Part shown: in pieces, positions 1 through 24,000 of the stretch
Numbering within the stretch: the stretch's first letter is position 1
Layout of the letters: every line of letters begins with the position of its first letter
NCBI GenBank assembly: GCA_002400985.2
Contig: NVRX02000004.1
Coordinates: 83,531 to 107,530 of the forward strand
Length of the DNA stretch: 24,000 nucleotides
Direction: 5' to 3'
DNA from: Candidatus Wolfebacteria bacterium
GTDB lineage: Bacteria; Patescibacteriota; Minisyncoccia; Phycocordibacterales; Phycocordibacteraceae
The notes under the pieces: model-generated
What the model saw: only the letters and a program-made list of their open reading frames with translations
Told to the model about the DNA's origin: nothing
Databases searched by the model: none
Program-made: the position numbers and the translations under genes

Positions 1-2990
1 TCATCTACAGGCCCTGCTGTTGGCCAGTCACACAAATGCACACTTTCAATATCTTGCTCTTCTTTTAGATTCCTATACAGATACTCTGCATAAAACGGCA
101 TTGTTGGTGCCATTACTTTTGAAAGTGTTAGTAGCGTCTTATGTAGGGTGTAGAGTGCTGCCGCAGCATCTTCTCCTCCATTTTTAATACGATCTCGAGA
201 ACGTCGTACATACCAAGTAGAAAGGTCATCTATGAAGTCTAGAAGTGGTCGTGTTGCCTTGTCTAGCTCATACGCATCATATCCACGTTCAGTATCTTTA
301 ATGAGTTGATGTAGGCGAGATGTAATCCAAGTATCAAGAACATTGGTGTTTCCTTTTTTCTTCTCTACGACACTTTCATATAATGAATAAAAAGAAAATA
401 CATTGTGTAGTCTCCCTGTTATTTTTTGAGAAATTTCTTTTACCCCGTCATTTGTAAATACTAAATCTTCCCCCCGTACTATTGAAGAAGACAGCATGTA
501 GTACCTAAGAGCATCTGCACCATACATATCTACAACTTCTATTGGGTCCGAGTAGTTCTTGAGTTTTTTAGCCAGCTTCTTTCCATCCTCGCCAAGAACC
601 ATTCCATTTACAATGACATTTTCAAATGGAGCTTTCCCAAAGAGACCCACCCCAAGAACAATAAGTGAGTAGAACCAACCTCGCGTCTGATCGACACCTT
701 CTGCAATAAATTGTGCAGGATATCCTTTTGGTTTTGAAAACAGCCCACCTTTTGGATTAAAGGTGTCTAGATTTTCATATGGAAAATGCTTTTGTCCATA
801 CGGCATTGCTCCTGACTCAAACCAACAATCAAACACATCGAGAATGCGAGTGTATTCTTCTCCATTTTTCTCCAGAATTATCTCATCAATAAAGGGTCGA
901 TGAAAATCAAGCTCATACTCTGCATTATGTGGAATTGGCACAAATGGAAGATCTCTTGTAGTGCCGGGAAGAACAAAGGCATTTTTGTGTTTTTCCCATA
1001 CCTCTGCACACATTTTCAAATCATGACCTTCCATAACACGCGCAAGCATAAATGCAGGAGAATTGTGCGTAACGATTAAGATTGTTTCATTCTTGTATGT
1101 GTTTTCAATTTCATACAAAAACTCCCCCACTCTTTTCTTTACATCACACCAACTCTCCGCACCTTCAGGACGAGCAAACATTAAATCTTTATTTGTTTCA
1201 AAAAATGCGTGGTACTCCTTTACACTCTTCCCGTTGAAAATTCCAAAGTTAATTTCCCTAAGACGCTCCTCGGTAATTATGTCTTTTTCTGACATACCGA
1301 TTTCAGCAGCAACAATTTTTGCAGTTTGTTGAGTCCTTTTAAGAGGAGACGCGATAATTTTTGTAATACCCTGAAGTTCTTTTGCTGTTTCAAGAGCTTT
1401 CGCGCGACCAGCATCTGTAAGGTCGCTTGGTATAGAGTCATTATGAGTCAGCATCCCTGCTGCATTTGTTTGCGCTTCACCGTGCCTCATAATTGTGTAT
1501 GTATTTCCAGATTTCTTTACATTCTTTTTCAAATCTTCAATACCACCAAGAACAATGCGAGAACCTTCTTTACTTTCCCACACAGGAAGAGGGGCTCCCC
1601 AGAAACGGCTTCTAGAAATTGACCATTCCTTTCCTCCTTTAAGCCAGTTACCAAATCGTTTTGAACCAATTTCTTTTGGCACCCAATTTACCTTTTCATT
1701 TTCTGCAACAAGTTTCTTTGTTATTTTGGGAGCATTAACAAACCATGAATCCATTGCGTAATTGAGCAACGGCTCATCTGTCCTCCATGAATGAGGGTAG
1801 CTATGTTTTATTTTTTCTTTTTTGAAAAGTTTTCCAGCATGCGCAAGATATTTTATTATCTCAATATCAGTTGCCTGGTGATCATCTTTTGGTTTTGCAT
1901 CCATTCCTTTAAAATCAGTCACCTCATCTACAAACTTCCCACTTTTATTTATATGGTGAACAATAGGTATTCCAAATTTTTGCGCAAGCTCTAAATCTTC
2001 CGCTCCAAATGCAGGCGCGATATGCACTGCGCCTGTTCCAGATTCTTCTGTAACATAGTCTGCCGCATAGATTTTCCACGCATTCTCTTTCCCTTCTATG
2101 TCTTTATCTTTGTAATAATTAAAAGGAGGTTCATATTCTTTTCCAACCAAATCTTTTCCCTTCATCTCTTCAAGAACAGTATGTTCAACCTCTTCAAACA
2201 AACTTAGTTTTTCTTTACTAAGAATATATGTGCCATCCAATTTTTCACTTCCTGTTACCTTAACTTTTACATACGTAAGATCTGAATGTACAGCTGCTGC
2301 TGTGTTTCCGGGAAGAGTCCATGGTGTTGTAGTCCACACAAGCAAACTTGTGTCTTCGCCCTTGATTGGCAATTTCACCGTTACTGCAAAATCAGTAATG
2401 TCTTTGTATCCTTGTGCAACTTCAATATTTGAAAGCTCTGTTCCAAGTAATGGGCTTAGATGGAGCACCTTGAACCCTTTGTAGATAAGTTCTTTGTTGT
2501 AGAGTGTTTTAAATACCCACCACACACTTTCTGTATATGAAGGATCCATTGTTCGATAATCATTCTCCATGTCTACAAACCTTCCCAGGCGTGGAATGAT
2601 TTTTTTCCAATCATCTCTATAGGTAAGTACAACTTTTTTTGCTCGCTCTACAAAATTCTCTATTCCTATATCATCTATAATTTCTTGCTTTGTTGAAACA
2701 TTGAACTCTTTCTCTACCTGAGCTTCGAGAGGAAGCCCGTGACAGTCCCAGCCCCAACGACGAGGGACAGTGAATCCTTGCATTGTCTTGTACCTCGGTA
2801 TTGCATCTTTTATTGTACTCGCAAGCACGTGACCAAAGTGAGGTAACCCTGTTGCAAATGGAGGACCATCATAAAAAGTAAAAACTCCCTTTGGGGATTT
2901 TTTACTTAGTGATTTTTGAAAAATGTTTTCTTTGTTCCAAAAATCAAGCACTTCTTCTTCACGCTTTGCAAAATCACTTTTATCACTCAT
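1..2990 (-). CDS. ileS: Isoleucyl-tRNA synthetase, type 2 (eukaryote-like), C-terminal end beyond window; contains a nested histidine-phosphatase (PGAM-like) domain
   Basis: Not in the ORF track because no stop lies in the window. My hand translation from the ATG at 2990..2988 stays open to position 3 (~996 codons). Motifs seen: MSDKSDFAKREEEVLDFWNKENIF, FYDGPPFATGLPHFGH (HIGH region), WTTTPWTLPGN (editing domain), ISRSRFWGAPLPVW, DVFDCWFESGAMPYGQ, AEGVDQTRGWFYS, KLAKKLKNYSDP (KMSKS position), DLSTWYVRRSRDR, ESVHLCDWP. Confidence 0.95.
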   Translation of the reverse strand, partial: MSDKSDFAKREEEVLDFWNKENIFQKSLSKKSPKGVFTFYDGPPFATGLPHFGHVLASTIKDAIPRYKTMQGFTVPRRWGWDCHGLPLEAQVEKEFNVSTKQEIIDDIGIENFVERAKKVVLTYRDDWKKIIPRLGRFVDMENDYRTMDPSYTESVWWVFKTLYNKELIYKGFKVLHLSPLLGTELSNIEVAQGYKDITDFAVTVKLPIKGEDTSLLVWTTTPWTLPGNTAAAVHSDLTYVKVKVTGSEKLDGTYILSKEKLSLFEEVEHTVLEEMKGKDLVGKEYEPPFNYYKDKDIEGKENAWKIYAADYVTEESGTGAVHIAPAFGAEDLELAQKFGIPIVHHINKSGKFVDEVTDFKGMDAKPKDDHQATDIEIIKYLAHAGKLFKKEKIKHSYPHSWRTDEPLLNYAMDSWFVNAPKITKKLVAENEKVNWVPKEIGSKRFGNWLKGGKEWSISRSRFWGAPLPVWESKEGSRIVLGGIEDLKKNVKKSGNTYTIMRHGEAQTNAAGMLTHNDSIPSDLTDAGRAKALETAKELQGITKIIASPLKRTQQTAKIVAAEIGMSEKDIITEERLREINFGIFNGKSVKEYHAFFETNKDLMFARPEGAESWCDVKKRVGEFLYEIENTYKNETILIVTHNSPAFMLARVMEGHDLKMCAEVWEKHKNAFVLPGTTRDLPFVPIPHNAEYELDFHRPFIDEIILEKNGEEYTRILDVFDCWFESGAMPYGQKHFPYENLDTFNPKGGLFSKPKGYPAQFIAEGVDQTRGWFYSLIVLGVGLFGKAPFENVIVNGMVLGEDGKKLAKKLKNYSDPIEVVDMYGADALRYYMLSSSIVRGEDLVFTNDGVKEISQKITGRLHNVFSFYSLYESVVEKKKGNTNVLDTWITSRLHQLIKDTERGYDAYELDKATRPLLDFIDDLSTWYVRRSRDRIKNGGEDAAAALYTLHKTLLTLSKVMAPTMPFYAEYLYRNLKEEQDIESVHLCDWPTAGPVD

Positions 2991-3029
2991 ATAGAGACCA
3001 TAGTATCAGGATGTATAAAAAGTTAAAGA

Positions 3030-4661
3030 CTACATTCGTTCTGGGGCAGGAATTCCCAATATCCACAACCCATTTTCAAGTGTTGTAGCCACGGCAGCAA
3101 CAAGGAGTAACTTGTACCCTTCATACTCCCCTCCCAATATTTTTTCTTGTGCATAAAACCTATTAAACATTGCTGCAACCTCTGTTAGGTACTGGGTGAC
3201 ATGGTGTGGTTCATACCTACCTTGGGCAAACTCAACAACCTCAGGAAATCTATACAGTATTTTTTCTAAGTCGTATACAGACTCTGGAGTAACTGCATCT
3301 GCATCATCTTTTGTACTGTCTGCAAGAAGTTTTCTCGCACGCACCAATGCATATTGCAGATATGGTCCTGAGTCTCCTTCTGTAGAAAGAGACTTTTCTA
3401 CATCAAACACAATGTCTCCTCCAGCTTGTTGTTTTAAAATACTGTATTTAATTGCACCTACAGCAACTTGTTGTGCTGTTGCATCATCAGGACTTTGTTT
3501 ACGCACTTTCTCAACAAGATCTTCAATGAGTGATTTTGCGGTAATAATATTTCCCATTCGTGAAGCCATCTTCCCTTCTGACAATTTCATCAGTCCATTT
3601 GAGAGATGTGTGATTTTCTTTGCCTGCTCTGGGTGTATTTCTGCAAGCGCTTCTTTTACTACCTTAAAATACTCGATTTGTTCTTTTCCGGTAAGGATAA
3701 TTGATTGATCATGTTCCCACCATGCATCTTTTATAGTTTCAAGCCCAAGTTCTTTTGCCTCATATGTTGGCGTTCCCTGCTTTGTCCTAAACACTCGTGT
3801 ATGAAGCCCTTTCTTTTCTCCCTCGTAGACAATAGCGCCATCACTTTCTACAAATACCCCCTTCTTTATTCCCTCCTCTACAATCTTCATCCCAATAGGC
3901 GCTGATTCACTTTCAAAAATAAACCTATCAAGCTTTGTGCCAAACACATCCAGAATGTCTGAAACTGCTTTCATGGAAATATCCTTTCCTGCAGAGTGTT
4001 CTTTCATGAGCTCTTTATCTTCTCCAAGATATATTGCCTTATTTAAAGCGTCTATTTCTTTTTTTGCAGAATCGTTTTCTTCATACTCCTTTGCGCCATA
4101 CGCATACGCTTCCCCAATAACCTCAGGGGTTAATTCTTTTTTTAGTTCTCGTAATCCATACAGAGCCTTTGCAACATGCGGACCAACGTCCCCGCCATAT
4201 GACTCTCTTTTTACTTCTGCTCCAGAAAACTCCAAAAGCCTACTTAATGCTTCTCCAATTGAGATTCCCATAAGGTGTCCTATGTGAAGTTGCTTAAATG
4301 CATTTGCATTCACATATTCAATAATTATCTTTGTATCTACACGTGAAGTGTTACTTCCCCACAACCTTCCTAGAGAAGATATTACTTTTAAAGACTGGGT
4401 GTAGAAATCACGAGAAAATGTGAAGTTAATAAACCCGGGCCCAGCAACAGAAACCTTACTTAGAAAAGAAAGTTTTATCTTTGCAGCGATTTCCTCAGCA
4501 AGCTCTTTTGGGTTTACCCGCCTTTCTTTTGCGAGAGCCATTGCAATGTTTGTTGCATAATCTCCATGCTCAAGATCTTGAGGGTGCTCAAAATACACAA
4601 CTGAGATATCTACTCCCGCTGCCTGTGCTACTGCCTTTTGTAACTCACCTACAATATTCAT
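3030..4661 (-). CDS. argS: Arginyl-tRNA synthetase
   Basis: 543 aa ORF. It has the N-terminal Arg-tRNA-binding-like region, the class I signature NANAFKQLHIGHLMG, the anticodon-binding DALR-type C-terminus and the family-typical terminal ...PERM. It follows glyA after a 9 nt gap. Confidence 0.95.
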   Translation of the reverse strand: MNIVGELQKAVAQAAGVDISVVYFEHPQDLEHGDYATNIAMALAKERRVNPKELAEEIAAKIKLSFLSKVSVAGPGFINFTFSRDFYTQSLKVISSLGRLWGSNTSRVDTKIIIEYVNANAFKQLHIGHLMGISIGEALSRLLEFSGAEVKRESYGGDVGPHVAKALYGLRELKKELTPEVIGEAYAYGAKEYEENDSAKKEIDALNKAIYLGEDKELMKEHSAGKDISMKAVSDILDVFGTKLDRFIFESESAPIGMKIVEEGIKKGVFVESDGAIVYEGEKKGLHTRVFRTKQGTPTYEAKELGLETIKDAWWEHDQSIILTGKEQIEYFKVVKEALAEIHPEQAKKITHLSNGLMKLSEGKMASRMGNIITAKSLIEDLVEKVRKQSPDDATAQQVAVGAIKYSILKQQAGGDIVFDVEKSLSTEGDSGPYLQYALVRARKLLADSTKDDADAVTPESVYDLEKILYRFPEVVEFAQGRYEPHHVTQYLTEVAAMFNRFYAQEKILGGEYEGYKLLLVAAVATTLENGLWILGIPAPERM

Positions 4662-4670
4662 ATGTGTACT

Positions 4671-5921
4671 CTATACAAAAATGTGTGGAAAGGGAAATTT
4701 TTCACACAAGTCTTTTATTTTTTCACGTACTTCTCCTGCTTTTTGCACATCTTTAAGCACTTCAATCATCCACTCTGCAACCTGCCTACACTCTTCTTCT
4801 TTAAACTTTCTTGTAGTTACCGCAGGTGTCCCAAATCTAATGCCTGATGGATCAAGCGGTGAACGAACATCATCTGCAATGACATTCTTATTGAGTGTCA
4901 TTCCTGCTTCATCAAGAGCCTTCTCTGCTTCAGCTCCTGTTAGATTAAATGAAGTAACGGTATCAAGTAAAATAAGGTGGTTACTTGTTCCTCCTGTAAT
5001 CATTCGTGCACCTTCTTTTTCAAAAACTTCAGCCATTGCCTGTGCATTTTTTATTACCTGTGCTGAATACTTTCCAAACTGAGGAGTAAGAGCCTCTCCA
5101 AAGCACACCGCCTTTGCGGCAATCTGGTGCATGTGTGGGCCGCCTTGAAAACCAGGGAAAATTGCCTTATCTATTTTCTTTGCAATCTCACCTTTCTCTC
5201 GGATGAGAATCATTCCTCCGCGTGGACCACGTAATGTTTTGTGTGTTGTTGTTGTTAGTACATCAAAACCATAATCAAACGGGTTCTCATGAACGCCTCC
5301 TACTATAAGGCCTGCAATGTGTGCCACATCAGCAACGGTATATGCGCCCACCTCATCAGCAATGTCTTTAAACTTTTTCCAATCAAGCTCTCGAGGATAC
5401 GCAGAAAATCCCGCAAGAATAATCTTTGGCTTTTCTTTGAGTGCTATTTCTCGAAGCTCTTCATAATCAATCTCTCCTGTTTCAACGTTCTTCATTTTGT
5501 ATCGTACAAAATTAAATATTTTTGAAATTGCTGTTACGGGATGACCGTGTGTTAAATGTCCCCCGTGGGAGAGGTCCATGCCGAGCACAGTATCTCCTGG
5601 CTCAAGCAGTGCAAAATATACTCCAATGTTTGCATTTGCGCCCCCTAGAGGCTGTACGTTAGCGTGTTCGCAATTAAAAAGTTCTTTTGCTCGCTCTATG
5701 GCAAGTAGTTCTATTTTGTCTGTAAATTCCTGCCCTCCATAATATCTTTTTCCAGGATACCCTTCTGAGTATTTATTAGTGAGCACAGATGCTGTTGCCT
5801 CCATAACAGCAGCAGATACATAATTCTCAGAAGGAATGAGCTCAAGGCCCTCATCTTGCCTTTTTTCTTCTCCTTCTATAATTTTGAAAACTTCTTTATC
5901 TTGTTTTTGTAAATATTCCAT
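4671..5921 (-). CDS. glyA: Serine hydroxymethyltransferase
   Basis: Motifs LELIPSENYVS and TTTTHKTLRGPRGG (PLP-lysine region). The track start at 5942 is a TTG. The ATG at 5921 (MEYLQKQDKEVF...) aligns with typical SHMT N-termini and removes the overlap with the upstream gene. Confidence 0.95.
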   Translation of the reverse strand: MEYLQKQDKEVFKIIEGEEKRQDEGLELIPSENYVSAAVMEATASVLTNKYSEGYPGKRYYGGQEFTDKIELLAIERAKELFNCEHANVQPLGGANANIGVYFALLEPGDTVLGMDLSHGGHLTHGHPVTAISKIFNFVRYKMKNVETGEIDYEELREIALKEKPKIILAGFSAYPRELDWKKFKDIADEVGAYTVADVAHIAGLIVGGVHENPFDYGFDVLTTTTHKTLRGPRGGMILIREKGEIAKKIDKAIFPGFQGGPHMHQIAAKAVCFGEALTPQFGKYSAQVIKNAQAMAEVFEKEGARMITGGTSNHLILLDTVTSFNLTGAEAEKALDEAGMTLNKNVIADDVRSPLDPSGIRFGTPAVTTRKFKEEECRQVAEWMIEVLKDVQKAGEVREKIKDLCEKFPFPHIFV

Positions 5922-5926
5922 ATTAT

Positions 5927-6325
5927 TTATTTTGTACAACAAGCTTTTAGATCTGCTTTATATATCTTGGCATCTTTATCTTTTACAAACTTTCCATCAA
6001 CCAAAGTTCCCGTACGTGAATTAATTTCTTTATGTACCTCTTCCATTACTTTTGATGGGTCATATCCATTTTTAGCAATGGCCCCAGTTGCAAACACGAT
6101 AATGTCAGCAAAAGCATCAACAATTACCTCTTTATCAAGACATGGCGTCTCAACAATTTCTTTGGCATATGTAGCCGCCCTGTCACGAGCTGTAATGCTG
6201 TCATACTTACCTGTACTTTCTAGAAGTTCTTCTACAATAAAAGAAACCTCCTTCACATGATCAAAATCGGTATCGAGAATCCCACGCTCTTTATTCCATG
6301 CAACAATTTTTTGAAAAATATCCAT
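5927..6325 (-). CDS. All-alpha NTP pyrophosphohydrolase (MazG/HisE/dimeric-dUTPase-like superfamily), possible dUTP/dCTP pyrophosphatase
   Basis: Start taken at the internal ATG (MDIFQKIVAWNKERGIL...). It has the acidic helix motif VSFIVEELLE and a later DAFADIIVFATG, typical of MazG-like metal-binding helices. It is small (133 aa) and predicted helical. Substrate is inferred only from the thymidylate context. Confidence 0.5.
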   Translation of the reverse strand: MDIFQKIVAWNKERGILDTDFDHVKEVSFIVEELLESTGKYDSITARDRAATYAKEIVETPCLDKEVIVDAFADIIVFATGAIAKNGYDPSKVMEEVHKEINSRTGTLVDGKFVKDKDAKIYKADLKACCTK

Positions 6326-6427
6326 ATTTTTTATGTTTCTTAGTAAGAAAATAGTACCACAATGCATATTCAAGTGACATGTGATACCTTCAAGCCAGAT
6401 TGAACCCTAACAGAAAAGGAGACCTGA

Positions 6428-7795
6428 ATGGTACGTTTAGACAATCTAACTCATGTAACAAGAAATATTGAAGGCGGAGGGAGTGTACTTGTGCTTGATA
6501 CAGGCGCAGCTATTACTCCACCAGCTCAAGCAATGCTTGCAGCACTTCATTCCAGAAGTGTTGGGGGTATAAGAGAACATCTTGAAGTCCTTGATAAAAA
6601 AGGTTTTGAGAAATTCATGAAAACCTATTATGTCGGATATGGACATAAATCTATCGGAGACTGCGGAAGTATCACAGTCTTCATTGAAGGGATTTCCATG
6701 CTTGCTGCAAAAGCTATTCAAGATTTTCGCCTATATGACGGGCAAGAAGCTTCAACAAGATATATCGACTTCAGTAAACAAGATTTTATTAATCCTGTTG
6801 GACTAAAAACAGGAAGAGATATCTTGGAATATCAACGTACTTTTTATCTTAAGGGACTTGAAATTTTAAAGCCGTATTTGGCTGCAGAATTTCCCCTCAA
6901 AGAGAAAGGGCGTGAAGTAGCTCATACAAAAATGTTGGATGCTCGTGCATTCGATATTATGAGGGCATTCTTACCGGCTGGTGCATCAACGAACTTGGCG
7001 TGGCATGGGAAAATTCGTATTTTTGGGGATAGACTCCCTGAACTTCGAAATCACCCACTTGCTGAGGTTCGCAATATTGCAACAGCACTTCACGAGGCTT
7101 TGTATGAAGCTTTTCCAGACTCATTTCAAGAGCCTGGAAAAATCTACCGAGAAACTGAGAAGTATATTGCAAAATATATGGGGTTATCATATTACGATGA
7201 GCCTAAATCTTTCTCTTTTGAGCTTACAAGGAACGAACTCCGTGAGAAAAATTTCTCTCCCGAAGTTAAGTCTTTGCTAAAAGAGCGCCCCAATGGAAAA
7301 ACGGAACTTCCAAAATGGCTTGAAGGACTTGGACAGATTCAGTTTAAATTTCTTTTAGATTTTGGATCTTTTCGGGATGTGCAACGACACAGGGCGGTGA
7401 TACAACGTATGCCGATCTTGAATATGAATCACGGCTTCGAACCTTGGTACCTTAAGCAAATGCCTGAGGATCTGAAGGAAGAAGCGGTGGAACATCTTCG
7501 TGTTCTTGAGGACAGACTGGAAGACTTATCAGTTGATCCTGCATTGCTGCAGTACTATATCCCAATGGGATATCGATGTACAAACTGCATAACGGGCGGA
7601 TTACCAGCCCTTGTGTACTTGATCGAACTTCGCTCACAAAGCACTGTTCATCCAACGCTTCGCGTTATTGCGCAGCGAATGGGTAGTGAATTAGGAGGAA
7701 TGTTCAAAGACCTTGCTCTTTACTATGACAAGTCTGAAGATCACCTCGACATTCGTCGTGGTGAACAAGATATTGTTATAAATGAAGATGCATAA
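6428..7795 (+). CDS. thyX: Long-form flavin-dependent thymidylate synthase (ThyX-like, apparently two fused/diverged Thy1 halves)
   Basis: 455 aa with a strong SD (aaaggagacctgaATG). The N-terminal half has ISMLAAKAIQDFRLYDGQEASTRY, resembling the ThyX xRHRxxSxxQxSxRY motif but with DFR in place of RHR. The C-terminal half has FGSFRDVQRHRAV (RHR at 7385..7393). Neighbours are glyA, tmk and an NTP-PPase. Assignment rests on motif recall, not a search. Confidence 0.55.
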   Translation: MVRLDNLTHVTRNIEGGGSVLVLDTGAAITPPAQAMLAALHSRSVGGIREHLEVLDKKGFEKFMKTYYVGYGHKSIGDCGSITVFIEGISMLAAKAIQDFRLYDGQEASTRYIDFSKQDFINPVGLKTGRDILEYQRTFYLKGLEILKPYLAAEFPLKEKGREVAHTKMLDARAFDIMRAFLPAGASTNLAWHGKIRIFGDRLPELRNHPLAEVRNIATALHEALYEAFPDSFQEPGKIYRETEKYIAKYMGLSYYDEPKSFSFELTRNELREKNFSPEVKSLLKERPNGKTELPKWLEGLGQIQFKFLLDFGSFRDVQRHRAVIQRMPILNMNHGFEPWYLKQMPEDLKEEAVEHLRVLEDRLEDLSVDPALLQYYIPMGYRCTNCITGGLPALVYLIELRSQSTVHPTLRVIAQRMGSELGGMFKDLALYYDKSEDHLDIRRGEQDIVINEDA

Positions 7796-7811
7796 CTTGT
7801 ATCAAAATACT

Positions 7812-7841
7812 GTAGCCGCACTTTGGTGCGGCTACTTTTTT
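7812..7841. terminator. Bidirectional intrinsic terminator between convergent thyX-like and tmk
   Basis: Stem gtagccgcac / gtgcggctac (10 bp), loop tttg, followed by a T6 run. It overlaps the tmk stop codon. Confidence 0.75.
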
Positions 7842-8518
7842 ATTGTCTCTGCTACAACACTCCAAATTTCTTCTTGTATCTTTTCCCTACTTTTCATTTC
7901 TCCTCGAGAGATACAATTTATTTTCTTCCAGTTATTTTCTTTTTTAATTATTGCAAACGCTCCTTTTCGAGAATTTTCTAAATAGTTTGTATCATTTTCA
8001 GTTTGGTCTTTTTTCCCTTTTAAATATGTTTTCTTTTTTGCTGCCCCCAAAAGAAGTTCTTTTGTTTTTGTTACCGGAACATCTAAATATATAATTATGT
8101 CTGGCCGTGGAATTTTAAATATTGAGAACTCCATAGTATCGAGCCAAGTTAAGAACTTTTTGAGTTCTTTTGGATCTTTTATCTTTCCTCCTTGATGCAT
8201 TTGGTTTGCACTCACGTATCTGTCTAATACAACAATGTTTCCTTTCTTAACCCACTCTTCAATTTTCTTCTTTGATTCAAAACGGTCTGCCGCATATAAA
8301 ACTGAAGCAATGTATGGATCTGTTTTTGTGAAGCTTCCGTGTTCCCCTCTAAGACACTCACCAATGAGAGATCCGAAAAAGTTTTTTTCATACTGAGGAA
8401 AGTCTAATGTTTTAACTTTCAGACCTTTGCTTTTTATATTTTTTACAAGAAGCTTAGTTTGAGTTGCCTTCCCAGAACCATCTCCTCCATCAAGCACAAT
8501 TAGTTTCCCTTTTTTCAT
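7832..8518 (-). CDS. tmk: Thymidylate kinase
   Basis: P-loop LIVLDGGDGSGKATQ, DRY-type motif VVLDRYVSAN, lid region and overall length fit dTMP kinase. Confidence 0.9.
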   Translation of the reverse strand: MKKGKLIVLDGGDGSGKATQTKLLVKNIKSKGLKVKTLDFPQYEKNFFGSLIGECLRGEHGSFTKTDPYIASVLYAADRFESKKKIEEWVKKGNIVVLDRYVSANQMHQGGKIKDPKELKKFLTWLDTMEFSIFKIPRPDIIIYLDVPVTKTKELLLGAAKKKTYLKGKKDQTENDTNYLENSRKGAFAIIKKENNWKKINCISRGEMKSREKIQEEIWSVVAETIKK

Positions 8519-8535
8519 AGTTAACCCAGTATAAC

Positions 8536-8563
8536 AAAAAGACCCAGGATGTACCCTGAGTCT
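8536..8563 (-). terminator. Intrinsic terminator immediately after rplK
   Basis: Minus strand reads aaaaaagactcagg-gtacat-cctgggtct-ttttgtt. This is a 9 bp stem (one G.U) with a 6 nt loop and a U-tract. Confidence 0.7.
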
Positions 8564-8584
8564 TTTTTACCTTTGTCTGTATTC

Positions 8585-9004
8585 TTACTCTACATCTACA
8601 CCCATTGAACGAGCTGTTCCTGCTATAACCTTTTTTGCTTGTTCAATATCTTTTGCATTTAGATCTTCCATCTTCTCAGTAGCTACTGCAGTGAGTTGCT
8701 CTTGAGTTAGTTTTCCAACCTTAGAAGTGTTTGGTTTTCCTGAACCTTTTGGTATTCCAAGAGCTTTAAGAATAAGCCTTGATGCTGGTGGTTTGTTAAG
8801 CGTAAATGTAAATGACCGATCATCATATATGAAAAGCTTTACGGGAATTATATCTCCCATCATTTCTCGAGTCTGATCATTGAACTGATTAACAAAGTCG
8901 CCGATATTAATACCTGCGGGTCCAAGTACAGTTCCAATAGGGGGAGCTGGTGTTGCTTTCCCTGCAGGAATCTGGAGTTTAATTTTCTTTACTATTTCTG
9001 CCAT
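8585..9004 (-). CDS. rplK: 50S ribosomal protein L11
   Basis: IKLQIPAGKATPAPPIGTVLGPAGINI and the C-terminal rRNA-binding region are classic L11. It sits directly downstream of nusG. Confidence 0.97.
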   Translation of the reverse strand: MAEIVKKIKLQIPAGKATPAPPIGTVLGPAGINIGDFVNQFNDQTREMMGDIIPVKLFIYDDRSFTFTLNKPPASRLILKALGIPKGSGKPNTSKVGKLTQEQLTAVATEKMEDLNAKDIEQAKKVIAGTARSMGVDVE

Positions 9005-9021
9005 ATGCGAGCTTATACTAC

Positions 9022-9567
9022 TTATATTTTCTTAACCTGCAAGAAGTCGAGTTCAACAGGTGTCTCACGTCCAAACATAGACACAAGAACTTTCACCTTT
9101 CCTCGCTCCTCATCTACCTCTCCAATCTTCCCTTCTAGCTCCTTAAACGGACCATCTGTGATGGTAACCGCATCATCAACCTCAAAATCAATCTTGTGTT
9201 TTATAACATCTGTGTTCATTCGCTCCATAAGCGTATCAACTTCATCCTGACTCATAGGCACAGGGTGAATTCCTGATCCTACGAATCCTGTTACGCGCGG
9301 AGTGTTCCGCACAACATACCAGGAGTCATCGTTTACCACCATCTTTACAAGAATATATCCAGGATATATACGCTCTTCTTCTGTTACGCGCTTTCCTGCT
9401 TTCACTTTAATTTTCTTTTCTGTAGGTACAACAACTTCAAATATTTTGTCTTCCATTCCTAGAGACTCTATTCGCTGCTTAAGATTTCGAGACACTGCAT
9501 TCTCATACCCAGAATACGTATGGATTGCATACCAGTGTGGCTCTTCTGTAATTTCTTGTTTTGCCAT
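9022..9567 (-). CDS. nusG: Transcription termination/antitermination factor NusG
   Basis: Internal ATG start [25 protein letters not shown] (NGN domain). C-terminal KOW: [42 protein letters not shown]. The track's longer start would overlap secE. Confidence 0.93.
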
Positions 9568-9571
9568 ATGA

Positions 9572-9754
9572 TTAGAAAATGAAGTTCTCTGCAATACCAG
9601 TAAAGATAAAGTCGAACGCACCAAGAAGCGCGGCGACAAAGAGTGATATACCAATTACAAGAAGAGAGTATGCGGTTGCCTGCCTACGTGTAGGCCACGA
9701 CACGTGCTTCATCTCTCCTCGTACGTCCTTTAAGTAATTGAAGAATGTTTTCAT
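9572..9754 (-). CDS. secE: Preprotein translocase subunit SecE
   Basis: 60 aa with the motif [15 protein letters not shown] followed by a single TM helix. It occupies the canonical position upstream of nusG. Confidence 0.9.
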
Positions 9755-9796
9755 GTTTTTATTTAAAAAAGCCCTTCCGGGCCCTTACTTGCAAAG

Positions 9797-9824
9797 AGTA
9801 TAGCACTCGTATACAGAAAGTCAA
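9797..9824 (-). promoter_or_regulatory. Sigma70-type promoter for secE-nusG-rplK
   Basis: Minus strand reads TTGACT (9824..9819), a 16 nt spacer, then TATACT (9802..9797), about 42 nt upstream of the secE ATG. Confidence 0.6.
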
Positions 9825-9858
9825 AAAACAGACACGCTGTCCGCATGTCTGTTTTTTT
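9823..9858. terminator. Hairpin with A-run/T-run flanks downstream of the SIMPL gene
   Basis: aaaaaacagaca-(11 nt loop)-tgtctgttttttt. The core stem is 7 bp and extends through the A/T runs. Confidence 0.55.
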
Positions 9859-9883
9859 CCTAAATACTATCCGTGTAATACCT

Positions 9884-10687
9884 TTAGCGTATTTCGTACG
9901 TAATATTTACCCGAGTGGTAATTTCATTTTCTCCAACAGGTATTTCTGGAAGGAAATCTGAGCCTTCTGCGTATACTGCATCAAAAGCACCCAGTGCTTT
10001 GTATCCTCCATAATATCCGTTGTCTTCCCAAAACCCAACAACACGAACCAGCTTCACGCCAAGATCGCGAGCAAGAACTTTTGCCTTGTTTTTTGCTTCT
10101 TTAATAGCTTCTTCTCGAGCCTCTGCCTGTATTTTCTCAAGATCATCTATTTCAAAATTTGGACCATTGATATTTTGTACATTCATTTCTCCAAGTCCGC
10201 CCAAAATGGCACCTACTTGATCAAGGTCTCGTATTTTTACAGAGATACTTTGACTTACTTCGTATCCACTAAGTTTTGACTCCCCTCCTCTACAGGGAAC
10301 TCCTGGGATACAAGTTGTTTGGAAATAATCATACTGAGGATATACATTGTATGAGTTTGTTTTTATATCTTTGTCTGCAATATCTTGATCATCAAGATAT
10401 GCTAGAGCAGAACTTACCAATACTGTTGTCTTCTCTTGAGCTTGCGCAACAGTATCTTCCTTAAATCGAATAGTAAATGAAATTGTTGCAATATCTGGTA
10501 CAGCAACAGCCTCTCCCACACCTTCTACTGAGATAGTATTCACTGCAGGGATACCGGACCCGACAAAGCGAAGCTCTGCGAGACCGGTGAGTGTTTGCAC
10601 TGCTAGAAATGCAGCAAGCAAAAACAACACCGCCGTTACAATATTATTTTTTTCTCCATCTATAAATTTTCTAAATATTTCTTTCAT
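9884..10687 (-). CDS. SIMPL-domain (DUF541-like) membrane-anchored protein
   Basis: N-terminal TM (VTAVLFLLAAFLAV). Then ISVEGVGEAVAVPDIATISFTI...AQ, GYEVSQSISVKIRDLDQVGAILG and IKEAKNKAKVLARDLGVKLVRVV, as in SIMPL/26 kDa periplasmic immunogenic proteins. The start at ATG 10687 is supported by TGaTATACT 8 nt upstream. Confidence 0.75.
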   Translation of the reverse strand: MKEIFRKFIDGEKNNIVTAVLFLLAAFLAVQTLTGLAELRFVGSGIPAVNTISVEGVGEAVAVPDIATISFTIRFKEDTVAQAQEKTTVLVSSALAYLDDQDIADKDIKTNSYNVYPQYDYFQTTCIPGVPCRGGESKLSGYEVSQSISVKIRDLDQVGAILGGLGEMNVQNINGPNFEIDDLEKIQAEAREEAIKEAKNKAKVLARDLGVKLVRVVGFWEDNGYYGGYKALGAFDAVYAEGSDFLPEIPVGENEITTRVNITYEIR

Positions 10688-10766
10688 ATGCGAGCAGTAT
10701 ATCATTTGAGTTTACTTTTGCATGCTTGGCGCGTATGGTGCTATTTAGACATGAAAGGAGAGTCTG

Positions 10767-10982
10767 ATGACGAAACTTAATGAAGAAGTTCTAATAGAAG
10801 TTTCTGTATTTGCAGGAGAATTTACACTTACGCGATACACTCAACAAAACCAAAAAAGCGACCTGTTTGAGGTAATGATTTGCCTTAAAGTAAAGATTCG
10901 TAACGAAGACGAAGAAGACGAGGAAACAGAGACCGATGTACCGTTAACAATTTGGAAGAAATTGACTGCTGTAAAACTATAA
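10767..10982 (+). CDS. Hypothetical small acidic protein (71 aa)
   Basis: Strong SD (gaaaggagagtctgATG) and a terminator right after the stop. It has an acidic stretch RNEDEEDEETETD. I recognise no family. Confidence 0.5.
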   Translation: MTKLNEEVLIEVSVFAGEFTLTRYTQQNQKSDLFEVMICLKVKIRNEDEEDEETETDVPLTIWKKLTAVKL

Positions 10983-10987
10983 ACATT

Positions 10988-11026
10988 CCGCCCTGCTACA
11001 TACTGTAGCGTGGCGGATTATTTTTT
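10988..11026. terminator. Hairpin plus T-run between convergent 71-aa ORF and Nudix gene
   Basis: ccgccctgctaca-tac-tgtagcgtggcgg (13 bp with 2 mismatches) followed by attatttttt. It overlaps the Nudix stop. Confidence 0.6.
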
Positions 11027-11530
11027 ATACAATGCAATAGTTTTTGCTACCTCCTCACAAATACCATCAATACATTCTAATTTTTTAATCTCTTCCTCAT
11101 TCACCCATGTGTAATCATCAAAACAGCCTTCCTCTAAGACAACATCTCCACTTTTATACGAAACAGCTAATTTTACAAGAACAACAGGAATACCGTCGGG
11201 ACGAATAAATGTATTGCTATTTATAAACTTAAAATCATCCTCGAGCTCTACTCCTGCTTCTTCCATTGTTTCTCTCTTGAGCAATCCCTCTACTGAATCT
11301 AGATAATCTAAAACTTCTCCATTTAACCTTGTTGGGTTTTTAACATCAAAATCAGCCCATTCCATTTTCCCTCCAGGTGTTGCCCATCTTCCAGGATGAA
11401 CCTTTTCTGTTTCAGACCTTTTCAACAGAAGGCATCTTCCGTCCTCTTTTCTATAGACAAGAGCATTTGCAACAAAATAAAATAGTTTATTTGTTTTTGC
11501 TTTTTCAATACTTATTTCTTTTGCTGGCAT
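11018..11530 (-). CDS. Nudix hydrolase
   Basis: The Nudix signature end LLKRETMEEAGVEL is preceded by PGGKMEW, so the box appears expanded. 170 aa. Confidence 0.75.
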   Translation of the reverse strand: MPAKEISIEKAKTNKLFYFVANALVYRKEDGRCLLLKRSETEKVHPGRWATPGGKMEWADFDVKNPTRLNGEVLDYLDSVEGLLKRETMEEAGVELEDDFKFINSNTFIRPDGIPVVLVKLAVSYKSGDVVLEEGCFDDYTWVNEEEIKKLECIDGICEEVAKTIALYKK

Positions 11531-11535
11531 ATTAT

Positions 11536-11724
11536 TTATCTAGATGAACAAGCTCTAAATTCACAGTTGGGGCCTGTCCGTCCTACCGTACTTCCATCAG
11601 GACAAATCCTCGCTTCTAATGTGCAGGCAATTGGTCCTCTGGGGGTATCTTTTGCATATTGGTATAAAAATCCAACGATACCAACGAGTGTAAGTAATAT
11701 AGTTCCTAGGAAAAGTTCTTTCAT
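11536..11724 (-). CDS. Small membrane-anchored 4-Cys protein (62 aa)
   Basis: N-terminal TM (LFLGTILLTLVGIVGFLY), then ACTLEARICPDGSTVGRTGPNCEFRAC. TGcTATACT lies 6 nt upstream of the ATG. The Nudix gene follows after 5 nt. Confidence 0.65.
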   Translation of the reverse strand: MKELFLGTILLTLVGIVGFLYQYAKDTPRGPIACTLEARICPDGSTVGRTGPNCEFRACSSR

Positions 11725-11769
11725 ACATTAAGTATAGCAACTTATATCTCTTGTGTGTTCTAAATCTTG

Positions 11770-11842
11770 GGCGGCCGCCGGGAATCGAACCCGGATTGAC
11801 AGTACCACAAACTGTAGTGTTAACCGTTACACCACGGTCGCC
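11770..11842 (-). tRNA. tRNA-His (GTG) with genomically encoded G-1
   Basis: Hand-folded cloverleaf: G-1, acceptor GCGACCG/CGGCCGC (A4.C69 mismatch), D stem GTGT/ACAC, anticodon stem ACAGT/ACTGT, loop TTGTGGT, T arm CCGGG-TTCGATT-CCCGG, discriminator C. No encoded CCA. Confidence 0.9.
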
Positions 11843-11869
11843 ATGTCTGGCATTTATACCAGTTGTACT

Positions 11870-11899
11870 AAAAATAGTCGAGCTTTCTCGACTATTTTT
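11870..11899. terminator. Terminator after rplS
   Basis: aaaaatagtcgag-cttt-ctcgactattttt. The GC-containing core is 8 bp and is flanked by complementary A5/T5 runs. Confidence 0.75.
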
Positions 11900-11920
11900 A
11901 ATTCAGTATTTAAACAATAC

Positions 11921-12496
11921 TTACTTCTCTTCTTTCTTTTCTTCAGTTGAAACCTCTTCAGTTTTCTCTTCAGATGGAGCTTCTTCTGCAGTTTCAGCAG
12001 CAGGCACCTCTTCAGTTTTCTTTGTTTCCTCTGCAACCTTTGCTTCTTCTGCAGCCTTCTCGTCAGCTTCAGCTTTTGCTGCCATCTCTTCCTCTTTTTT
12101 CTTTCGTCTTTCAGCTTGCTCACGCTCTGAAGTAGTTGTCCTGTCCATAAGACGCATGCGTCGTAGCTGTCGTCGTGTTTCTCGAGCAACCTTTTCTCGA
12201 ATAAAGTACAACTTAGATCGCCTAACCTTAGATCGCTTCACAATTTCAATTTTATCAATATTTGGAGAATATAGAGGGTAGATTTTTTCAATTCCAACAC
12301 CAGAGAGAGTTGTTCGTACGGTAAATGTCGCTCCTGCCTCAGCACCGTGCTTTACGGCGATAACAAGACCTTCAAAAAGCTGTATACGAGTTTTCCCTTT
12401 CTCTTGGATCTTTTGGTGTACACGAACAGTGTCACCCGGCTTTATACCAAGTGTTTTTCGCTCCTCTATATTTACAGGTGAAATTACTGTATGCAT
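11921..12496 (-). CDS. rplS: 50S ribosomal protein L19 with ~74-aa Lys/Glu/Ala-rich C-terminal extension
   Basis: The core ([44 protein letters not shown]...[21 protein letters not shown]) is canonical L19. Residues ~118-191 are a low-complexity tail (...[16 protein letters not shown]). Confidence 0.93.
11953..12021. repeat. Two copies of a 15-nt direct repeat inside the rplS tail
   Basis: cctcttcagttttct occurs at 11953..11967 and 12007..12021. The 54 nt offset is in frame, and each copy encodes KTEEV on the minus strand. Confidence 0.8.
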
Positions 12497-12524
12497 GGCG
12501 CCGAGAATAGCATACTAAGCCTTA

Positions 12525-13247
12525 TTAAGGCAAGTCTTCAAAGGAATCGATTGCCTTTTTAAAATCTTCTGGGAAGTCTGCTTTAATCGTTTTTTCCTCT
12601 CCTGAAGGAAGGGTTAGTGTAATAGACCTTGCATGAAGCGCCATTCGATTAAGTCCAAAAGCACACTCTCTTTTGGGTGCATATAGTTTGTCACACACAA
12701 TTGGGTAATTTATATACTTCATATGTGCACGGAGTTGATGTGTTCTCCCTGTTTTGGGAAATAACTTAACTATTGAAAATTCTCCATTATCTTTAAATAC
12801 TCTGTACTCTGTAACGGCATCTCGCAGCTTGCCTCGTGCCCCCCGTCCCGCAGACCATACTCTAAAGTTTTGAGAACTTCGCCCAATGGGTTTATCGACA
12901 ACACCCTCTTTGGACTTCATTACCCCGTACACAATAGCTGTGTATTCTTTTTGTACTTCCCTATTTTTAAATGCCTCCTTTAGATATGCGTGTGCGTTTT
13001 CTGTTTTTGCCAAAATTAATACACCAGAAGTATCTTTGTCTAACCGGTGAACAATACCTGGTCGTGTAATCTCTTCGCCATTCTTTATTGTCATTGGCTC
13101 ACCAACGTCCTTGCTCTCTGGGTACGTCTCTAGCATCCAGTCACTAATGGTTTTATCCTTAGATACACCATCTGGGTGCACTATGATGCCCTGAGGCTTC
13201 TCTATTGCCACCACATCACTATCTTCGTATATTATTGATATATTCAT
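12525..13247 (-). CDS. RluA-family pseudouridine synthase (no S4 domain)
   Basis: Catalytic motif HRLDKDTSGVLILAK, plus the later GRTHQLRAH. The ATG at 13247 (MNISIIYEDSDVVAIEKP) forms an ATGA overlap with the uppS stop. Confidence 0.85.
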   Translation of the reverse strand: MNISIIYEDSDVVAIEKPQGIIVHPDGVSKDKTISDWMLETYPESKDVGEPMTIKNGEEITRPGIVHRLDKDTSGVLILAKTENAHAYLKEAFKNREVQKEYTAIVYGVMKSKEGVVDKPIGRSSQNFRVWSAGRGARGKLRDAVTEYRVFKDNGEFSIVKLFPKTGRTHQLRAHMKYINYPIVCDKLYAPKRECAFGLNRMALHARSITLTLPSGEEKTIKADFPEDFKKAIDSFEDLP

Positions 13248-13921
13248 ACGCCGTGTCGTCTTTCTCTTGCATTGTACTCCTTTATGCACTCTATGAGTGA
13301 CTCTTTTGTAAAGTCAGGCCAAAGTGTATCGAGAAAAAAGAGCTCACTATATGCAGCCTGCCATAGAAGAAAGTTTGAAAGTCGTTTTTCTCCACCGGTG
13401 CGAATAATGATGTCTGGATCAGGAATACCTGCAGTGTCTAGAGCTTTGCTAATACCTTCTTCTGAAACCTCTCCTCCTTTACGTACCGCACGCACAATCT
13501 CATCTCGTCCACCGTACGACAACGCAATAGCTATTGTTCCTTTGTTTCCTTTTGTTTCTTCCTCTATTTTACTTATTTCATTTTGAATTCCTTCTTCAAG
13601 ACGTGATCTGTCTCCAAGCACTACAACTTTTGGAGGATTTTCTATTTTTGTAAGTTCTTTTTTTAATACAGAAAGTCCTTTTTTTAATGACACCATGAAT
13701 CCGACAACCTCTTCTTTGCTTCTGTTCCAATTTTCTGTTGAAAAGGCATAGAAAATATAATGTTCTATTCCGTGCTCTTTTTTTAAAAACGAATACTCTT
13801 TCAACAGCGTGATGAGTGTTTCAGAACCAGCTTTGTGCCCTTCTGGCACAGAAAGATTCTTCCCTTTCGCCCATCGGCGATTTCCGTCCATTATAATTCC
13901 TACTGAAAGTGTTTTACTCAT
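13244..13921 (-). CDS. uppS: Undecaprenyl-diphosphate synthase (cis-isoprenyl transferase)
   Basis: GIIMDGNRRWAK, FSTENWNRSKEEV and IRTGGEKRLSNFLLWQAAYSELFF. The track start (13933) is a TTG, so the ATG at 13921 is preferred. Confidence 0.92.
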   Translation of the reverse strand: MSKTLSVGIIMDGNRRWAKGKNLSVPEGHKAGSETLITLLKEYSFLKKEHGIEHYIFYAFSTENWNRSKEEVVGFMVSLKKGLSVLKKELTKIENPPKVVVLGDRSRLEEGIQNEISKIEEETKGNKGTIAIALSYGGRDEIVRAVRKGGEVSEEGISKALDTAGIPDPDIIIRTGGEKRLSNFLLWQAAYSELFFLDTLWPDFTKESLIECIKEYNARERRHGV

Positions 13922-14195
13922 GTATGATTTCAAAAACTTTAAACTCTCCAGTTACGCCATCCCACCACTTTATGTCTACACCTTTTACCTCAGAAAGGAA
14001 AGGCCCCTCTTTAAGTAGTTCAATATATTCCAGCAACCGCTCTTTTCTCCCCTCTGCAACGACTTCTACAGTATTGTCTTTTAGATTTTTTACCCAACCA
14101 ACAATTCCTAGCTTTTGTGCTTTCCTACGAGCAAAATCCCTATACATTACAAGCTGTACGCGGCCAGAAACAATAGCGTGTAGACGTTTTTCCAT
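13914..14195 (-). CDS. acyP: Acylphosphatase
   Basis: 93 aa with VSGRVQLVMYRDFARRKAQKLGIVGWVKNLKDNTVEVVAEG, which matches the acylphosphatase signatures. Confidence 0.85.
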   Translation of the reverse strand: MEKRLHAIVSGRVQLVMYRDFARRKAQKLGIVGWVKNLKDNTVEVVAEGRKERLLEYIELLKEGPFLSEVKGVDIKWWDGVTGEFKVFEIIHE

Positions 14196-14214
14196 ATTCG
14201 CGAGTGTATCACTC

Positions 14215-14243
14215 TTGCGAAAAAAGGAGTAATTGCGTATGCT
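14215..14243 (+). promoter_or_regulatory. Promoter for tRNA-Val
   Basis: TTGCGA (14215..14220), a 17 nt spacer, then TATGCT (14238..14243). The tRNA 5' end is 10 nt after the -10, so the 5' leader would be only a few nt. Confidence 0.5.
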
Positions 14244-14253
14244 CCTATCACAA

Positions 14254-14326
14254 GGGCGATTAGCTCAGTTGGTAGAGCAGTTCATTTACACTGAAAAGGT
14301 CGGGGGTTCAAATCCCTCATCGCCCA
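14254..14326 (+). tRNA. tRNA-Val (TAC)
   Basis: Acceptor GGGCGAT/ATCGCCC, D arm GCTC-AGTTGGTA-GAGC, anticodon loop TTTACAC, T arm GGGGG-TTCAAAT-CCCTC, discriminator A. No encoded CCA. Confidence 0.9.
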
Positions 14327-14333
14327 CAACAAT

Positions 14334-14367
14334 AAACAAAAGACGCCAGTAATGGTGTCTTTTGTTT
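14334..14367 (+). terminator. Terminator after tRNA-Val
   Basis: aaacaaaagacgcca-gtaa-tggtgtcttttgttt. The stem is 15 bp with one mismatch. Confidence 0.7.
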
Positions 14368-14436
14368 ATAACGTGTCTAATAATCACCTCAACCTTTAAA
14401 CCTTTGTGTTAAAATTGACCAGAAAAGGAGACTACT

Positions 14437-14727
14437 ATGGAACTGAAAAAAATACTTGAAGTTGTTACTCTCTATAGAAAACAACTTGAAGAAAAAAATA
14501 TTCCAAAGAAAAGAATGGATATTTCCAAAACTTTTGGGGAAGTATCTTCAAAAGATCGACTTGCTCATGCACATTGGCTGCTCGACGGAATAGTTGAGTA
14601 CGCAAATCAAAAAAATAAGGAAGGCAAAACTGGCAGACATCTTACATCGGTGCAAATGATTCTCTCTTTTGAGAATTGGTACACCCTTAAAGAATTGATG
14701 TATCACAATCGTCCTGACACTTATTGA
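14437..14727 (+). CDS. Hypothetical protein (96 aa), orphan between two tRNAs
   Basis: Extended -10 TGtTAAAAT, then the SD leader agaaaaggagactactATG. Hairpins lie downstream. I recognise no family. Confidence 0.5.
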   Translation: MELKKILEVVTLYRKQLEEKNIPKKRMDISKTFGEVSSKDRLAHAHWLLDGIVEYANQKNKEGKTGRHLTSVQMILSFENWYTLKELMYHNRPDTY

Positions 14728-14816
14728 TGTCAGTAACGATCAAATACAAAGGGGTGGTAAAAATACTGCCCCTTTATCTTAAGAAGTTTTTATATTACAA
14801 ACGTAGTCAGCCTATA

Positions 14817-14846
14817 GAAAAAGCACCGACATATCGGTGCTTTTTC
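14817..14846. terminator. Strong bidirectional terminator between the 96-aa ORF and tRNA-Arg
   Basis: Perfect 13 bp stem gaaaaagcaccga / tcggtgctttttc with the 4 nt loop cata. A weaker hairpin lies at 14748..14775 (aaaggggtggt / actgccccttt). Confidence 0.8.
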
Positions 14847-14853
14847 TATTTTG

Positions 14854-14925
14854 TGCTCCCGGCAGGAATCGAACCTACATCAAAGGCTTAGAACACCTTT
14901 GTTCTATCCATTGAACTACGGGAGC
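14854..14925 (-). tRNA. tRNA-Arg (TCT)
   Basis: Acceptor GCTCCCG/CGGGAGC, D arm GTTC-AATGGATA-GAAC, anticodon stem AAGGT/GCCTT, loop GTTCTAA, 4-nt variable region, T arm GTAGG-TTCGATT-CCTGC, discriminator A. No encoded CCA. Confidence 0.88.
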
Positions 14926-14941
14926 TCCCTACACCCTACGG

Positions 14942-15280
14942 CTAGTTTCGTGCTGGGTCAACAAAAGGATATGGAGTATCTATGGCAGACCTTTTTTCAG
15001 CGGCTCTTTTATCAAAAATATTTTCTACTATTTCTAACCGATCCGATATTCCTTCGGTATCTCTTGATGGAGGATTCGTGTCTACGTTTTCAGAAAGAGG
15101 CTCTCCTTCGTATACACGAGCAAAGAAAACTGCATTGGTAGCGGCAGAAATAAAGAGTAGTACAAGAGCCATACCCAAGAGTATTCCCCAGTCTCTCTCT
15201 GCTCGTATTTTTCCAGAATACCCCTTCTTAATAATTCTGAATATTTCTGTAGCTTTTTTTGTAAGAATTTTTATGTCCAT
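14942..15280 (-). CDS. Small single-pass membrane protein, fourth gene of the pilMNO operon
   Basis: 112 aa with one TM (WGILLGMALVLLFISAATNAVFF). Its start lies 1 nt after the pilO-like stop (TAAtATG). I recognise no family. Confidence 0.5.
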   Translation of the reverse strand: MDIKILTKKATEIFRIIKKGYSGKIRAERDWGILLGMALVLLFISAATNAVFFARVYEGEPLSENVDTNPPSRDTEGISDRLEIVENIFDKRAAEKRSAIDTPYPFVDPARN

Positions 15281-15281
15281 A

Positions 15282-15794
15282 TTATTTTTGCTTTACGCTA
15301 TACGATGCAGAGGCCGTCCATATTTCTTTTGTATCCCCTTCACGGAGAATAGTCTCTATCGTTCCACTTTCAATCCCTATAAATACTGGCAGTTTTTCAA
15401 TAGCAGAAAGTGTTTTCATCACATTTTTAAATGAGCCTTCAATAGTTAGATTGATGTTGAAAACACTTTCTTCCCCAGCACCAACAGAAACAATATCTAA
15501 TGCCACATTTGTTTCTTCTTCTATCCCCTCTAATGTTTCCAAGAAATCTACAATCGTCTCCTCTGATACAAGATATTCAAATATTGTTTTTTCTTGTGAT
15601 TCTATAAGTGAAAGGGTTCTCTCTGCCCTATTAATTCGCTCCTCCTTATCAAGAGATGCTTTTATTTCTTTTTGTAGCAAGAAACTTTCTTCTTGTAGCT
15701 GTGACACCACATTAAACGTGATGAAATATGCTGCTCCAGCGCCCGCTAACACAGTAATTGAAAGTACTAGAGATATAAGTGTTTGCCGATTCAT
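15282..15794 (-). CDS. pilO: PilO-like type IV pilus assembly protein
   Basis: 170 aa with an N-terminal TM, a coiled-coil segment and a C-terminal alpha/beta region. ATGA overlap with pilN. The call rests on topology and position, not strong motifs. Confidence 0.5.
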   Translation of the reverse strand: MNRQTLISLVLSITVLAGAGAAYFITFNVVSQLQEESFLLQKEIKASLDKEERINRAERTLSLIESQEKTIFEYLVSEETIVDFLETLEGIEEETNVALDIVSVGAGEESVFNINLTIEGSFKNVMKTLSAIEKLPVFIGIESGTIETILREGDTKEIWTASASYSVKQK

Positions 15795-16327
15795 GATTCT
15801 AATATTATTGAAATAGTAAATGGCAGGTCTTTTTCTCTTGAAAGGTTTCCTATTGGGAAGTCAACACCTATAATTTTCTCTCGTTCTTCAAGCCGTTTTG
15901 CAAAACTTCGGAGAGAATCTCTGTCCGTGGCTATACCTCGAACACTTATTTGTACATTTGCATCTTTTGGACTGTACGTTATTTGTGTAATTTTAATTCC
16001 AATACGAGACACTTCCAAAACCTCTTCTGTTGCAGCAACAAATAATGGTTGCATGGGCAGCGTTTCAAGAAGTGAAAGATTTTTGTTTAAAATACGCAAC
16101 CGCTCCTCAACCTCTTCACTCCCTGATGCAGCAAGTGTTCTTCCTAAAAACTCTTTTTCTATCTCCTGGCTTATTACTCGTTCTTGTAGGAAAACATATG
16201 AAGGAACGAGTAATATGCTGTGAATAACAAAAAGTATTGCTCCCGTAAACAAAGACAGGGAAAGTAGCCTGAGAAGATACATTCTCTTAAAGCGGTGTTT
16301 GCTATGTTCTGGTAAAAGATTAATCAT
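15791..16327 (-). CDS. pilN: PilN-like type IV pilus assembly protein
   Basis: Start MINLLPEHSK (the PilN INLLP motif), followed by a TM helix and coiled coil. It overlaps the pilM end by 8 nt. Confidence 0.7.
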   Translation of the reverse strand: MINLLPEHSKHRFKRMYLLRLLSLSLFTGAILFVIHSILLVPSYVFLQERVISQEIEKEFLGRTLAASGSEEVEERLRILNKNLSLLETLPMQPLFVAATEEVLEVSRIGIKITQITYSPKDANVQISVRGIATDRDSLRSFAKRLEEREKIIGVDFPIGNLSREKDLPFTISIILES

Positions 16328-17414
16328 TGATATATTCTCGAAGCGCCAAGCCCATTGCAACGCTATAACTTAATGACTGTTCATACTCGATTGGCGGGAC
16401 AACCTCATTGAATGGAGCAAGATTCACAAAAGGGTTTCCTGTTCGCACAGGAACACCTACAGATGCCATTAAGTACTCAGGTAGTCCACGCAAACTTCCA
16501 TTTCCTCCTGCAAGAATAATCATTTCAATAGGTTTTACTGATTTTTCTTTCCGTGCTCGATCCTGCCAATATTCAAATCTTTTAGATACTTCATCACGAA
16601 ATCCAGAAAGTGTTGTGAGCACTGATGATAGGTACCCAACATTTCCTTCTTCTAGGAGAATACCCTTCTCTCTTTTAATTACATCTGCCTCTTCTTCTGT
16701 AACTCCATAAAACTTTTGTACGGCCACAGTGAGTGCATGGCCTCCAATATCAAGCGTTGTTGAAAATAACGGATGCTTTCCATTCTGAATGATCATTATT
16801 TTTGTTGTTGTTTTTCCATAATCAACAATCATACACGTCACGCTCTCCCCTGTAGGGAGCAGTGCTCTGGGGAGTGCATGCATTTCACTCTCCATTGATC
16901 GTGTAATGATATCGCTTGCAGACACAGCGTCTGTATATTCGGCAACAACTCTTCTGGCATATGCCACACCAGCCACATGTTGAATATTCTTTTCTCTAAA
17001 CAAGCGTCCTGTATCAAATGCCGCCTCGTGTATCGGAAGTGGCACTTTCTCAGTAATCTTCCCCGCAACTGAAGCACGGATAATGTTGTCATCTTTTGTA
17101 TACGGCACCTGTGTTTGAAATAAATATGATTTCTGTTCAGGAAGAGCAACGCTTGCAAAATGTACTCCGTGAGATTTTTTAATTTTTTGCAACACGCTCT
17201 GTATAACGCTTCTTTCTACTAAATCTCCATCGACAATTACACCTTTCTTGAAACGGTACGTCCCAAAAGATTCAATAATAACCCCTGCAACAGAGCGGTT
17301 TAACACAACAAACTTCACCCCGCTTGTCGACATGTCGATACCGGCTGTTGGCATTTTTAAAAAGCGCGGAGGAGGAAAAAGCGCGCGAAAGGTTCCTGAT
17401 GCTTCTTGTGCCAT
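16320..17414 (-). CDS. pilM: Type IV pilus assembly ATPase-fold protein PilM
   Basis: Actin-like fold motifs: AGIDMSTSGVKFVVL, MIVDYGKTTTKIMII, DIGGHALT, ILAGGNGSLRGLPEYL. The ATG at 17414 has TATACT 6 nt upstream; the track start 17420 is a GTG. Confidence 0.85.
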   Translation of the reverse strand: MAQEASGTFRALFPPPRFLKMPTAGIDMSTSGVKFVVLNRSVAGVIIESFGTYRFKKGVIVDGDLVERSVIQSVLQKIKKSHGVHFASVALPEQKSYLFQTQVPYTKDDNIIRASVAGKITEKVPLPIHEAAFDTGRLFREKNIQHVAGVAYARRVVAEYTDAVSASDIITRSMESEMHALPRALLPTGESVTCMIVDYGKTTTKIMIIQNGKHPLFSTTLDIGGHALTVAVQKFYGVTEEEADVIKREKGILLEEGNVGYLSSVLTTLSGFRDEVSKRFEYWQDRARKEKSVKPIEMIILAGGNGSLRGLPEYLMASVGVPVRTGNPFVNLAPFNEVVPPIEYEQSLSYSVAMGLALREYIND

Positions 17415-17453
17415 GTACACAGTATACCTTCTGATTGTTAATTCATTTTGTAT

Positions 17454-18083
17454 TTAAAGAAAGAACTGTACAAAAAGACTTGCGACAATAATTACAGCCA
17501 CAATACTTATAATAATTCCCGTTGTGCCAAGAAAACGAAGTGTTCGTAGCACTAGGGCAAGTCCTGGCTTTCCAAAGAAAGCCACCAAAAAAGCAATGAC
17601 ACCGAACCGAATGACACGCGCTAACACCACTCCAATTAAAAATGCTCCAAAGTTAACTTTAAACACCCCAGCAGCGAGAAGAAATGGAACCCAAGGGATG
17701 GGAGTTACTCCCACAAAAAGAAGTCCGAGTATCACATTGAGATTGAAAAGTTTCTGCACTTCAACAAACACTGACTCTCCTCCCACGAAAGAAACAAGAA
17801 CTGTTCCAAATAAATCAAAAAAGAATGCACCTAGAATATAGGTGATGATGGCACCAACAGTTGTAAACAATACGGTAAATAATGTATAGAAAATCCATTT
17901 CTTTGGTTTTGCCAAAACTAACGCTGCGAGAATGATTTCTGGAGGGAAGAATATTATTATGGAATCAAGCATTGCAGCTGCTGCAAGTAATGACATCCCA
18001 ACAGGTCCATCTCCACGGTTCTCAAACCACTGCCACCATGATGGCTTCTCTTCTATTTTCTCTTCTGGTATTTCTAATGTCAT
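17454..18083 (-). CDS. YqaA/DedA-type (VTT/SNARE-associated domain) membrane protein
   Basis: LDSIIIFFPPEIILAALVLAKP, VGAIITYILG and GVTPIPWVPFLLAAGVFKVNF match the YqaA-like pattern. It is multi-TM. ATGA overlap with the upstream gene. Confidence 0.7.
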   Translation of the reverse strand: MTLEIPEEKIEEKPSWWQWFENRGDGPVGMSLLAAAAMLDSIIIFFPPEIILAALVLAKPKKWIFYTLFTVLFTTVGAIITYILGAFFFDLFGTVLVSFVGGESVFVEVQKLFNLNVILGLLFVGVTPIPWVPFLLAAGVFKVNFGAFLIGVVLARVIRFGVIAFLVAFFGKPGLALVLRTLRFLGTTGIIISIVAVIIVASLFVQFFL

Positions 18084-18397
18084 CCTATTTTTATTCCTGA
18101 CACAACTTCTTCTGTTGGAGAAAGAAACGCTTTTCCTTCGGGCACAAGAATCATCCCGTTACTTTCAAGACCTCGTATCAAGCGCATATCAAGATTCGTA
18201 ATAAATGGAAATTGCTTTCCTACAAGATCTTCCGCTGCCTCTACCCTATCGCGAATTCCTGAGATAATTTGCCGGTGCTCTTCTTCTCCAAAATCAACAG
18301 TAAGCTGAACAAGCCTGTCTGTTTCTGGAACAAACTCTGCCTGCATCACCGTTCCAATACGAATCTCTAATTTTGAAAAATCATCTATTGTTGCCAT
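18080..18397 (-). CDS. Stand-alone tRNA-binding domain protein (CsaA/Trbp111/EMAP-like OB fold)
   Basis: DFSKLEIRIGTVMQAE...LVQLTVDFGEE..RQIISGI...LVGKQFPFITNL....IRGLESNGMIL is typical of the tRNA_bind domain found at MetRS C-termini and PheRS-beta N-termini. Confidence 0.8.
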   Translation of the reverse strand: MATIDDFSKLEIRIGTVMQAEFVPETDRLVQLTVDFGEEEHRQIISGIRDRVEAAEDLVGKQFPFITNLDMRLIRGLESNGMILVPEGKAFLSPTEEVVSGIKIG

Positions 18398-18782
18398 ATC
18401 GTTCCAAATAACTTGTTAAAATAATCGCTGCTGCTATTGCATCTGCACGCTCTGATTCCTTTCCCGCAAGCTTCTGTGCATCTTTTGCCTGCTTCGTAGT
18501 GTAATACTCAGGTTCAAATGCAATCTCTATATTTGTTTGAGCCTCTAATTTTGCAGCAAATGCCTTTAATTCTGCCTGCACTTTGTTTTCCTTTCCATCA
18601 AGGTTTTTTGAATCACCAAAAACAATACCTTTGATTTGTTCGTCAGAAATAAGCTGAACAATCTCATCAAGTAGTGTGGAGGTGTTGTTCAATACTTTGT
18701 GTGGAAACCCCATTTTCCCATCATCATCTGAAAGAGCAACACCTACTCGTTTTGTTCCATAATCAATCCCTATATATCTCAT
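18381..18782 (-). CDS. ruvX: Holliday-junction resolvase-like / pre-16S rRNA nuclease RuvX (YqgF)
   Basis: MRYIGIDYGTKRVGVALSD. The ATG at 18782 is preceded by TGgTATGCT 7 nt upstream, and the longer track start lies inside that -10. Confidence 0.88.
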   Translation of the reverse strand: MRYIGIDYGTKRVGVALSDDDGKMGFPHKVLNNTSTLLDEIVQLISDEQIKGIVFGDSKNLDGKENKVQAELKAFAAKLEAQTNIEIAFEPEYYTTKQAKDAQKLAGKESERADAIAAAIILTSYLERYGNNR

Positions 18783-18829
18783 ACCTGCAAGCATACCAGA
18801 GAGAGCTTTCTATGCTATAGTCGCGGAAT

Positions 18830-19129
18830 ATGGATTACACACAAGTTCTAGCTGCTGTCAGCAGCGCAGGGGAAATTAATTTTTTGTATCTCGTTGGTCT
18901 TCTAGCCTTAATTACATGGACTCTTGCCTGGAAAGGTCTTGGTTTATGGAATTCTGCGAAGAATGGACAGAAGATTTGGTTTGTTGTCATCCTGCTTTTC
19001 AACACAATAGGGTTGCTTCCAATCTTGTATCATTTCTTTTTTCGAAAACGAACACAGAAAGGACAGGAGTTGGTAGAGAAACATTTTCCAACAAAAGAAG
19101 CAGAGGAAGAGCCAAAACGGTCTCTATAA
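18830..19129 (+). CDS. Small 2-TM membrane protein (resembles the Patescibacteria family I recall as DUF5652)
   Basis: WKGLGLWNSAKNGQKIWFVVILLFNTIGLLPILYHFFF. TGcTATAGT lies 8 nt upstream of the ATG, and a terminator follows. Confidence 0.6.
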   Translation: MDYTQVLAAVSSAGEINFLYLVGLLALITWTLAWKGLGLWNSAKNGQKIWFVVILLFNTIGLLPILYHFFFRKRTQKGQELVEKHFPTKEAEEEPKRSL

Positions 19130-19130
19130 G

Positions 19131-19155
19131 AAAAGCGCCCAACGGGCGCTTTTTA
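19131..19155. terminator. Terminator between DUF5652-like gene and tRNA-Ser
   Basis: aaaagcgccc-aacg-ggcgcttttt. Confidence 0.75.
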
Positions 19156-19167
19156 CTATCTCTATAT

Positions 19168-19257
<90 letters not shown>

Positions 19258-19347
19258 TGGTCATGGGCTGTAATGTACCACCAATGTTACTTTTTTTCTA
19301 CATAATGGCACTTTGGGCAAAGAGGTTCAAAGTTTGTACGTTTGCTA

Positions 19348-19620
19348 TTATTCCTGCAAACGAGAGTATAGCCTTCCTGTAATTAACAAAAGAAATAATC
19401 CCCCAAAGAATATGAGTATTGGCTTGTCTCCAAGCAATGGAACGGTGCCAACAACTTCTTCAAACCCGTATATGACAGCAGCAATACCAAGTGTGGCAAG
19501 TAGAGAAAATGTTAGAGGGTACTTAGCCGAATGCTGCTCTTTAGAAATTTGCGTATGCACATCACGTATAACAGTCTCAAAGTCCTTAAGTGGGTTTGGG
19601 ATTGATTTTTTACTATCCAT
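19348..19620 (-). CDS. Hypothetical small 2-TM membrane protein (90 aa)
   Basis: Two hydrophobic helices. TGgTATGGT lies 6 nt upstream of the ATG. I recognise no family. Confidence 0.5.
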   Translation of the reverse strand: MDSKKSIPNPLKDFETVIRDVHTQISKEQHSAKYPLTFSLLATLGIAAVIYGFEEVVGTVPLLGDKPILIFFGGLFLLLITGRLYSRLQE

Positions 19621-19661
19621 ACCATCACCATACCACCTGTATTGGTGCTATACTTTTTGCA

Positions 19662-20126
19662 ATGGAACAAGGCCCCCTCACATGGAAAACAACAGAGCGA
19701 AACATAAAAACCAGAAAACCTGACTGGTATTGGGTTCTTGGTATTTTTGGTACCGCACTTGCTGTTGCCTCAATACTTTTTGGAAACATCCTCTTTGCAA
19801 TCGTAATTATTACCGGAGCTGTTGCACTTGGACTTGCGTCAGTTGGTGCTGCAAATGAATATCAAATTTCTTTAACAAATCGTGGAGTTCTTATTGATTC
19901 CACACTTTTCCCATACGAAAACATTGTTTCTTTCTGTGTTCTTGAATATGAAGATGAACATCCTGTGCTTTCTTTACGAACAAAGAGTATTTTTGCCCCC
20001 CAGCTATCTATTCCTCTTATTGGGGTAGATCCATTTGAAATATATGAGGTTCTCGACTATTACGTACAAGAAGAAGCTCATGAAGAAGGCCTCCTCGATC
20101 GATTGGTAGATTTCTTGGGGTTTTAG
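19662..20126 (+). CDS. Hypothetical membrane protein (154 aa; 2 TM plus acidic C-terminal domain)
   Basis: Internal ATG (MEQGPLTWKTTERNIKTRKPDWYWVLGIFG...) with TGcTATACT 7 nt upstream. The longer track start would overlap the divergent gene. Confidence 0.55.
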   Translation: MEQGPLTWKTTERNIKTRKPDWYWVLGIFGTALAVASILFGNILFAIVIITGAVALGLASVGAANEYQISLTNRGVLIDSTLFPYENIVSFCVLEYEDEHPVLSLRTKSIFAPQLSIPLIGVDPFEIYEVLDYYVQEEAHEEGLLDRLVDFLGF

Positions 20127-20163
20127 TCTGGATTCAGTTCCTGTAGAGAACACAATCAAAAAT

Positions 20164-20185
20164 AAAAACGCCGTTTGGCGTTTTT
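20164..20185. terminator. Bidirectional terminator between the 154-aa gene and rpsT
   Basis: aaaaacgcc-gttt-ggcgttttt. It overlaps the rpsT stop. Confidence 0.75.
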
Positions 20186-20453
20186 ACTTTTCTTCCTTCC
20201 TTCCAATTGCTCGTGCTAATTGAGATTTTTTTCGTGAAGCATTTCTTTTCTTTATAAGCCCTCGTTTCTCTGCTTTATCAATTGCTTTGTATGCTGCAGG
20301 GAGTTTTTCTGCTGCTGCTTTGAGATCGCCTGTTGCAATAAGGTCCTGAGTACCCTTAATTTCAGACTTAAGAGTTCGCCACCGACGAATGTTGAAAACC
20401 CGCTTTCGTAGCGATGCTCGGTGTGCTTTTTTTGCTCCTTCAGTTATTGCCAT
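20184..20453 (-). CDS. rpsT: 30S ribosomal protein S20
   Basis: 89 aa, basic and helical. KKAHRASLRKRVFNIRRWRTLKSEIK...AYKAIDKAEKRGLIKKRNASRKKSQLA is typical S20. Confidence 0.9.
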   Translation of the reverse strand: MAITEGAKKAHRASLRKRVFNIRRWRTLKSEIKGTQDLIATGDLKAAAEKLPAAYKAIDKAEKRGLIKKRNASRKKSQLARAIGRKEEK

Positions 20454-20513
20454 ATGTGAGCGCGATAGTATATGAGAACCACCATAAAAGCAAGTGCGTG
20501 GTACGATATTCTC

Positions 20514-21071
20514 ATGATTAGAACGATTTCTGGAACAGTTAATTCTGTTAATGAAGAGAGCGCTATTATTGGTGTATTTGGCTTAGGTCTTATTGTCCGA
20601 ATGCCAAAAGGCGATCTCTCTTCCTTAAAGGTTGGCAGAGAAATTACCCTCCACACATATCTTGCACTCCGAGAGAATGCAGCAGACTTATATGGCTTTG
20701 CAGAAGAAGAGACTCTTCACTTTTTTGAGCTTCTCCTTGGAGTTTCCGGAGTTGGACCTCGTTCTGCAATAAATATTGCAGACCTTGCTCCAGTCGCAGT
20801 CTTGTCTGATGCAATTAAGGCAAAAGATATCTCATACCTCACACGAGTTGCTGGTGTAGGTAAAAAAATGGCTGAGAAAATTATCGTGGAACTAAAAGAT
20901 AAGGTTGAGGGATCTGGAAAAGCGTTGTTGCGTGATGACGATACTGAAATATTGGACACGCTTGTTGCGCTTGGGTATAAAGAACGAGAAGCAAAAGACG
21001 CACTACACAATATTCCTGAAACTATCACAAATAAAGATGAACGATTGCGTGCAGCGTTACGAAAATCATGA
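20514..21071 (+). CDS. ruvA: Holliday junction DNA helicase subunit RuvA
   Basis: MIRTISGTV (OB-fold N-terminus), HhH motifs LLGVSGVGPRSAINI and VAGVGKKMAEKIIVELKDK, and domain III LVALGYKEREAKDAL. Start at the internal ATG. Confidence 0.9.
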   Translation: MIRTISGTVNSVNEESAIIGVFGLGLIVRMPKGDLSSLKVGREITLHTYLALRENAADLYGFAEEETLHFFELLLGVSGVGPRSAINIADLAPVAVLSDAIKAKDISYLTRVAGVGKKMAEKIIVELKDKVEGSGKALLRDDDTEILDTLVALGYKEREAKDALHNIPETITNKDERLRAALRKS

Positions 21072-22315
21072 TTTTTAAAATAAAAACGTTTATTCGAAAC
21101 AACACCCCTCCCTTTGCGCTTTCTCTGTATCATTACAGTCTTTCATTTATGGGCGCAGTACTTGCAGGATTCCCAGCGAAACACATGCACGTTGTGCTTG
21201 TTACAGGGACAAAAGGAAAATCTACTGTTTCAGAACTTCTTTACACTATTTTAAAAGAGACTGATCATAAAACGGTTCTTATAAGCACTATTGCGTATAA
21301 GCTTCCCGAAGAAACAATTCCAAACAAATTTAAAATGACCATGCCTGGTCGAGGAAAAATTCACAGACTGCTTGCTCGTGCACGAAAACAAGGTGCCACA
21401 CATGCCATTATCGAAGCCACAAGTGAAGGGACAAAATTATTTCGTCACACCTTTCTCTTCCCTTCTATTCTTATATTTACAAACCTTCAAAAAGAACATA
21501 TCGAATCTCACGGATCTTTTGAAAATTATAAAAAAGCAAAACTTTTATACGCACAGGCGATTCAAAAAAATAACGGAACTATTATTGCAAACACAGATGA
21601 TGTACACGCGAAGGATTTCCTTGCATACAGCACAAAACAGTTTCCGTTTTCTGAACAAGATCTAAAAGAACTACAAACGACCTCAACAGGTGTTTCGTTT
21701 GTGTATAAAAAAGAAAAGGTGTCGCTTCCATTGCCTGGAACATTTAATGCCATGAATGCACTTGCCGCCCTTACCACAGCAGAAGTACTTGGTGTGCAGA
21801 CAAAAGACGCAGTACAAGCAATTCAAAAAATAGAAAAGGTGCGAGGGCGGGTAGAGTTTATTGATGGAGGTCAAGATTTCTCCGCAATTGTCGACTACGC
21901 ACACACTCCTGACTCTCTAGAGGCCCTCTATGGAGCTTTCTCCACACAAAGGAAGATTTGTGTGCTTGGAAACACTGGGGGCGGGAGAGACACGTGGAAG
22001 CGTCCTCATATGGGGGCTATTGCAGCACAAAACTGTGATGTTGTTATTCTTACTAATGAAGATCCGTATGACGAAGACCCCGACAAAATAATCTCTGAAA
22101 TGACAGCTGACATGAATCCTTCTCCTACAATTATCATGGATCGCAGAGAAGCGATTGCAAAAGCGCTCTCTTTAGCACACACTAATGATGTTGTCCTTAT
22201 TTCGGGCAAAGGTACCGATCCATACATTATGGAAGCACACGGACAAAAAGTTCCGTGGGATGATGCAGCGGTTGTGCGCGAAGAACTTGCCAAACTGAGT
22301 AATAAAACCCTATAG
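21068..22315 (+). CDS. murE: Mur ligase family protein, MurE-like, lacking the N-terminal UDP-binding domain
   Basis: P-loop VLVTGTKGKSTV, FTNLQKEHIESHGSFENYKKAK, VDYAHTPDSLEALY and VLGNTGGGRDTWKRPHMGAIAA...VVILTNEDPYDEDP run parallel to E. coli MurE. ATGA overlap with ruvA. Confidence 0.7.
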   Translation: MIFKIKTFIRNNTPPFALSLYHYSLSFMGAVLAGFPAKHMHVVLVTGTKGKSTVSELLYTILKETDHKTVLISTIAYKLPEETIPNKFKMTMPGRGKIHRLLARARKQGATHAIIEATSEGTKLFRHTFLFPSILIFTNLQKEHIESHGSFENYKKAKLLYAQAIQKNNGTIIANTDDVHAKDFLAYSTKQFPFSEQDLKELQTTSTGVSFVYKKEKVSLPLPGTFNAMNALAALTTAEVLGVQTKDAVQAIQKIEKVRGRVEFIDGGQDFSAIVDYAHTPDSLEALYGAFSTQRKICVLGNTGGGRDTWKRPHMGAIAAQNCDVVILTNEDPYDEDPDKIISEMTADMNPSPTIIMDRREAIAKALSLAHTNDVVLISGKGTDPYIMEAHGQKVPWDDAAVVREELAKLSNKTL

Positions 22316-22324
22316 TATCTATAT

Positions 22325-23326
22325 ATGGCAGAAGAAAAAGAAAGTAGCGGAGGAGGATTTGGAGATGCGTTTTTTATAATTGGGATTATTATCCTTCTTT
22401 TCTTTGTGTGGGTTGCAACCGGAGGCCCAAATAAAGCTATTTCTTCTGGAGGTTTTACAATCTCTTCCCCAAAACCATTAAGTACCGGTGAGGCTCGTGG
22501 AACTGGAGCTCTTTTAAACTTTCGCGCACCTCGTGTGCTTCCTAGGGTAAGTACAAGAAGTTCTTCACCAACAGATGACTCAGATGCTGCAGCAGTTGAA
22601 GAACGAAGGAGACAGGCTGAAGCAGACGCTGAGTTTTCATCTCTTGAACGGTCTTTGTACCGTGGAACTGTTTCTATTTCTAAAAGCACCAGTGGTCCAC
22701 GCAAAACAAATGCTCAAGAGGAAAATATTCGTATCTCTGTATCAAGGAGATCGGAAGAATCTATAAACGTATCCGGATGGAAACTCGTCTCTGAGGTCAC
22801 TGGAAAAAATGCTGTCATTCCATTTGGGACAGAACTTCCTCTTTCGGGAATCATCCTTGAAAAAGAAGCGTTGGTTCTTGATCCTGGTGACACGGCATAC
22901 ATTATTAGTGGCAGGTCCCCTATTGGCGCATCGTTTCGCATGAATATTTGTATGGGGTATTTTGGACAATACCAAACCTTCTCTCCAAGCATACGAAACT
23001 CTTGCCCTCTTCCAGAAGATGAGCTTATTGAATTTTCGGGTATTGATTTAAACAAAGAAGGCGCGTGCGAAAACTTTGTTGAAAACATTCCCAGGTGCTC
23101 TATCACTCCTAGCATTCCGCCAACAGTATCCGCATCTTGTAGAGGTTTTGTTGAAAATAACATCAACTACAACGGTTGCGTTCGCAACCATCAGCAAGAT
23201 GAAAAATTCTTTGATAACGAATGGAGGATATACTTAGGACGTAGTGGAGAGCTTTGGAAACAGGATCGCGAAGTAATTAGACTCTATGATGAGGTTGGAA
23301 AATTGGTAGATCAAATCTCTTACTAG
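22325..23326 (+). CDS. Membrane-anchored lamin-tail-domain (LTD) protein with 6-Cys insertion
   Basis: N-terminal TM (AFFIIGIIILLFFVWVA) and a low-complexity linker. LTD-like strands: GTVSISKS...NAQEENIRISV....INVSGWKLVS, with closing strands EVIRLYDEVGKLVDQISY. Six Cys lie between 22949 and 23179. Confidence 0.6.
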   Translation: MAEEKESSGGGFGDAFFIIGIIILLFFVWVATGGPNKAISSGGFTISSPKPLSTGEARGTGALLNFRAPRVLPRVSTRSSSPTDDSDAAAVEERRRQAEADAEFSSLERSLYRGTVSISKSTSGPRKTNAQEENIRISVSRRSEESINVSGWKLVSEVTGKNAVIPFGTELPLSGIILEKEALVLDPGDTAYIISGRSPIGASFRMNICMGYFGQYQTFSPSIRNSCPLPEDELIEFSGIDLNKEGACENFVENIPRCSITPSIPPTVSASCRGFVENNINYNGCVRNHQQDEKFFDNEWRIYLGRSGELWKQDREVIRLYDEVGKLVDQISY

Positions 23327-23364
23327 TTGCTCTTCTTGTCACTTTGCGGTTATATATGAAGATT

Positions 23365-23437
23365 CCGCCCATAGCTCAGTTGGTAGAGCAGCTCCCTTTT
23401 AAGGAGAAGGTCCTAGGTTCGAGCCCTAGTGGGCGGA
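23365..23437 (+). tRNA. tRNA-Lys (TTT)
   Basis: Acceptor CCGCCCA/TGGGCGG (C1:G72), D arm GCTC-AGTTGGTA-GAGC, anticodon stem GCTCC/GGAGA, loop CTTTTAA, T arm CTAGG-TTCGAGC-CCTAG, discriminator A. No CCA. Confidence 0.88.
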
Positions 23438-23444
23438 CAAGTAT

Positions 23445-23472
23445 AGAAAAACCGGCATATGCCGGTTTTTCT
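23445..23472. terminator. Bidirectional terminator between tRNA-Lys and the holA-like gene
   Basis: agaaaaaccggc-atat-gccggtttttct, a perfect 12 bp stem. Confidence 0.8.
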
Positions 23473-23474
23473 AT

Positions 23475-24000
23475 TTATATGCTTTTTAAAAGAAACAGCT
23501 CTAGCCCTTCTTTAAAATCAATCTCTCCTCTCCTTGCTTTATGGTAAAAATCAATAAATTCTCGTGACTGTCTTGCTGCATGTTTATCTTTTGGAATATT
23601 CCTTCTAAGCTTTGAATGTATAAACCCTGCGAGTGTCTCTACCTCTTTACCTTCCATGTGCTCTTTTTGAAACTCTTTCCAAGCAACCAAACCGTCTCCT
23701 CTATCTATAGCATTCCAAATAGCAAAGTTTGGCTTAGAATCTTTTGCCGGAAGATCGTATGAAAATACTTTGACTGCATGTTTCTCAATCTCTTTCTTTG
23801 CTTTTGCAAGAAGCTTCCCTTCTATGAGCGCAAAAACATTGTCTGACTCTGCCAAGTGCTGCAGGTGCTCAAGTATAAATGCTTCATTTTTTTGCATAAC
23901 ACCATCAAGAGAAATGAGCATTCGTTTTGCAAACAATGATTGTCCTCCTAGGTTCTCAAGCACCAGATCTTCATTAAAAAGGTCTTCTGTTATCCGCACG
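23475..24000 (-). CDS. holA: Possible DNA polymerase III delta subunit (HolA-like), N-terminus beyond window
   Basis: The ORF is open to the window edge. GGQSLFAKRMLISLDGV resembles the HolA domain I motif (SLFxxKRLVxx), and a helical C-terminal region follows. The call comes from weak motif memory only. Confidence 0.4.
   Translation of the reverse strand, partial: VRITEDLFNEDLVLENLGGQSLFAKRMLISLDGVMQKNEAFILEHLQHLAESDNVFALIEGKLLAKAKKEIEKHAVKVFSYDLPAKDSKPNFAIWNAIDRGDGLVAWKEFQKEHMEGKEVETLAGFIHSKLRRNIPKDKHAARQSREFIDFYHKARRGEIDFKEGLELFLLKSI

What the first reader, a model, noticed from the sequence alone, without database searches (positions are those of the whole stretch)
900..1530. Complete histidine-phosphatase (PGAM-like) domain nested inside the catalytic domain of IleRS
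Hand translation of the minus strand shows two conserved IleRS blocks: ISRSRFWGAPLPVWESKEGSRIVLGGIEDLKK (ends ~1524) and ELDFHRPFIDEI...DVFDCWFESGAMPY (starts ~914). About 200 in-frame codons lie between them, with no stops.

Those codons read as a full branch-1 histidine phosphatase:
- TYTIMRHGEAQTN, with RHG at 1487..1479.
- IASPLKRTQQTA.
- RLREINFGIFNG.
- ARPEGAESW.
- ILIVTHNSPAF, with the second His at 1067..1065.

The order and spacing parallel E. coli GpmB almost block for block. The catalytic core residues (Arg-His, Arg, Glu, His) all appear retained, so this looks like an active enzyme inserted into a surface loop of the Rossmann fold. It does not look like a degenerate spacer.

In the type 2 IleRS sequences I remember, this loop is only a few tens of residues. 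I know of no described IleRS with this architecture.

Possible roles, all speculative:
- Removal of 3'-phosphate or cyclic-phosphate ends from tRNA before charging.
- Turnover of a phosphorylated nucleotide by-product or alarmone.
- A housekeeping phosphatase made in fixed stoichiometry with the synthetase in a minimal genome.
Basis: partly seen in the sequence, partly recalled or inferred. Interest (0 to 1): 0.87.

Follow-up and report, generated by a model that had tools for sequence, protein, structure and literature searches.

The report
Active phosphatase domain nested inside IleRS
The gene for isoleucyl-tRNA synthetase in this Parcubacteria (Wolfebacteria) genome carries a complete, apparently active histidine-phosphatase enzyme spliced into a small surface subdomain, and this arrangement is conserved across a large group of ultra-small bacteria yet seems never to have been described or explained.

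Summary
The minus-strand ORF starting at 2990 is a type-2 IleRS (TIGR00392, 831 bits). About 206 in-frame codons (nt 1523..915) replace an 8-residue connection in subdomain CP3. They form a complete branch-1 histidine phosphatase (Pfam His_Phos_1, E=6e-32; AF2 alone pLDDT 92.7; TM 0.75 to PhoE).

It is not an artefact. The identical protein (MBL1434093.1, 1154 aa) occurs in independent assemblies. All 120 best homologues and 80/80 species-representative genome loci carry the nested domain in one ORF. R502, H503, R552 and H642 are invariant and E579 is nearly so. Insert dN/dS is 0.02-0.09.

New findings:
- In Parcubacteria with insert-free IleRS, the closest stand-alone phosphatase gene lies immediately upstream of ileS (5/5 lineages, often with a 4-bp overlap). 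Separate and nested states were mutually exclusive.
- Relatives carry the phosphatase at four different IleRS sites and in 2-4 copies, every complete copy with its catalytic residues.
- Fused enzymes have lost the CP3 zinc-knuckle cysteines.

The substrate is unknown. The nearest relatives are small-molecule phosphatases, and a tRNA-end role is not excluded. No literature description was found. I rate it a new variant of a known kind, interest about 0.66.

The parts
1..2990 (-). ileS gene: type-2 isoleucyl-tRNA synthetase with a nested phosphatase. It is truncated by the window edge (996 of 1154 codons held).
   Evidence: ORF and translation. TIGR00392 ileS scores 831 bits against a cut-off of 621. 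It is 100% identical to P0091 / MBL1434093.1. The AF2 model has pLDDT 93.6, and its body superposes on 1ILE at TM 0.91.
1524..2990 (-). IleRS N-terminal part (aa 1-489). It comprises the first Rossmann half with HIGH motif HFGH (nt 2840..2829), the CP1 editing domain (about aa 197-400), CP2, the CP2-3 linker ISRSRFWG (nt 1619..1596) and the first strands of CP3.
   Evidence: Pfam tRNA-synt_1 stretch at aa 14-494. Motif coordinates. Domain names by alignment to ScIleRS.
1503..1523 (-). Entry linker NVKKSGN (aa 490-496). S494, G495 and N496 are conserved in at least 90% of fused homologues.
   Evidence: Alignment A1. pLDDT is 96 in blocks 481-500.
942..1502 (-). Complete branch-1 histidine phosphatase domain (aa 497-683), running from beta1 TYTIMR to the last strand TRDL.
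   Evidence: Pfam PF00300 E=6e-32. AF2 alone gives pLDDT 92.7 and pTM 0.90. Foldseek gives PhoE 1h2e at TM 0.75 and PspA 4ij5 at 0.73. dN/dS is 0.02-0.09 in related pairs.
1482..1487 (-). Catalytic Arg502-His503 (RHG motif). His503 is the predicted phospho-acceptor.
   Evidence: R and H are each 120/120 invariant. They are also retained in every tandem copy of the multi-domain relatives.
1335..1337 (-). Arg552 of the phosphate pocket (SPLKRT).
   Evidence: 120/120 invariant.
1254..1256 (-). Glu579, the predicted general acid/base (RLREINFG).
   Evidence: 117 E and 3 D of 120.
1065..1067 (-). His642, the second catalytic histidine (IVTHN).
   Evidence: 120/120 invariant.
915..941 (-). Exit linker PFVPIPHNAEY (aa 684-692). 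The consensus is (L)PFxPLPHN. It is conserved only in nested forms; stand-alone homologues end before it.
   Evidence: F683, P685, P687, H688 and N689 are at least 90% conserved. Stand-alone proteins terminate after the last strand.
336..914 (-). Rest of CP3 (ELDFHRPFIDEI..., WFESG at nt 824..810), the second Rossmann half, the KMSKS-equivalent loop KLAKK (nt 578..564) and the stem-contact fold.
   Evidence: Second tRNA-synt_1 stretch and tRNA-synt_1g at aa 787-863. Motifs.
3..335 (-). Anticodon-binding helical domain (aa 886-996), cut by the window edge.
   Evidence: Pfam Anticodon_1 at aa 886-991, E=5e-26.
3030..4661 (-). argS (arginyl-tRNA synthetase), directly upstream of ileS with a 39-bp spacer. 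In relatives with insert-free IleRS, the stand-alone phosphatase gene sits between argS and ileS. Here that slot is empty.
   Evidence: Pfam Arg_tRNA_synt_N, tRNA-synt_1d and DALR_1. Synteny in L082-L090 and L096.

Best explanation
The segment is a complete, catalytically competent branch-1 histidine phosphatase of the short PhoE/PspA/CobC type. It is nested in the CP3 subdomain of an otherwise intact type-2 IleRS, making one bifunctional polypeptide.

**Shown:**
- The synthetase keeps its HIGH motif, a KMSKS-type loop, the editing motifs and its fold.
- The insert is an autonomous alpha/beta domain joined by two short, conserved linkers.
- Its catalytic set (Arg502, His503, Arg552, Glu579, His642) is essentially invariant, and the domain is under purifying selection.
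- The architecture is conserved across Paceibacteria/Parcubacteria.
- In Parcubacteria whose IleRS has no insert, the most similar phosphatase is a separate gene immediately upstream of ileS, often overlapping it by 4 bp.
- Separate and nested states were mutually exclusive in the loci examined.

**Inferred:**
- The nested domain derives from this neighbouring partner gene by a local rearrangement into a permissive hairpin. That hairpin is the former CP3 zinc knuckle, whose cysteines were then lost.
- The domain hydrolyses a phosphomonoester through a phospho-His503 intermediate, with Glu579 as the acid/base.
- Nesting serves to lock the phosphatase to IleRS in fixed stoichiometry and location, rather than to build one precise channel. 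This follows from relatives carrying the same domain at four different IleRS positions and in 2-4 copies.
- My leading reading of the substrate is a small phosphorylated metabolite or nucleotide (about 0.4), because every close sequence and structure relative is a small-molecule phosphatase.

Layered confidence:
- Real nested domain: 0.97.
- Catalytically active: 0.8.
- Origin from the ileS-linked partner family: 0.6.
- Small-molecule substrate: 0.4.
For: **Domain identity**
- Domain calls.
- Boundaries against solved IleRS. CP3 assignment: (PMC7955072).
- Full model pLDDT 93.6, pTM 0.87. Its body superposes on 1ILE at TM 0.91.
- Insert alone pLDDT 92.7. Nearest folds are PhoE, PspA, GpgP, CobC and a riboflavin-pathway phosphatase at TM 0.70-0.75.

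**Conservation**
- Catalytic residues: R, H, R and H each 120/120, E 117/120. They are retained in every complete tandem copy.
- dN/dS in the insert is 0.02-0.09.

**Distribution**
- 120/120 best homologues carry PF00300.
- 80/80 GTDB species loci have one nested domain in one ORF and no separate phosphatase gene nearby.
- 96 of the 150 closest cluster representatives are IleRS-embedded.

**Partner gene**
- Stand-alone homologues lie directly upstream of insert-free ileS in 5/5 lineages, next to two IleRS subtypes. Three of them overlap ileS by 4 bp.
- The families share specific motifs.
- Mean identity of the stand-alones to the nested domains is 33%, against 36% among the nested domains themselves and 28% to any other group.

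**Other**
- Zinc-knuckle cysteines are present in insert-free enzymes and absent in 105/113 fused enzymes.
- Four insertion sites and 2-4 copies occur in relatives.
Against: - No activity has been measured, so the substrate class is inference only.
- The phosphatase-domain phylogeny is unresolved (bootstrap 0/100 for the combined clade). Derivation from the neighbouring gene is therefore plausible but not demonstrated, and excision from ileS to a separate gene is not excluded.
- The argS-ileS-recO block mixes unrelated functions. Adjacency alone is thus weak evidence of functional coupling in these streamlined genomes.
- A purely 'hitch-hiking' small-molecule enzyme does not easily explain why the domain became nested in IleRS at four different sites rather than staying adjacent or fusing terminally.
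I could not measure where the phosphatase active site points relative to the synthetic site, the editing site or the tRNA path.
Confidence: 0.5

Rival explanations
1. tRNA-directed phosphatase. The domain removes a blocking 2'/3'-terminal phosphate or pyrophosphate from the acceptor end of tRNA(Ile), or acts on another phosphorylated aa-tRNA-related species. This would render the tRNA chargeable in cis, just before aminoacylation. It would be an acceptor-end 'healing' activity built into a synthetase.
For: - The association with IleRS is obligatory, whether as a coupled upstream gene or as a nested domain, and it occurs at four sites.
- The insertion begins ~25 residues after the CP2-3 linker that lines the tRNA CCA-end pocket.
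- A related phosphatase subfamily is embedded with 4-bp overlaps in gatC-gatA-x-hisphos-gatB. GatCAB is another enzyme that works on the tRNA acceptor end.
- tRNA genes here lack encoded CCA, so 3'-end metabolism is active (weak support).
- From my own knowledge, not tested here: toxSAS toxins that pyrophosphorylate the tRNA CCA end are a precedent for 3'-phosphorylated tRNA.
Against: - All nearest sequence and structure relatives act on small molecules.
- Net charge of the domains is near neutral (-1.7 +/- 6.7), with no basic bias.
- I know of no branch-1 histidine phosphatase that acts on RNA 3'-phosphates.
- Tethering to one synthetase would serve only one tRNA family.
- The gatCAB case comes from one lineage only, since the three genomes share wider synteny.
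- No PADLOC defence match was found.
Confidence: 0.25
2. Phosphoprotein phosphatase or regulatory module. The domain dephosphorylates IleRS itself, for example after phosphorylation by a HipA-like or Hanks-type kinase near the KMSKS loop, or dephosphorylates a partner protein. Alternatively it binds a phospho-metabolite and allosterically couples IleRS activity to metabolic state.
For: - Some members of the superfamily are protein phosphatases. SixA gives a weak match of 30.7 bits. Sts-1 and PGAM5 are examples from my own knowledge.
- The cis arrangement and conserved rigid linkers would suit intramolecular action or allostery.
- The fast, lineage-specific divergence of the domain surface in some clades would fit a protein-protein interface under change.
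Against: - SixA, Sts and PGAM5 are not among the best sequence or fold matches, and the SixA cut-off of 74.5 bits is not met.
- No kinase is evident in the window.
- There is no evidence that IleRS is phosphorylated in these organisms.
Confidence: 0.1
3. Structural replacement. The domain is kept mainly as a scaffold that stabilises CP3 after loss of the zinc knuckle, and catalysis is vestigial.
For: - Fused enzymes have lost the CP3 cysteines, while insert-free neighbours keep them.
- The insert surface diverges much faster than the synthetase body (40% against 61% mean identity).
Against: - The whole catalytic set is essentially invariant over 120 sequences that are only ~40% identical in this domain, and in all extra copies.
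- dN/dS is 0.02-0.09.
- Eukaryotic IleRS manage without either the zinc site or the insert.
Confidence: 0.04
4. Artefact: a chimeric assembly, a frameshifted pair of genes, or an intein-like mobile insertion.
For: Some database fragments look like split genes (P0014, P0022, P0034).
Against: - Those fragments lie on frameshift-ridden assemblies in which neighbouring genes are fragmented too.
- The identical 1154-aa protein is present in NCBI, ENA and Logan assemblies, on contigs up to 479 kb.
- 80/80 species genomes have one uninterrupted ORF.
- Base composition is uniform across the region.
- There is no Hint/intein Pfam hit, and the junction residues are not splice-competent (and the sequence itself).
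Confidence: 0.01

Closest known systems
Type-2 (eukaryote-like) isoleucyl-tRNA synthetase, e.g. T. thermophilus IleRS (1ILE), S. cerevisiae IleRS (7D5C, 8WND), P. megaterium IleRS2 (8C8U/V)
   Same: - It scores above the curated ileS cut-off.
- It has the same domain order: Rossmann fold, CP core, CP1 editing, CP2, CP3, SC-fold, anticodon-binding domain and DUF5915 C-terminal domains.
- The model body superposes at TM 0.83-0.91.
- The HIGH, KMSKS-type and editing motifs are present.
   Different: - CP3 carries a ~200-residue enzyme domain where the reference enzymes have ~8 residues.
- The CP3 zinc-knuckle cysteines found in insert-free Parcubacterial IleRS are absent.
- KMSKS reads KLAKK in this genome.
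Short branch-1 histidine phosphatases: PhoE/YhfR (1H2E, 1EBB), PspA phosphoserine phosphatase (4IJ5), CobC alpha-ribazole phosphatase (6E4B, 6NRU), GpgP Rv2419c (4PZ9)
   Same: - Same fold (TM 0.70-0.75 over ~180-190 columns).
- Same catalytic RHG...R...E...H set.
- Similar size, about 190-205 aa.
   Different: - It is not a free protein; it is nested within another enzyme.
- Identity is only 19-29%.
- It misses every curated family cut-off (PspA 70 against 350; CobC 79 against 163; GpmB 57 against 261; dPGM_arch 86 against 225), so no substrate can be transferred.
- The cap region between E579 and E612 is shortened.
Stand-alone ileS-linked phosphatases of Parcubacteria (P0020, P0026, P0036, P0042, P0049; unnamed family)
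   Same: - These are the closest free relatives, at 34-40% identity.
- They share the motifs N-x-Y-hhh-RHGE, RLR(D/E)INFGIF-GK, ESW-DVKKRV and KTILIV(S/T)H.
- They sit in the same argS...ileS...recO neighbourhood.
   Different: - They are separate genes translationally coupled to ileS rather than nested.
- They lack the PFxPLPHN exit linker.
- Their IleRS partner keeps the CP3 zinc knuckle.
IleRS with an added GNAT domain (NCBIfam NF040702 'ileS_w_GNAT')
   Same: It is another curated case of an IleRS that has acquired a second enzyme domain.
   Different: The extra domain belongs to a different family (acetyltransferase). The window protein scores 290 bits against a cut-off of 1999, so it is not a member.
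Bifunctional RNase H / CobC-type acid phosphatase (Rv2228c type, NCBIfam PRK07238)
   Same: It is a histidine phosphatase of the same short type fused to an enzyme that acts on nucleic acid, and it is the best NCBIfam match of the insert (87 bits).
   Different: It is an end-to-end fusion rather than a nested one, and the partner enzyme differs. The score is far below the cut-off of 326.
CP1 editing domain of class Ia synthetases
   Same: It is the precedent for a whole hydrolytic domain nested inside the class I catalytic body that acts in cis on the enzyme's own substrate.
   Different: CP1 is universal and ancient and hydrolyses aminoacyl esters. The phosphatase is lineage-specific, sits in CP3, and no link to the tRNA substrate has been shown.

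Membership tests
Isoleucyl-tRNA synthetase (TIGR00392 ileS; type 2) | Whole-protein score above the curated equivalog cut-off | tested here: met
   831.2 bits against a cut-off of 621.4, even for the truncated 996-aa product.
Isoleucyl-tRNA synthetase (TIGR00392 ileS; type 2) | Class I signature motifs HIGH and KMSKS | tested here: met
   HFGH at aa 51-54. The KMSKS position reads KLAKK at aa 805-809, and both lysines (K805, K808) are invariant in 113 homologues. The M-to-L and S-to-A changes are unusual for the family.
Isoleucyl-tRNA synthetase (TIGR00392 ileS; type 2) | CP1 editing domain with the threonine-rich peptide and the conserved His/Asp region | tested here: met
   WTTTPWTLPGN and GTGAVHIAPAFGAEDLE are present and invariant or nearly so.
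Isoleucyl-tRNA synthetase (TIGR00392 ileS; type 2) | Overall fold of type-2 rather than type-1 IleRS | tested here: met
   Target-normalised TM is 0.91 to 1ILE, 0.87 to 8WND_B and 0.83 to 8C8V, against 0.65-0.75 for type-1 enzymes. PDB sequence E-values are ~1e-200 against 1e-93.
Isoleucyl-tRNA synthetase (TIGR00392 ileS; type 2) | Aminoacylation of tRNA(Ile) with isoleucine | not testable with these tools
   This needs an enzyme assay. The gene sits in the same argS-ileS-recO position as insert-free ileS in relatives, which argues that it is the housekeeping gene.
Histidine phosphatase superfamily, branch 1 (Pfam PF00300) | Profile score above the gathering threshold | tested here: met
   111.3 bits (115.9 for the insert alone) against 21.7.
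Histidine phosphatase superfamily, branch 1 (Pfam PF00300) | Catalytic core: RHG histidine, two arginines, second histidine, acidic proton donor | tested here: met
   R502, H503, R552, E579 and H642 are all present. R, H, R and H are each 120/120 and E is 117/120.
Histidine phosphatase superfamily, branch 1 (Pfam PF00300) | Complete alpha/beta fold | tested here: met
   AF2 on the insert alone gives pLDDT 92.7 and pTM 0.90. Foldseek aligns 178-192 columns with full-length PhoE and PspA at TM 0.73-0.75.
Histidine phosphatase superfamily, branch 1 (Pfam PF00300) | Phosphatase or mutase activity via a phospho-histidine intermediate | not testable with these tools
   This needs biochemistry (pNPP, a substrate panel, a H503A control).
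Cofactor-dependent phosphoglycerate mutase (dPGM: GpmA, GpmB, archaeal dPGM) | Score above the curated family cut-offs | tested here: not met
   dPGM_arch scores 86 against 225, GpmB PRK03482 56.6 against 261, and pgm_1 TIGR01258 17.5 against 81.7. The sequence reads EINFG where E. coli GpmA has ERHYG (my own knowledge of GpmA).
Alpha-ribazole phosphatase CobC / phosphoserine phosphatase PspA / phosphohistidine phosphatase SixA | Score above the curated family cut-offs | tested here: not met
   CobC TIGR03162 scores 78.9 against 162.9, PspA 70.1 against 350, and SixA 30.7 against 74.5.
IleRS with GNAT domain (NF040702) | Score above the cut-off and presence of a GNAT domain | tested here: not met
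   289.6 bits against 1999, and no acetyltransferase domain in Pfam.
Inteins / mobile protein-splicing elements | Hint domain and splice-competent junction residues | tested here: not met
   No Hint or intein family in Pfam. The conserved HN of the exit linker is followed by Ala or a variable residue rather than Cys, Ser or Thr. The domain has the phosphatase fold.

The most novel reading that the evidence does not exclude
The phosphatase is a dedicated, cis-acting partner of IleRS that works on the macromolecular substrate. It would remove a blocking 2'/3'-terminal phosphate or pyrophosphate from tRNA(Ile), or reverse a phosphorylation that inactivates the synthetase. That would give a new class of synthetase-embedded 'substrate repair' activity, analogous in logic to the CP1 editing domain. 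Its recurrent nesting at four sites, its alternative life as a translationally coupled upstream gene, and the relative embedded in gatCAB would then all reflect selection for acting at the tRNA acceptor end.
Probability: 0.25. Interest if true: 0.9.

Novelty: new variant of a known kind. Interest (0 to 1): 0.66.

Why it matters
Aminoacyl-tRNA synthetases are among the most conserved enzymes known. Lineage-specific catalytic domains added to them have repeatedly revealed new biology, such as editing, signalling and resistance. This case matters for four reasons.

- **Unexplained coupling.** A second, apparently active enzyme sits inside the catalytic body of an essential synthetase across a large clade of the Candidate Phyla Radiation. 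It has a clear Rosetta-stone relationship to a coupled neighbour gene and has become nested several times. This implies a physiological link between a phosphatase and IleRS that nobody has explained. It is directly testable with one recombinant protein.
- **Annotation.** These proteins are labelled 'class I tRNA ligase family protein'. The hidden His_Phos domain could be miscounted as a phosphoglycerate mutase or PhoE in metabolic reconstructions of CPR genomes.
- **Protein engineering.** CP3 and the SC-fold/anticodon-domain junction emerge as natural permissive sites for inserting whole domains into a class Ia synthetase.
- **Phylogenetics.** IleRS is a common marker, and a 200-residue insert that evolves out of step with its host can distort alignments.

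Tried and rejected
- **Split-gene idea.** Short two-domain proteins on long contigs (P0014, P0022, P0034) looked like natural split IleRS. P0014's contig is frameshift-ridden and its neighbouring genes are also fragmented, so I rejected this.
- **Cassette swapping shown at DNA level.** The pair L114/L137 has saturated dS in the insert against 0.28 in the core. The profile shows a mosaic spanning codons ~440-960, much larger than the insert. That is general recombination or an assembly chimera, so I did not use it as evidence. The DNA of P0100 could not be retrieved, so the sharp P0100/P0102 discontinuity remains unexplained.
- **Remnant of a stand-alone phosphatase gene.** I searched the argS-ileS gap of the close relative L096 and found no signal.
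- **Phosphatase-domain phylogeny to count insertion events.** The NJ tree is star-like. Only two clades are supported, and the site-B domains get 0/100. The first bootstrap run timed out.
- **Generic RNA-binding signature.** Net charge is near neutral, which is uninformative.
- **Defence-system link.** No PADLOC hit. The only PHROG match is a family of unknown function.
- **Geometry of the phosphatase active site relative to the synthetic and editing sites.** Model coordinates are not exposed.
- **AFDB search.** The library was unavailable.
- **Literature.** Eight searches found no description. The AARS Online domain catalogue lists no phosphatase, and PMC12945691 was irrelevant.
- **Distant stand-alone homologues.** P0084 and P0090 have unrelated gene contexts.

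Full report
**1. The observation**

The minus strand carries an ORF that starts at ATG 2990 and runs without a stop to the left edge of the window, with 996 codons held.
- ISRSRFWG...IEDLKK ends at nt 1524.
- RHG is at 1487..1479.
- IASPLKRT, RLREINFG and ARPEGAESW follow in order.
- The second histidine is at 1067..1065.
- ELDFHRPF begins at nt 914.

Pfam finds tRNA-synt_1 in two stretches (E=6.7e-126). His_Phos_1 lies between them at aa 500-659 (E=6e-32, 111 bits against a gathering score of 21.7), and Anticodon_1 follows. NCBIfam calls the protein ileS above the curated cut-off (831 against 621 bits). GC content is uniform across the insert and its flanks.

**2. It is not an artefact**

- The identical full-length protein (P0091, 1154 aa, MBL1434093.1, Candidatus Wolfebacteria) is held by NCBI, ENA and Logan assemblies on contigs up to 479 kb.
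- All 120 best full-length homologues (54-74% identity) carry PF00300 in the same position. They include Wolfe-, Kaiser- and Pacebacteria, Minisyncoccia, UBA2103 and UBA2163.
In all 80, one uninterrupted ORF holds IleRS sequence on both sides of a single phosphatase domain.
- Short 'two-domain' database entries that looked like split genes lie on frameshift-ridden assemblies.

**3. Anatomy**

*Boundaries.* Against human cytoplasmic IleRS (9w01), query residue 488 aligns with 489 and query 695 with 498. About 206 residues therefore replace eight.

*Location.* By the domain boundaries given for yeast IleRS, CP3 spans residues 459-526 and the CP2-3 linker is ARDWNVSRNRYWG, which forms part of the pocket for the tRNA CCA end and reveromycin (PMC7955072). 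The insertion lies inside CP3, about 25 residues after that linker.

*Full-length model.* The AF2 model is confident throughout (pLDDT 93.6, pTM 0.87; insert blocks 93-98). Its body superposes on type-2 IleRS structures at TM 0.91 to 1ILE, 0.87 to yeast and 0.83 to P. megaterium IleRS2, against 0.65-0.75 for type-1 enzymes.

*Insert alone.* Modelled on its own, with stand-alone homologues as the alignment, the insert folds at pLDDT 92.7 and pTM 0.90. It matches full-length PhoE, PspA, GpgP, CobC and a riboflavin-pathway phosphatase at TM 0.70-0.75 over 178-192 columns. It is a complete, autonomous domain spanning aa 497-683.

*Linkers.* The domain is joined by an entry linker (KKSGN) and an exit linker (PFxPLPHN). 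Both are at least 90% conserved among fused proteins.

*Zinc knuckle.* Insert-free Parcubacterial IleRS have a CxxC...CxC/CxxC zinc knuckle around this hairpin. Of 113 fused enzymes, 105 have no cysteine there.

**4. Is the phosphatase alive?**

- Across 120 fused homologues, R502, H503, R552 and H642 are invariant and E579 is E in 117 and D in 3. The domain as a whole is only about 40% identical.
- Nei-Gojobori estimates on closely related gene pairs give dN/dS of 0.02-0.09 in the insert, similar to the synthetase body. dS is near 1, so the values are rough, but they are clearly far below 1.
- Insert length is held at 199-213 residues.
- The IleRS part keeps its HIGH motif, both lysines of the KMSKS loop and the editing motifs.

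I infer that both activities are retained. Neither was measured.

**5. What kind of phosphatase?**

The best sequence matches in the PDB are PspA phosphoserine phosphatase (E=7e-13) and PhoE. The best NCBIfam matches are the phosphatase half of the RNase H/acid phosphatase family, archaeal dPGM, CobC and PspA. All of these fall far below their curated cut-offs. The domain therefore belongs to branch 1 of the superfamily, but to no characterised subfamily, and no substrate can be transferred.

The dPGM-type residues after the catalytic Glu are not present: the sequence reads EINFG where E. coli GpmA has ERHYG (my own knowledge of GpmA).

**6. The key contextual result**

The closest stand-alone homologues are P0049, P0026, P0020, P0036 and P0042 (187-195 aa, 34-40% identical), all from Parcubacteria. 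In five of five lineages the gene sits directly upstream of an insert-free ileS (907-980 aa), in a conserved smpB / argS / phosphatase / ileS / small ORF / recO block.
- In three lineages the phosphatase stop overlaps the ileS start by 4 bp. In one the gap is 7 bp. In one, two extra genes intervene.
- The partner IleRS belong to two different subtypes.
- In the window, and in its relative L096, argS is followed by ileS with no phosphatase gene between them.
- None of the 80 fused loci has a separate phosphatase gene nearby.

The phosphatase is therefore either a translationally coupled neighbour of ileS or a domain within it. This is a Rosetta-stone relationship.

The two forms share family-specific motifs. 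The stand-alones are nearly as similar to the nested domains (33%) as the nested domains are to each other (36%), and more similar than any other group (28%). The domain tree is otherwise unresolved, so the direction and number of transfer events are not established.

**7. Variants in relatives**

An exhaustive search of 1.84 billion cluster representatives with the insert found 96 IleRS-embedded proteins among the 150 best. Of these, 87 have one copy, 8 have two and 1 has three or more.

Alignment to the window protein and to an insert-free IleRS shows four distinct insertion points:
- **Site A:** the window's site in CP3.
- **Site A':** the tip of the same hairpin, about 15 residues downstream (P0327, copy 2).
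- **Site C:** just after WFESGSMPY (P0259, copy 1).
- **Site B:** between the stem-contact fold and the anticodon-binding domain (P0259, P0346 and P0319, copy 2).

P0211 has at least four tandem copies. Every complete copy keeps the catalytic set. In the two-copy proteins, one of which is from Candidatus Peribacteria, the first copies form a clade with 100/100 support. The duplication is therefore old, and both copies have been kept.

Recurrent nesting at different positions argues for selection, or at least strong tolerance, for covalent tethering to IleRS. It argues against a single exact geometry.

**8. Function**

*Shown:* a conserved, selected, complete phosphatase domain tied to IleRS.

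*Inferred:* phosphomonoester hydrolysis through phospho-His503.

The substrate is unknown. My estimates are:
- **Small phosphorylated metabolite or nucleotide (about 0.4).** All close relatives are small-molecule enzymes, the domain has no basic bias, and its position in IleRS is flexible.
- **tRNA-acceptor-end phosphatase (about 0.25).** This is the most interesting rival. It is supported by the exclusive association with IleRS, the proximity in sequence to the CCA-pocket linker, and a related subfamily embedded in gatC-gatA-x-phosphatase-gatB. That last arrangement comes from one lineage only.
- **Protein-phosphatase or allosteric role (about 0.1).**
- **Purely structural role (about 0.04).**

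A caveat applies to any inference from neighbourhood. The argS-ileS-recO block mixes unrelated functions, so adjacency by itself is weak evidence. In small, drift-prone genomes a neighbouring gene is also the likeliest donor for a neutral local insertion.

**9. An unexplained feature**

The insert evolves out of step with its host. The correlation between core identity and insert identity is only r=0.41.
- P0100 and P0102 are 96% identical in the core but 55% identical in the insert. The drop is bounded exactly at the two linkers.
- The window's closest core relatives (79-80%) have inserts only 41-46% identical. More distant cores (66-69%) have inserts 62-63% identical.
- In other clades the insert is as conserved as the core.

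The cause is either lineage-specific acceleration or cassette exchange through the conserved linkers. I could not obtain the DNA needed to tell these apart.

**10. Novelty**

Eight full-text searches found no paper that links IleRS, or any synthetase, with a histidine-phosphatase domain. The AARS Online domain catalogue lists none. NCBIfam has a curated model for an IleRS with a GNAT domain but none for this architecture.

The sequences are public but annotated generically. I classify the finding as a new variant of a known kind: a synthetase with an acquired accessory enzyme domain. It is unusual in being nested, catalytically intact, recurrent at several sites, and paired with a coupled-gene alternative state.

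Noticed in passing
Related proteins P0327, P0259, P0346, P0319, P0266, P0289, P0288, P0322, P0211: These IleRS relatives carry 2, 3 or at least 4 histidine-phosphatase domains, at four different insertion points (CP3 site A, hairpin tip A', after WFESG, and the SC-fold/anticodon-domain junction). Every complete copy keeps its catalytic residues. One of the proteins is from Candidatus Peribacteria.
   Followed up: yes
P0100 vs P0102; window protein vs P0092/94/95 and P0096/99: The insert diverges out of step with its host. One pair is 96% identical in the core but 55% identical in the insert, with the drop bounded exactly at the two linkers. The rank order of insert similarity and core similarity is also incongruent for the window protein. 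The cause could be cassette exchange or lineage-specific acceleration, and this is unresolved.
   Followed up: partly
L091 3144-3740, L094 5001-5570, L095 5001-5570: A related stand-alone histidine phosphatase (36% identical to the insert) is embedded in gatC-gatA-(150-aa unknown)-phosphatase-gatB, with 4-bp overlaps, in three related genomes. This is a second association of the phosphatase type with an enzyme that forms aminoacyl-tRNA.
   Followed up: partly
window 564..578 (-): The KMSKS loop of this IleRS reads KLAKK. Met and Ser at positions 2-3 are at least 90% conserved among 113 fused homologues, so this genome deviates at a catalytic signature motif. Both lysines are retained.
   Followed up: no
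L085 6561-9284, L088, L090, L082, L086 vs alignment A1: Insert-free Parcubacterial IleRS keep a CxxC...CxC/CxxC zinc knuckle in CP3. Of 113 fused IleRS, 105 have no cysteine there.
   Followed up: yes
window 11769..11841, 14254..14327, 14853..14925, 19168..19257, 23365..23438: Five tRNA genes (His, Val, Arg, Ser, Lys) are present, and none encodes the 3'-CCA. The CCA must therefore be added enzymatically.
   Followed up: partly
window 6428..7795 (+): A 455-aa ORF matches ThyX (Thy1) only over aa 46-230. The C-terminal ~220 residues have no assigned domain.
   Followed up: no
window 18080..18397 (-): A stand-alone 105-aa tRNA-binding domain protein (tRNA_bind, Trbp111-like) lies next to RuvX.
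   Followed up: no
window 14942..16360 (-): Three consecutive ORFs (112, 170 and 189 aa) have no Pfam match. They lie immediately downstream of PilM (16320..17420), so they are probably divergent pilus-assembly partners.
   Followed up: no
L114 vs L137 (ileS genes): Nucleotide identity along the gene is mosaic: 100% over codons 1-280, 62-90% over ~440-960, and 96-98% after 960. This is strain-level recombination or a chimeric metagenome assembly. The divergent stretch is larger than the insert.
   Followed up: partly
L096 2585-3000: The window's relative (CP174360.1) has a 417-bp argS-ileS spacer with a 67-aa ORF, where the window has only 39 bp. The spacer has no similarity to the phosphatase, and its nature is unknown.
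   Followed up: partly
L082 4838-7600: In one lineage, a radical-SAM gene lies between argS and the stand-alone phosphatase gene, and a PALP (pyridoxal-phosphate enzyme) gene lies between the phosphatase gene and ileS.
   Followed up: no
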